Shown here piece after piece: positions 1 through 64,000 of a stretch of DNA of 64,000 bases. Source of the DNA: Candidatus Binatia bacterium (GTDB lineage: Bacteria > Desulfobacterota > Binatia > UBA9968 > CAXXLF01). Each line of letters begins with the position of its first letter. Position 1 is the stretch's first letter. The translations under genes were made by a program, and so were the position numbers. Location: positions 992,001 through 1,056,000 of the forward strand of contig CAXXLF010000002.1 of the NCBI GenBank assembly GCA_963664015.2. Reading direction: 5' to 3'. A model generated the notes under the pieces. The model saw only the letters and a list, made by a program, of their open reading frames with translations, searched no databases and was not told the DNA's origin.

Positions 1-490
1 CCTCCTGCTCGATGGGGTTCTGGGTGGCAAGCACCAGAAAGGGTTCATGCAGCGGATAGGTCTGCCCCCCGATAGTCGCCTGGCGCTCCTGCATTGATTC
101 CAGCAGCGCCGCCTGTACTTTGGCAGGGGCCCGGTTGATCTCGTCGGCAAGAATCAAGTTGGAAAAGATTGGCCCCTTCTTAATACTATAGGTACCTTCC
201 CGTGGGTTGAAGATCTCTGTACCGGTTACGTCCGCAGGCAGCATATCGGGGGTAAACTGAATGCGGGAGAATCCCGTATCGATGGCCTCGGCCAGGGAGT
301 GTACGGCCAACGTTTTAGCCAGACCCGGCACGCCTTCTAGCAGGACATGCCCTCCAGTGAGCAGTCCTATCAACAGCCGTGACAGCATGGGCTCCTGCCC
401 CACCAGCACTCGACCGACTTCATCGATGAGACTGTTGACTAAATGAGAAAATTCGGCAATCCGATCATCATTAGGTGAGGTCGAACTCAT
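1..490 (-). CDS. MoxR-family AAA+ ATPase (runs off the window edge, 3' partial)
   Basis: Not in the ORF track; translated by hand from ATG at 490 after an AGGAGG SD: ...GHVLLEGVPGLAKT (Walker A)...RIQFTPDMLPAD...ILADEINRAPAKVQAALLESMQE...ATQNPIEQE, the MoxR signature motifs. Confidence 0.93.
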   Translation of the reverse strand, partial: MSSTSPNDDRIAEFSHLVNSLIDEVGRVLVGQEPMLSRLLIGLLTGGHVLLEGVPGLAKTLAVHSLAEAIDTGFSRIQFTPDMLPADVTGTEIFNPREGTYSIKKGPIFSNLILADEINRAPAKVQAALLESMQERQATIGGQTYPLHEPFLVLATQNPIEQE

Positions 491-754
491 CTTTCCTCCT
501 CAAGGTAAAATCTGTTTCAACAATATGGGCGCAACTCAGAACGAGCACGCAATCTATCACAAAGTTGTTTTAATAATACCTAAAATAAAAACCAGAGATA
601 ACACTTTTGCTCCATCCCCCGAGTCCAAGGGCGATTGCTAGGGTTGAGCCGTCCTCCATATCATTGGGTCCGGTCACATTCGGTCGTTAGCTAGCATGGG
701 ATCGGCCCCCCATGGTTTGCACCCGCGCACAGAAAGCACCATAATATTTTTCCA

Positions 755-1534
755 ATGGACATCGTATGGTTAAAGGTTCCCGCCTGGGAAAATCTCGATG
801 GCATGATCCACGGCTTCCTGGGTCGCAAGGGAGGGAAGAGCCTCGGGCACTACTCGAGTCTAAATCTATCTGTCAGCGTGGGGGATAATCTCCAGACCGT
901 AAAGGACAACCTCTGCGATCTCAAGAAGGTCGTGGGCGCTCATGACCTCAGAATCGTGACCATGACCCAAAGGCATCAGGACCACATCGCCGAGGTCACG
1001 GACCATCGCGCAAAGAACGCCGGCGAGGCAGACGGGATGATAACCAAGGAACGAGAAATATTTCTTGGCGTGCTCACCGCCGATTGCGTCCCCATCCTGT
1101 TCGCCGCACGGTCTCAGAAGGTAACGGCGGTGGTTCACGCCGGATGGCGCGGTACCATGGCGGGACTGCCTGGCAAAATGATTCGCCACCTCGGGGAACG
1201 TTACCAGGTGAAGCCCGAGGATCTGGAAGTTGCATTGGGACCGGCTATCGGCCCGTGCTGCTATGAAATCAAAGAAGACGTTTCGAAACTTTTATTGGCC
1301 CGGTGGAAAGAAATCACTGAACAGAGCCTGCAGGAGAGGAACGGCAAACTGTTCCTTGATTTGAGAAAGCTCAGCATACTCCAATTGGACAATGTCGGTA
1401 TCCCTCACTCCAAGATTTTTACCATAGGCCCCTGTACCTCATGTGCATCCGATGATTTTTTCTCCTACCGCTGCGATTCGGATAATGGCGATCACGAGAC
1501 CGGCCGCCAGCTGAGCTTCATCGGCTGGCGGTAA
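755..1534 (+). CDS. pgeF: PgeF/YfiH-family purine nucleoside phosphorylase-like (laccase-domain) protein
   Basis: Motifs ADGMIT, LTADCVP, HAGWRG, GPAIGPCCYE and FFSYR. Confidence 0.9.
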   Translation: MDIVWLKVPAWENLDGMIHGFLGRKGGKSLGHYSSLNLSVSVGDNLQTVKDNLCDLKKVVGAHDLRIVTMTQRHQDHIAEVTDHRAKNAGEADGMITKEREIFLGVLTADCVPILFAARSQKVTAVVHAGWRGTMAGLPGKMIRHLGERYQVKPEDLEVALGPAIGPCCYEIKEDVSKLLLARWKEITEQSLQERNGKLFLDLRKLSILQLDNVGIPHSKIFTIGPCTSCASDDFFSYRCDSDNGDHETGRQLSFIGWR

Positions 1535-1598
1535 ATTCATACCAATTCACAGCGAAAGCTTGCGCCGTTCGGCTAATCCCCCTTCGATCCGAGCCTCA

Positions 1599-1639
1599 TG
1601 GTTCGAGTTTCCTCACCACCCTGAGCCTGTCGATGGGTC
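1599..1639. repeat. REP-like palindromic repeat, copy A1, nested in another TCGA-containing repeat
   Basis: tggttcgagtttcctcaccaccctgagcctgtcgatgggtc is 39/41 identical to 10100-10140 and related to the reverse complement of the cores at ~40051-40099 and ~57402-57441. Confidence 0.85.
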
Positions 1640-1790
1640 AAAGGGTCAGGGTCGAAGACATGACGTAGCCTCGACGGCCGCTTAACGCTTGGCTAGCAGT
1701 AAACCAGGACTAATTGCTGAGAAATGAGGCCTGAACCTGTCAGCCGAGCCCAAGGCCTGAGTTGAGCTTTTTCAATAAGTTGAAAAAAAG

Positions 1791-1819
1791 TTGACAACGG
1801 AAACCCCCTTTTGTAAACT
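1791..1819 (+). promoter_or_regulatory. sigma70-type promoter
   Basis: TTGACA (1791-1796), 17-bp spacer, TAAACT (1814-1819), with an A-tract upstream. Confidence 0.75.
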
Positions 1820-1847
1820 GCCCGCAGCAGAGAAAGGAGGTGGTCTA

Positions 1848-1892
1848 GTGATATATAACATAGAATTTGACTGCGAGGTGGCTGAGACTTAG
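1848..1892 (+). CDS. Putative 14-aa small peptide MIYNIEFDCEVAET
   Basis: GTG start 5 nt after an extended SD (AGAAAGGAGGTG, 1831-1842); lies between a canonical promoter and a strong terminator. Confidence 0.5.
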   Translation: MIYNIEFDCEVAET

Positions 1893-1969
1893 GCTTCTAA
1901 GCCAGTAATCCTTGTCAGGAGCTTTTTGGGATTGTGGCGTAGGAGCCTAGAATTCCAATCAGCACACCT

Positions 1970-2010
1970 AGTCCTGGCCGAATATTTATTCGGCCAGGAC
2001 TTTTTTATTT
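1970..2010 (+). terminator. Intrinsic terminator
   Basis: Perfect inverted arms agtcctggccgaata / tattcggccaggact followed by TTTTTATTT. Confidence 0.88.
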
Positions 2011-2047
2011 TATTTAACCAAGAGGTGGTTGAAATTATCCGATGGGC

Positions 2048-2653
2048 TCATTTCGCAAGGCGCTGCAGCGCGAATTCAGCCGCCCGGCGAACTTTCTCAT
2101 CGGCGTCCTGCAATAAGATGTAACGCAAAATCGTCACGGTTTCCTTACTGGCCGGTGGCTGCTCCCCGAGGGTATTGACCACGGCTACGCGAACCATGGG
2201 ATCTGCATCTTGAAGGGTCTGATGCAGCAACTGGTGGGCCACCTCCCGCTTATGATCCAAATACCGCAGGCAATAAACGCCCATCCTCTTCTGTAACGAG
2301 CTGCCGGTCAATAAGAGGTCAGTGAGTCTAGTAAATATACGATCATCGGTCTTCCCCAGGCGGCTCAATGCGACGACGGTTGCCCATCGGACATCGGCAT
2401 CTTCGCTCCCAAGGGCATCCACCAGGACTTCAAGGCCCGGCATGGACAAGACGCTGAGTTGGGCAAGGGTGTAGGCCACGGGCCAACGCCTTCCACGCTC
2501 CAGGCCTCGGAAAAGACCATTCAGAGCATTCTGGACCTCCGTCGTTTCCGCTCCCAACCTGACCAACGCATCGACCGCGGCACGCACTACCGCCTTATCC
2601 GAATGGGTAAGGGATTGCACCAGAGCGTCAATATTTTCGCTCGCTGCTTTCAT
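2048..2653 (-). CDS. HEAT-repeat protein
   Basis: Repeated L..D.D..VR.AAV.AL..LG motifs (DADVRWATVVAL, DADPMVRVAVVNTL, DADEKVRRAAEFAL). Confidence 0.85.
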   Translation of the reverse strand: MKAASENIDALVQSLTHSDKAVVRAAVDALVRLGAETTEVQNALNGLFRGLERGRRWPVAYTLAQLSVLSMPGLEVLVDALGSEDADVRWATVVALSRLGKTDDRIFTRLTDLLLTGSSLQKRMGVYCLRYLDHKREVAHQLLHQTLQDADPMVRVAVVNTLGEQPPASKETVTILRYILLQDADEKVRRAAEFALQRLAK

Positions 2654-2671
2654 ACGACAGTGGCTTATTCC

Positions 2672-3883
2672 TCAAGGGGGAGATTGACGGAATAAGGTTG
2701 AACCCCACCCTTCCTCACTATCGGCTCGCACGGTACCATGGTGCGCTTCGACAATTGTTTTGACGATAAACAGGCCCAACCCGGTTCCCTCGATGCGTTC
2801 AGAGCCCTTCAAACGACGGAATTGAGAAAAGAGGAGTGGGAGTTCTTCCTCTGCGATTCCGACACCCGTGTCTTTCACTGCGACGCACACATGATCATCT
2901 TCCAATTTGGAACTGACCGTGACCTTGCCGCCAGTGCGCGTGAACTTGATGGCATTGCCAATAAGATTCCAAACCACGCGATCCAGTTGAACCTCATCTC
3001 CCGGGACTTCGGGAAGCTCTTCATCCAGGTTCAGCTCCATCGTGAGCTTCTTACGCTGTGCTTCTGGCTCCTGAGCCCGGGCTGCCTACTGCAGCAGTCG
3101 GTTCACCTGCACCGGTCGGTGCTCCACTTGCATGTTTCGCGCTTCGGCGCGGCTTGCCTCGAGAAAACCCGTAACCAAGTTAACAATCCTGCGGGCGCCG
3201 TCTCGCATGCGCCGCCAAACTTCTTTTTCCGAGTCCCCCTCAACAGACTCCTCCAATTTGAGTTCCGCTTACCCCATGATGATTCCAAGGGGGGTTTTAA
3301 TATCGTGAACTAGTGCTGTCACCAGACCCATCTTCAACTGTCCTCGCTCCTTCGCAACTTCCGCCCGTCGCCTTTCTCGATTGGCGTTTTCCGTGAGATA
3401 CCCATAGAGGATGGAGACCCCGAACAGAAAGGTAATCCGGATAAAGACCTCACTGCCGAGGTTGGCTATGGCTGCTTTCTGGGAGAGAAGAAGCATCACG
3501 TAGACCGCGCTGATCAGGATTGAGCCGAGAACAATGCGCATCATGCTTTGCCCCAGGGCCGCAAGAAACATGGCAAATAAGTAAATCAGGAAGAAATCCC
3601 ATGAGAGGTCTTTGTTAAGATGAATCACGCTGGAGAGCAGCAAAGTGTCGCACAGCATCAGCACGGTGCCGAAATAAGGGTGATAGAAAATACGTTCGGG
3701 GATCCGGTAGAGCACCAGGACGCTAACCAGGAAGATAACCACCAGCCCGTGAACCCAGGGATCGTCGGAGACCTGCTCTCCCTTGGGAAAGAGGATGAGA
3801 AAAGAGGTTGCTATGGCAATCATCCACTGGAGGATGATTGCCGTGTATTGTTTATCGGCCATGTTGCTTTCGCCAGCCATCAA
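2672..3883 (-). pseudogene. Membrane sensor histidine kinase, disrupted
   Basis: One reading frame carries a multi-TM N-terminus, H-box LVHDIKTPL, then HATPase NLIGNAIKFT/DTGVG/GTGLGL. In-frame TAA at 3269-3271 and TAG at 3086-3088; probable extra base near 2690 (GSTLFRQSPP instead of GSTFSVNLPLEE). Confidence 0.85.
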
Positions 3884-3909
3884 TAGTGAAGGATGCCCTC
3901 AACTCTTTC

Positions 3910-4782
3910 TCATGTGGAAAGCGAGTGCGTCATCCCTTTTCCTCCCTCAGAACCCATCTTTGCCATCAGGTCCTTGAGCCGTGCCGGGTAATCGGTAACG
4001 ATTCCCCCGACACCCATACGAATCAGCTGGTCCATTTCGTGGGTATCGTTGATAGTCCATGCATGGACTTCAACTCCAAGGTCACGGGCCGCGTCCAGTG
4101 TTTCTGGTTGGATCAGTTTCATCTCGTTGTACACGCGGGGAACCTGAAGCGCGTGGCCCTGAGGCACAAATGTTTCTTTTCGCCCGCCCCATACCCACTG
4201 CATGAAGGCCTCGGCTTCACCGTAAGAGAAGCCGGTCGCAATGATCGTATTTTGGTCGCGGATCTGGCGGCGTATCTTGCCCATCACCGCATCGTTCTCG
4301 GCGCCCAGTAAAACTTGGTCGGCCTTATTCCACCGCTTGATGCAGGCAATTACATTATGAATGAAGGGGATTCGGCCCTCTTTCACATCCAAAGTCACCT
4401 TGGCCTGGGGAAAGCTCGTAAAGAACTCCTCGAGCGTTGGGATTTCTATCCTTTGACCGCGATAGGGGAAACTCATCCCCCCGTCGGAACTGAACCCATA
4501 ACCGGCGTCAAGACCCTTCAACTCGTTGAGCGGTCGGTGCCTGACCTCACCCTTCCCGTTAGTGGTTCGATCCAAGGTCTCATCATGAAAAATCAGGATC
4601 TCCCCATCCTGGGATTCCCGCAAATCGGTCTCAACAAAATCAGCGCCCTCGGCAAAAGCCCTCTCCATGGAGACCAGGGTATTCTCCGGGGTTGATCCGG
4701 AAGCCCCACGGTGCCCACCGAGCATGATTTTGTCGGTCTCAAAAAAGGAGAGCTTTACCATCCTAAGTAGCTTAAATCTCAA
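3910..4782 (-). CDS. Glycerophosphodiester phosphodiesterase
   Basis: GHRGASG...PENT...ETDLR...FHDETLDRTTNG, HAWTIND and GIVTDYP. Start codon uncertain. Confidence 0.9.
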   Translation of the reverse strand: MRFKLLRMVKLSFFETDKIMLGGHRGASGSTPENTLVSMERAFAEGADFVETDLRESQDGEILIFHDETLDRTTNGKGEVRHRPLNELKGLDAGYGFSSDGGMSFPYRGQRIEIPTLEEFFTSFPQAKVTLDVKEGRIPFIHNVIACIKRWNKADQVLLGAENDAVMGKIRRQIRDQNTIIATGFSYGEAEAFMQWVWGGRKETFVPQGHALQVPRVYNEMKLIQPETLDAARDLGVEVHAWTINDTHEMDQLIRMGVGGIVTDYPARLKDLMAKMGSEGGKGMTHSLST

Positions 4783-5926
4783 GAAATTTTGGGGCTCTGG
4801 TCAGGTTCCGGTTACCTCCACGGGTAACCAGGACCACGTCCTCCAGCCGAACCCCGCCCATACCCATATAGTATAACCCAGGTTCGACCGTCACGACATG
4901 CCCTTTGTGAAGTATCGACGGAACGCCTCCGATTCGCGGTGGCTCGTGGATATCCAACCCTAAGCCATGACCGGTTCCATGGAAAAAGCCCTGCATCCTG
5001 CCACCCATGTGACCGGTGGGGAAGCCCCTTTCCTTAAACAACTGAAGTATCTTCTGATGCACCTCGTAACCGTCGACTCCGTCCCGAATATGACGGAAGC
5101 CAAGCTCCTGTCCCTGGCGCACCGATTCATAGGCTTCCTTCAAGCGTTCCGAAGCTCTTCCTCGCACCACGGTACGGCTCAAATCCCCGAAATAACCGGT
5201 CTGTTCTGAACGAGGAAAGATATCAAATACGATAGAGGTATGGGCCCGGATGAGTCCATGACCTTCGTTGTGGGGATCACAGCACTGATTGCCCGAGGAG
5301 ATGATGGTATGGCTAGGCACCCAGCCTTGGGCCATGATCGCTGTATTGACGACCGTTTTGAGATCCTCGGAAGTCATCCGCCGGCGGTTGAAGTACAGGT
5401 AACGGTCTCTTCCGATCTTAGTTTTTCTCAAGGCATCGATTCCGGCCTCCAATCCCAACTCAGCGATTCGAATCGAGTCGCGGATTTTGGCTACCTCATG
5501 GGGGGCCTTTGTCTCCCTGTCTTCAAAGTAGGGGTCGTTTTGGATGACCACGCTGAAGCCGGCGGACCTTAACTCATCGGCAAGGAAGATAGGGAAGTTC
5601 GTGGGAACCAAGAGCGCGCGGATTCGCTTTTCCTTGAAGATCAACGTCAGGATGTCGCTAGTTGTGACCTCCCCCCCCCCCCCATGGCGGAGACGTCGCA
5701 CGTATCCAGAAAGCGATTGAACGAAATGGACCTTTGCCTCTCTTTTTGCCCGATCTACTTCAAGGTCGTTCATCACCAGATATTTCTTCCCCAGGTGCTG
5801 AAAAAATATGAATGGATCTGGCGCAAAGAAACTGGTAGCATATAGAAGGTTGGCGTCGGATTCGCTTGCCGCGAAGATCAACCTGGCCGAGGTTTTGTTC
5901 AAAATTTTTCGTGTTTGAATCATCAT
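4772..5926 (-). CDS. Xaa-Pro aminopeptidase/dipeptidase (M24B)
   Basis: Metal ligand motifs GDLSRT, HGTGHGLGLDIHE, TVEPGLY and GVRLEDVV. Confidence 0.92.
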   Translation of the reverse strand: MMIQTRKILNKTSARLIFAASESDANLLYATSFFAPDPFIFFQHLGKKYLVMNDLEVDRAKREAKVHFVQSLSGYVRRLRHGGGGEVTTSDILTLIFKEKRIRALLVPTNFPIFLADELRSAGFSVVIQNDPYFEDRETKAPHEVAKIRDSIRIAELGLEAGIDALRKTKIGRDRYLYFNRRRMTSEDLKTVVNTAIMAQGWVPSHTIISSGNQCCDPHNEGHGLIRAHTSIVFDIFPRSEQTGYFGDLSRTVVRGRASERLKEAYESVRQGQELGFRHIRDGVDGYEVHQKILQLFKERGFPTGHMGGRMQGFFHGTGHGLGLDIHEPPRIGGVPSILHKGHVVTVEPGLYYMGMGGVRLEDVVLVTRGGNRNLTRAPKFLEI

Positions 5927-6082
5927 CTTAATCGAACCTTTTATTTCGGATCCACAAGAGCGGTATTGAGCGGTGACGGGGAATTATTAGCGAATAGTGC
6001 ATGATCGGCACGAACAACTCCAAGATACCAATTTCACTGTCAATTCTCAAGGAATAAGTGCTAACCATCCATCCCTTTTTTA

Positions 6083-6110
6083 TTGACAGCGGCTCTCCTT
6101 TCGTTAATAT
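6083..6110 (+). promoter_or_regulatory. Putative sigma70 promoter of the carboxylase operon
   Basis: TTGACA, 16-bp spacer, TAATAT. Confidence 0.5.
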
Positions 6111-6241
6111 TGATCCCCAAAGCAGGCAATTGGAATATATCTCGAATAGACTAGTGTCGTTACGGACATCTCGGGTCGTTTTTCTAGGGCCCCCTATCCA
6201 ACTTAACACAACCAAAACCATACAATAGAGGCATCAAGCAG

Positions 6242-7792
6242 ATGGGTTTAAAAGAGAACTTAGAAAAGCTGAAAGAGCTCAACAAAAACTCCGAGTTAGG
6301 TGGCGGAGAAGACAAGATTCGCCGTCAGCGAGACCAAGGTAAGCTTCTGGCGCGCGAGCGTATTGACATTTTGTTGGACCACGGGAGCTTTATAGAATTG
6401 GATCGCTTCCGCACCCACAACTGTCACGACTTCGACATGGATGCTCAGCGAATACCCGGAGACGCCGTGGTCACCGGTTACGGCACCATCGAAGGCAGGA
6501 CCGTCTACGTCTATTCCCAGGATTTTACCGTTTTTGGAGGGAGCCTAAGTGGAGTCGTAGCAGAGAAGATTTGCAAAGTAATGGATCTCGCCATCGCAAA
6601 TGGTGCTCCAATATTGGGCATCAACGATTCCGGTGGTGCGCGGATACAAGAAGGAGTGGTCAGCCTTGCCGGATACGCCGACATTTTCCTCAAAAATGTG
6701 TTGGCCTCAGGTGTCGTTCCACAGATTTCGGCTATCATGGGACCATGTGCGGGAGGCGCCGTTTATTCGCCCGCGATCACCGACTTTATCTTTATGACCA
6801 AATCAAGCAGCTACATGTTCATCACGGGACCGGACGTGATCAAGACCGTTACCCATGAAGAAGTCACCAAGGAGGAGTTGGGAGGCGCTGAAACCCACAA
6901 TACGAAGAGCGGCGTAGCCCATTTTTCCGCCGAGAGCGAGAAGGAGTGTCTTCTCATGATGCGGGAACTCATGGGGTTCCTACCCAGCAATAATCTGGAA
7001 GATCCTCCGTTCCATCCGACCGACGATGATCTGCTTCGACGCGAGGCGAAACTCAAGGATTTAATTCCAGACAATCCTAACCGTCCATACGACATGAAAG
7101 AACTGATTCAGGCCGTAATGGACGAAGGGTATTTTTACGAGGTACAACGGGACTTTGCTGCCAACATCATTGTGGGGTTTGCCCGCCTTGGCGGATGGCC
7201 GGTTGGGATAGTTGCCAACCAACCCGCCAACTTGGCCGGATGCCTGGATATTGACGCGTCGACCAAGGCGGCCCGTTTTATTCGATTCTGCGACTGTTTT
7301 AACATTCCGGTGGTGACTTTCGTCGACGTCCCAGGGTTTCTGCCTGGCACGGCACAGGAGTACGGTGGCATCATCCGCCACGGCGCGAAACTCTTGTACG
7401 CCTATGCGGAAGCAACGGTTCCTAAAATTACCGTAATCACCCGCAAGGCCTATGGCGGAGGCTATATCGTAATGTCCAGCAAACACTTACGCGGCGATAT
7501 CAACTTCGCCTATCCAACTGGCGAAATTGCGGTCATGGGGCCGGAGGGCGCCATCAACATTGTCTTCCGCGATGCTCTTCAAAAGACTGAAAATCCAGAA
7601 AAGACACGAGAGGAACTGGCGGAAAATTATCGCCAAACGTTTGCCAATCCTTTCAAGGCCGCCGAACTGGGTTATGTGGACGCGGTCATCCCTCCTGAGG
7701 ATACCCGTCCTTCCCTTATTCGCTCCCTGGAAATGCTCAAGAAGAAGCGGGCCAGCAACCCGCCCAAAAAACATGGCAACATACCGTTATAA
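6242..7792 (+). CDS. pccB: Acyl-CoA (propionyl-CoA-type) carboxylase carboxyltransferase beta subunit
   Basis: [44 protein letters not shown] and C-terminal KKHGNIPL. Confidence 0.93.
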
Positions 7793-7947
7793 GATAGAGA
7801 CAGGGACAGCGACAGAGAAAAGAGGGCAGCCCCATTTATTTCCTGCTTCTCTGTCTTCACCTTGTTCTATCCATGTCCTAATTTCTTCGTCTTACTCTGT
7901 CTCAAATCTCTGTCTCTGTCTGTTGCCCCCTGTCTTTGTCTATTCAA

Positions 7948-9486
7948 ATGTTTAAACGCATCCTAATTGCCAACCGGGGAGAGATTGCCGTTCGAATCAT
8001 CCGAGCTTGCAAGGAGTTGGATATTGAAACCGTTGCGGTTTATTCGGAGGCCGATCGCGATGCTCTCCATGTCAAATACGCCGACTACGCCTACCTGATA
8101 GGTCCGCCACCTTCCCTTCAGAGCTACCTTGCCGTCGAACGGATTCTCGAGGTTGCCAAAGAAAGTGGAACGGAGGCCATTCACCCGGGGTACGGCTTCC
8201 TAGCAGAGAATGCGAACTTTGCCCGCAGATGTACGGAAGAGGGTTTCGTTTTCATCGGCCCGTCTCCCGAAGTCATCGACCAGATGGGAGACAAGGTCAA
8301 GGCTGGTGAGATCATGAAGGCCGCCGGGGTCCCCGTGATCCCCGGTTCAGGCAAAGTGCTTGAATCCGAGGAGGAGGTCCTGCAGACCGCCGAGTCCATT
8401 GGTTACCCTATCATGCTCAAAGCAGTCGCCGGCGGCGGCGGTAAGGGATTGCGGCTAGTCCGTTCCTCGCAGGATATGACTTCAGCCTATCGCGCGGTGC
8501 GATCTGAGGCCTCGTCCTCCTTTGCCGACGCCCGGCTATATGTAGAGAAATACTTGGAACGCTGCCACCACGTTGAGGTTCAGATCATAGGCGATCAATA
8601 CGGTCGGGTGATTCACCTCTTTGATAGAGAATGCTCCATCCAGCGACGCCATCAGAAAATAATCGAGGAGTGTCCAGCTCCCGCCTTGGACAATCGAACC
8701 CGGCGCAATATCGGCCGCGTGGCTGTCCAGGGGGGCAAGGCTGTTAAGTACGTGGGCCTTGGGACTATGGAATTTCTCCTTGATTCGGACAACAACTTTT
8801 ATTTCCTCGAGATGAATACCCGTATTCAAGTTGAGCATGCGGTTACCGAAAGGGTCGTTGGCATCGACCTGGTAAAGGCCCAGATTGAGGTCGCAGCAGG
8901 AACCCCTCTTCCCTGGCGACAGCGCCACATTCGGCTGACTGGCCACGCCATTGAGAGCAGGATCTATGCGGAAGATCCAGAAAATGACTTCATGCCTTGT
9001 CCTGGAAAGATCGAAGGGCTCAGGCTACCGGAAGGACTCGGTGTAAGAAACGACTGTGGGGTCTATGAAGGGGCAGAAATCCCCATTTACTATGACCCAA
9101 TGATCGCCAAGCTCATCGTATGGGGAGAGAACCGTGTTGATGCCCTTCTGAGAATGCGCCGCGCCCTGCGCGAATACCAGGTACGTGGGATCAAGACTAA
9201 CATTGCCTTCCACCAATGGGTCCTCCGCCATCCCCGTTTTATGGCCGGGGATATCAACACGGCCTTTGTCGATGATGAGCTACGCTTCGTCGCCAAGGAA
9301 GAACTCTACCCACACCGACACATCGCCCTGGCGTCGGCGGCCATTGCAGCTTTGCATCGGGAACAGGATCAGGCAATGCGGACTTTGACCCAGGGGGCCC
9401 AGGAAAAGTCCCAGTGGAAGGAGACAGGACGGAAGGAGGCCTTGAGAGACGCCTCCGGCCCATTGCATCACGAGAGAAAATGGTAG
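7948..9486 (+). CDS. accC: Biotin carboxylase subunit of an acyl-CoA carboxylase
   Basis: MFKRILIANRGEIA, HPGYGFLAEN, RECSIQRRHQK, EMNTRIQVEH and YYDPMIAKL; ATG at 7948 preferred. Confidence 0.93.
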   Translation: MFKRILIANRGEIAVRIIRACKELDIETVAVYSEADRDALHVKYADYAYLIGPPPSLQSYLAVERILEVAKESGTEAIHPGYGFLAENANFARRCTEEGFVFIGPSPEVIDQMGDKVKAGEIMKAAGVPVIPGSGKVLESEEEVLQTAESIGYPIMLKAVAGGGGKGLRLVRSSQDMTSAYRAVRSEASSSFADARLYVEKYLERCHHVEVQIIGDQYGRVIHLFDRECSIQRRHQKIIEECPAPALDNRTRRNIGRVAVQGGKAVKYVGLGTMEFLLDSDNNFYFLEMNTRIQVEHAVTERVVGIDLVKAQIEVAAGTPLPWRQRHIRLTGHAIESRIYAEDPENDFMPCPGKIEGLRLPEGLGVRNDCGVYEGAEIPIYYDPMIAKLIVWGENRVDALLRMRRALREYQVRGIKTNIAFHQWVLRHPRFMAGDINTAFVDDELRFVAKEELYPHRHIALASAAIAALHREQDQAMRTLTQGAQEKSQWKETGRKEALRDASGPLHHERKW

Positions 9487-9505
9487 GGGGAACATTTTTC
9501 CAGCT

Positions 9506-10009
9506 ATGGCTTTCATAGGAAAACTGGGCGATCAGAACTACACAGTGGAGATCGAGGAAGTCAGCAAGGCGCTGTACCGGGTTGCCATCGACGGCAATGA
9601 GTTTCTCATTGACGGCAGGAAAACAGGGCGGACAAACTACTCACTCATCATCAACCACCGCTCGTTCGAAGTCGACGTGGACGTAACCGATTCCGAATAT
9701 CGTGTCCTGGTTGACGGTAGAAGTTACCACATCGACCTGGTCGATGAACGACACATGCGTCTGGGTGGATCTCAATCGGGTATCCAACTACAGGGAAGGC
9801 AAAACGTAGCAGTCCCCATGGCGGGCAAGGTCATTGCCGTCCTGGTCAACGAAGGTGACCGGATCGAAAAGGGTCAGGGATTGGTCATTGTAGAAGCGAT
9901 GAAGATGGAAAACGAGGTGCGCTCTCCCCTCCAGGCGGAAGTCAAAGAAGTTCGGGTTGAACCGGGCCAAGCGGTAGACGCCGGCGAGACACTCGTCGTC
10001 GTCGAATAG
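9506..10009 (+). CDS. Biotin carboxyl carrier protein
   Basis: Biotinylation motif EAMKMENE in a C-terminal biotinyl domain. Confidence 0.92.
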   Translation: MAFIGKLGDQNYTVEIEEVSKALYRVAIDGNEFLIDGRKTGRTNYSLIINHRSFEVDVDVTDSEYRVLVDGRSYHIDLVDERHMRLGGSQSGIQLQGRQNVAVPMAGKVIAVLVNEGDRIEKGQGLVIVEAMKMENEVRSPLQAEVKEVRVEPGQAVDAGETLVVVE

Positions 10010-10053
10010 ATATCCCAAATATAATTTTTCCTAGCACCCAAGAATTCGAACAT

Positions 10054-10297
10054 TTCATCGCAGAGACGTCCCTCGACTGGGCTCGGGACCCTGAGCCTGT
10101 GGTTCGAGATACCTCACCACCCTGAGCCTGTCGATGGGTCGAACGGCGGAGTACGCTGAGGAAATCCCTTTTGCCCTATCGGGAGACAACCATTGGGCAA
10201 AACCTTAATAGCTCTAATTTGAATACTTTATTGTTTGTCGTCGTCTTTCGACAAACAATAATCTAATTCTCTACGCCCTCTACGCCTTTCCGGTAAA
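10054..10297. mobile_element. MITE-like element with degenerate terminal inverted repeats and a nested REP insertion
   Basis: Left arm ttcatcgcagagacg|cggagtacgctgag is interrupted by ~10069-10146; right arm ctctacgccctctacgcctttccggtaaa; internal hairpins ttttgccc..gggcaaaa and attgtttgtcg/cgacaaacaat. Confidence 0.6.
10100..10140. repeat. REP-like palindromic repeat, copy A2
   Basis: 39/41 identical to 1599-1639. Confidence 0.85.
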
Positions 10298-10327
10298 TTT
10301 TTTTTAGGGATATCTTGCTATGACCAT

Positions 10328-11089
10328 CTAATCCTCATCCTTGCCATTTCGTCGCGCGAAATAGGCTACTCCGATACTCAAGCCGTAAAGAAGCAACAGT
10401 GGGAAGGCCATGAGGACCTGGGAGACGACGTCCGGTGGTGTCAGGATAGCGGCTAGAATGAAGATCATCAGGAGTGCATAGCGAGAATATCGGATGAGGA
10501 ATAGGTGATCAATTAAGCCTACGCGGGCAAGAAAAAAAGCCAGCACGGGGAGTTCAAAGACAACCCCAAAGGCTAACAACAACTTTGAGGCAAAAGAAAG
10601 ATACTCTCCGATTCGAAGCGTAGGTTTCACCTGCATGCTCTCGTAAGTGTCAAGAAGAAAGGAAAAACCCACCTGAAAGATTACTTCGTAGCAAAACCAA
10701 GCCCCAAAGAGAAAGAATAAGGTTCCGAAGAAAACAAATCCACGGGCGTAACGGACCTCGTACTCGTAGAGACCCGGTGCCACAAACTGCCACAACTGCC
10801 AGAGAATGATCGGCAGGGAAACAAAGATAGAGGCAACAAAGGAGACTTTGATCTTTACGAAAAAGGCCTCTGCCACGCCCGTACCAATGAGGCTGAGATC
10901 CGGGGTTTTTAACTGCAGCAATGGAAAGGTCAGAAAGGTAAAGATTAACTCAGCAAACGCATAAGCAGCCAGGAAGGCCACGAGGACGGCAAGAAAACAC
11001 TTGATCAGACGTGACCGCAACTCTTCCAAGTGGCCCAGAAAAGGCATCCTGGCCTCGCCCGTGGCCTCTCTACTCGGTTGGCTTTCCAC
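10328..11089 (-). CDS. tatC: Twin-arginine translocase subunit TatC
   Basis: MPFLGHLEELRSRL, WQFVAPGLY, FELP and LTPPDVVSQ. Confidence 0.95.
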   Translation of the reverse strand: MESQPSREATGEARMPFLGHLEELRSRLIKCFLAVLVAFLAAYAFAELIFTFLTFPLLQLKTPDLSLIGTGVAEAFFVKIKVSFVASIFVSLPIILWQLWQFVAPGLYEYEVRYARGFVFFGTLFFLFGAWFCYEVIFQVGFSFLLDTYESMQVKPTLRIGEYLSFASKLLLAFGVVFELPVLAFFLARVGLIDHLFLIRYSRYALLMIFILAAILTPPDVVSQVLMAFPLLLLYGLSIGVAYFARRNGKDED

Positions 11090-11366
11090 TCTTCTGCGAA
11101 GGGGGGTTGGTAGCAGGTGATGGATCTTCGGTTGGGTTAGTCTCTTCGTTCAGTATGGAATTCTCAGCGACGTTAACCGAGCCCGAAGCGTCCTCTAACT
11201 CATCTTCGACCTGACGAAGTTCTTCCTTAAGATCTTGTGTGGTGCGGCGAAATTCGAAAATCCCCTTTCCCAACGCCCGAGCGATCTCCGGCAGCCGTTT
11301 AGGACCCAAGACAATGAGAGCCACGGCGAAGATCAAAATTAACTCGGGCATGCCTATTCCGAACAC
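11070..11366 (-). CDS. tatB: Twin-arginine translocase TatA/TatB-family subunit
   Basis: MFGIGMPELILI..ALIVLGPKRLPEIARALGK; directly upstream of tatC. Confidence 0.88.
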   Translation of the reverse strand: MFGIGMPELILIFAVALIVLGPKRLPEIARALGKGIFEFRRTTQDLKEELRQVEDELEDASGSVNVAENSILNEETNPTEDPSPATNPPSQKSGKPTE

Positions 11367-11473
11367 TGACCCCCTCCAGACCTTCTACCTAGTTCATTTC
11401 CCGGCGCTTCGCAACCTACCCAATTCCAAAGACTTTGCATCCACCCCGAGGGAATGTTAGAGAGACAAGCATC

Positions 11474-12499
11474 ATGGCTCCATCGGCAGCGGTAATTACG
11501 CCGAAATTTTTAAAGCACGACCCCGGAGAATTTCATCCTGAAAGTCCCGATCGCCTCAAGGTTCTCATTGATCTTACCCGGGAACTTGAGGGAAAAGAAT
11601 TGCGGATACTCCACCCGAGAGCTGCCACCCGAGAAGAGATCGAGGCCTGTCATAGCAGTCGACTCATTGACCTAATTCGTTCTACGACCGAGACAAATCG
11701 CACGGCCCTCGACGGGGACACGGTCACCTGCTCGGACTCCTACGAAACCGCACTGTTGGCCGCTGGTGGATATTTGAAACTTCTCGACTCCATCGCCGCC
11801 GGCGAGTTCCAAAACGGCTTTGCTCTGGTACGCCCTCCCGGACACCACGCCATGCGGGATCGGGCAATGGGGTTTTGTCTTTTCAACTCGGTAGCTATCG
11901 GCGCCGAACACCTGAAGCGTCGCTACGGAGCGAAACGAATCCTCATCATGGATTGGGACGTGCACCACGGGAATGGGACTCAAGACGCTTTCTATCAGGA
12001 CCCGTCGGTCCTGTATATCTCCACGCACCAGTATCCCTTTTACCCTGGCACCGGGGCTATGGGCGAGACGGGGGAAGGGAAAGGCGAAGGGACTACCGTG
12101 AATATCCCCCTCCCCGCCGGATGCGGCGATGCAGAGTACCTTCAGGTTTTCAAAGAAATCGTTGTTCCCGTCGCAGAAAAATACGAACCCGATTGGATTT
12201 TGGTTTCCGCCGGCTTCGATTCGCATCTCCGTGACCCCCTAGGAAGCATGCGTGTCACGGTGCAGGGTTTTGAGTTCATGGCCTCCGCACTACTCAAGCT
12301 TGCCCAAAATTCTGCCGCTGGAAGGATCGCTTTTCTGCTCGAAGGAGGATATAATCTATATGCTCTCAAAGAATCCGTCGCGGTCGTGCTCAAGACCATG
12401 ACCGGGGCACAGCAAAGCCAGCTGCCAGCTTCCACAGCTGGGGTAAAGGTTGAAACCCTAATTCGCGAGATCCTCAGTATTCAGGGAAAATACCATTAA
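11474..12499 (+). CDS. Histone-deacetylase-family (Zn-dependent) deacetylase
   Basis: HPESPDR, RPPGHHA, GFCLFN, DWDVHHGNGTQ, SAGFD and LEGGY. Confidence 0.93.
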   Translation: MAPSAAVITPKFLKHDPGEFHPESPDRLKVLIDLTRELEGKELRILHPRAATREEIEACHSSRLIDLIRSTTETNRTALDGDTVTCSDSYETALLAAGGYLKLLDSIAAGEFQNGFALVRPPGHHAMRDRAMGFCLFNSVAIGAEHLKRRYGAKRILIMDWDVHHGNGTQDAFYQDPSVLYISTHQYPFYPGTGAMGETGEGKGEGTTVNIPLPAGCGDAEYLQVFKEIVVPVAEKYEPDWILVSAGFDSHLRDPLGSMRVTVQGFEFMASALLKLAQNSAAGRIAFLLEGGYNLYALKESVAVVLKTMTGAQQSQLPASTAGVKVETLIREILSIQGKYH

Positions 12500-12527
12500 G
12501 AGGCCACCCTTCCTAATTGTTAAAGTG

Positions 12528-12556
12528 TTGACGCTTAGGAAAGGCTGGCTTATCCT
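12528..12556 (+). promoter_or_regulatory. Putative sigma70 promoter of fabF-fabH
   Basis: TTGACG, 17-bp spacer, TATCCT. Confidence 0.5.
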
Positions 12557-12580
12557 TGGAGTTTCAAAAGGATTACAAGT

Positions 12581-13834
12581 ATGAGCGAGGGTAATCAACG
12601 CAGAGTCGTCGTCACGGGCCTGGGGCTTGTCACTCCCTTGGGTACGGGAGTGAAAAAAAACTGGCAATCCATCAGTGCCGGCCGTTCGGGGATCGGACCC
12701 ATCACACGCTTCCCCAAAGCCGACGCCTTGGCCTCCCGCATCGCCGGGCAGGTCACTGACTTTAATGCAGAGGACTTCATCGAACCCAAAGAGATAAAAA
12801 AGATGGACCTCTTCATCCAGTACAGTATTGCCGCCTCTGAGATGGCCGTCCAGGATAGCGGTTTTAAAATCGATCCCGCTGAAGCGCACCGCGTCGCCGT
12901 GATCATTGGCGTAGGGCTGTGCGGCATTGAAACCCTCGAGTATTACCACCGGGCCTATTTGGAAGGGGGACCGCGCAAGATTTCCCCGTTTTTTATACCT
13001 CGAGTCATTTCCAATCTGGCACCCGGGCAAGTGGCCATTCGTTATGGTGCCAAGGGCGTTAACTGGACCCCCACATCCGCGTGCGCTTCAGGAACCCATG
13101 CCATCGGCGAGGCCTTTCGCATGATTCAAAGCGGTATCCAAGACGCGGCCATCGCCGGAGGTGCCGAAGCGGCCATTACCCCTCTTGCGGTAGGGGGATT
13201 TGTAGCCATGAGGGCCCTTTCCACCCGTAACGACGAACCCGAGCGGGCCAGCCGGCCTTTTGATAAGGATCGGGACGGTTTTGTGATTGCCGAAGGCTCG
13301 GGCATTCTCATTCTGGAGGAACGTGAAAGGGCTATCAAACGAGGCGCCAAGATCTATGCAGAGATGATCGGTTACGGTGCCAACGGAGACGCCTATCACA
13401 TTACAGCACCGGCCCCCAACGGAGAAGGAGCTGCCCGATGCATGGCCTTGGCCCTCGAGAATGCGGCCATTCAGCCCGATGCGATCGATTATATTAACGC
13501 CCATGGAACTTCCACCGAATACAACGATCTCAATGAGACCCAGGCTATAAAGAAGATCTTCGGTGAACGAGCCTATAAAATCCCCATCAGTTCGACCAAG
13601 TCAATGACCGGCCACCTGCTCGGTGCGGCAGGAGCCATTGAAGGAGTGTACTCAGTGCTGGCCCTCCATCGCGGGCTGATACCACCGACCATCAATTACG
13701 AAAACCCGGATCCCATTTGCGATTTGGATTACGTTCCCAACAAAGCGCGTAAAGCCGACATCCAAGTGGCCATATCCAATTCATTCGGATTTGGGGGGAC
13801 CAATGCCTGCGTGGTCTTCAGGAGGGCCGAATGA
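12581..13834 (+). CDS. fabF: Beta-ketoacyl-ACP synthase II
   Basis: RRVVVTGLG; catalytic Cys-His-His in SACASG, NAHGTST and GHLLGAAG; SNSFGFGG. Confidence 0.95.
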
Positions 13835-14826
13835 GATCGTCATCGTTGAGATCGGTTGTCCTTGGCAGTGGCTCGAAGCTTCCCTCCAAGGTCATGACCA
13901 ACCATGATCTGGAGAGTCTCATCGATACCAGCGACGAGTGGATTACAACGCGAACCGGGATCAAGGAACGCAGGATACAAGAGGATGGCAAAGGCAGCGC
14001 GGACCTGGCTTACCACGCGTCCGTCAAGGCCCTGCAAGCGGCCGGGCTGGAAGCCAAGGATTTGGACGCGATCATCGTGGGAACGGTTACACCGGACTAC
14101 CCCTTTCCAAGTTCGGCGTGTGTTCTCGAACACATGCTGGGAGCTCAAAAAGTTTTCTCCTTTGATGTCAACGCCGCGTGCTCCGGATTCTTGAATGCCC
14201 TAACCGTAGCAGACTCATTCATTCGCACCGGCATGATCCGTAAGGCTTTGGTGGTCGGTTCTGACGTTCTCAGTCGGATGCTTAACTGGCAGGATCGAAC
14301 CACATGCGTCCTATTCGGCGACGGAGCCGGCGCCATTGTCATTGGCGCTTCCGAAAACGGGGACAGCGGGATACTGAGCACTCGGCTTCGCACCGATGGC
14401 TCTTATGCAAAGACACTCTACGTTCCAGCCGGAGGTTCCCTTAAACCGGCCTCTGCGGAGACCGTCGAGGCCAACCAGCACACAATCACCATGAATGGCA
14501 AGGAGGTTTTCAAAATTGCCGTTCGGGCCATGGAAGAAATCAGCCGTGAAGTGCTCCGGGAAGCGGGAGTGGATATCAACGAGGTCTCCCTGGTCATTCC
14601 CCACCAGGCCAATCGTAGGATCTTATCCGCCCTGGCCGCCCGCCTGGAGGTCCCCATGGAGAAGGTCGTGGTGAATCTTGACAAGTACGGCAACACGTCG
14701 GCTGCCTCCGTACCGGTGGCTCTGGATGAGGCCTGGAGGGCGGGCCGTATCTCACCTGGGGATGTAGTGCTTCTCAACGCCTTTGGCGCCGGCTTTGCCT
14801 GGGGGGCAGCGGTGATAAGGTTTTAA
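13831..14826 (+). CDS. fabH: Beta-ketoacyl-ACP synthase III
   Basis: DTSDEWI..RTGI, AACSGF, PHQAN and GNTSAAS; ATGA overlap with fabF. Confidence 0.95.
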
Positions 14827-14938
14827 CAGCCAGCTAAAGATGTCTCATCTGGTTGGTTGCACTCCATCGCCTTGCCTCTGAGATCCTTTTGAGCGGCCTG
14901 CAATCATAGTCTACTAGCCACCTGTTAGGCCATCTTGT

Positions 14939-15607
14939 TCACTTAAACCCCATCTTTCGGCCCCAATCGTCGGGTGCAGCAAGAAAATCCTGGATCTGCT
15001 GACTCATCTCGGCCGTGAAGTAATTTTTATCGATTCCCGTTGCCAACACATCGTCCCAGGTAACCAAGCTATGGAGCTCGATATCGTGTTCGGCCAGATT
15101 TCTTCTTCCCTCCGATGGACCCAAGCGCTGCAGACCGTACTCAAAGACACAGAGGCAATGGGTGATCATGGCTCCTTCCGCGCGAATGCCGTCGTTGAAG
15201 CGCAGCTTACTCATACCGTCGGTGATCAGGTCCTCCACCAGTAGGACCCTTTGATTGGCTTTGAGAACCCCTTCGATCTGCTTGCTTTGACCGTAACCCT
15301 TGGGCGCCTTGCGCACGTAGATCATCGGCTTTCTCAGAACATGAGCGACAAACGCGGCGTAGGGGATCCCGGCGGTCTCACCGCCGGCAACTACGTCAAG
15401 AAGGTCCACGCTGATCTCCCTCTTTGTCGTTTCCGCGAGCTGCTCGACGATGTCTTCCCGCGCGCTGGTAAAGGAAAGCACCCTGCGGCAATCCATATAC
15501 ACGGGCGAAACCCTTCCCGAAACAAAAACAAAGGGCCGGTCTTTATATACCTGGACCGACTCGGTCTTGAGCAACCACTCAGCAATGCTTGATTGTGCCT
15601 CTCCCAT
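14939..15607 (-). CDS. pyrE: Orotate phosphoribosyltransferase
   Basis: SGRVSPVYMDCR, AGGETAGIP, YVRKAPKGYG and PRPP motif VLLVEDLITDG. Confidence 0.9.
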   Translation of the reverse strand: MGEAQSSIAEWLLKTESVQVYKDRPFVFVSGRVSPVYMDCRRVLSFTSAREDIVEQLAETTKREISVDLLDVVAGGETAGIPYAAFVAHVLRKPMIYVRKAPKGYGQSKQIEGVLKANQRVLLVEDLITDGMSKLRFNDGIRAEGAMITHCLCVFEYGLQRLGPSEGRRNLAEHDIELHSLVTWDDVLATGIDKNYFTAEMSQQIQDFLAAPDDWGRKMGFK

Positions 15608-15678
15608 GATCCCCCCCTTGGCGTTGAATGCTAGTCCGTCCCTATCGCCGAATTGAGGTACTAGAGACCATTCCCCGG

Positions 15679-17052
15679 TTATTCCTCACTCAATTCGGTC
15701 TTCGACACCTGTTCCTCGATCTTTTCTTTCAAACTCTTTAATTGGGTGGTGAGCTCGACGGGGAATTGGCCCGGCTCATGAATCGTTTTGAGAGATTCAT
15801 CCAGAACCCCAAATTCCTTGAGGAAGCGCTCCCTAATCTCGCTTAAAGCCGGTGAGGCCGCAGTCCGTTTCCCTCTGTCCATCACCTTTTCGAGCAAAGA
15901 CTCGGCCTCAGGATAACTCTCCTCTCGAAGGCCAAGGAGGTCTTTTTTTAACCTACCGTTTTCATAGGGCATACGAAAAATCTGCTTGCGCGCGGGCAAC
16001 GAGACCTTACCCATACTTAGTTTTAAGACCGGGCGACGGTCGTACTCAACCAGCTTGTAGGCCATATCGAGCCACGGCGCGTCTGCGGAAACCCCCATGC
16101 GCGTCCCTACACCGTAGGAGTCGTAAGGAGCTTCGGCCTCCGAAAGCGCTACCAGATCGTACTCGTCCAATCCTCCACTTCCAATGATCTTGACCTCCCT
16201 CAGGCCCGCTTCATCGAAAATGCGCCGCACTTCCCGAGCCAGGGAAAGCAGATCCCCACTATCAATCCGCACCCCTCGCAGACGATGCCCCCGGGCGGCC
16301 ATCTCCCTCGCCACTTGTACCGCCTTACGTGCCCCCGCCACGGTGTCATAGGTGTCGATGAGCAGGACAGAGTTTGCGGGAAAACTCTTAACGAAGCTAC
16401 GAAAGGCATCGATCTCTCGCTCGAAACTCGACACGAAGGAGTGAGCCATGGTGCCCGAAATGGGGATCCCGTATCGCTTACCGGCGAGAACGTTGCTCGT
16501 AGAGGTGCATCCGGCGATGTAACTGGCCCGTGCCACCTTCATCCCCGCGTCGATCCCCTGGGTGCGCCTGAGAGAAAAGTCAATGACAGCCCGCCCCGCA
16601 GCCGCATGGACACATCGAGACGCCTTGGTCGCGATCAAGGTTTGCAAATTGACTTGATTGATGATGAAGGTCTCCACTAGCTGGGCTTCGATGATCGGTG
16701 CGCTAACCTCAAGGACGGGTTCGTCCTTGAAGAACAGGCGGCCCTCTGGAACCGCCCAGACCTCCCCGGTAAAGCGAAAGCCCTTCAAAAAATCCAGAAA
16801 ATTGTTGGCGAAGAGACGTGTCGAGTGAAGGTAGTCGATGTCATCCGGCTGAAATGCAATTCCTTCCAGGAAATCAAGTACGTCTTCCAACCCAGCGGCT
16901 ACATAGTAGCTACGGTTGGTCGGATACTTACGAATAAACAGGCTAAAAGTCGCCGGCTCGAGTTTGTGACTCTGGAAGTAGCCCTGGGCCATGGTCAGCT
17001 GGTAGAGATCGGTGAGCAGGGCAAGATGGCCGGGTCTGTCCATGGGGATCAT
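15679..17052 (-). CDS. pncB: Nicotinate phosphoribosyltransferase
   Basis: ALLTDLYQLTM, DFSLRR, GTMAHS, LIDTYD, RIDSGD and YGVGT. Confidence 0.93.
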   Translation of the reverse strand: MIPMDRPGHLALLTDLYQLTMAQGYFQSHKLEPATFSLFIRKYPTNRSYYVAAGLEDVLDFLEGIAFQPDDIDYLHSTRLFANNFLDFLKGFRFTGEVWAVPEGRLFFKDEPVLEVSAPIIEAQLVETFIINQVNLQTLIATKASRCVHAAAGRAVIDFSLRRTQGIDAGMKVARASYIAGCTSTSNVLAGKRYGIPISGTMAHSFVSSFEREIDAFRSFVKSFPANSVLLIDTYDTVAGARKAVQVAREMAARGHRLRGVRIDSGDLLSLAREVRRIFDEAGLREVKIIGSGGLDEYDLVALSEAEAPYDSYGVGTRMGVSADAPWLDMAYKLVEYDRRPVLKLSMGKVSLPARKQIFRMPYENGRLKKDLLGLREESYPEAESLLEKVMDRGKRTAASPALSEIRERFLKEFGVLDESLKTIHEPGQFPVELTTQLKSLKEKIEEQVSKTELSEE

Positions 17053-17304
17053 TGTCGCCTCCGAAAACCCGGCTAGTTTAGTGGAGACGCAGACTTAAGT
17101 AAACCCCGTGCTACGAGTCAACGACTCTATTCCGCATTGAACTTCCATTGATTCTCACCCGCAGGAGCCTCCGGGCACGGCTCGATTCACCCCCTGACAG
17201 TTGTTGATTTCTGAAAGCCCATTTGCTATCCATCACAGAAGGAACTGAAGGACAACGTTTCTTCCAAACCAAAAGTACCATGATTTCTATGCAGGGAGGC
17301 TGAT

Positions 17305-18021
17305 ATGTTTACGGACAAGGTCGAGCTAACGGATTTCGAAAAAATGGATCCCGAATACCGGGATCTCCTGGGACGAGTACTGGCGATCCAGGCCGATTGC
17401 GAGATTGGGGGACCTCACCTCTATTTGGAGCAGATTCTGCCCAATGCCCCAACCAAACTAGACCAACTCATCGTGGCCCGAACTGCAGCCGAGGAGATCG
17501 ATCACTATCGAAAGATCGCTCGCATTGCCGGCGATATCGGCGTGGATGTCTCCTTCGTACTCAGCCGTTCAAATCAAGAGCGATTTGTGGAAAGCTTTCG
17601 GGGCCAAATCACCACTTGGGAAGACTTTGCCGTATTCGGCTTTCTCATCGATCGTGTCGGCCGTTACCAGTTAGAGGAGTTCCTCGATTGCAGCTATACT
17701 CCCCTCGAAAAAATCCTGCCCGACGTCCACAAGGAAGAAGCCGGGCACATCGATTTTGGAACCAACATGACCTCGGAGCTTGCCGCCAAGGGAGGCGAGT
17801 CCAAGGAAAAAGCCCAGAAGGCGGTTGATTTCTGGTACGTCAAAGGCCTCGACATGTTCGGAAAATCTGAATCGTATCGATCGGAACGATATCGTCATTG
17901 GGGTCTCAAGCGCCGAGCCAATGCCGATGCAAGACAAGACTATACCAATGAGGTGAACCCCCTCATCGAGCAGATGGGTCTCCAGATCCCGGACCCCAAT
18001 AAAAACCGTCTTTACATATAG
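17305..18021 (+). CDS. PaaA-like ferritin-fold diiron protein (phenylacetyl-CoA epoxidase alpha-subunit family)
   Basis: Complete carboxylate-diiron ligand set DCE..EEIDH..LID..EEAGH, plus LDMFG and WGLKRR motifs of the PaaA/PaaC family. Confidence 0.8.
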   Translation: MFTDKVELTDFEKMDPEYRDLLGRVLAIQADCEIGGPHLYLEQILPNAPTKLDQLIVARTAAEEIDHYRKIARIAGDIGVDVSFVLSRSNQERFVESFRGQITTWEDFAVFGFLIDRVGRYQLEEFLDCSYTPLEKILPDVHKEEAGHIDFGTNMTSELAAKGGESKEKAQKAVDFWYVKGLDMFGKSESYRSERYRHWGLKRRANADARQDYTNEVNPLIEQMGLQIPDPNKNRLYI

Positions 18022-18036
18022 ATTGGAATAGAGATC

Positions 18037-18228
18037 ATGGCACCACAGGCCCCGAATACGGAAGTGCTGGATGAACACCTCAAAGAGGTCGTCACTGCGC
18101 TCACAAGCGCCGTCAATTGGGCGATGCCCCATCTCAAAGAACCCAAGATTGTCGACAAGGCAATTCATGACTGTCAGGAGATCTTGGACGTCGTAATGGA
18201 AGGCAAAGTATCCGAGTGGTTGGATTAG
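18037..18228 (+). CDS. Small hypothetical helical protein (63 aa)
   Basis: Starts 15 nt after the PaaA-like stop; amphipathic, protein-like sequence. Confidence 0.7.
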   Translation: MAPQAPNTEVLDEHLKEVVTALTSAVNWAMPHLKEPKIVDKAIHDCQEILDVVMEGKVSEWLD

Positions 18229-18365
18229 GCCGACTTCGCTCCAAGCCGGTAGCGGACAAAGTTTCCCACGGGTCGAGCGCACATGGATAACGCCTGCCGA
18301 TTGCAGGTTGCCCACAACCGGCCCTCTTTTAACTAACAGGTCCCAGGCTGCCAGGGAATAAACCA

Positions 18366-19145
18366 TTGGACATAATCGTTTGCGCGAAAGTTATCCCCGC
18401 TGCTTCCGTTATCGTTGAGATCGATCCCAACACGAAATGCATGGTTCGAAGCGGAGTGGCTCACGAGTTAGACCCTGCGGCGGCTAGCGCCCTTGAGGAG
18501 GGGCTGCGCCTAACCGAAGAGCAGGGCGGAAGCGTGACCATCGTGACCATGGGAACCAACGACGCGACCATCGGAATCCGCTCGGCTCTGGCTATGGGAG
18601 CCACTGCAGCCGTCCATATTCTCGATGATGCCCTGGCCGGGTCCGACACACTGGCAACGGCCAAGGTCCTGGCTGCCGCAATAAAAAAACAATCGTTTGA
18701 CCTCGTCCTCTGTGCAACAGAAAGCAGCGATAGCTATTCGGGGATTGTCCCCGGCCAACTGGCTTATTTTTTGGGTATTACCCCGCTCACATTTGCTAGA
18801 GAGATTGAAATCACGGACCGGACAATTACCGTTAAAAGACAGAGCGAATCCGGGTACGACGTCGTCGAAGCGGAACTGCCTGCCCTTATTACCACGACAA
18901 GCGGAATTAACGAGCCTCGCTATCCTCAACTCAAGGGGATCATGGCGGCTAAGAAAAAAGAAATCAAGAAGTATACGGTCGCCGATCTAGGCCTCGGCGC
19001 CGATCAAGTGGGATCCGCTGCCGCCCGGGAGAAAGTCTTGACCGTTGGCCGACCTCCCGAACGCAAGGGGGGAAGGGTTTTAACAGACGAGGGAGAAGGC
19101 GGAAAGCAGATCGCCGACTACCTTGCCGAGCTAAAGGTGATTTGA
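18366..19145 (+). CDS. etfB: Electron transfer flavoprotein beta subunit
   Basis: IIVCAKVIP, GSDTLATA..LA and NEPRYP; TTG start. Confidence 0.92.
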   Translation: MDIIVCAKVIPAASVIVEIDPNTKCMVRSGVAHELDPAAASALEEGLRLTEEQGGSVTIVTMGTNDATIGIRSALAMGATAAVHILDDALAGSDTLATAKVLAAAIKKQSFDLVLCATESSDSYSGIVPGQLAYFLGITPLTFAREIEITDRTITVKRQSESGYDVVEAELPALITTTSGINEPRYPQLKGIMAAKKKEIKKYTVADLGLGADQVGSAAAREKVLTVGRPPERKGGRVLTDEGEGGKQIADYLAELKVI

Positions 19146-20113
19146 TGGCCGATCTTGTTTGGGTATACGCTGAGATGGTCGACAACAAGATTACTCCGAC
19201 CACCCTGGAAATGCTGGCCAAAGCATCCGAGGTGGGAACGGCGGAAGCCGTCCTCTTGGGACCAGCCCCCGATGACGCAATTGAAGTCCTCTCCCAGCAT
19301 GGGGCCAGTAAGATTCTTCGCTCCGCCGACTCAGTCTTTCATGACTACCTGACGCTCCCGGCGGTGGGAGCGGTGGCCGCCTTGATCCAAAAGTATCAGC
19401 CTGCAGTCATGTTGTTCGCTTCGAGCTATGCGGGTCGCGATGTGGCCAGTACCCTCAGCGCCGTGCTGGACTGCGGTGCCATCACCGATGTCGCAGACTT
19501 CGCCTTGAAAGACGGTTCCGTCGAGGCCACTATCCCCGCCTTGGGCGGCAGTTACCAGAACACATCCACACTTCTCAACACGGGAACTAAGCTTTTGCTG
19601 GTTCGACCAAAATCTTTTGAGCCCAAGTCTAGGGATAATACGGCCCAGGTGGAAGAGGTCCCCCCTCCTTCCGACCCGACCCATCAAAAGGCTCATGTGA
19701 CCGAGCGCGTAACGATTAAGCAGGAAGGCCCCCAGTTAGAGGGAGCCCATGCGGTTATCTCCGGAGGCCGTGGCCTCAAGGGAGAAGAGAATTTTACCAT
19801 GCTACGCGAACTCGCGGAATTACTCGATGGCGCGGTTGGAGCTTCCCGGGCCGCGGTGGATGCCGGCTGGGTCCCCTATTCTGCTCAGGTTGGACAGACT
19901 GGAAAGACCGTAAAACCATACCTTTACCTGGCGTGTGGGATATCCGGCGCGATTCAGCATCTGGCCGGCATGAAGGAATCCAAGACTATTATCGCGATCA
20001 ACACAGACCCCGAAGCCCCCATATTCCAAATCGCCGATCTGGGTATGGTCGGAGATGTTTTTCAAGTGCTCCCCCAGCTCATCGAAGAGATCAAACAACG
20101 CAAGGGTTCCTAG
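19145..20113 (+). CDS. etfA: Electron transfer flavoprotein alpha subunit
   Basis: SGGRG, GASRAAVDAGW, QVGQTGKTVKP, GISGAIQH and INTDPEAPIF. Confidence 0.94.
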   Translation: MADLVWVYAEMVDNKITPTTLEMLAKASEVGTAEAVLLGPAPDDAIEVLSQHGASKILRSADSVFHDYLTLPAVGAVAALIQKYQPAVMLFASSYAGRDVASTLSAVLDCGAITDVADFALKDGSVEATIPALGGSYQNTSTLLNTGTKLLLVRPKSFEPKSRDNTAQVEEVPPPSDPTHQKAHVTERVTIKQEGPQLEGAHAVISGGRGLKGEENFTMLRELAELLDGAVGASRAAVDAGWVPYSAQVGQTGKTVKPYLYLACGISGAIQHLAGMKESKTIIAINTDPEAPIFQIADLGMVGDVFQVLPQLIEEIKQRKGS

Positions 20114-20321
20114 GCCCTATCGTCCGAATTCCTTTTCTCTCAAGAACCATCGCCGGTAAGAACCGGGCACTCCTTTAATCAACCACGACTGCCCTTGTTT
20201 CGTACCCGGGTCTTATCATAGGCCCCCGTTGAGCTCTATGGACGGGTGCAAAAAATCGTGGTAAGCAACTTGAAACTCGTGCAGAGAAGGCAACTCGACC
20301 AATCAGAAGGAGGGAAACCGA

Positions 20322-21455
20322 ATGCCCGTCATCGATGTCGATGGACACATCCACGAACCTGAGGAAATGTTCGCCAATCTTCCAGAGGAGTTCTACCCAA
20401 GAAGGCCCATTCGGGTTCTGTTACCGAGAGATACCGTCAGGGAAGACTTCAATGGCTGCTGGATTATTGAAGGGAAAACTCAACCTAACATGGGAGGCCG
20501 CGGGCGTACCACTTTCCTGGTCCCCGGTGACGAACGTTCAAAGAATAAAAATGTCACCATGGGATCGTTGACTTTATCCGATATCGACGCTCGAGTTGCG
20601 GACCTTGATCGGCTTGGCATTGATATACAAGTAATCTTTCCGACCATGTTCCTCGTCTCCGTTGCGGAGGAAGTGAAGCTAGAGGGAGCAATTTTTCAGG
20701 CCTACAATACCTATCTAGGTGAAGCCTGCGCCAAGTCTAAGGGACGGGTCAAGTGGGTAGCACTGATCCCATTCCGAGATCCAGAGGTTGCAGTGCCGGA
20801 AATCCGACGGGTCAAGGAGCTGGGGGCCACTGGGATTTTCACCATGGGGATGGTATGGGATCAAACGTTGGCGGATCCCGCTTTTTTCCCCATTTATCAG
20901 CAGGCGGCGGAGATGGATTTACCCATATGCGTTCACCTGGGGTGGGCATCTCCACAGGTTACCAACCTTTTTTCTGATGCTCAGTCCTTTTTTGTTTCCG
21001 CAACCATACCCGTTATTTGGGGTTTTACCTACGTCATGGGATACGGTCTGGTAAACCGCTTTAATGGGCTCCGCTTTGGATTTTTCGAGAGCGGTTCTGA
21101 GTGGGTCCCTTTTACAATCAAGCAGCTGCGTCGTCGTGCTAGACCGCTCACCCTTGCACGCCCCTTGGCCAATCGGCCAGGTTTCGGAACCGGGTTCGAT
21201 CAGCAGTACTACCAGGACCCAGAGGAGCTCTTGCGATCGGGGAAGGTTTTTGTAAACTGCGAGGGAGACGAAAACTTCAACTATCTCATTGAAAGCATAG
21301 GTGAAGATTCCCTGATGTGTTCTTCGGACTTCCCCCACGCCGACCCTTCAGCGGAGGAGAATTTTGTCGATCACTGGCGCAAACGGACAGACATTCCTGA
21401 CCATGTAAAGGCGAAAATCATGGGGAAAAACGCCGCAAGGTTTTTCAAAATCTAG
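20322..21455 (+). CDS. Amidohydrolase-2 family metalloprotein
   Basis: IDVDGHIHE N-terminal metal motif, CVHLG, ESG and SSDFPH. Confidence 0.88.
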   Translation: MPVIDVDGHIHEPEEMFANLPEEFYPRRPIRVLLPRDTVREDFNGCWIIEGKTQPNMGGRGRTTFLVPGDERSKNKNVTMGSLTLSDIDARVADLDRLGIDIQVIFPTMFLVSVAEEVKLEGAIFQAYNTYLGEACAKSKGRVKWVALIPFRDPEVAVPEIRRVKELGATGIFTMGMVWDQTLADPAFFPIYQQAAEMDLPICVHLGWASPQVTNLFSDAQSFFVSATIPVIWGFTYVMGYGLVNRFNGLRFGFFESGSEWVPFTIKQLRRRARPLTLARPLANRPGFGTGFDQQYYQDPEELLRSGKVFVNCEGDENFNYLIESIGEDSLMCSSDFPHADPSAEENFVDHWRKRTDIPDHVKAKIMGKNAARFFKI

Positions 21456-21575
21456 CTGTTCCTGACGCCAGTCCTTTTGAGCGATTGCCGGTTGGACAAA
21501 TCGGAGGGTTAATGTTGCTGGGCAGTCCAAGAGCACTATATCCCAACGACCGGCAAGAGCTAGGGGATCATCCCT

Positions 21576-22862
21576 ATGACGAAAGAAGAGAATGAGCTTT
21601 TAACTCAAACCGAGCCTGGTACCCCGTGTGGTGAACTCATGAGGCGGTACTGGCAACCGGTTGCGCTCTCCCGAGAACTGCCTTCCGACAGTTCACCCCT
21701 CAGTGTTAAGATTTTTGGCGAGGAACTCGTTCTGTTCCGGAACAAAGAGGGGCAACCTGGATTGTTGGGGCTTCATTGTTCCCACAGAGGCGCCGATCTC
21801 AGCTATGGACGGGTGGAAGATGGGGGTATCCGGTGCATTTACCACGGTTGGCTCTATGATCTATCGGGGCGCTGCCTCGATCAACCGGGGGAACCTCAAG
21901 GCGGGCCGCAGAAGCAATCCATTCGCCACCCAGCTTATCCATGCCATGAAAAGGCTGGTGCGATCTTTGCTTACCTGGGACCGGGGCAGCCGCCGCTTTT
22001 CACTAACTACGAGTTTCTCGCGGCACCAGATAACCATACCTACGTGGAAAAGCGTTACCAATCGTGTAATTACCTCCAGGCTAACGAAGGCAATTTCGAC
22101 CTCGCCCACCTTGGCTTCCTGCACTACAATTTTAAAAATGGTGGCATCGGCGGCGTAGGGTACAAAGGCCTGCCATCCACTGATATATCCGGACGGGGTG
22201 CAGCCCCAGAGGTTGAACATATCGAAGCCGAACTTAAGCGTTTCGGCGTTCGCTGCTACAAGATTCGCCCGGAGGTTGAGCCGGGCAAGTATTATTTTCT
22301 TGTGCACGATTTTGTTCTACCCAATCTGACATGTTTTCCTGGATATTCGTGGGGGGGAGACGGATACATGTGTAACTGGCATGTACCCATAGATAACACG
22401 GCCCATTGGAAGTACACATTCCTCCTCTCGCGCAACAGACCGGTTGACCCTGAACTCCTCCAGCGACGGGCCGATCAGCTAACGGTAGATTACAAGCCGG
22501 TGCGGAACAAAGAAAACCGATATCTTCAGGATCGAACTCTCATGGATAAAACCAGCTATAGCGGTATCTGGAGCCCCGATGGGGGGGTGGTCTTTCAGAC
22601 GGAGGATTTGGTGGTCGTTGAGGGGCAAGGGACAGTTCAAGACAGGACTCAGGAGCACCTGATGCCCTCGGATATCGTGCTCGTGTTAGCGAGGAAAGCC
22701 ATGGTCAAGGCCATAAGGGACCTGCAAGAAGGCCGGGAGCCAGACAATGTAGTTCGCGATGCAAAGTTCAATGGTTTTCACGTCGGCGGCATGCAGGACC
22801 TCTTTGCTAACTCGGTGAACTGGAAGGAATGCGCAAAACGGTTGGATGCTGATCGGGTGTAG
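21576..22862 (+). CDS. Rieske non-heme iron oxygenase alpha subunit (phthalate 4,5-dioxygenase-like)
   Basis: GTPCGELMRRYWQP, Rieske ligands CSH...CIYH, mononuclear Fe motif NEGNFDLAHLGFLH, and EHL..SD. Confidence 0.9.
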   Translation: MTKEENELLTQTEPGTPCGELMRRYWQPVALSRELPSDSSPLSVKIFGEELVLFRNKEGQPGLLGLHCSHRGADLSYGRVEDGGIRCIYHGWLYDLSGRCLDQPGEPQGGPQKQSIRHPAYPCHEKAGAIFAYLGPGQPPLFTNYEFLAAPDNHTYVEKRYQSCNYLQANEGNFDLAHLGFLHYNFKNGGIGGVGYKGLPSTDISGRGAAPEVEHIEAELKRFGVRCYKIRPEVEPGKYYFLVHDFVLPNLTCFPGYSWGGDGYMCNWHVPIDNTAHWKYTFLLSRNRPVDPELLQRRADQLTVDYKPVRNKENRYLQDRTLMDKTSYSGIWSPDGGVVFQTEDLVVVEGQGTVQDRTQEHLMPSDIVLVLARKAMVKAIRDLQEGREPDNVVRDAKFNGFHVGGMQDLFANSVNWKECAKRLDADRV

Positions 22863-23009
22863 GCAACCAATCTATCTTAATGGGGATCGTCTACGATTGG
22901 CTCCGATAGGAATGCGATCTGGGGAATGTCGGCTCATATAATTCAATAACTTTTCAGAAGGATACTTAGGGTTACTCCAAATGAAGCTTTTTTTAAAAAA
23001 GAGTCTTTA

Positions 23010-25193
23010 TTGACCTATGTGGCACTCTTACTAGGATGTTGCTCTGCTCTATTGGCTGGATGTGGCGGTGGCGGTGGCGGTGGCGGTGGTAGCACAACTA
23101 CCCTTTGCGGTGCCTACGGCACCGAGTATGCAGGGCAAGCTGGGCTGGCATCAATCGGTGCGGCTAGCATAAACAACGCCGGGTATACCGGGTCCGGAAT
23201 AAAAGTAGCGGTAGTCGATACCGGAATTGATTCAGCACACGCGGAATTTAGTGGGAAAACAATTTCCGGAACGAATTTTGGTGCTGAATCAGATGGCTAT
23301 GGGAAAGACGCCGATGGTCACGGTACTCATGTCGCATCAATTATAGCAGGCACACGTGACGGCGCAGGAATGCGTGGGGTCGCTTATGATTCAACCCTCT
23401 ATGATTATAAAATAGGTGGTAATGAAAAAGAAGAACTCCCGGGCGCAGGAACAGATACTCTGGACGCTGCGGTATATAATCAGCATGTAACTGACAACAT
23501 TCAGGTTTCTAATAATAGTTGGGGCTATTCCACCTTAGCTAATGGTTACACCGAATCAAAACTTCGTGATTTGAGGCCCGAAACCATTGCGGCAATGCGA
23601 GCTGCTCAGCAAAATGGAACCGTGTTTGTTTTCGCAGCGGGTAATGACAATGAAGATCAGGTCATTCTACTTGGTGGATTTCCTTATACAATAACTGAAT
23701 TAGCCAATGAATGGCTAACCGTCGTTGCCGTCGGGCCGGACCTTAAAAAACCTTTATACTCCAACAAGTGCGGAGTGGCCAAAGACTTCTGCGTAACCGC
23801 CCCGGGCGGCGGAAATGATGAATCGGCAGATGGAATTTATGCTGCTCAGGCCGACGACACAGCCAACGACACATATGTTAGGTATAGTGGCACCTCAATG
23901 GCGGCGCCACATGTCACGGGCCTCGTAGCAACTGTCATGCAAAGGTTTCCGAGCCTAACGGCCGCACAGATTGTCACTCGTGTAAAAGATACAGCCTCAT
24001 ATGATAGCTTAACCGGTTATTTTGGATGCACCACTTCGAGTTGTACCACCGCCAAAATGGAGGCGATATTCGGACACGGCTTGGTCAACGCTGCTGCGGC
24101 AACAAGTGCAATTAGTTCATTAACCTATTCAACTGACGGAAAGGTTTATTCAACTGGATCGGTCGACCTCTCGCAGAGAAAATTGTCAGTGCCCTACGGG
24201 TTGTCGTCAACAGCTATTAAAGTCCTAGCCAACAAACAATTCGCAGTTTTTGACGCGTTTGACGGGGCTACGTTTCATATTTCTGGTTCAGAAATTTTTG
24301 ATCTGAAGAAAAGCCAATCTTCACCAGCCCTGGGTTATTCCTCTCCCAATAACACCGAGAATACTGCGACTGGCGTTCTTTCCTTCAGTTCTACTAAAGA
24401 CGTATCCAGTGTCGGAACTCCTATTCATTTCAGCCGGTCTTCTGACCCCGTGGCACTCTCTAGCGGACATGCATGGGGGGAGAAAATGGGGTTTATGCCT
24501 TCCCCCAGTTTCATTGCCAAAAGCGAACGTAACCAATTGGAAGTAACGGCCTTTGAAGGTGAGGGATTTTCAATCCGACCATTTTTCCAGTTCGGCAATA
24601 ACTCAAGTGATCCATCCGGCGGTGTAGGGATAAATCTATCTTTCAATCCAATAAAGGGCTTGGCCCTCCATTCAGGTTTATCTCAAACAACCGCTGATGT
24701 GCAACTTGGCATGTTGGGTGGAAGCCTGCCAACTGCCGGCGACATACGTACCCTGGAAGTAGGGTTTGAACAAAAATTATCTGATCAGGTTAATGTATTC
24801 GGACGCTCCTCTTTTAACCAAATTAGTGATAGACAGCCCGGCATAACTCAATTTGGTTTGAAAGACGGCTCGTATGCTCAGCTAACGCTGGGGGCGGAGT
24901 ACAAGAGAGCCGCAACTAAAGTAACTTTTGGCGTATATGATCCGGGTCATTTGTACCAAGGAAATTATCCCCTTATGATCCCCACTGCCCGTAACAGGCA
25001 GGGGGAGATCAGTTATTCGAAACAAGATTTTTCTGCAAAGTCAGAATTTAGTTTGGGAGCATTCGTCGCAATTCGGCACCACCTAAGTTTAAGCGGTAAA
25101 AAATATGGAACTATCAACTTTAATATTCAACAATCCGCTTACAATTCATCAGAATTAGGTAACGTATCATTCGCTTATCAATTGCCATTTTAA
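23010..25193 (+). CDS. S8 subtilase lipoprotein with C-terminal beta-rich domain; true start probably ATG 22981, out of frame by one base
   Basis: Lipobox LAGC plus poly-Gly linker; catalytic VVDTG, HGTHVA and GTSMAAPHV; oxyanion FAAGND; ends in Phe; visibly more AT-rich than the flanks. Confidence 0.88.
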   Translation: MTYVALLLGCCSALLAGCGGGGGGGGGSTTTLCGAYGTEYAGQAGLASIGAASINNAGYTGSGIKVAVVDTGIDSAHAEFSGKTISGTNFGAESDGYGKDADGHGTHVASIIAGTRDGAGMRGVAYDSTLYDYKIGGNEKEELPGAGTDTLDAAVYNQHVTDNIQVSNNSWGYSTLANGYTESKLRDLRPETIAAMRAAQQNGTVFVFAAGNDNEDQVILLGGFPYTITELANEWLTVVAVGPDLKKPLYSNKCGVAKDFCVTAPGGGNDESADGIYAAQADDTANDTYVRYSGTSMAAPHVTGLVATVMQRFPSLTAAQIVTRVKDTASYDSLTGYFGCTTSSCTTAKMEAIFGHGLVNAAAATSAISSLTYSTDGKVYSTGSVDLSQRKLSVPYGLSSTAIKVLANKQFAVFDAFDGATFHISGSEIFDLKKSQSSPALGYSSPNNTENTATGVLSFSSTKDVSSVGTPIHFSRSSDPVALSSGHAWGEKMGFMPSPSFIAKSERNQLEVTAFEGEGFSIRPFFQFGNNSSDPSGGVGINLSFNPIKGLALHSGLSQTTADVQLGMLGGSLPTAGDIRTLEVGFEQKLSDQVNVFGRSSFNQISDRQPGITQFGLKDGSYAQLTLGAEYKRAATKVTFGVYDPGHLYQGNYPLMIPTARNRQGEISYSKQDFSAKSEFSLGAFVAIRHHLSLSGKKYGTINFNIQQSAYNSSELGNVSFAYQLPF

Positions 25194-25246
25194 TCTTCCT
25201 AGCGTTCCCTGGCTGCGCGCGGGTAGCCGGAATCAATGCGTCATGC

Positions 25247-25594
25247 ATGCCCATTTATGAATTTTATGGTCGTTTTAACGGTCAAGTTTCAAAAAAAATC
25301 CTTTTGACCGGGGACGAAGTAAAAAAAATCATAACACTTCGGAATAACAACCGGCCTAGGGAGGTGAAGCGACTTCTTTCATACCCCTCAGCAACTAAAC
25401 TTATACTAATCCTAGGGCCGTATAGCGGCAGTACCGCCACGGCACTTAATGTTGAACAAACTGCCAACCAAAAACAATTGATTTTGACTAGAAAATTTAT
25501 GACCAGAGAGATAGGTCTTTTTGTGATGAACCAACCATTTTGGTTGGCCAGGGTGCCGGAGAAATGTGAAGTTATCATGAAAAACAACTCGTAA
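25247..25594 (+). CDS. Hypothetical protein, weak resemblance to the PrcB C-terminal domain
   Basis: LILGPYSGSTATALNV...VMNQPFWLARVP recalls the PrcB_C pattern (judged by eye only). Confidence 0.4.
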   Translation: MPIYEFYGRFNGQVSKKILLTGDEVKKIITLRNNNRPREVKRLLSYPSATKLILILGPYSGSTATALNVEQTANQKQLILTRKFMTREIGLFVMNQPFWLARVPEKCEVIMKNNS

Positions 25595-25690
25595 CCGGAA
25601 GGTCTCAGGTTGAAATTTTTTCAACCTATCCAAACATCTCATTAAATCCATCGCTTATGAAAAACCTTTGATAAGCCTATGCTTGCCCTA

Positions 25691-26066
25691 GACCATTTTC
25701 GAGATTGATTGATTCAAGTTTTGCGTTAGGGGATTCCCTTTTGTTTGCGACCCTGATTCACTCCCTGCTCTGGCTGGTGAGGGGGATCACATGGCGAGGG
25801 TCTATTCACAGGATTTGCGTGAGCGTTTGATAGGAGCTGTGAAGGCTTGGCATTCCGCCAGCGCGGCGAGCCGCGTCTTCGGGGTCAGCCGATCGATTGC
25901 GATCAAATGGATGCAATCCTGGCGTCGTACTGGCGACGTTCCTCGGGCGACGCCGCGCAAGCGTTATCGCTGGCGGTTGGATGTTCATGAGGCCTGGTTG
26001 TTGTCGCTTGTGGCGCAAGAGCCGGACCTGACGCTGGAGGAGATCCGGGATAACATCTATGTTTGA
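25691..26066 (+). mobile_element. IS630-family remnant: left end plus truncated transposase HTH
   Basis: TA then GACCATTTTCGAGATTG end; ORF 25791-26066 MARVYSQDLRERLI..AASRVFGVS..AIKW..PDLTLEE; no DDE domain follows. Confidence 0.82.
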
Positions 26067-26155
26067 GGCGTATCCATACAATCCATCTCCTCCCCGTCGT
26101 CACCAACGCACAGGCAATCGGAGACATGGGTAAAATCACCGTCGGGTAGTCACCT

Positions 26156-26746
26156 TTATGCAGCTCGTAGAACTTTGTAGATGGTTTGCGTACCCACAGA
26201 ACATTCCGACGCAATCTTGCGTATGGTTACTCCACCCGATTTCATATCGAGGATTTTCTGTTGTGTGGAAAGGGTTAGGTTGGTTTTGCGACCAAGTATT
26301 TTACCTTTTGCCTTCGCATTTGCTAATCCACTCATAACGCGCTCCCTAATTATAGAACGCTCAAATTCAGCAAATGCGGAAATCATGGAAAACATCAATT
26401 TTCCACTTGGTGGCGTGGTGTCGATAGATTGCTTCAGCATAAACAATTCGATCGACTTTGACTGCAAATCATTAAGGATTTAAATAAGTTGCTGTAAGGA
26501 ACGACCCAGGCGGTCTATGCTGGAAACCATGACGACATCAAATTTCTTTTTGACACTATCTTTCATCATTCTGTCGAGGTCAGGTCTGCCGTCTCTATTC
26601 TTTGCTCCACTTATTCCCAAGTCGATGTAGGTTTCGACAATTTCCCAATTATTCCTCACGGCTACTACCGTGAGTTCCCTTACCTGTCGTTCCACAGATT
26701 GTGATGATTTCGAGATCCGGCAATACAAGTTTAATTGCTTAATCAC
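26156..26746 (-). pseudogene. Small serine recombinase (resolvase/invertase) with premature stop
   Basis: YCRIS..Q...Q, DRLGRS, AEFER..I.ER..SGL..A...G...GR and a C-terminal HTH; both ORF pieces share a frame, separated by TAA at 26480-26482. Confidence 0.87.
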
Positions 26747-26887
26747 TCAATCGCACCGGATCGGGTAAACAGATGATTCCCCAGCGCACCCAAGAAATCA
26801 AAAAAGGCAAAGGCGCCTGACCCCCTTTTCCCAGCTTGAGCCGGGCAGGAGAATTCCCCAACCCGGCCCAACTCTAGAATTATTCAA

Positions 26888-27985
26888 TTAACGCCCGTAC
26901 ACCTCTGTCAGCAACGGCATTAGCACTTTCTTTTTGGCCAACTGATCCTCCGTAAAGGTTCCAATGTAATCCGCTGGAGGAATTCGCCACTCCCGTACAT
27001 GGTCCGTGGATACATCCAACCTTTGACTGACATAATTCATATTCTTGGAATAAGCCGTCTGGGCTTTCTTGGAAAGTAACCAATTGATAAACACCTTGGC
27101 AGCGTTGGGGTGAGGGGCCCGATTCATTAGTGCAACGGCACCATTGCTGGTTCCTGCATCAGACCCTTCTTTGACTGTCCTCGGATCCACGATATTGATT
27201 GGTACTCCTTGACTGATCTTGTACTCGGCGGTGGCATCGGAGCTGCCGATAAGTATGGGATAGCGACCGCGGGCCAAACCGTTGAGTTCCTGCTGATAGT
27301 CTCTCAAGATGGTAACTTTCTGTTTTCCGAAGGCCCGTATGAATTCAGGACCAAGGTCCGGGTGCAGGTAGAAAAAGAGAAAAGATGCCTGTCCCGGTCC
27401 CGACTTGCGGGGATCGTCTATGACAATCTTCCCGCTCCACTTGGGGTCGAGAAGATCCTTGTGGGAGCGGATTTCGCCCGTCTTGACCATCTTGGGGTTG
27501 GTCATAATGATGCTTCTCCGGGTCAAGGAAAATCCCATCTGGAGACGGCCAGCACGATCGGCAAACAAATGGCGCCCGCCCCGCCAGTTCTTGGGATCCT
27601 TGACCGCGGGCAGGATGAAGGTCGGAGCCAATGGATCGAGGGCCCCGGCGGGGGCCAAAGCCGTCAACCCCGTGGTGGTGCCACCAACGTAAACATCCCA
27701 AAGGTAATGCTTAGCCCGCCGTTCGGACAGAACTCTGGGCGATATCGTTCTTCCCGATCCCCCCAGATAATCCACCTTGATACCGAACGCCTTTTCAAAC
27801 TCCAGGATAACATCACGTGCCTGAACCTGTCTGGGGCCAAGGACAGCTACCCGACCCTCTTTCTTCGCAGCCGCAAGGGTTTTCTCCCACTCCTGCTGCC
27901 AGCCCTGCTGGGCCGAGGCTGTGGGCGCCAGAATCCACAGAAACAGGCCTAAAAGGGTAAAAAAGAACACTTTCATGAATCTCAT
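26888..27985 (-). CDS. ABC transporter extracellular solute-binding protein (Fe3+/thiamine-like class), orphan
   Basis: Signal peptide, WEKTLAAAKKEG, DLLDPKWSGKI and APHPNAAKVFINWLLS. Confidence 0.85.
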   Translation of the reverse strand: MRFMKVFFFTLLGLFLWILAPTASAQQGWQQEWEKTLAAAKKEGRVAVLGPRQVQARDVILEFEKAFGIKVDYLGGSGRTISPRVLSERRAKHYLWDVYVGGTTTGLTALAPAGALDPLAPTFILPAVKDPKNWRGGRHLFADRAGRLQMGFSLTRRSIIMTNPKMVKTGEIRSHKDLLDPKWSGKIVIDDPRKSGPGQASFLFFYLHPDLGPEFIRAFGKQKVTILRDYQQELNGLARGRYPILIGSSDATAEYKISQGVPINIVDPRTVKEGSDAGTSNGAVALMNRAPHPNAAKVFINWLLSKKAQTAYSKNMNYVSQRLDVSTDHVREWRIPPADYIGTFTEDQLAKKKVLMPLLTEVYGR

Positions 27986-28073
27986 ATCCTCACCTTTCTT
28001 AACTTTGTGGGTCGCCTACCCACGCGAGCCGAATTCGGCCCAAGTCCACTCTGAAATTTCATCGAATACGCGC

Positions 28074-28104
28074 ATTATAAAACACATCTCCAATGCCATG
28101 TCAA
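28074..28104 (-). promoter_or_regulatory. Promoter with perfect hexamers and a 19-bp spacer
   Basis: Minus strand: TTGACA (28104-28099), 19 nt, TATAAT (28079-28074). Confidence 0.5.
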
Positions 28105-28264
28105 TTCTTTCACCGACGGTTAAAGACAGGTAAATTTCAAGACAATCACGGCGTGAACGGGAACCTGTGGATTAGAACCTGATTCAATCGGGCCTGGGCC
28201 GTCACGAATGCACAACCAGCACAACCCCTAGCAGAGCGTGAAAGACTAATGGTGAAGCATCAAC

Positions 28265-30104
28265 TCAAATACGATCATTAGTTTTTAATGGGGCCCCCTT
28301 CCGGCGTCCGCTTCCCCAAAACCTCGATGTTGCCTTGCGCGTCAAATCGAATTCGGGTCATCGCCGTATTCTTCCGGTAGTCTTTCTCAGCGAAAACCGT
28401 GCTCGCCACAACGACGACTCAATATTCTCCAGGAGCAACTCCCGCCAGCGATATGGATTGACCGAACAAGTTTGCAGCATAGGTATCGCTCAACCCGACC
28501 GAGATCCCTTGAACATGGCTGTCGCAGCCGTACCACTGCTCGCCCCCATCGTCGCTGAGTTGACGCTGCTCCCTCAAACACCAAGAGACCTTGGTTGTCT
28601 GGCTCACAATTGGACCGACGCTTTGACTGGGACCCACCGTCCGAAGCTGGTAGTGGGTCACTGCCGCCAGATGATAGTGATCGTGGTCATGGTGACCATG
28701 AAAAAAGAATTCGCCCACAGGATTCTGGCGAACAATCGCTGCCCCGTGATAAAGCATCTGAATTGCATTCTTATGACCCGTATTGGGGTCGGGCTGGGTC
28801 TCAATCTCCATCCGGCCGTCTCCCAGGTTCGCAAGGGTGACCTCGAGCGTCAGCTCACGGACCTCGCCCTCCTTTTTGATCTTGAAAAGGGTGGGTGGAA
28901 ACGCGACCAGGTCCGGAAGGTTTATGGATTCGCGGGAAAAACCGCTGGCCGCCAGTGAAACAATGTGATTTTCGGTGGCGAGCCACTTGGAGCCGGTTGT
29001 CTTGTCCACCGTAACGGCCTGCCACATTCCACCTACTCCCGGTAAAGCCGCCACAGTCCATTGGCCGAACCTCTGAGAATCCCGAGGGCATCTCCCACAG
29101 GGCACCCGAGTCCTCCTCTATTGCCATACCTTTGGTCACCAGCGACTTCCTGCGATCCGTGTAAATTCGATCCACCCCCCCCTCGTGGCCATTGCCCAAC
29201 CCCTTGGTCTTACTAGCGAGCCAGATCCTGCGCCGCACCAACACATCAGGGAGTAGTTGCTCGACCGATTCCCCTTGCATAGTTCCCGCACCGCCCATCG
29301 GATCCCAGCGATATCCGTCGAAACGATAAACCCCCTGATTCTTGGTGCCTACCCAGACGTCACCGTCCCTGGCCGCTAAAACGGTTGCAGGTAACGGATA
29401 CAGATGGGTGTTCCAGGAATGCCCGTCCCGCGAGGCCACGCCCGCTGGGGTTACCATCCAGAGCAGGGATTTTATCGAATCCACCGCCAGGACCCGAACA
29501 TCATCACTGGGCAATCCGTTGTGGACCGTATAGAATTTCCAGGCGGTTCCGTCATAACGACCGACCCCGGCTGCGGTCCCGATCCAGACCTCTCCCCCAT
29601 GAAGATTCACGTCCCGCACCTCATCGGTGGGAAGGTCCCCGGTCGATTGGGAAAAGCGTTTTGCCATACCCCATCATCCACTCTGAATACGCCTTCTCCG
29701 GGAACGGCCAACCATGTCACTTTGCGCAGCCCGTCACGAGCCATGGCTCTTACCACCGCTTTATGAGGCGCCGGTATCGCTTTTCAGGAAATGACCTGGA
29801 CGTCAACTGTGTCCTTGACGGTCTTCTCGTTGACTGTCAACTCGGCCACCACATGATGCCATCCGATGGAAAGGTTTGCCGTCGCAAAGGATTCACCGGT
29901 CGCCACCGTGGAGCCGTCGACAATCCACTGAACCTGGCTTCTTCGGGCCTCTTCGGTCCGTGCTTGAAACAGGATTCGCTCCCCGGCAACGAACTCGTCA
30001 CCGCTGCGTGTCCCAATAATTTCCAGCTTAACGCAACTGCTTGCCAGCATCAGGATGGCAGGAATAAGGATTCCAATGATTCGGTTGGTTGACTTGGTAC
30101 GCAT
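28265..30104 (-). pseudogene. Secreted Ig/PKD-like + beta-propeller + lysyl-oxidase-domain protein, disrupted
   Basis: Signal peptide ending in SSC; propeller repeats (LPTDEVR..WIGT..GV, LPSDDVR..WMVT); LOX motifs HGHHDHDHYH, KVSWCL and QGISVGLSDTY. In-frame TGA at 29784-29786 and 28419-28421; frameshifts near 29660 and 29070. Confidence 0.75.
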
Positions 30105-30256
30105 AGACACGAGCCAAGGCACAGTATGCAAGAATCTAGCATCGTAATTTCTACTCTACAACCTGGAACCGAGTGGGCCAATAAACAGCATCAATAGGGA
30201 GAGGTTGTCCGTTTCGCGAGCGGGCGACAAACCAGGAGACGACTGACACGAAAGTT

Positions 30257-30997
30257 CTACAAAAATTCGCCACCGTCAATAGGTAAGACCACTCCGGTCA
30301 GGAAATCCTGGCACAGCAGGTGCAAGACGTTTTCCGCGATGATCTCCGCACTACCATGTCGCTTGAGGGGTACGCGGGATTTGGCGATCCTTTGCAAGTC
30401 CGCAACCTCCTTGCCAGAGGGCGGAAGGATCGCGCCCAGGGCTACCCCGTTAACGGTGATGCGAGGAGCGAGTTCGAGGGCCATCATCTCAGTCATTTGC
30501 CACAAGCCGCCCTTGGTTAAGCGATAGGCAAAGTGGTCCGGGCCCGCATGGCGCACACGACTGTCGGTGACGTGGATGATTTTACCCTGACGATGATCTG
30601 GGATTTGAGCCGCGAAGGCACGGCTCAGGAGAAACGGGGCTCGAAGATTGACGCTAAACAGTTCCTCCCAGAGCGCCTCATCGGTGCTCATGAAGGAATC
30701 CGACTCCCGAAAGACCGCTGCATTATTAATAAGGATATCAATATCTTGAAATCGCTTGCGGGCTGCCGGAATGACACCTTCGGTCGCCTCGAATTCCGCC
30801 AGATCTGCGGCATAAATTTCGGCCTCCACGCCGAGTGCTGCCGCATCGGCTTGGGTCTCCCGTGCCTCCCCAACTGAGCGCCTGTAATGGATAAAGACAT
30901 GGCAGCCGGCCCGAGCCAACGCTAACGTGATAGCTCGACCCAGACGGGTTGCCCCACCGCTGATAACAGCCACCTTACCGTGAAGTTCCATTACCAC
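30257..30997 (-). CDS. SDR oxidoreductase, pteridine reductase (FolM/PTR1)-like
   Basis: SGGATRLGRAI, IHYRRS, NNAAVF, YRLTK and ALELAP.ITVNG. Confidence 0.85.
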   Translation of the reverse strand: MVMELHGKVAVISGGATRLGRAITLALARAGCHVFIHYRRSVGEARETQADAAALGVEAEIYAADLAEFEATEGVIPAARKRFQDIDILINNAAVFRESDSFMSTDEALWEELFSVNLRAPFLLSRAFAAQIPDHRQGKIIHVTDSRVRHAGPDHFAYRLTKGGLWQMTEMMALELAPRITVNGVALGAILPPSGKEVADLQRIAKSRVPLKRHGSAEIIAENVLHLLCQDFLTGVVLPIDGGEFL

Positions 30998-31264
30998 CCC
31001 ATCTTAGGAATATTTCGTTATGAATTCAAGGGCATATGGGATCCCTCAAGGATGGAATCAGAAGCCTGGAGCTAAATTTTATTAAGACTCTTTTCGCATG
31101 AAACATAAAATAAAACTGAGTTCTAATAATATCAGTGTTTTTCCTCTTTACGGTTGGACAAAGCCGCCGTTCGTGGTAGCCTAACCAGCCTTCTCCGTTC
31201 CACCGGATGGGACCCTTTGCCACGGGATTTTCAGCTAAGAGCTAAGAGAAGGTTTTGTGCGATT

Positions 31265-32794
31265 ATGTGTGGAATAGCGGCATATGTAGGTACGCAGTCA
31301 GACCGGGTCTCTGAAAAGATCAAGGGGATAGCGAACCAGCTCCGTCACCGTGGCCCCGATGACTCAGGTTACCTGCACAGGGGCTCCACGGTACTTGCCC
31401 ACCGGCGATTGTCGATCATCGACCTTGCCGGTGGAAAGCAGCCTATTTACAACGAGACCGGTGATTTGGCGGTCATCTCCAATGGCGAGATCTACAATCA
31501 TGAGTTGCTGCGTCGCGAGTTGCAGGAGCGCCACCGGTTTCGGACGAATTCGGATTTCGAGGTCCTCCTTCATCTTTATGAAGATTTGGGGGAATCATGC
31601 GTATCCAAACTGGATGGCATGTTTGCCTTCGTTATCAGTGATGGTGAACAAGTCTTCGCCGCACGCGATCCCCTAGGCATCAAGCCTCTTTACGTGGGCA
31701 GGGATCATAACGGCGGACTTTGGTTCGCCTCCGAGCTCAAGGCACTGATTGACGTTTGCACCAGCATCGATGAAGTCCCGCCGGGATTTACCTACTCTCA
31801 GGGAAAGTTGAAGCGTTGGTTTGAACCCGTATGGCGGGAGCCACAGGATCCGCCAACGGCCCTTGAACCCGGTGCCATTAGAGCCAGTCTGGAATCTGCC
31901 GTGGTCAAACGGTTGATGAGCGACGTTCCGGTGGGCGTCTTTCTCTCCGGTGGGCTCGATTCAAGCGTGATCGCTGCGCTGGTGCGCCGACACGTTGACG
32001 AGTTGCACAGCTTCTCGGTCGGACTGGAAGGATCACCAGACATCCTGGCAGCCCGGGAGGTGGCCAAACACCTTGGCACACGTCACCACGAATACGTCTA
32101 CACCGCCGGTGAAGCCCTTTCCATACTAAGGGACGCCATTGTCCATCTGGAGTCCTACGATCCTGCACTGCTACGCAGCGCCGTCCCGTGTTATTTCGTT
32201 TCCAAGATTGCCTCCGACCACGTCAAAGTTGTTTTGACCGGAGAGGGCGCCGATGAGGCATTCGCTGGATACCTCTATTTTCGGGGCGTCAACGACCCGG
32301 GCATCCTTCATAGGGAATGCGTCAGGCTGCTCAGCGGCTTGCACAACATGAACCTGCAGCGCGTCGACCGCATGACGATGGCCCATTCCATTGAAGGCCG
32401 TGTACCTTTTCTCGATATCGACTTCCTCGATACCGTGATGGCCATCGACCCGCGGGAAAAGCTCCATCGACCCAACCATCCCTAAAAGTGGTTGCTGCGC
32501 GATGCCGTTGAGGGCCTGTTGCCGGAGTCTATCCTGTGGCGCACCAAGCAGGAATTCGCCCAGGGCTGCGGTTCGGAATGGACGTTTCGCGAGCATTGTG
32601 ACGGAATCGTCAGCGACTGGGAAATGGACACCGCGGCTCAGCGATTTCCCATGGACACACCGGAGACTAAAGAGGCCTTTCACTACCGCCGAGTTTTCGA
32701 AGATGCCTTCCCGGGAGAAACGGCCCGTCGAACCGTGGGACGATGGCGCGGGGCATTTGCATCAACAATTGAAGAGAAGAGAGTTTATGAATAA
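31265..32794 (+). pseudogene. asnB: Asparagine synthase (glutamine-hydrolysing) homolog with one in-frame stop
   Basis: MCGIA (Ntn Cys), HRGPD, NGEIYN, LSGGLDSS, TGEGADE and RVPFLD; TAA at 32483-32485, then the same frame continues KWLLRDAVEGLLPESILWRTKQEF. Confidence 0.88.
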
Positions 32795-34076
32795 CATCAG
32801 CGAATCGTCACTAACCAACGGAGTTACAGGTCTAAAAACCTACAGCGACACTGTCGCGAACGGATACTACGACAAGCACGTAGGCGGCCTCTTTGGAAAA
32901 CACGACAACGTGCGAACTTACTGGGAGGATCAGCTGACGCGGCTCGTCATGCGCCCGTTCGTCGCCCGGATCGCTTCCAACTGTCGCGCCGCGAAACGGG
33001 GAGTGAGGATTTTAGATCTGGGATGCGGTTCGGGCCAAGGATACGAGCTTCTAACCCGGGTCAACCAGAAAGACCTGGGCCTGGACGAGGAACTGAGCTA
33101 CGTGCTGCCGGCGGATGAGGTAGCCTCGTATCTGGGTGTGGATATCACCGATGCCATGGTGGATCAGGGCCGGCAAAACTACACCGGTAACCCAACTATC
33201 GCCTTCGATCAAGCGGACCTCTCCAAAGGCCTCGGAACCGTCAAGTCAGAGGCCCCCTTCGATATCTACTTTTCCTCTTACGGGTCATTGTCCCATTTAA
33301 CCACCGCCGAGTTGACTCACTGTTTGACCGACATCCTTCACCATGCCAGACCGGGAGCCCTGATCGTCATGGATTTGGTCGGACGGTTCTCACCCGAGTG
33401 GCCCGCCTACTGGACCACGCCCCCTATAGCCAACGACATGCGCCACTATTCAATGAGCTACATGTATAGCGAGGAAGAACGCCGGAAAGGCGACGTAGAA
33501 AAATTCCTCCTCCGCTTCTGGAGTGGCGATGAGGTAAAGAACCTGTGTCGCCAGCTGAGCCAGCAAAACGACGTCGCCCTGAACCCCCTCGCATTGCTCG
33601 ACCGTTCCATATTCGTGGGGCGCCACGTTGACACAAAAGAATACGGCTGCAATCTCCCCTCCCTACGCAGCACGGTTAACCGTCTTTACGAACTTAACGT
33701 GCGTACCAAACTGGAGAGCCTTCAATTCACCCATTACCACTCCGACGGCAACCAAGAACTCCATCAGTTTTTCGGTGAGCTCGCCATGTGCTGGTCCAAG
33801 GTCGTTGAATTCACACTCGAACGAATCCAGGGACGGAGGGTCGACCTCGTTGCAATCAACGGTTGGCGCGGATTTCCACCGCATCTGCAAACGGCCCTGA
33901 TGACCATGGACCGAGTCATCGACAGTCTATCGGGGATCGACCTGGGCGACGTCCGGGCCAACATCCTTGAACCGCAGCTGGCCTACGTATTGCGCCGTCT
34001 CGAGCAAACGACGCAAAGCGGGAAGGGTTGTGGGCACGGTCTGGTTGCCGTATTGCAAGTTGGGCAGAATTTATAA
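32787..34076 (+). CDS. Large class I SAM-dependent methyltransferase (429 aa), function unknown
   Basis: ILDLGCGSGQG motif I, YLGVDIT..M and FDIYFSSYGSLSH; ATG at 32787 overlaps the end of asnB. Confidence 0.85.
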   Translation: MNNISESSLTNGVTGLKTYSDTVANGYYDKHVGGLFGKHDNVRTYWEDQLTRLVMRPFVARIASNCRAAKRGVRILDLGCGSGQGYELLTRVNQKDLGLDEELSYVLPADEVASYLGVDITDAMVDQGRQNYTGNPTIAFDQADLSKGLGTVKSEAPFDIYFSSYGSLSHLTTAELTHCLTDILHHARPGALIVMDLVGRFSPEWPAYWTTPPIANDMRHYSMSYMYSEEERRKGDVEKFLLRFWSGDEVKNLCRQLSQQNDVALNPLALLDRSIFVGRHVDTKEYGCNLPSLRSTVNRLYELNVRTKLESLQFTHYHSDGNQELHQFFGELAMCWSKVVEFTLERIQGRRVDLVAINGWRGFPPHLQTALMTMDRVIDSLSGIDLGDVRANILEPQLAYVLRRLEQTTQSGKGCGHGLVAVLQVGQNL

Positions 34077-34163
34077 TTCCACTTGGAATCATCGAACGTC
34101 GTGAGCAAAGCAAGCCCTCAATTTTCGAAGGGTGAACCGCAGGATATCTCAAGAGGCCATACC

Positions 34164-35720
34164 ATGCGTTATCTTCTGGTCTTATTGTTTTCGTTGGTTT
34201 TGGCAATGCCCGCTCCCCGACTCGCCGGAGCCGATACGGACGCACCCCAGCATGGGGGAACTCTAACCGTCGCCGCCCATAGGGACATCTCAAGCATGAA
34301 CCCCATGGTAAAAGCGTCGTCGCACGACAAGTGGATTCGCCGGCTAATGTTCGAACCCCTTTTAGAAGTCGACGAGAGTGGAACGATCCATCCCTATCTC
34401 GCCGAATCCTGGGATATCTCCAGTGATGGCAGGGCATACACCTTCCGTTTAAGAAAAGGCGTAAAATTTCACGATGGCCGGGAGATGACGGCAGGCGATG
34501 TGAAGTTTTCCGTCGATTACGTACTCAACCCTAAGAATGCCGCCTTTGGTCCAGGTCGACTGGACCAGGTTGAAGTCGTAGAGGCCGTCAATAAGCATAC
34601 ACTCAAGGTCACCCTCAAGAAACCAACTTTAGGCTTCCTAAGTTCGCTGACGACCATCCAAACGCTTGCGGTGGTTTCCAAAGGGTCCCTCGAGGTTGGG
34701 AGCGTTCGGCCGTTGAGGTTTCCTCCGGGCACGGGGCCGTTCAGGTTCGCCGACTGGAGGCCTAGGCAGCGGTTCGTCATTGCACGACATAGGGAATACT
34801 GGCGGTACACGCCTTTCTTAGAGAGGGTCGTCTTCCGACCCATAACAAACGCCACGGTTCGGCTCACCGCACTTCGAACCGGAAATGTGGATCTAGCCAT
34901 TGGAATTCCGGGGGAATGGGTTCCTCAAATCGCTGCGGGCAAGTTAAAGGGATTGAGCACCATTAAAACTTCCAACTCCAGTCTCTATCGTATTCAATTC
35001 AATGCCGCCCACCCCCCTTTCAATAATAAAAAGTTGCGCCAGGCGGTGGCCCATGCCATTGACAAGAGGGAACTGATCCAGAATGTCTTTTACGGCCAGG
35101 GGACCCCGATTGTCCAAAAGTATCCGGAGGGGCATCCATGGTATTTCAAAGATCTATCGGCCCGGCGGTATGACCAGACTATAGCGCTGGCGCTCCTAAG
35201 AGAATCCGGATACAGGGGCGAGATGATCGAGCTCATCTCCGGCCGGTCGAGTCTCAATCAAAACCTGTCCGCTACGGTTCAGGCTCAGCTGAGACGGGTC
35301 GGCATTCCCGTAAAACGGAGGCTCATCGATTCCTGGTCCTATCGACGGCGCGTGAGACGCGGAGAATTCAGCATTCAGATAGGGGCCGCCGGTAAATACG
35401 TGGACCCGGCCGACACCTACAGCCTGGAACTCGCCTGCGAGCCCGACCTCAAGAAACGGGGCCATAATGCGACCGGGTACTGTGATCCGGAAATGCAATT
35501 ACTGCTCGACCAGGCGGAGGGAGAAATGGATCCTAATGCCCGCAGGGAAGTCTTCAAACAAATCCTGACCAAATTCACCGAAGACGTACCAAGTGTCTAT
35601 ATTGCCTTCATTTCTAGTTTCTTTGCCTTCAATGACACCGTCAAGGGATTTACCAGCATCGATGACGGGACCTTGGAATACCTGAATGGCGGCTTAAGTC
35701 GCACCTGGTTGGACCGTTAG
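34164..35720 (+). CDS. ABC transporter substrate-binding protein, family 5 (DppA/OppA-like), orphan
   Basis: Signal peptide, LAESWDIS.DG..YTF.LRKGVKFHDG, GTGPF and LRQAVAHAIDK. Confidence 0.88.
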   Translation: MRYLLVLLFSLVLAMPAPRLAGADTDAPQHGGTLTVAAHRDISSMNPMVKASSHDKWIRRLMFEPLLEVDESGTIHPYLAESWDISSDGRAYTFRLRKGVKFHDGREMTAGDVKFSVDYVLNPKNAAFGPGRLDQVEVVEAVNKHTLKVTLKKPTLGFLSSLTTIQTLAVVSKGSLEVGSVRPLRFPPGTGPFRFADWRPRQRFVIARHREYWRYTPFLERVVFRPITNATVRLTALRTGNVDLAIGIPGEWVPQIAAGKLKGLSTIKTSNSSLYRIQFNAAHPPFNNKKLRQAVAHAIDKRELIQNVFYGQGTPIVQKYPEGHPWYFKDLSARRYDQTIALALLRESGYRGEMIELISGRSSLNQNLSATVQAQLRRVGIPVKRRLIDSWSYRRRVRRGEFSIQIGAAGKYVDPADTYSLELACEPDLKKRGHNATGYCDPEMQLLLDQAEGEMDPNARREVFKQILTKFTEDVPSVYIAFISSFFAFNDTVKGFTSIDDGTLEYLNGGLSRTWLDR

Positions 35721-35739
35721 ACACCGGGTTATGGTCATC

Positions 35740-36783
35740 CTATACGGGCCATAGCAGTCTCATAGCGAATTCCACAACTCCGCCGCCAAGGACCAGCCAC
35801 GCCGAGTTGAACTTAAAATTCACTATCAGTAGGGCCGAGATTAGTGCCACGATCGTCGTAACGCCGTCTATCAAAGCCGATCGGCCGAGCTGCCACGTAA
35901 CCGCAGCCATCAGCCCGAGGGACGCCACGTTAACCCCATCGAGGAAACCAGAGACCCAGCGGGATCGGCGCATTCGTGGTATCAACGGGCTGCTCGCCAG
36001 AACAAACAAGAATGCCGGGAGAAATATTCCAACTGTCGCCAGCATCGCGCCCGGTGAGCCCGCGATCAGGTAGCCAATAAAGGTGCCGTGGTAACCCCGG
36101 CCGGTGGGGCGGCCGCTGCCATAGCCTGGGAAATCCACAAAACGGGGAAGCCTATCAGGAGCAGTCTCGACCTTTGCCATCGATTCCGGAGGTTCTGGGT
36201 CCCCATGACAACAAAACCAGCCGTAAACAGGAGATCGATCTCATTGAATCCGAAGAAGAATAAAATGACGACACCGACTCCGACGGCCCCTGTCAGCGGC
36301 CCCTTGACTGCCGCCTTGCCCAATGACCAAAGAGCTTGAAGTACGATGGCAATGATGACCGGCTTGATTCCGTATAGAATCCACGTCGCTTCCGGTAACG
36401 AACCATACCGGACATAGACCCAGGCAAGGGCCCAAACAATGAGCATGGCAGGCAGGATGAAGCAGCTTCCGGCAACGACGAGCCCCTTCCCATCCAGCGC
36501 GTACCAGACCGATATGAATTGCCAACTCGGTGGAGTTGGGACCGGGTATCAAGTTTGTGGCCCCAAGCAGGTCGAGGAAGCTCTGTCGGTCGAGCCAACC
36601 TCTCTTTCGCACCACCTCATCCTCCATCATGGCGATGTGCGCCGCCGGCCCACCGAAAGCGATCGTGCCGAGCTTCAAAAACAAGCTGGCGAGCTCACCA
36701 AGGGAACCGCTGGAAGGTCTGCCTGTTTTCATGGGTGGCACTGCCTTCGCCGCCCTCTCATCCATGCCACCGGCTTTATCCAT
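35740..36783 (-). pseudogene. chrA: Chromate efflux transporter, frameshifted and internally deleted
   Basis: FLKLGTIAFGGPAAHIAMM, IPGPNSTELAIH and TFIGYL..G..GA.LATVGIFLPAF spread over three frames; the start of the second CHR repeat is missing. Confidence 0.85.
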
Positions 36784-36897
36784 GTTAATCGAAATTTAGC
36801 GAAACTTTCGCCGCCCGTGAGCGAAATAGTTCGAGGCTCGACCTGATCCATTTAACAACCAGGAACGTCACCGTATCTCCCGACGTCTTTGGCAGCC

Positions 36898-37402
36898 CTA
36901 GTACCCGCTGTAACCGCTCGGAGGATTATTACCCTGAGAAGTGACACTGAGGAGAATCGGCAGCAATACCCCCATACCCAACGCAAAGAGCCAAAGCGCG
37001 GGTCCCGGTGGTGACTCGGGCTCAGGACCCAGACGCCAGAGGGCGAGATCGCTTAACGCTCGGGAAATCAATCCAAGCGCTGCTCCATACAGAATCCACC
37101 CTACTAATTCGGGGAACAGGGCGCGCATTCCCTCTGCGGTCCACTGAGGGTCCTGGCCGGATAGCAACGGGAACACGATCACGCTGACCAGACCCCACAG
37201 GGGAATACCCAGAGCGGCAGGGGTCATGGTGCTATCCGCATAGCAGTGCGGGGTAGGCGGAAAGGCCAGGGCAAAACCCGCCCCGACAAGAACGCCAATG
37301 ACGACTCCCAGGACGCCACTGCTCAAGGTCATTACCAGCGCGGCACTAGCCCCCAAACCGGCTACAAGGCCGAAGCAGACTCGCCTTAGCCGATCTGTTC
37401 AT
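36898..37402 (-). pseudogene. Membrane protein remnant (frameshift near the 5' end, probable internal deletion)
   Basis: Hydrophobic ORF 36898-37356; the upstream ATG at 37402 is out of frame; abrupt junction PEPESP|PGPALWLF. Confidence 0.5.
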
Positions 37403-37820
37403 ACTGAATTTAACAATTTTCTAAAAAGTTTTGATGCGCTAACAGATCACCTGAGAAAGAAAAGATTAAAATTACAACTCATTTCACTCAACGACAATAA
37501 CACCCCGACGGTCACACGCACTTTCGGAAGGGCGTAAGTTTAGATTTCAATGGGGCATTCTCGTCGGATTCGAATCGCCAAGATGAAGGGCATTAGGCGC
37601 TCTTGAATCCAAACCTCGAGCCTCATATACTCCTCCAGCAGATTGACTCCAGATTTAAACGGTAGCGGGGGCAGTAATCCATGACCGTCCGGCATAGAGT
37701 GGAACCATCGTTTCGCCCCTCAGGCTCTGTGCAGGCTCTGATAAATACTGCACTCTATAACCAACTAGCTACGAGAGCGACTCTGGGTTATACACCGAAC
37801 TGGATTGAGGAGGTCAGCCG

Positions 37821-38909
37821 ATGAGTATCCCAAACAATTTACCGATCATTGATGCCGATTCCCACGTGATCGAGACCGCACGGACATGGGAATACCTAGA
37901 GCCTGCAGAGCATAAATATCGTCCCCTCCTTTATTCCTCTCCAGATAATCCGGCCAGGCAGTACTGGATGATCGACGGCAGTATATGTGGTCTACGCTTT
38001 CCGACATTGTCAGAACAGGAGTTAAAAACAATGTCGGAGAAGGTAGGGAGGAATGTGGAAACGCCGCAGATGGCCCGTGAGCTTGACGATGTGCAACTGA
38101 GGCTTAAACACATGGACGAGCTAGGAATCGATATCCAGGTTGTGCACAACACGTTCTGGATCGAACAGGTCTCGCCTCGTCCGGAGGTAGAGGCTGCACT
38201 CTGCCGGAGCTGGAACCGCTGGCTCGGTGATGTATGGCGGAAGGGTAACGGAAGGTTGCGCTGGACGTGTGTGGTCCCCTCAATGCTGATGGACGAGACA
38301 ATCGCCCAGGTCAAAGTGGCGAAGGAGAATGGCGCAGTCGGGGTATGTCTGAGACCGCTGGAGGGGAACCGGCACCTTACGGACCCGTACTTTTATCCGC
38401 TCTATGAAGTGGCGAGCAGTCTGGACATGGCGATCGCCGTGCATATCGCCAACGGCAACCCGGACTATTGTGATCTTTATCGCTATACTCCGGCAAGCAC
38501 CATGACGATGTTCCGGGTGCCAACGGTAGTTTCCTGCTTTGCGCTCTTGATGAGCGAAATCCCGCAAGTCTTCCCCAATTTGCGATGGGGCTTTATTGAA
38601 ACGTCAGCCCAGTGGGTGCCGTGGATTTACCAAGAAGTCGCCATTCGGTACCGGGGTGCGGGCAGAAACCTTCCTGAAGATCTGTTTCATGAAAACAACA
38701 TCTTTATTACCTGTCAGACCACCGATGACATTCCCTACATTCTAAGATATTCCGGCGAGCACAGTTTAGCCATTGGTACCGACTATGGACACACCGATAC
38801 CGCTAGCATGGTGGATGCGATCACGGAGTTCAAAGGGCGTGAGGCCGTCAGCCCGGATGACCGCGAAAGAATTCTTACCCACAACCCCAGAGCTTTGTAC
38901 GCCCTCTAG
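37821..38909 (+). CDS. Amidohydrolase-2 family metalloprotein
   Basis: IIDADSHVIE, AVHIANG, IETSAQWVP and GTDYGH; GAGGAGG SD. Confidence 0.88.
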   Translation: MSIPNNLPIIDADSHVIETARTWEYLEPAEHKYRPLLYSSPDNPARQYWMIDGSICGLRFPTLSEQELKTMSEKVGRNVETPQMARELDDVQLRLKHMDELGIDIQVVHNTFWIEQVSPRPEVEAALCRSWNRWLGDVWRKGNGRLRWTCVVPSMLMDETIAQVKVAKENGAVGVCLRPLEGNRHLTDPYFYPLYEVASSLDMAIAVHIANGNPDYCDLYRYTPASTMTMFRVPTVVSCFALLMSEIPQVFPNLRWGFIETSAQWVPWIYQEVAIRYRGAGRNLPEDLFHENNIFITCQTTDDIPYILRYSGEHSLAIGTDYGHTDTASMVDAITEFKGREAVSPDDRERILTHNPRALYAL

Positions 38910-39021
38910 GAGCGCGGGAAAACATCATACCCAGAGTAAGTCTCGCTGTGAACCCATAATCACATTCAAATTGCTTTTTAATGTCGGCGGAGAGTAGCCC
39001 AGCCCCTCGTAGAGCCCTACG

Positions 39022-40034
39022 CTACAGTGAGCAGACGGAAGCGCAGGACACGGTAATGTTGCCGTCCTCCAGCGGTTGCCGCATGACCTCCAGGACATTG
39101 CGCCGGAATTCGGGCAGCTCATCGAGTAAGAGACCGCCATTGTGCGCCATGGACACCTCTCCCGGTTTCGGGACCATTCCCCCTCCCACCAACCCGGCAT
39201 CCGATATGGTGTGATGGGGAGAGCGAAAGGGGCGAGTGGCCAGGAGGGGTCGACCGTCCAACAAACCCATGACGCTGTGGATCTTGGTGGTCTCCAGAGC
39301 TTCGGGCAGCGACATATCGGAGAGGATCGTTGGGAGCCTCTTGGCCAGCATCGTCTTGCCCGACCCCAGTGGTCCGATGAGGAGCACGTTGTGCCCTCCG
39401 AAGGCAGCCACCTCCAGGGCCCGTTTGACATGCTGCTGTCCCTTAACGTCGCTGAAATCGGTGTCATACACTGAATGGCTGCGGAACACCTTGCCCACGT
39501 CGACCCGTGTGGGTTCAAGAACACCATTACCGCCAAGAAATTCAATCACCTGGGGTAGGTTTTCTGCGCCTAGGACTTCGATCCCCTCCACTACGGCGGC
39601 CTCGGGGACATTGGCAGCCGGCAACACCAGTCCGCGCAGGCCCTCTTCTTTGACTGCCAGGGCCACCGGCAAAGCGCCACGGACCGGCTTGATCTCGCCG
39701 TCCAGGGAGAGTTCACCAATCATAAAAACTCCTGAAGCCGTTCCTTCGGGACTAGGCCTTCCGCGGCCAGGATCCCCACAGCCATGGGCAGATCGTCACC
39801 GGAGCCCTCTTTCTTGATGTCCGCTGGGGCCAGATTGATCGTGATCTTTTTCGACGGGAAGGAATAGGCGCAGTTTTTCAGAGCCGCACGAATACGGTCC
39901 TTGCTCTCCCGGACCGCTCCTTCGGCGAGCCCCACCGTTGCCAATTGCGGAAGACCGGAAGCGATATCAACTTCCACCTCGACCCGCAGCGTGTTTATAC
40001 CCTAGAGGGAAGCGCTTTGTACCTTCGGCAGCAT
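39022..40034 (-). pseudogene. comM: YifB/ComM Mg-chelatase-like ATPase, disrupted and 3'-truncated
   Basis: ATG at 40034 (MLPKVQSASL), TAG at 40002-40004, EVDIASGLP..KITINLAPAD, frameshift at ~39720, [23 protein letters not shown] and LDELPEF; homology ends after [10 protein letters not shown]. Confidence 0.9.
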
Positions 40035-40039
40035 ATTGG

Positions 40040-40135
40040 AAACCCCATCGGTCCTTCGACTTTGCTCAGGATGGTGAGCTTGTCGAGTCGGTCGAACCAC
40101 TTTGTGCCCGCCTCAAGAGGCGGGGTTAACCTCGA
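40040..40135. repeat. Composite ~90-bp intergenic repeat, copy B1 (REP core inside an IS200/IS605-end-like hairpin)
   Basis: Near-identical to 57391-57478 apart from a 9-nt insertion and a few substitutions. Confidence 0.88.
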
Positions 40136-40221
40136 GTCCACCATATTATTGCTAATCTTGCTAACCGGGGAAAATCCTGTTAAGAGAAAACATGGACACA
40201 CAGAATCCATCTCCTATTATT

Positions 40222-40249
40222 ACCCAGGCCTTCGTCTGGGTTTTTTTTT
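40222..40249 (+). terminator. Intrinsic terminator-like hairpin in the guaB leader (attenuator candidate)
   Basis: cccaggc-cttc-gtctggg followed by T9, ending 21 nt before the guaB ATG. Confidence 0.65.
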
Positions 40250-40270
40250 ACCCAGAATCGGAGTTGAGCC

Positions 40271-41737
40271 ATGTTTAACCAGGAGTTACTTCCCGTCGGC
40301 TTGACCTTTGATGATGTCCTCCTCATCCCTGCGGAATCGTCCGTGCTGCCGCGGGAGATCGATGTCTCTACGCCCCTGACAGAACGCATCAAACTGAACG
40401 TACCCCTACTCAGCGCCGCCATGGACACCGTCACGGAGGCCCGTACGGCCATTGCCATGGCTCAGGAAGGGGGCATGGGGTTCATTCATCGCAACATGTC
40501 CGCGACCGCTCAATCCAAAGAAGTCGAAAAGGTGAAAAAATATGAGAGCGGGATGATCTCGGAACCCATTACGGTCGCCCCCCATCAAAAGCTCGCCGAA
40601 GCCCGTGAGATTATGCGCCAGAACGGCATTTCGGGACTGCCAGTAACCCAGGGAAACAAACTGGTTGGCATCCTAACCAACAGGGACTTACGTTTCGAAA
40701 AGAGATTGGATCGGCCCGTATCGGAGGTAATGACCAAGGAAAACCTGATTACCGCTCAACCCGGCGTGGACTTTGAAGAAGCCAAAGAGATTCTACACCA
40801 ACACCGCATTGAGAAGCTCCTCGTAATCGACACTCATTACCAATTAAAAGGTCTTATCACGGTCAAGGATATTGAGAAAAAAACCCAGTATCCGTTTGCC
40901 TGCAAAGATGAACGGGGCCGATTGCGCGTAGGCGGCGCCATCGGAGTCGGACCGGACTGTGAGGCTAGGGTGGAGGCTCTGATCGGGGCCGGCGTCGATA
41001 TGATCGCTGTAGATTCGGCTCATGGCCATTCCAAGAACGTCCTGGATGTGGTCGCCCGAACGCGGCAACACTATCCTGACCTCGACATCGCTGCCGGCAA
41101 CGTGGCCACCGAAGAAGGGACCCAAGCCTTGATCGATGCCGGGGCTAACGCGATCAAAATCGGCGTTGGGCCGGGCTCGATCTGCACAACGCGGGTTATT
41201 TCCGGAATTGGCGTACCTCAGCTCACGGCTATCGCCAACTGCGCCAAGGCTGCGGTGCGTCACAATATCGCCGTCATATCCGACGGAGGCATCAAGTACT
41301 CGGGTGACATCACCAAGGCACTGGCTGCCGGCGCCAGTTCGGTCATGATTGGAGGCCTCTTTGCTGGGACCGAGGAAAGCCCCGGCGAAACTATCCTCTA
41401 CCAAGGTCGAACGTATAAAATCTACCGCGGCATGGGCTCCGTGGGCGCAATGAAGGATGGCAGCAAAGACCGCTACGGACAGGGGGATGTTAAGGAAGAC
41501 ACGAAGCTGGTACCCGAGGGAATCGAGGGCCAGATCCCTTACCGGGGATCCTTGGCTTTCAACCTCCATCAATTGGTCGGGGGACTCCGGTCAGGGATGG
41601 GTTACGTGGGGTGCCGTACTATTCAGGAATTGCGCACCAAGGCACAATTTATCCGTGTCACCTCGGCCGGGTTGAGAGAAGGCCACGTCCACAATGTCTT
41701 TATCACTAAAGAGGCTCCCAACTATAGCAGCGAATGA
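40271..41737 (+). CDS. guaB: IMP dehydrogenase
   Basis: [20 protein letters not shown] pair, GPGSICTTR and YRGMGS. Confidence 0.97.
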
Positions 41738-43263
41738 TCCTCATTCTTGATTTTGGATCCCAGTACACGCGACTCATTGCCCGACGCATCCGCGAGTCCA
41801 AGGTCTACTGTGAGATCCATCCCTTTAACATTGGCCTGGAGAAGATCCGCGACCTCAAGCCCCAAGGGATCGTCCTTTCCGGCGGCCCCGCCAGCGTCTA
41901 CCACGAGACCGCTCCTCAAGTAAAAGACGATATCATTGAGCTTCCCATGCCCATTCTGGGCATCTGTTACGGCATGGGAATTATCAACCGGTCGGCCGGT
42001 GGCCAGGTGGCTCCCGCCGAACAGCGCGAATACGGCTTTGCCGATCTGTTGATCGATGACAATTCGGACCTTTTTTACAATTTCAGCGCGCAAGAAAAGA
42101 CCCGAGTCTGGATGAGCCATGGGGACCAGATGACCTCCATACCGGAGCGGTGGTACTCCCTAGCCCACAGCTCCAATTCACCCATCGCCGCCTTTGCCAG
42201 CCCCGAGCGACGCCTCTTTGGCGTCCAGTTCCACCCGGAAGTCACCCACACATCCAGGGGGAAAGAAATTCTGGATAATTTCCTCTTTCGAATCTGCAAG
42301 TGCGAACCTACCTGGACCATGCCTCACTTCATCGAGACTTCGGTCCAGTCTATCCGCAACCGTGTCGGCGATCATCGAGTCTTATGCGCCATGAGCGGAG
42401 GTGTCGATTCATCCGTAGCAGCCACCCTGGTTCACCGCGCCATCGGCGAGCGTCTGCTTTGCATCTTCGTTAACAACGGTCTGCTGCGCCAGGGTGAAGC
42501 CGAAGATGTTTGCGAGCTCGGCAAGCGTTTCGGAAAATGCTTCCATTACGTAGACGCCAGCCACCGCTTCCTGACCCGACTGGAAGGCGTGGAAGACCCA
42601 GAGGAGAAGAGAAGAAGGATCGGACACGCCTTTATCGAGGTCTTTGAGGAAGAGGCAGACAAACTAGGGGACTACCCCTTTCTGGTCCAGGGAACTCTCT
42701 ATCCCGATGTTATCGAATCGGTCTCCGCCGTCGGGCCATCGGCCACCATCAAAACACACCACAACGTTGGTGGTCTCCCTTCGAAGATGCGTTTTCAGAT
42801 CGTCGAGCCGCTTCGGGAGCTTTTTAAAGATGAAGTGAGAGAACTCGGCAACGCGCTGGGACTTCCCCGGGATCTCATCATGCGCCAGCCCTACCCTGGC
42901 CCAGGCCTGGCGGTTCGTATTCTGGGCGACGTCACGGAGGAGAGGTTGCAAATCCTGCGTGAGGCGGACACCATAGTTGCCCACGAGATGAAGGCCGCCG
43001 ATTTTTACGACAAGGTCTGGCAGTCTTTTGCCGTTCTGGTGCCTAACCGGACCGTCGGGGTCATGGGTGACGAGCGAAACTACGAGTACCTCATCGCCCT
43101 CAGGGTAGTGGAAAGTCAGGACGGGATGACCGCCGATTGGGTCCCGCTGCCACCGGAGCTGTTGGGTCGGATCTCCAACCGAATCATCAATGAGGTCAGA
43201 GGGGCCGGCCGAGTGGTATATGATATTTCCTCCAAACCCCCTGCCACCATTGAATGGGAATGA
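41734..43263 (+). CDS. guaA: GMP synthase (glutamine-hydrolysing)
   Basis: [33 protein letters not shown] and [10 protein letters not shown]. Confidence 0.97.
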
Positions 43264-43340
43264 GACGGGCAGCTTTGGTACCGAAGATAAATTGTACCGC
43301 CCACTATTATGTGGTAGGTTAATCCGCGGAAAAAGGACAC

Positions 43341-46300
43341 ATGGAGCATACCGGTTTCGTTCATCTCCACTGCCACACCCAATACAGTCTCCTCGATGGC
43401 GCCAACAAGATTGAGCCCCTCTTAGAACGGGTACGTCAACTCAAGCAGCCTGCCCTAGCCATGACTGACCATGGCAATATGTTTGGCGTCGTGGATTTCT
43501 ACACCAAGGCCATCAAGTTCGGTATCAAGCCTATCATTGGGTGCGAGATCTATGTGGCCCCGACGACCCGTTTCGAGCGCAAGGGGTTCGATAAAGGGCC
43601 TCGTGAGTACAACAATCACCTGGTCCTGTTGGCCATGAACCGGGAAGGCTACCGGAATCTATGCCGGCTGGTCAGCACGGGATTTACCGAGGGTTTCTAC
43701 TACAAGCCACGGGTCGATAAAGATTTGTTAATGGAATGCAACGACGGTCTGATCGCCCTGAGTTCTTGTCTGCGCGGCGAGGTGGCCTCTTCCCTCAGCT
43801 CCGGGGTGGTGGAGAAAGCTAAGGCCGCCGCCGAACGGTACGCCAGTATCTTCCAGGACCGTTTCTATCTGGAGATCCAGGACAACAAGATTCCGGTTCA
43901 GGAAGAAGTCAACCGCATGATCGTCGAACTCGGCAGCGACCTCTCCCTTCCCGTGGTGGCCACCAACGACTGCCACTATGTCGAAAGGAGTGACGCCGCG
44001 TCCCATGACGTCCTGCTCTGCATCCAGACCGCCAGGAACGTAAACGACGAGAACCGGATGAAGATGACGACCGACGAACTCTTCATCAAATCGTATGACG
44101 AGATGAGAACGGGAATGGATTACTGTCCAGAGACAGTCGACCGAACCATGGAGATCGCCCAGCGATGCAATCTGGAGCTGGAACTGGGCAAGTATCACTT
44201 TCCCCACTTCGAGCCCCCGAAAGGCAAAAACTTAGATGACCATCTCGACGGCCTTACCCGCGAAGGTCTGGCAAAAAGGATGGAGGAGATCGAGGACCTC
44301 GGCGAGGATCAGAAACCGGTTTACGAGGAACGCCTCAATCACGAACTCAACGTGATCAAACAGATGCAGTATTCCGGCTACTTCCTGATCGTTGCCGATT
44401 TCATCAACTACGCCAAGGACCACGGCATACCCGTCGGTCCCGGCCGGGGTTCGGCGGCGGGAAGTCTCGTAGCCTATGCGCTCAAGATCACCGATCTCGA
44501 TCCGATTCCCCATGGTCTTCTCTTCGAGCGCTTCCTCAACCCCCAGCGACGTTCCATGCCTGATATCGACGTCGATTTTTGCATCCGCGGCAGGGATCAG
44601 GTCATCCAATACGTAAAGGACAAGTACGGCTCCGACAAAGTTGCCCAGATTGCAACCTTCGGGACATTGAAGGCTAAAGCTGCGATCAAAGACGTCGGCC
44701 GGGCCCTGGGTTTCTCCTTTGCCGAGACCGACGGTATAGCCAAACTCATTCCTGCACCCAAACAGGGGTTTGATTATCCCCTGGATGAAGCAATCAAGAT
44801 GGAGCCAAAGCTTCAGGACCTCATAAAGACTGACTCGCGGGTAAAATCCCTGCTGGAGCACGCCCAGCGTCTCGAAGGGCTCACCCGCCATGCGTCTACC
44901 CATGCGGCTGGCGTGGTCATCTCCAAACTTCCCCTACTCAACTATCTGCCCCTGTTCCTGGACAAGGAAGGGGGAATCGTGACGCAGTTTGACATGGACA
45001 GTGTGGAAAAAATTGGTCTCATCAAGTTCGACTTCCTCGGATTGAAGACCCTCACTCTCATTCATGATTGTCTGGAACTCATCCAGACAACTCGGGGGGT
45101 CGAAATCGACCTGAGCCATGTCCCTTTGACCGATAAGAAGACATACAAACTGCTCAGCTCCGGTGATACGACCGGCGTATTCCAGCTGGAAAGCACAGGG
45201 ATCCGGGAAATGACCGTCAAGATCCGGCCCAATTGCTTCGAAGACCTGGTAGCTATCCTGGCCCTGTATCGCCCCGGCCCCCTCGACAGTGGCATGGCGG
45301 AGGAATATATCAAGCGCAAACAGGGCCGGGAAAAGGTCCATCACCCTCATCCTTCTCTGGAGCCAATCTTAAAAGACACCTACGGGGTAATCATCTATCA
45401 AGAACAAGTGATGCAGATCGGCCAGAAACTGGCATGCTATACCATGGGCGAAGCCGATATGCTTCGCATCGCTATGTCCAAAAAGAATCCCGAGGAAATG
45501 GCCGCCCAGAGGGAAACGTTCCTCGCGGGCGCGAAAAAGAACAAGATCCCGGCCAAGATGGCAGAAACCATTTTCGACCAAATGGAGACCTTTGCTCGAT
45601 ACGGTTTTAACAAGTCCCATTCGGCTGCCTATGCGTTGGTGTCCTATCAGACCGCCTACTTGAAGGCCCACTACCCGGTCGATTTCATGGCCAGCCTGAT
45701 GAGTTCAGAGATGGGCGATACGGACAAGGTGATCAAAAACCTGGCTGAGTGCCGGGGGCAGGGGATTAAAGTCCTCCCTCCCAGCGTCAACGAGAGCCGG
45801 GCCCGTTTCACCGTAGTCGGTGACCAGATTCGTTTTGGCCTTTCGGCTGTCAAAAACGTAGGCGACAAAGCGGTTGAAGCCATCCTCCAAAGCCGGGAAG
45901 AGGAAGGGAGTTTTGACTCGATCTTCTCCTTCTGCCGACGAGTCGACCTGCGGGCAGTCAACCGCCGAGTGATCGAGAGTCTGATCAAATGCGGTGCCTT
46001 CGACTCCACTGGGGTTTCCCGGTCCAAACAGACCGCCGCCCTCGATGAGGCCATTCACGCTGGGCAAGCCCACCAGAAGGATCGGGAGAGCAACCAGATC
46101 GATATCTTTGCTGCCCTGGAAAAAACAGAAGGAGGGGCCGAAAAGTCCAAGAAGCGTTATCCGACCGTCAACGAGTGGTCTTCCAAGCAAACCCTAGCCT
46201 TCGAGAAGGAAGCCTTGGGCTTCTACGTTACCGGCCACCCCCTGGACAAATACGAGCGGGCCATCGACCGGCTGACCTCCGGGTCCATCGCCCGTTTGCG

Positions 46301-46862
46301 GGAAAAGCCGAGTGCCGGTGAAGTCAAAGTGGCGGGAGTGGTCACCGCCCTCAAGCTCCGGAACACCAAAAAGGGCGACCGTTACGCAAGTTTCAACCTG
46401 GAAGACAAGACGGGATTTATCGAAGTGATCGCATGGCCGGATCTCTACAACCGGGCCGTCGATCCCATCACTCAAGACGACCCCATTTTCATTCAGGGCC
46501 GACTTGATATCGGTGAAGAACGAGTTCAACTTATCGCCAATCAGATCACCCCAATGGCTGAGGTTATGGCCAAACATCGGCCAAAACCACAGCCCCAGGT
46601 CGAAACCATCACCGAGCCTGTGGAAGCCAAGGAGCTGCATTTCTACCTTCGTGCCCCGGAGGTTACGACCGAGGAGTTAAATCATCTGCACGAAATCCTG
46701 CAGGGTTCCCGCGGCGGCTGCACGGTCTTTCTCCATCTCGCCAATCCCAATAGGAGCGAGACAGTCATCGAACTTCCGCAACAATTGAAAATAAAACCCA
46801 CTCGAGAACTTTTGGAGACAGTGAATCGTTCTTTTGGGAGCCGCATAACCACCCGTGCCTAG
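43341..46862 (+). CDS. dnaE: DNA polymerase III alpha subunit
   Basis: PHP domain [30 protein letters not shown] and YGFNKSH; no intein-sized insertion. Confidence 0.97.
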
Positions 46863-48168
46863 AGCTGCGACAGGAGTCAGCTCTAACTCCAATGGGGCAG
46901 GTGAACGGGTAGTCCTGGTTGGAGTCGAACGCACCTCTTCCGACCAGGAAATACTAATGGAGGAGAGCCTGGACGAGCTCGAAAAGTTGGCCGAGAGTGC
47001 CGGCGCTCGAGTCGTGGGCAGATTCCGACAGCACCTGAAGAAGGTGAGTCCCGCGACCTACATCGGGTGGGGCAAGGTCGAAGAAATCCAGCAGACAATT
47101 CTTGAGGACAAACCCGATCTGGTAATATTTGATGAGAACTTGAGCCCAGCCCAGCAGCGAAACCTGGAATCGGCGTTTCAAATTCGGGTCATTGATAGAA
47201 GCCAACTCATTCTGGACATCTTCGCCCAGAGGGCGCGTAGCAACGAAGGGAAGCTGCAGGTTGAACTTGCCCAATTGGAGTACCTGCTGCCAAGATTGAC
47301 CCGTCGCTGGACTCACCTTTCCCGCATGCGTGGCGGCATCGGCACCCGCGGCCCTGGCGAGACGCAGCTTGAAGTCGATCGAAGACGCATACACGAACGT
47401 ATTCGCAGTTTAAAAAAACGGCTGATCAAGGTCAAACGCACGCGGGATCTACACCGTCAGGAACGGTTGGACGTCCCCTACGCGACCGTGGCCCTGGTTG
47501 GCTACACCAATTCGGGAAAATCAACCCTGATGAACACCCTTACCCAGGCCGGCGTCGTGGCCGAAGACAAGCTATTTGCTACACTGGACCCTACCACGCG
47601 GGGCTTGCGGCTCCCTACGGGCGATCGTGTGATGCTGGTCGATACGGTGGGCTTTAGCAGTCGGATTCCCCATTCCTTAATTGAGGCTTTCAAAAGTACC
47701 CTTGAGGAAGTCACGAAGGCCGACCTCTTGCTCCACCTCGTTGATTTGACCAATCCACTCCATGAGAAGCAAATCAAAATCGTCAATGAGGTTCTACGCG
47801 ACATCGGGGCGGGAGATCTCCCCTATTGTATTGTTGCCAACAAACTCGACGTTGCCCCGGGAACGCTGATTCGAGACCTGGGCACCCATGGAACCGGCCG
47901 CGTACACCCCATATCCGCATTAACCGGATTGGGGATCGACTCTCTGCTCGAATCCATTGGACAAGTACTGGACGAGGGAAAAGAGCAAGCTCGCTTTTCA
48001 TTTACCCCCGCCGAGGCTCCCCTCCTCTCGTTGCTGCGCCAGCGGGGGCGGATCCTGAAAGAAAGATACGCGCGAGGCAAGACTCATATCACCGCACTTG
48101 TCACACCTAAATTAGCGGGTCAGATGAGAAAATGGTTAACTGATAACACCTTGGAAGCTTCACAATAG
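46855..48168 (+). CDS. hflX: GTPase HflX
   Basis: [31 protein letters not shown] and NKLD. Confidence 0.95.
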
Positions 48169-48180
48169 GACTTTTATGCC

Positions 48181-48777
48181 ATGTTGAATCTACCCAACTT
48201 TCTCACCTTGATTCGCATTGCAACCATCCCCCTGTTCCTGCTCTTGCTGTTCGGGCGCCACTACACATGGGCCTTGTGGATTTTTGCCTTCAGTGGATTA
48301 ACCGATGCCCTGGATGGACCCGTTGCCCGATGGATGAAACAGCGAACCCGTCTAGGGGCTTACCTGGATCCCATGGCGGACAAGCTTCTCATTATTAGTT
48401 CGCTCGTCGTTCTCACCTATATCGGTGCGACACCGGGTTGGTTTACCATACTCGTTCTCAGTCGAGATCTGATCATCACATTAGGCTACGGGGCGATCTA
48501 TTTATGGGTACAACAAAAGATGGAGATCCTGCCCAGCGTCATGGGCAAGGCAAATACTTTTCTCTTGCTGTTGACCATCACGGTCATTCTAGTCGCACTG
48601 CACGATTCCGATATTATCCCGGACGTCGGTCTACCCCTGGGCCCCTATAGATTTCACGTCATGAATGTGCTTTTCTTCATTACTTCCGTCACCACGATCA
48701 TCTCCGGTCTCCAATACGTTCATCGTGGCCTGGTATGGCTCCAAGAACGGGTCTCCCCCTCGACAGGGGCGAGTTGA
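48181..48777 (+). CDS. CDP-alcohol phosphatidyltransferase (PgsA-like)
   Basis: NLPNFLTLIR and DALDG.VAR...T.LG.YLDP.ADK. Confidence 0.9.
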   Translation: MLNLPNFLTLIRIATIPLFLLLLFGRHYTWALWIFAFSGLTDALDGPVARWMKQRTRLGAYLDPMADKLLIISSLVVLTYIGATPGWFTILVLSRDLIITLGYGAIYLWVQQKMEILPSVMGKANTFLLLLTITVILVALHDSDIIPDVGLPLGPYRFHVMNVLFFITSVTTIISGLQYVHRGLVWLQERVSPSTGAS

Positions 48778-48854
48778 CAGATCGTCAGGAAATTGGTAAT
48801 AAAATCATAGGGTTGCAAGATGGACATAAGATGTAACAATGCCCATGCCTCCAC

Positions 48855-48929
48855 AGGCACGTAGCTCAGTGGGAGAGCGCTTCCTTGACACGGAAGAGGT
48901 CGGCGGTTCAATCCCGCCCGTGCCTACCA
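48855..48929 (+). tRNA. tRNA-Val(GAC)
   Basis: Acceptor stem aggcacg/cgtgcct, anticodon arm cttcc-ttGACac-ggaag, GGTTCAATC T-loop and encoded CCA; upstream TTGACA-17-TAATAA at 48774-48802. Confidence 0.97.
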
Positions 48930-48978
48930 AAAAATAGCGCATTAGGTTTAGTCGAACAGGAAACTTTAGCTTAGACCA

Positions 48979-50916
48979 ATGGAATCCATTCACGTCAAAC
49001 TACCAGGTGACAAAACCGTCGAGGTGCCCCCTAGCACCAAGATTCAAGAGATCCTTACGTCTTCAGGAAACAAGAAAGATATTATCGCCGCCAAACTAGA
49101 TGGTATCGCCGTGGACCTAGAGCGTCCCTTGAGCCACGACTGCACTCTGGATTGGATTAATATTAACAGCCCTGATGGCTTGGATATCCTGAGGCATTCG
49201 ACCGCCCATCTCATGGCCCAGGCGGTCCAGAGTTTATTCCCCGGCACTCAGGTCACCATCGGCCCGACCATCGACGACGGCTTCTACTACGACTTCAAGC
49301 GTGACAAGCCCTTCACCCCTGACGAGATCCAGATGATTGAGACCCGCATGCGGGAGCTATCCAAGGCAAATCTCAAGGTCCAGCGGGAAGAGCAATCCAA
49401 GGAGTCGGCGGTGGAGCTTTTCAAAGGGATGGGCGAGGCCTACAAGGGTTCCATCCTCAGCGAAATTTCCGAAGCGCAGGTTTCCCTTTATCGCCAGGGG
49501 GACTGGGTAGATTTATGCCGTGGGCCTCACGTGCCCTCCACCGGCGTGATTCGCGCCTTTAAGTTGACCCGCGTCGCGGGAGCGTACTGGCGGGGCAACG
49601 AAAACAACGAGATGCTTCAACGGATCTATGGGACCTCGTTTCCCACCGAGAAGCTGCTCAATGAGCACCTCCGACTTCTGGAGGAGGCCAAGAAGAGAGA
49701 CCACCGTCGTCTCGGTCGCGAACTGGACCTCTTTAGCTTCCATCCCATCGCTCCCGCAAGCCCCTTTTTTCACCCAAAAGGCGCCATCGTTTACAATGAA
49801 TTGGTCGCCTTCATCCGGCGACTCTATCAGGAGTACGGCTACCAGGAGGTGATCACACCCCAAATTTTCGACGTGGAGCTCTGGCACCGTTCCGGTCACT
49901 ATGACCATTTCAAGCAGAGTATGTATTTCACCCAGATCGACGAGCGGGAGTTCGCTATCAAACCTATGAACTGCCCGTCCCACACGTTCATCTACGCCTC
50001 AAAAAAGCGGTCCTACCGGGAGCTGCCCATTCGCCTGGCCGATTTTGGACGGCTGCACCGCTATGAAAAGTCCGGAGTGACCGCCGGCCTCACCCGGGTG
50101 CGCTCTTTTTCCCAGGACGACGCCCATATATTCTGTGCCCCGGAGCAGATTGAGGACGAGATGACCAGTCTCTTGCAAATGATTTATGAGGTCTTCCGGG
50201 TCTTCCAGTTTACCCAAATCCAGGTTAAACTCTCCACTCGTCCTGAAGCCTACATGGGAAGCTCCGAGACATGGGAGCGAGCTGAAAACTCCCTCGCCGA
50301 TTCACTGCGAAAGCGCAGCATCGACTTTCAAGTTAATGAAGGGGATGGGGCCTTCTACGGCCCCAAGATCGACTTCGTGGTACTGGACGCTATGCGGCGT
50401 GGGTGGCAGCTGGCAACGATCCAGCTTGATTTCTCCATGCCAGAGCGCTTCGATCTCGGTTACGTCACGGCCAGCGGGTCGGAGGCAACACCGGTGATGA
50501 TCCATCGGGCGATCCTGGGATCCATTGAGCGCTTCATGGGGATTTTGATCGAGCACACCGGCGGAGCATTTCCCCTATGGTTGGCTCCGGTTCAGCTGAG
50601 AATTGTTAATGTTACGGACGCACAAAAAAACTACGCCCAAGAGGTCTTTCACAGGTGTAAAGGCGAGGGGTGGCGTACCGAGCTGGACGACCGAAACGAA
50701 AAACTCGGATTTAAAATCCGTGAGGCCCAGCTTGCAAAGATTCCCTATATAGTGGTAATCGGAGATAGAGAAAAATCGGATAGGACCGTGTCTCCCCGTT
50801 CCCGGGGTGGTCAGACTCTTATGGCCATGTCCGTCGAGGAGTTTTTGGGGCAGCTTCAACAGGAGAGTAAGGAAGCCGGTACGCCACACGGGCAACCAGA
50901 AGGAGAACTGTCATAG
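48979..50916 (+). CDS. thrS: Threonyl-tRNA synthetase
   Basis: RHSTAH, DLCRGPH, KPMNCP, FSQDDAH and MIHRAILGS.ERF. Confidence 0.97.
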   Translation: MESIHVKLPGDKTVEVPPSTKIQEILTSSGNKKDIIAAKLDGIAVDLERPLSHDCTLDWININSPDGLDILRHSTAHLMAQAVQSLFPGTQVTIGPTIDDGFYYDFKRDKPFTPDEIQMIETRMRELSKANLKVQREEQSKESAVELFKGMGEAYKGSILSEISEAQVSLYRQGDWVDLCRGPHVPSTGVIRAFKLTRVAGAYWRGNENNEMLQRIYGTSFPTEKLLNEHLRLLEEAKKRDHRRLGRELDLFSFHPIAPASPFFHPKGAIVYNELVAFIRRLYQEYGYQEVITPQIFDVELWHRSGHYDHFKQSMYFTQIDEREFAIKPMNCPSHTFIYASKKRSYRELPIRLADFGRLHRYEKSGVTAGLTRVRSFSQDDAHIFCAPEQIEDEMTSLLQMIYEVFRVFQFTQIQVKLSTRPEAYMGSSETWERAENSLADSLRKRSIDFQVNEGDGAFYGPKIDFVVLDAMRRGWQLATIQLDFSMPERFDLGYVTASGSEATPVMIHRAILGSIERFMGILIEHTGGAFPLWLAPVQLRIVNVTDAQKNYAQEVFHRCKGEGWRTELDDRNEKLGFKIREAQLAKIPYIVVIGDREKSDRTVSPRSRGGQTLMAMSVEEFLGQLQQESKEAGTPHGQPEGELS

Positions 50917-51419
50917 CGAAAGAAGCAAGAATTAACCATCAGATTCGAGCCAACGAGGTCCGAGTCATTGGCAACGAAGGGGATCAGCTGGGCATCATGA
51001 AGCTGCGGGATGCCCTGGAACTGGTGGAAAACCAGGAACTTGATCTGGTCGAGGTCGCGCCCGAGGCTCAACCACCGGTCTGTCGGATCATGGATTATGG
51101 CCGCTTCCGCTACCTGCAAAAGAAGAAGACCCACGGGACCAAGAAAAAATCGACTGTCGTAGTCATCAAAGAAGTGAAGATGAGGGCCCATACAGACGCC
51201 CATGACTTAGTCTATAAGGTTCGCAATATCAGGCGTTTTATAGAGAAGGGGCAACGAGTACGGGTATCCATCTTTTTCCGGGGGCGGGAAATCACGCATC
51301 CGGAGCTCGGCAGGGAAAAGCTCAACAGCATCTTGCTTCAGGTGCAAGATGTCGCTAAACCTGATATTAATCCAAGGATGGAGGGTCGGAGCATGGCAAT
51401 GCTCCTCACTCCCAAATAG
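50913..51419 (+). CDS. infC: Translation initiation factor IF-3, non-canonical ATA start
   Basis: AGGAG SD then ATA at 50913, in frame with IAKEARINHQIRA.EVRVIG..LDLVEVAP..PPVCRIMDYG..FRGRE. Confidence 0.93.
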   Translation: MAKEARINHQIRANEVRVIGNEGDQLGIMKLRDALELVENQELDLVEVAPEAQPPVCRIMDYGRFRYLQKKKTHGTKKKSTVVVIKEVKMRAHTDAHDLVYKVRNIRRFIEKGQRVRVSIFFRGREITHPELGREKLNSILLQVQDVAKPDINPRMEGRSMAMLLTPK

Positions 51420-51440
51420 AGATCGGAACGGAGAAGTCAC

Positions 51441-51638
51441 GTGCCAAAGATCAGGACCAACAGAAGCGCCGCGAAACGATTTAAAACCACTGGTACGGGG
51501 AAAATCAAGCGAGCCCGGGGGTTTAGACGCCACCTGCTCTCGAGCAAGGGCAGGAAACGGAAACGCAAACTGAGGCTGTCGGGTACGGTTGCCGCCAGTG
51601 ACGTTCGTAGGATTCGCAAGCTAATACCTTACGGGTAA
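51441..51638 (+). CDS. rpmI: 50S ribosomal protein L35
   Basis: [21 protein letters not shown]; position in the operon. Confidence 0.95.
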
Positions 51639-51734
51639 TTCCCGTAGCACCCGATTCGTCAACGTCACCGCACACACGGTTTTCACAGTTTTAAATGTAC
51701 AGGAACTACTTTAATCATCGAGAGTGAGCAAGAT

Positions 51735-52094
51735 ATGCCGCGAGTTAAAAGGGGAACCAAAGCCCGCAAACGAAGAAAAAAGGTTTTAAAGCTGGCCAAA
51801 GGCTATGTAGGCGCACGTGGTAATCTGTACCGCACGGCCCGTGAGACGGTGGAACGCGGCCTTGTCTATGCCTATCGGGATAGACGGGTCAAGAAGCGGG
51901 AGTTTCGTGGACTGTGGATTACCCGCATCAGCGCAGGAGCCAACATCAGCGGGTTGTCCTACAGCCAGCTCATGAAGGGGCTGAAACAGGCTGGCGTGGA
52001 GCTGGACCGCAAGATCCTGGCAGAGTTGGCCGTCTCCGACTTGCCCGCCTTCAGCCAAATAGCCCAGCTCGCAAAAACCCACCTATCGGCGTAA
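51735..52094 (+). CDS. rplT: 50S ribosomal protein L20
   Basis: [34 protein letters not shown]. Confidence 0.97.
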
Positions 52095-52115
52095 CCCCTC
52101 CATCCCCTTTCGTCC

Positions 52116-53156
52116 ATGAACGAGTCCGTAGAAGCTCTTCGGAAAGAGATGATGGAGCGCATAGAACGCTCCACCACAGAGGAGGAGATTGAGCAGCTAC
52201 GGCTAACCTATCTGGGCAGGAAGGGCAAGCTCACGCAAGAGCTTCGTACCCTAAAGGATTTGCCGCCGGAAGAGAGACCTCGTGTCGGCGAGCAATTGAA
52301 CCAGCTGAGACAGGAGCTGGAAAATTGGATCGAGGCACGTAGCCAGCAAGCCAAGGCACGGGAGAATGAACGAGTCCTCAGAGAGGACCGGACCGATATC
52401 ACCCTCCCAGGAAGCCGCCTCGAGCGGGGACACATCCATCCTATCACGCTCGTCCTGGATGAAGTGATCGATATCTTCTCGGCAATGGGCTTTGAGATCG
52501 CCAGGGGACCCGATATCGAAGACGATTACCACAATTTCGAGGCCCTCAACTTTCCCAAGGACCACCCGGCCCGCGACATGCAGGATACATTCTTCGTCTC
52601 CGACAATCTGCTTTTGAGAACTCACACCTCACCGGTTCAAATCCATGTGATGGAGGAGCGAAAGCCACCGCTCCAAATCATCGTCCCAGGCGCCGTATAC
52701 CGGCACGACGACGACTCGACCCACTCCCCTATCTTCCACCAGGTAGAGGGTTTCATGGTAGACGAACAGATCACCTTCGGTGATCTGAAAGGAGTCCTGG
52801 AAAACTTCCTGCGCCAAATCTTTCGTGCGGAGACTCCCGTACGGTTTCGTCCGAGTTTCTTTCCCTTCACCGAACCCAGTGCCGAGGTCGATATCGGCTG
52901 TCTGTTCTGCAGCGGCAAGGGAGTCTCTTCCAAGGGGGAAGGGTGTCGCGTTTGCAAAGGGACTGGGTGGCTGGAGATCCTGGGCTCTGGGATGATCGAT
53001 CCTGCAGTTTTCAAATTTGTAAAGTACGATTCCGAAAAGTTCTCGGGATTTGCCTTCGGCATGGGGATCGAGCGCATCGCCATGTTGAAATATGCCATCG
53101 AGGATATCCGGTTGTTCTATCAAAACGATATCCGATTCCTGCAACAATTTTGTTAG
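52116..53156 (+). CDS. pheS: Phenylalanyl-tRNA synthetase alpha subunit
   Basis: HPARDMQDTF, RTHTSPVQ, FHQVEG, FPFTEPS and GFAFGMGIER. Confidence 0.97.
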   Translation: MNESVEALRKEMMERIERSTTEEEIEQLRLTYLGRKGKLTQELRTLKDLPPEERPRVGEQLNQLRQELENWIEARSQQAKARENERVLREDRTDITLPGSRLERGHIHPITLVLDEVIDIFSAMGFEIARGPDIEDDYHNFEALNFPKDHPARDMQDTFFVSDNLLLRTHTSPVQIHVMEERKPPLQIIVPGAVYRHDDDSTHSPIFHQVEGFMVDEQITFGDLKGVLENFLRQIFRAETPVRFRPSFFPFTEPSAEVDIGCLFCSGKGVSSKGEGCRVCKGTGWLEILGSGMIDPAVFKFVKYDSEKFSGFAFGMGIERIAMLKYAIEDIRLFYQNDIRFLQQFC

Positions 53157-53178
53157 CCCCAATGGAAGAGATTCATCC

Positions 53179-55602
53179 GTGAAGTTCACTTATAACTGGC
53201 TCCGGGAATTCATTGACCTACCCACCGGTTACGCCGGCAACGGGGGAAAAGGCCCGCTAGCGGTTGCCGAGCTTTTGACGATGGCCGGACTCGAGGTCGA
53301 CTCCTTGAAACCCATTGGCATCGGATCCGAGATCGTAGTGGCTCTGGTAAAGGAGGCCCGCCCCCACCCACATTCGGACCATCTCTCACTGTGCTCCGTC
53401 GAGATTGAAGGTGAACAGCTACAGATTGTCTGCGGCGCCCCCAACGTCCGCACGGGGATCAAGGCCCCCCTGGCAAAGGCAGGCACGGCACTGCCCTCCG
53501 GGATAGAGCTTAAAGAGGTAACCATCCGGGGGGAGCTCTCCCAGGGGATGCTATGCTCCGAGAGGGAGCTCGAATTGTCCCGCGACCATGAAGGGATTAT
53601 GATATTGCCAGAAGACGCGCCTGTGGGGCGTCGGGTATTCTCCTACCTGGGGTTAGAGGACTGGGTTTTCGAGGTCGCCGTGACCCCTAACCGTGGCGAT
53701 TGCCTGGGAATCCACGGTATTGCCAGGGAACTTGGCGCCTTGACCGGTGGAAAGTTACGCCCCCCCCCCTCGGCACCCGTGGCCAAGGGTCCCCCATTAA
53801 ATCGAACGGTACAGGTCCACATCGAGGACTCTAAGCTCTGTCCTCGCTATTCGGCCAGGGTCGTGACCAATCTAAGCCCCCTTCCCTCGCCGTTATGGAT
53901 GCGTTACAGACTCGAAGCGTGCGGCGTCCGATCCATCAATACCATTGTAGATATCACTAACTATGTGATGCTCGAAACCGGCCAACCTCTTCACGCCTTC
54001 GATCTGGATCGACTGAAGTCACGGCGGATCGTCATTCGTCCAGCCAGCCGGCCAGTGAAATTCATGAGCCTGGATGGGATCGAAAGGGAACTGATCTCCG
54101 GAGATCTCTTGATTTGTGACGATGATGTTCCAGTGGCACTGGCCGGGATTATGGGTGGGTCCAATTCGGAGGTAAGCTCGGAAACCCGTTCCGTGCTGTT
54201 GGAGAGCGCTCACTTCGACCCACTGACAATTCGACGCACGGCCAAACGCCTAGGGCTCCACTCGGAGGCCTCCCATCGATTTGAAAGAAGGGTTGACCCC
54301 GAAGGGACTCTGGCTGCCCTGGACCGCGCGGTCTACCTGTTAGAGGAATTCGGAGGCGGAATGGCACTCAAAAGCACCGTCGACCGCTATCCCCGGAAGT
54401 TCAAGCCCTCAGCGATTGTGCTCAGGGACGAGAAAATAACTCGACTCCTAGGAATCGAGCTTCCACGGAGGTTCACTGAACGGACCCTCAAATCCATGGG
54501 GGTCACGATTCAGTCCCGCACCAAACAAAGCATGAAGGTGCTCCCACCGTCGTACCGTGCGGACCTTACTCGAGAGACTGATTTAATCGAAGATTTGGCA
54601 CAGCTCTACGGATATGAAAAGATTCCCGCCACCCTTCCTACTGCTAGGTCACGAGGCGGGAGAATTGATCCCTTTCTACGCTGGAGCCGGCGTCTACGCT
54701 CCTTCCTCGCCGGGCAGGGACTGGCCGAAGCGATCAACGTCCCCTTCACATCGACGGAAATGAACCGGTGCTTCCCAGGCCTCTGGGCCGGTGAATCAAG
54801 ACCGGTGGCGATCTTGAACCCCATCAAGCAGGAAAGCGCAGAAATGAGGTTGAGCTTGATTCCCGGATTGGCAGGGATCCTACGCACCCATGTGGATCAA
54901 AGGGCACAGAGCTTCTGGGCCTTTGAAATGGGAAAGGTCTTTCACAAGACCTCCCAGGGATCCTATGAAGAGAGAACCCATGTTTCGGCCCTCTTGTTCG
55001 GGAACCGAGTGCGCAGGGGACTGCGCGCCGAGACGAATACGGTCTCCTTCCTTGAGCTCAAAGGCCTGATCGAGGGTATTACCGAGATCACTGGAACGGA
55101 GGTTGATACCACGTGGGACGGCAACAACCCACCCCCATTTCTCCACCCAGGCAAAGCCGCCACCGTCGGGCAAAAGGGCCTAAAAATAGGCCATTTAGGA
55201 GAGCTCCACCCGGACCTCTGCGCCTCCCTGGGACTGCCTCCCTTTCTAGCTTTTGAACTTGACTTCGAGGGGTTGGTTAAGTATGCTCGCTTTGATTTTA
55301 CGGTCCATGCCCTCCCCAGATTTCCACCTGTTGAGCGGGACCTGGCCGTGGTTGTTGATGAAGGGTTTCCTGCTCAGCAAATTATCACTTGGATAAAAGG
55401 CCTTAATAACTCGCTGATTGAAACCGTGCAAATCTTTGACCAATACAGAGGCTCTCCCATTCCTAAAGGAAAAAAGAACCTGGCCTACTCGGTTTCTTAC
55501 CGGGCCGAGGATCGAACCTTAACCGATGATGAAATCAACACCATTCATGAGAATTTGACGGATAAGATGTGTCAGCAGTTTGGAGCCACGTTGAGAGGGT
55601 AA
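53179..55602 (+). CDS. pheT: Phenylalanyl-tRNA synthetase beta subunit
   Basis: GTG start at 53179 (MKFTYNWLREF), CGAPN, TPNRGDCL, GQPLHAFD and C-terminal FPPVERDLA. Confidence 0.96.
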   Translation: MKFTYNWLREFIDLPTGYAGNGGKGPLAVAELLTMAGLEVDSLKPIGIGSEIVVALVKEARPHPHSDHLSLCSVEIEGEQLQIVCGAPNVRTGIKAPLAKAGTALPSGIELKEVTIRGELSQGMLCSERELELSRDHEGIMILPEDAPVGRRVFSYLGLEDWVFEVAVTPNRGDCLGIHGIARELGALTGGKLRPPPSAPVAKGPPLNRTVQVHIEDSKLCPRYSARVVTNLSPLPSPLWMRYRLEACGVRSINTIVDITNYVMLETGQPLHAFDLDRLKSRRIVIRPASRPVKFMSLDGIERELISGDLLICDDDVPVALAGIMGGSNSEVSSETRSVLLESAHFDPLTIRRTAKRLGLHSEASHRFERRVDPEGTLAALDRAVYLLEEFGGGMALKSTVDRYPRKFKPSAIVLRDEKITRLLGIELPRRFTERTLKSMGVTIQSRTKQSMKVLPPSYRADLTRETDLIEDLAQLYGYEKIPATLPTARSRGGRIDPFLRWSRRLRSFLAGQGLAEAINVPFTSTEMNRCFPGLWAGESRPVAILNPIKQESAEMRLSLIPGLAGILRTHVDQRAQSFWAFEMGKVFHKTSQGSYEERTHVSALLFGNRVRRGLRAETNTVSFLELKGLIEGITEITGTEVDTTWDGNNPPPFLHPGKAATVGQKGLKIGHLGELHPDLCASLGLPPFLAFELDFEGLVKYARFDFTVHALPRFPPVERDLAVVVDEGFPAQQIITWIKGLNNSLIETVQIFDQYRGSPIPKGKKNLAYSVSYRAEDRTLTDDEINTIHENLTDKMCQQFGATLRG

Positions 55603-55630
55603 GGACGAAAAATCATTAGGGAGTCGAACC

Positions 55631-55915
55631 ATGACCAAGGCTGATATTATCACCCGGATTTATGAAAAAGTCGGGTTTTCTAAAAAGGAAGCTACCGACG
55701 TCGTTGAGATTACCTTTGAAATCATCAAATCCCGGCTCGAACAGGGGGAAAAGGTCAAAATTTCTGGATTCGGGAATTTTGACGTCAACACCAAAAACCC
55801 TCGCAAGGGCCGGAATCCCCAAACAGGCGACGAGATTACGATCAAGGGCCGCCGGGTCCTCACTTTTAAACCGAGCCAGATTTTGAAAAAGAGCATCAAT
55901 AACACCACATCCTGA
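55631..55915 (+). CDS. ihfA: Integration host factor alpha subunit
   Basis: MTKADI..KISGFGNF..RKGRNPQTG; follows pheT. Confidence 0.93.
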   Translation: MTKADIITRIYEKVGFSKKEATDVVEITFEIIKSRLEQGEKVKISGFGNFDVNTKNPRKGRNPQTGDEITIKGRRVLTFKPSQILKKSINNTTS

Positions 55916-55924
55916 TCAAATTCC

Positions 55925-56278
55925 ATGCCCCCCAGTCTTCCTGATAAACTCTACTTTAAGATCGGAGAAGTGAGCAACCTCGTTGGCGTTAAACCCTACG
56001 TGCTGCGTTACTGGGAGACCGAGTTCGAAGTCCTCAAACCAGGCAAGGCCCCTTCACGCCACCGGCTTTACAAAAAAAAGGACGTTGAACTCCTTCTGGA
56101 GATAAAAAAGCTACTCTATTCGGAAGGCTATACAATCGAAGGGGCGCGAAAAAAGCTCAAAGAGGGCAAGAAGGAAGACCGTCGGCAGCTCCGGCTTCCT
56201 CTCTCGGAGAGCGGGTACCGTAACACTCTCGTCAAGATCAAAAAAGACCTTCAGTCACTCCACAAAAAGCTTACCTAG
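55925..56278 (+). CDS. MerR-family HTH regulator (conserved downstream of ihfA)
   Basis: [28 protein letters not shown]. Confidence 0.92.
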
Positions 56279-56365
56279 CTAGGTAAGCTAGATTCGATCA
56301 TCGATCCAAGACACCATTAACAGCAGGTTTCGCATACCGGATAGTGGCCAGACCTGGTATATTGA

Positions 56366-57094
56366 CTAATCCCGAATTGCAAGGTGACCGTCTTCCACGG
56401 TCAGCAGGTGACCGGTGAATTCCATTCCCGCCTCCGCGGCGAGAACAAACCAACTCCCCATGGATTCTGCGCCACGCAAGCGCTGCCGGAACTCCTCTGG
56501 TGCGTCTTCCGTAGCGATAATTCCTCCTGGGGATACCGCCACGATGCAGATATTCCATTCCCTTTCCTCTTCCGCTACGTAACGCGTAAAGGTACGGATC
56601 GCTTCCTTGGACACCACATAGGCACAACCCCCTGGTGTACGCACATTGCCACCGCCATGGAGGTTCACAACGTGTCCAACGCCCCGTGTTTCCATATGAG
56701 GCAAGACGTGCTTGGTGCAGAGGAAGGTTCCCCCTAAATTGGTCTCGATCACCCGGTCCCAAAATGCTTTATCCATATCGCAGATGGGGCTCCAGTTGGT
56801 CGCCCAGGTGAAGTGGGTCACCACTCCTGCATTATTGATCAGAATATCGATTCGACCGAATTGGTCCATCACCCGGTCAACCATACGGCAGACCTCGGAT
56901 TCTTCACGAACATCGGCCTTAATCGCAATCACTTCTGGGTCGATTCTTGCGACTTCCGCCTGCACCCGCTGGAGACGGCCAGCATCCTTTCCCACCAGAA
57001 CAACCTTGGCCCCTTCCCGTGCGAAGGATTGGGATACGGCCCTACCAATCCCCCTTGTTGCTCCGGTGATAACAATAACTTTCCCCTGCAACAT
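56366..57094 (-). CDS. Short-chain dehydrogenase/reductase
   Basis: TGATRGIG, NNAG and YVVSK. Confidence 0.88.
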   Translation of the reverse strand: MLQGKVIVITGATRGIGRAVSQSFAREGAKVVLVGKDAGRLQRVQAEVARIDPEVIAIKADVREESEVCRMVDRVMDQFGRIDILINNAGVVTHFTWATNWSPICDMDKAFWDRVIETNLGGTFLCTKHVLPHMETRGVGHVVNLHGGGNVRTPGGCAYVVSKEAIRTFTRYVAEEEREWNICIVAVSPGGIIATEDAPEEFRQRLRGAESMGSWFVLAAEAGMEFTGHLLTVEDGHLAIRD

Positions 57095-57390
57095 ACCCCC
57101 CCCACTAACCGGCCCCTTCGGCCCGTGCCCGATTGCAGCATACTCGAATTGCCCATTGCCCTACCCATCCCAGCCGCCGAACCGCCGAGCCCAATATTGC
57201 CACAACCCAGATTTTACGACAAACAAAAGGATCTGCACCGGTAAAAGCGGATCTGAAAAGAGAGAGGCGGTCGAGGTGCCTAACGTTAAAGAGGCAGTTA
57301 AAAACTATCCGTATCTGTAAATCGACCGGCGAATTTCAAAAGACCGGGGTCAATCAAGCAAAGGGGAAAGTTGCCGCTTCTCCCCTTTGA

Positions 57391-57478
57391 AAACCCCGTC
57401 GGTCCTTCGACTTTGCTCAGGATGGTGAGCTTGTCGAACCACTTTGTGCTCGCCTCAAGAGGCGGGTTTTAACCTCGA
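57391..57478. repeat. Composite ~90-bp intergenic repeat, copy B2
   Basis: Near-identical to 40040-40135. Confidence 0.88.
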
Positions 57479-57529
57479 ATTGACCTAAAGGATTAGGAAT
57501 GTTACATAAACTTCTGGTGGATCGGTCGT

Positions 57530-57606
57530 CGGGGCGTAGCGCAGCCTGGTAGCGCACACGCTTGGGGTGCGTGAGGTCGCTGGTTCAAATCCAGTCGCCC
57601 CGACCA
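57530..57606 (+). tRNA. tRNA-Pro(GGG)
   Basis: Acceptor stem cggggcg/cgccccg, anticodon arm cacgc-ttGGGgt-gcgtg, GGTTCAAATCC and encoded CCA. Confidence 0.97.
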
Positions 57607-57616
57607 CTTTTCAGCA

Positions 57617-58354
57617 ATGGCACCAAACTCCTATGGATTGGATGAATTAGGTGCGAGGGACGCGAGGAATGCCAATCCTCCATCAAGGGTGAAGCAACTA
57701 GATCCATTTTCAAAAGCGATTCATAACGCGCGGGAACGGATGGTTCGTGAGCACCTTGTGGAAAGGGGCATAGAAGACCGGCGCGTTCTGAAGGCCATGG
57801 CCAAGATTCCCAGGCATCTGTTTGTAGAGAGTGCCCTGGCGGATCGAGCCTATGACGACGAGCCCCTGCCCATTGGCGAGCGACAAACCATCTCACAACC
57901 CTATACGGTAGGCTTAATGACCGAGGCCCTGGAACTCAAAGGGGGAGAGAAGGTCCTGGAGGTCGGCACCGGATCGGCCTACCAAACCTCTGTCCTTGCT
58001 GAGCTTTGTCTCAACGTCTTTTCGGTCGAAAAATTCTATTCCCTAGCCGAGCGAGCCCGTGTTATCCTAGATGAGTTGAACTACTACAACGTGGCGCTGC
58101 ATGTCGGGGACGGGACCTTGGGTTGGCCTGAGCATGCCCCCTACGATGCCATCATTGTAACCGCAGGTTCTCCAGAAGTCCCTGGCCCGTTGTTAGGGCA
58201 ACTGTCGATACGCGGGAAACTGGTCGTTCCCATTGGCACCGAGCAGGGGCAAACGCTCAAACGTTTCCGACGGACCATTGCCGGTGTAAAAGAAGAGGGC
58301 TTGGGGAATTGTCGTTTTGTTAAGCTCATGGGGAAATACGGTTGGGCTGGATAA
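57617..58354 (+). CDS. pcm: Protein-L-isoaspartate O-methyltransferase
   Basis: PRHLFV..AY.D.PLPIG..QTISQPY, LEVGTGS.YQ and [15 protein letters not shown]. Start uncertain. Confidence 0.93.
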
Positions 58355-59057
58355 GCGCAGCGGTGGCTTTTTCTGCCTCCTCCTGATTTCTCTATTCCTG
58401 TTCCAGGCTTGCGTCCCTCAAAGCCGGGTTCCATCCCGGCAAAAAAACAAGGGGATCTACCACCTGGTCAAGCCCAGGGAGAACCTTTTCCGAATCGGTA
58501 AGGCTTACGATATCGATTACAAGACCCTGGCCCGAATCAACCGGATCCGCCACCCGAATCAAGTACGGGCGGGCCAGCGGCTCTTCATCCCAGGAGCCAG
58601 TCGTCCACTGCCCGTACAAATCATCACCCCGTCGAAAACCACACTGAAGCGCCCTTTGCCCTCGCCAACCCGGGGCAAAGCGAAAGAAGGATATCGCTGG
58701 CCTATTCGAGGTAGGATCACTTCAAGATTCGGCCCTCGCGGCAGGACGTTCCATGACGGGATCGACATTGCAGCTCGCACGGGAACCCCCATCCGGGCTA
58801 TCGCAGGAGGCAAAATCATCTTCAGCGATAAACTTCGTGGTTATGGGAACCTCGTTATCGTGCAACACCCCCAGCGAACCGTCTCGGTTTACGCCCATAA
58901 CCGGCGCAACCTCGCCAAAAAAGGGAAGCGGGTAAATCGAGGCGAAGTGATTGCCGAGGTAGGAAGTACCGGTCGTATCACCGGACCTCATCTCCACCTC
59001 GAGATACGGAAAAACAACGTGGCGACCAATCCGCTTTATTATTTGCCCAAGTTGTGA
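58317..59057 (+). CDS. LysM + M23 peptidase lipoprotein (NlpD-like)
   Basis: FQAC lipobox, LysM domain (YHLVKPRENLFRIG), HDGIDI, YAHN and GPHLHLEIR. Start uncertain. Confidence 0.9.
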   Translation: MLSSWGNTVGLDKRSGGFFCLLLISLFLFQACVPQSRVPSRQKNKGIYHLVKPRENLFRIGKAYDIDYKTLARINRIRHPNQVRAGQRLFIPGASRPLPVQIITPSKTTLKRPLPSPTRGKAKEGYRWPIRGRITSRFGPRGRTFHDGIDIAARTGTPIRAIAGGKIIFSDKLRGYGNLVIVQHPQRTVSVYAHNRRNLAKKGKRVNRGEVIAEVGSTGRITGPHLHLEIRKNNVATNPLYYLPKL

Positions 59058-59070
59058 TAGCTGAAGTTTC

Positions 59071-59607
59071 ATGGAAGAAGTTATTCGAGATATCCGTCAG
59101 GCGATTCGGGATATACCTGATTTTCCGAAGCCCGGAATTGTCTACAAGGACATCACCCCTCTGCTCAACAATGGCCCCCTTTTCAAGAGAACCATTAATC
59201 TTTTAGCAGAACGTTATCAGTCCCAGGCTGTGGATACGGTTGTCGGCATCGAGTCCCGCGGGTTCATCATCGGGTCTGCTCTCGCCTACGCTCTGGGAGC
59301 AGGCTTCTGTATCGCGCGCAAACCGGGCAAACTGCCCTACGAGACCCACGCCGCAAGTTACGAGCTGGAATACGGGTCCGACTCTCTGGAAATGCACCGC
59401 GACGGTCTGGCGCCCGGCTCCCGCGTCATTATCGTCGACGATCTGATCGCCACTGGCGGGACAGCCGCCGCAGCAGCCAGCCTGGTCTCCAGGCTCTCTG
59501 GTGAGTTGATCGAACTTGCCTTCGTCCTCGAGTTGTCCTTCCTCAAGGGTCGTGAAAAGCTAACCCCCCAAGGGGTTTATTCGCTGGTCAGTTTTGACTC
59601 GGAATAA
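59071..59607 (+). CDS. apt: Adenine phosphoribosyltransferase
   Basis: IPDFPKPGI..DITPLL, ESRGF, RKPGKLP and VDDLIATGGT. Confidence 0.96.
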   Translation: MEEVIRDIRQAIRDIPDFPKPGIVYKDITPLLNNGPLFKRTINLLAERYQSQAVDTVVGIESRGFIIGSALAYALGAGFCIARKPGKLPYETHAASYELEYGSDSLEMHRDGLAPGSRVIIVDDLIATGGTAAAAASLVSRLSGELIELAFVLELSFLKGREKLTPQGVYSLVSFDSE

Positions 59608-59609
59608 TT

Positions 59610-59730
59610 GCCGAAAATGAAGCCTCCACGGGTATACGCCCGTGGTATCCTTTCTTATCTTCGGCGGAATCCGCAGTCGCACCCTCCTTACCAACTCCGC
59701 CGAAGCAACTGCTTCGGCTGCGAATGCGGG
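59610..59730. repeat. Palindrome cluster resembling a non-autonomous IS200/IS605 derivative
   Basis: Hairpins ccacggg-tatacg-cccgtgg, cttcggcgga/tccgccgaag and gccgaagca/tgcttcggc. Confidence 0.55.
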
Positions 59731-59864
59731 AACGAAAGTCAGAATCTCTGAATAGGCACCTGGACCGGATTCTGAATAGACCATTGAACCTCTCGCCATT
59801 CCTTGACAATGACTGTTAATGCTTTATACGTGTAGGGGGGTAAAATTAAAAAAAGAAAAGCTCT

Positions 59865-62403
<2,539 letters not shown>

Positions 62404-62411
62404 CCAACCGG

Positions 62412-63794
62412 CTATTTGACGTACTTGCTGACATCCACCCGAGCCAGGGCATCCTCGGGGACTTCGTTTCGAATAGGGAACTCTCCTTTGAGCGGCTTGG
62501 TCGCATCGATAATCGCCACCGCATCACCCAACCAGCCGCGAAAGCTCTGGACTTTACCAATGACTTCCAGATCTTCATCCCAGTGGGTGCGGCTCCCTAC
62601 CGCCCAGAGGACCTCCCTTTCGTTAAACACATCGACGTCCTCGTCTACAACCACTGCCAGTTTGAGATTGGGCATCTCAACGAAGGCCTGCATGGCGGCT
62701 TTTCGTGGCTCATTATCAAACCTCTTTTTTATCGAAATATAGCTGATCATTCGACTACAACCCGACGGCGGAAGATTAACCGCTGTTACTCCCGGCACGT
62801 TTTTTTTAATGCTTTTGAACACGCTGGCCTCTTTGGGAATTCCACCGAGAAGCCAATGGTCCATCTGGCCGGCCCAAATATCCTGAAGAATAGCGTTTTT
62901 CCTATGTGTGATAGCTGTGACTTCGATAACGGGAACATTCATCTGCGCCTGATAGTAGCCCATGACCTCACCGAAGGGGTTTTGTGATTCCCGCACGTTG
63001 GGAAGCACCTCTCCCTCAATGATGATTTCGGCATCCGCAGGAACGAGGAACTCATCCTTCCAAGTTTCCGACGCAGTCAGACGTAACGGTTCGCCGACAA
63101 AGGCAGAGGCCGTCTCGTAATCATCATTACCGTAAGGAGTCATACAACACGACGAGAGATAAAAGGCCGGGTGATGTCCCAAAACAACAATCACCGGAGC
63201 CCGCTGGTTCTTTTTTTCGTATTCCGTAACCATGGTTTCCAGATGATGGTGAGCGTGGGCCGAAAAACTCATGCGCCGCGGACCGATGAACATGTTCTTG
63301 GTGAACGTGATGTCATAGAACCCGCCTTCGGGACTCTTCATGGCGCAGGCCATGGTGAAATAGGGGGCCGCATCATCTTTGTGGTGCATCGGTATAGGAA
63401 GGGTTCGCAGGTCCACCTGATCCTTTTTAATAACGACCTCCTTGCAGGGAGCCGTCCCGCTGGCTACGACCTTCGTCTCTCCCTTTTGCTGCTCCCGTCG
63501 CGAAATCTCCAGACCCAGATCCATACTGGACTTGAGATCGCCCATACCCAGGGCATCCGCGCAGAACTGGCGTGTAACAAACGGGTTATAGAAAAGTGGT
63601 ATAGGAGACGGCCCCCCCCCCAAAGTGAGAACCTTTTCAAAGAGGACCATTTTCTCGATACCCCTCTGATCCAACTGCTTCAGAAAGGCAATGGTCTCAA
63701 ACCGGTTAGGATCAATGGTCTCCTTGACCCGGATGACCGACCCTGGCCTCTTTTCTTCCTCCATGGCGAGGAAGCTCTGCAGATCCTGACTCAT
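62412..63794 (-). CDS. UbiD-family (de)carboxylase
   Basis: DLRTLPIP.H...D..PY, VPADAEIIIEG, PFGEVMGYY and VVVDEDVDVF...EVLWA; no ubiX in the window. Confidence 0.88.
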   Translation of the reverse strand: MSQDLQSFLAMEEEKRPGSVIRVKETIDPNRFETIAFLKQLDQRGIEKMVLFEKVLTLGGGPSPIPLFYNPFVTRQFCADALGMGDLKSSMDLGLEISRREQQKGETKVVASGTAPCKEVVIKKDQVDLRTLPIPMHHKDDAAPYFTMACAMKSPEGGFYDITFTKNMFIGPRRMSFSAHAHHHLETMVTEYEKKNQRAPVIVVLGHHPAFYLSSCCMTPYGNDDYETASAFVGEPLRLTASETWKDEFLVPADAEIIIEGEVLPNVRESQNPFGEVMGYYQAQMNVPVIEVTAITHRKNAILQDIWAGQMDHWLLGGIPKEASVFKSIKKNVPGVTAVNLPPSGCSRMISYISIKKRFDNEPRKAAMQAFVEMPNLKLAVVVDEDVDVFNEREVLWAVGSRTHWDEDLEVIGKVQSFRGWLGDAVAIIDATKPLKGEFPIRNEVPEDALARVDVSKYVK

Positions 63795-63940
63795 ACCTCT
63801 CCTCCTGTTAATTTTTCAGCGCGTTGTCCTTGGTGGCTTAATTCCTAGCAGTACTACCTTGCCCGGAGATTTGAGTCAAATGGACGGGTTTGTACACCAA
63901 TTAACGTGGCATTATGCTATGGAGAGAGTGATCTTAAGGC

Positions 63941-64000
63941 GTGAACGGACTTGAAGATATACCTGGGGTGGGTCCTTCCCAACGGGAACGCATCGAGCGG
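63941..64000 (+). CDS. Possible start of a gene running off the window
   Basis: GTG..LEDIPGVGPSQRERIER stays open to the edge; IPGVGP resembles an HhH motif. Confidence 0.35.
   Translation, partial: MNGLEDIPGVGPSQRERIER

Follow-up and report, generated by a model that had tools for sequence, protein, structure and literature searches.

A stand-alone small-RNA gene of a Candidatus Binatia bacterium, distantly related in sequence to Ms_IGR-5, as a candidate translation-gated ribosome sensor

What could be the role of a transcription unit of about 180 nucleotides (nt) that joins a ribosome-binding site of exceptional length to a reading frame of 14 codons and a multi-helix RNA fold? Such a unit lies near the beginning of the 64,000-nt stretch of Candidatus Binatia DNA analyzed here (the window), and its features are collected in Table 1. 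A preliminary description had proposed an unannotated RNA that doubles as a micropeptide gene and possibly binds or senses ribosomes. The promoter, Shine-Dalgarno sequence (SD), open reading frame (ORF), closing stem and terminator on which that proposal was built are all present, and they are not the product of chance.

Transcription of the unit would start from a promoter of the sigma-70 type. Scanning of positions 1400-2800 returned 2 promoter-like sites against 0.8 expected, and a promoter-like site occupies the same place in 30/30 order-level relatives, where its -10 element ends 12-14 nt before GAAAGG. The position of the -10 box, together with the point at which the Rfam match begins, places the predicted start at A1826, while the predicted end is set by the T-run of the terminator. 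Scripted detection recovered the terminator hairpin and its T-run in 25 of 29 relatives; the remaining 4 are script artefacts, as the terminator is visible in their alignment. The folding energy predicted for the 183-nt RNA is -77.3 kcal/mol (z = -6.9), a value attained by none of 200 shuffled sequences. A covariance-model search of the whole genome finds one copy of the unit. The next gene, encoding a HEAT-repeat protein (2048-2653), is convergent and no co-oriented gene lies downstream, which bears out the early remark that the unit is not a simple leader. At the level of sequence analysis, positions 1791-2007 are confirmed as a genuine small-RNA gene that stands alone and measures about 180 nt. 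Among other kinds of structured RNA, a tRNA- or tmRNA-like molecule was rejected, with 0 genes called by ARAGORN in 1500-2300.

Table 1. Position and basis of each feature of the unit within the window.
Feature	Position	Strand	Description	Basis
Sigma-70-type promoter	1791..1819	+	TTGACA 1791-1796, spacer 17 nt, TAAACT 1814-1819; consensus match 10/12	Promoter scan; site kept in order-level relatives
Predicted transcript	1826..2007	+	~180 nt	Both ends inferred
P0, 5' strand	1827..1830	+	GCAG	Pairs with 1871-1874
SD1	1831..1846	+	AGAAAGGAGGUGGUCU	16-nt complement to 16S rRNA 3' tail
Mini-ORF	1848..1892	+	GTG start 1848, 14 codons, TAG stop 1890-1892; peptide MIYNIEFDCEVAET	Sequence; conserved geometry
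P0, 3' strand	1871..1874	+	CUGC; includes 'Cys' codon	
SD2, internal GAGGUG	1875..1880	+	Glu-Val codons	6 nt before last sense codon, 9 nt before stop
Helix A, 5' strand	1877..1885	+	GGUGGCUGA	Pairs with 1959-1968
Helix B, 5' strand	1889..1899	+	UUAGGCUUCUA; holds stop codon	Pairs with 1940-1950; minimum-energy fold
Variable inner stems	1901..1938	+	1901-1904/1935-1938 and 1906-1912/1928-1934	Minimum-energy fold only
Helix B, 3' strand	1940..1950	+	UAGGAGCCUAG	Minimum-energy fold and covariation
Unpaired AAUUCC between helices B and A	1951..1956	+	AAUUCC	Candidate pseudoknot partner of GGGAUU 1928-1933
Helix A, 3' strand	1959..1968	+	UCAGC-A-CACC, anti-SD-like	A1964 bulged
Intrinsic terminator	1970..2007	+	14-bp stem 1970-2001 and T-run	Terminator scan

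The SD of the unit is unusually long. SD1 (AGAAAGGAGGTGGTCT) is predicted to pair with all 16 terminal bases of the 16S rRNA of the same genome (..GGAUCACCUCCUUUCU) in a duplex of 16 bp, including two G.U pairs, with an energy of -26.1 kcal/mol. Its 13-nt version AAAGGAGGTGRTC occurs only 2 times in the 3.5-Mb genome; apart from the copy in this unit, it appears where the end of the 16S gene is read on the opposite strand. All 30 relatives found by BLAST keep the core GAAAGGAGGTGGTC unchanged, and those found with the covariance model carry either GGUGGUC or GGUGAUC in SD1, both of which are complementary to the 16S tail. In the cross-phylum seed, on the other hand, the invariance of SD1 and of the internal GAGGUG is forced because the members were gathered with an exact 21-base pattern; the covariance-model sample is less biased, yet not independent of that seed. 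An SD places the start codon in the ribosomal P site when 5-9 nt lie between the two. A full 16-bp duplex would leave 1 base before the GUG start, too short for this placement, so that GGUCU, at the 3' side of SD1, may instead engage in RNA-RNA pairing.

The search against Rfam proposed in the preliminary description returned a match to the sRNA family Ms_IGR-5 (RF02471) that runs the full length of the unit, with model positions 1-184 aligned on window positions 1826-2008. With 25.1 bits, this match falls short of the gathering score, which is 45, and is not a confident one (E = 0.0096 for 6 kb searched with all families; E = 0.0013 for the whole genome searched with this family only); it is the best RF02471 match in the whole genome. 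The blocks in common appear in the same order, namely AAGGAGGUGGUC, GAGGUGGCUG, GAAUUCC..CAG.CACC and the terminator. Scores with the RF02471 model form a gradient from 179.4 bits in Mycobacterium through 97.9, 87.3, 37.7 and 32.7 down to the 25.1 bits of the window. A cross-phylum model (R1), whose seed was collected with the exact motif pattern, gives 66 bits on the window (E = 5e-13) and 104-116 bits on mycobacteria, and recovers 98/100 of its source loci, the two missed being chance pattern hits. The match is below threshold but full-length and is bridged by intermediate relatives, and the unit is therefore, judged by sequence comparison, a distant non-actinobacterial relative of an already described family. 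That the RNA is novel or unannotated as a kind is not supported. The other Rfam matches reported over window positions 1-6000 at a permissive threshold amount to 6 rows with E = 0.3-9, which were judged chance matches.

The family is single-copy, and its distribution is broad yet patchy. Within the window's own phylum the covariance-model search finds the element only in its class. Relatives are present in 56 of the 61 genomes of the window's order, so the preliminary description was correct in mentioning similar units in other deltaproteobacteria. They are near-universal in a Rokubacteria-type phylum (88/101 genomes) and occur in 73/151 sampled genomes of the phylum of a Mycobacterium. The nearest relatives are recorded under names such as Candidatus Binatia, Deltaproteobacteria and Syntrophobacter(ales), and the host is not an actinobacterium. 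As regards phage carriage, the motif pattern had 0 matches in viral contigs.

In the window's order the unit sits between one constant pair of genes. This gene pair would suit a cis-acting device, either an attenuator with read-through antisense into the convergent gene or a 3' element of the upstream yfiH-type gene, and a terminator combined with competing helices and a short ORF does resemble an attenuator. However, the unit keeps a promoter of its own, lacks both a co-oriented downstream gene and a run of regulatory codons, and in genus g5 is inverted between those same two genes; between phyla, moreover, the neighbors are entirely different, all of which makes a cis-acting role very improbable. 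No gene neighbor conserved across phyla was found, which fits a product acting in trans. A leader-peptide attenuator in particular was rejected, with the next gene on the other strand and no repeated regulatory codon in MIYNIEFDCEVAET.

The helices of the RNA were set by hand and then tested on relatives for pairing and for double changes. Pairing reaches 89.5% of cells in the order-level alignment, as compared to 44-51% when the partners are slid by one column, and double changes occupy 38 cells versus 16.5 +/- 4 in shuffled alignments, a value reached by 0/500 shuffles. Across phyla the corresponding figures are 80.6% of cells paired versus 20-48% when slid, and 137 double-change cells versus 56.6 +/- 5.2, again with 0/500 shuffles reaching the observed number. 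RNAalifold run on MAFFT alignments gave only parts of the helices because a bulge shifts the register between lineages.

Covariation supports P0, helix A and helix B. P0 is paired in 100% of cells in 36 relatives, with G-C/G.U variation, and in actinobacterial relatives it covaries through 7 different 4-mers (19/20 Actinomycetota). Helix A, which is exactly the closing stem recognized from the beginning, shows changes on both sides at 6/10 pairs across phyla. Helix B comprises 13 pairs, 4 of which show double changes; in the 36 relatives, pairing is kept in 89.1% of its cells. Of the inner hairpins first proposed, the local pairing cttag/ctaag gives way to the long-range helix B that covariation favors, and the pairing tgggatt/aattcca then becomes a possible pseudoknot. 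This candidate pseudoknot is paired in 80.3% of cells with double changes at 3 pairs, hairpin C reaches 81.0%, and the two are not separable by these values. A RAAU(U/C)CC-type motif is present in most lineages, while the inner stem region differs between lineages in length and in sequence. An additional helix P1 (GUCC with GGAC) is paired in 69-80% of cells with almost no double changes. Covariation is thus slight both for P1 and for the pseudoknot. As to the fold-back switch postulated for the 3' strand, covariation supports the pairing of its CACC with the internal GAGGUG, whereas folding onto the true SD is only possible (-8.4 kcal/mol).

The ORF runs through these conserved helices, and the question arises whether selection acts on its product, on its translation or on neither. 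In 173/174 family members examined, the ORF opens with an in-frame start, spans 10-19 codons and terminates 9 nt downstream of GAGGUG. At loci found by pattern or BLAST an in-frame start is present in 141/146, the remaining 5 comprising 4 chance hits and the locus L076, while starts in the two other frames appear at only 10/134 and 65/134 unique loci. The mini-ORF is present in 40/40 covariance-model members, 39 of which have GAGGUG in the same frame; in BLAST relatives GAGGUG is invariant. TAG is the stop in 123/134 unique loci, a preference that could be purely structural.

Two observations would suit a micropeptide gene, in which the acidic 14-residue peptide would be what functions, with the RNA structure serving only to adjust how much of it is made: a conserved ORF is served by the strongest SD of the genome, and a peptide pattern, M-x-[DNE]-x-C-x(1,2)-x-C-E-V-[ATP]-[EG]-T, is common to the window's order. 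Even so, this explanation is very unlikely, since the seemingly conserved residues are dictated by RNA pairing. The 'Cys' position is occupied across the family by C, R, L, E, H or G, the last five outside the order, and changes in this codon are matched by changes in the 5' leader; two positions upstream stand W, R or G, all encoded by NGG codons; and variation in helix A alters the last three residues along with it. In addition, the peptide of the window unit contains a single Cys as against two in its relatives, and the member L171 reads GAGGUG in another frame. The ORF thus keeps its geometry but not its peptide, and the micropeptide half of the original proposal is not supported. No paper was found with the peptide strings WTCEVAA, TCEVAAR, TCEVAAS or CEVAET. 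The early observation that the peptide is acidic, unlike those of type I toxins, does hold: MIYNIEFDCEVAET contains four acidic and zero basic residues, unlike a small hydrophobic or membrane peptide, and the promoter scan of the unit region found no antisense promoter, so that a type I toxin-antitoxin system was rejected.

Alternatively, the ORF might not be productively translated, and the unit would be a non-coding RNA working by base pairing or by ribosome binding. SD1 would then serve only to bind the 16S tail, or some other RNA, as a decoy or sponge for the 30S subunit; in a variant of this explanation, the C-rich 3' strand would target the SD sequences of mRNAs. Such an RNA would account for the strong covariation of the structure, for the lack of peptide conservation and for the filing of the family as sRNA in Rfam, and the 16-bp SD duplex, by leaving 1 nt before the start, should hinder entry into elongation. 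We nonetheless regard it as unlikely. Start, frame and stop are retained in nearly every member while the codons change, length differences among the aligned ORFs come in multiples of 3 nt, and ribosome footprints have been described on mycobacterial homologs (PMC4974804). The mini-ORF is probably translated.

The anatomy of the RNA suggests how translation could matter without the peptide. The extreme 5' end pairs through P0 with the bases just before the internal GAGGUG; SD1 and then the start codon lie inside the loop closed by P0; and the ORF crosses P0 and the 5' strand of helix A to stop in the first turn of helix B. SD1 would dock a 30S subunit very tightly, and translation of the mini-ORF would then unzip P0, A and B. 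The anti-SD of the terminating ribosome would come to lie opposite the internal GAGGUG, at a spacing like that of initiation, and the anti-SD-like 3' CACC strand and the AAUUCC motif would be set free. The RNA would accordingly alternate between two states, closed when untranslated and open when translated, and its sensing or regulatory action would depend on the availability of ribosomes rather than on the peptide. On balance, it seems somewhat probable that positions 1791-2007 hold a single-copy gene for a structured sRNA with a probably translated mini-ORF, belonging to a multi-phylum family that includes Ms_IGR-5 and working as a translation-gated ribosome sensor or regulator. The ribosome-binding or ribosome-sensing role raised in the preliminary description is the best reading of the anatomy.

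A more specific and doubtful proposal is that of a widespread and ancient sensor of ribosome status, in which the 16-nt SD captures any free 30S subunit, a single round of translation opens the entire fold and GAGGUG holds the terminating ribosome at a stop that is nearly always UAG, the codon read by RF1. The share of molecules in the open form would reflect the capacity in free ribosomes, release factor or recycling, and the freed CACC/AAUUCC strands would relay this signal, with either the SD of the same RNA or other molecules in trans as targets. If this were true, riboregulators would gain a new class whose signal is translation itself, with no role for the peptide.

With regard to the Rfam entry, the present analysis extends the family well outside the actinobacteria, adds the covarying helices P0 and A that are missed by the printed consensus structure, and finds a conserved reading-frame geometry, with the stop 9 nt after the internal SD-like element, together with a peptide that is not conserved. 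An RNA that appears to be selected for translation and not for coding content, and that carries the strongest ribosome-binding site of its genome, makes a clear candidate regulator for monitoring the condition of the translation machinery. IGR-5 of M. smegmatis corresponds to ncMSMEG15794c, between MSMEG_5794 and MSMEG_5795, and the mycobacterial Ms_IGR-5 RNA is described as expressed and NAD-capped. Documented expression is confined to actinobacterial members, and none of the RNA sequencing runs listed contains window positions 1700-2100. The literature consulted on Ms_IGR-5, ncMSMEG15794c and extended SDs describes no function, and no mention of ncRv0812-type names was found in it. The M. 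smegmatis homolog makes the regulator idea directly testable.

Like the window unit, Ms_IGR-5 stands alone with its own terminator, and the two have the same succession of elements: leader, AAGGAGGUGGUC, short ORF, UGYGAGGUGGCUG, stop-codon helix, RAAUUCC..CAG.CACC and terminator. They differ in that P0 of the window unit (GCAG with CUGY) is one base out of register with the actinobacterial pairing, its helix A contains a bulge and its inner domain is unrelated in sequence. In the structure printed for RF02471 the partner of the SD is GCUGCC and the CACC strand stays single-stranded, whereas covariation supports helix A and P0 instead.

Some features of the unit also recall better known regulators. 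The dual-function sRNAs SgrS/SgrT, RNAIII/hld and SR1/SR1P have a conserved, functional peptide and an ORF set apart from the base-pairing seed. The window unit is likewise a small independent structured RNA with a short ORF and a ribosome-binding site; unlike them, it has a peptide that is not conserved and an ORF that passes through the conserved helices. As in leader-peptide attenuators and rnTrpL/peTrpL, translation of a short ORF would compete with helices upstream of an intrinsic terminator, and as in rnTrpL/peTrpL the RNA is predicted to be released as a short transcript, but the downstream structural genes, regulatory codon run and conserved neighborhood of attenuators are lacking. A possible parallel is the autoregulatory site of prfB (RF2), with an internal SD-like element upstream of a stop codon. 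In the window unit, too, a constant and small number of nucleotides separates GAGGUG from a stop (mostly TAG) that a single release factor reads; unlike prfB, there is no slippery codon or downstream frame to shift into, and the spacing to the last sense codon is not 3 nt but 6 nt, as in initiation.

The stand-alone small-RNA gene at ~1791-2007 represents a variant, outside the actinobacteria and under the Rfam threshold, of the known and uncharacterised family Ms_IGR-5 (RF02471). In a permissive Rfam scan this family was the sole meaningful match, with model positions 1-184 aligned to 1826-2008 (25.1 bits; gathering score 45; E = 0.0096), and in a profile search of the whole genome the unit was the best match to RF02471. 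The preliminary description had inferred an unannotated RNA; that it is of a previously unknown kind is not upheld, since a described family is matched over its full length, yet below its threshold score. The RF02471 scores of representatives grade stepwise from Mycobacterium (179.4 bits) through Nocardiopsis (97.9), Propionibacteriaceae (87.3), an AT-rich MAG (37.7) and a Terriglobales MAG (32.7; locus L042 of genome G212) to the window (25.1), while examples from Rokubacteria, Nitrospiria, Leptospira and Terriglobia gave no match at E <= 0.1. For M. abscessus and M. smegmatis, ribosomal reads on MS_IGR-5 homologues are reported to be significant (PMC4974804), and direct evidence of ribosome occupancy is limited to mycobacteria. 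A further work places the M. smegmatis RNA between MSMEG_5794 and MSMEG_5795 and describes it as NAD-capped and uncharacterised (bioRxiv 10.1101/2021.12.14.472595); ncMSMEG15794c is its name in another source (PMC10454040). Expression of Rfam matches is documented for Streptomyces lividans and S. avermitilis (PMC8079986, PMC8780764). The searchable literature assigns no function to the family, and no mention of the peptide motifs of the mini-ORF was found in it.

The promoter, long SD, GTG mini-ORF, closing stem and terminator first claimed for the unit were each located in the sequence (table), and no co-oriented gene lies 3' of it, the HEAT-repeat neighbour being convergent. The 183-nt RNA has a folding energy of -77.3 kcal/mol, versus -48.6 ± 4.1 in shuffled sequences (n = 200), none of which folded as stably.

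Features of the unit and its surroundings (window positions)
Feature	Position	Strand	Remark
Cu-oxidase_4 (yfiH-type) gene	755-1534	+	upstream of unit
Gap from yfiH-type stop to promoter	1535-1790		256 nt; no ORF >=60 aa, no Rfam match at E <= 10
Promoter	TTGACA 1791-1796; TAAACT 1814-1819	+	17-nt spacer; 10/12 consensus positions (promoter scan)
SD1, AGAAAGGAGGTGGTCT	1831-1846	+	from sequence
Mini-ORF	GTG at 1848 to TAG 1890-1892	+	product MIYNIEFDCEVAET
Closing stem (helix A)	1877-1885 with 1959-1968		A1964 bulged
Terminator	1970-2001		14 bp; T-run directly after
HEAT-repeat gene	2048-2653	-	downstream, convergent

Homologues, which the preliminary description mentioned for other deltaproteobacteria, are present in 56 of the 61 genomes of the window's order, its own (G000) included (DNA search, E <= 1.2e-4); relaxing the cut-off to E <= 1 gives 58/61, two being short chance matches. 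Thirty of these order-level loci, G000's own counted in, were compared in detail. In all thirty a promoter-like site stands at a constant distance, and each has the invariant core GAAAGGAGGTGGTC, an ATG or GTG start and an ORF of 12-14 codons in which every indel is a multiple of three. A script detected the terminator in 25 of 29 loci; the four misses are script artefacts, and at these loci it is visible in the alignment. Beyond the order, an exact-match scan of the genome collection with the pattern AAGGAGGTGGTC, 12-42 bases, TGYGAGGTG gave at least 118 stretches. Among the matches listed are, by record title, actinobacteria (Mycobacterium, Gordonia, Nocardiopsis, Saccharopolyspora, Propionibacteriaceae), Candidatus Binatia, 'Deltaproteobacteria', Syntrophobacter(ales), Rokubacteria, Terriglobales/Terriglobia, Nitrospiria, a Leptospira and some AT-rich MAGs. 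Chance hits inside long ORFs account for four stretches. The same pattern had zero matches in the viral collection.

The conservation of the fold was examined by covariation. A hand-defined structure was tested on A2, an alignment of 36 distinct order-level sequences, and comprised the leader helix P0 (GCAG with CUGY), helix A, helix B (13 pairs, with the stop codon inside) and, as fourth element, either an inner hairpin or an alternative pseudoknot. In A2, 89.5% of cells are paired, versus 44-51% with partners slid by one column, and 38 cells carry double changes versus 16.5 ± 4.0 in shuffles, 0/500 of which reached the observed value. The inner hairpin (81.0% of cells paired) and the pseudoknot (80.3%) are indistinguishable. 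A covariance model, R1, was built with P0, P1, A and B from the 45-sequence cross-phylum alignment A1; run on 100 of ~150 loci, it matched 98, the two missed being chance pattern hits. The R1 alignment has 80.6% of cells paired (20-48% when slid) and 137 double-change cells versus 56.6 ± 5.2, a value again reached by 0/500 shuffles. Across phyla, both sides change at 6 of the 10 pairs of helix A; examples of its strand pairs are GGUGGCUGCG/CGCAGCCACC, GGUGGCUACG/CGUAGCCACC, GGUGUCCGUC/GACGGACACC, GGUGACCAUC/GGUGGUCACC and GGUGACUUUC/GGAAGUCACC. In the Rfam consensus for Ms_IGR-5 the SD is paired to GCUGCC and the CACC strand stays single-stranded, whereas the covariation found here favours helix A together with P0. 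The candidate helix P1 (GUCC with GGAC) fits the data and covaries hardly at all. The mycobacterial-type copy L137 carries a ~40-nt stretch twice in tandem within its variable region, which shows the tolerance of the inner domain for large insertions.

R1 matches once in the window's genome and in 4 of 151 sampled genomes of its phylum, namely G000 and three of the four genomes from other orders of its class; the 146 genomes sampled from other classes gave none. In the phylum of a Mycobacterium genome, 73 of 151 sampled genomes are positive, single-copy except for G236; in that of a Rokubacteria genome 88/101, with one copy each; and in that of a Nitrospiria MAG 1/101, the MAG itself. G236 has two matches (C17:3900-4026 and C126:9334-9460), the only such case among the 252 genomes sampled from the Mycobacterium and Rokubacteria phyla. 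Genomes flagged unpublished, which alone carry no conclusion, account for one row in A1 and in the alignment A3 (L042/G212, the origin of the 32.7-bit score), for 6 of the 73 positives and for 2 of the 88.

The 16S rRNA of this genome ends in ..GGAUCACCUCCUUUCU, and SD1 is therefore complementary to all 16 terminal bases (16/16 paired, two as G.U; computed -26.1 kcal/mol). Shortened to 13 bases, this complement has only two copies in the 3.5-Mb genome, one in the unit and the other antisense to the end of the 16S gene. GGAGG lies 7 nt before the start codon. Because the full duplex would leave one base before GUG, either some of its pairs would have to open for initiation, or GGUCU at its 3' side would serve RNA-RNA pairing.

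An in-frame start is present in 141 of 146 pattern and BLAST loci, the exceptions being the four chance hits and L076. In all 134 unique sequences the ORF ends exactly three codons past GAGGTG (TAG 123, TGA 6, TAA 5) and starts with TTG (58), ATG (54) or GTG (22); the other two frames have start codons in 10 and 65 of them. Since the pattern-derived set was bound by its collection to carry the two motifs, a less biased sample of 40 R1 matches was taken from whole genomes, leaving out those flagged unpublished (20 from the Mycobacterium phylum, 17 from the Rokubacteria phylum, 3 from the window's class outside its order). A 10-15-codon ORF is found in 40/40 (38 by script; L185 and L193 by eye), with the stop 9 nt past GAGGTG in 39; in L171 it lies 8 nt past, in a different frame. 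The peptide sequence is not conserved. At the 'Cys' position stands C, R, L, E, H or G, and the codon there covaries with a 4-mer of the 5' leader (CACA/UGUG, CCAG/CUGG, CGAG/CUCG, CUUC/GAAG, CACG/CGUG, CGUG/CACG, CCAC/GUGG), the two being complementary in 19 of 20 Actinomycetota. Two positions earlier, W, R or G, all from NGG codons, stands in 87 of the 134 sequences, and the last three residues track helix A. Selection therefore retains the geometry of the frame, with a start codon, codons kept open across P0 and helix A, and a stop where helix B makes its first turn, and not the amino-acid sequence. Of the dual-function reading initially proposed, the ribosome-engaging small RNA stands and the functional micropeptide does not.

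That the unit is a small RNA, conserved and translated, and a relative of Ms_IGR-5 can be stated with high confidence. A more tentative proposal, which we consider rather less probable than not, is that it works as a translation-gated switch, each step being deduced from the anatomy of the RNA. In the window, the 3' CACC strand pairs more stably with the internal GAGGUG in helix A (computed -16.0 kcal/mol) than with SD1 (-8.4). In the folded state, P0 would tie the 5' end and hold SD1 in the loop that it closes, while the anti-SD-like 3' strand would lock the internal GAGGUG, together with the bases that follow it, in helix A. A 30S subunit on SD1 and a ribosome translating the mini-ORF would force P0 and A open, and arrival at the stop codon would open B as well. 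As the internal GAGGUG would then be 6 nt ahead of the P-site codon, spaced as in an initiation complex, the terminating ribosome could be retained at this point, with both the CACC strand and the AAUUCC motif set free.

Throughout the window's order, one shared gene pair, Cu-oxidase_4/yfiH-type and HEAT-repeat, flanks the unit. In genus g5 of this order (L025, L027, L032, L033) it is inverted relative to both genes, unlike in L004 and other order-level loci. Across phyla, the neighbourhoods compared are wholly different. In L042 a tmRNA gene (1024-1385, minus strand) lies ~3 kb upstream of the unit copy and a tRNA gene (4832-4903, plus strand) ~200 nt downstream, a closeness absent from the other loci examined. 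The copies from the window's class outside its order (L191-L193) are closer to the Rokubacteria type than to that of the window's order: their SD is GGUGAUCC, their frame ends in ..V-I/T-C-E-V-x-x-S, and GGUGGUG.CC is their helix A strand. This likeness may reflect exchange among these soil lineages or an old split. An uncultured Gammaproteobacteria MAG holds a mycobacterial-type copy (L087; R1 106 bits) with a Mycobacterium-kind peptide, and its contig is probably mis-binned or contaminating. At L066, positions 3720-3830 match, on both strands and far under the thresholds, microRNA-precursor models of plants and animals, and probably form an inverted repeat or a long, perfectly paired hairpin.
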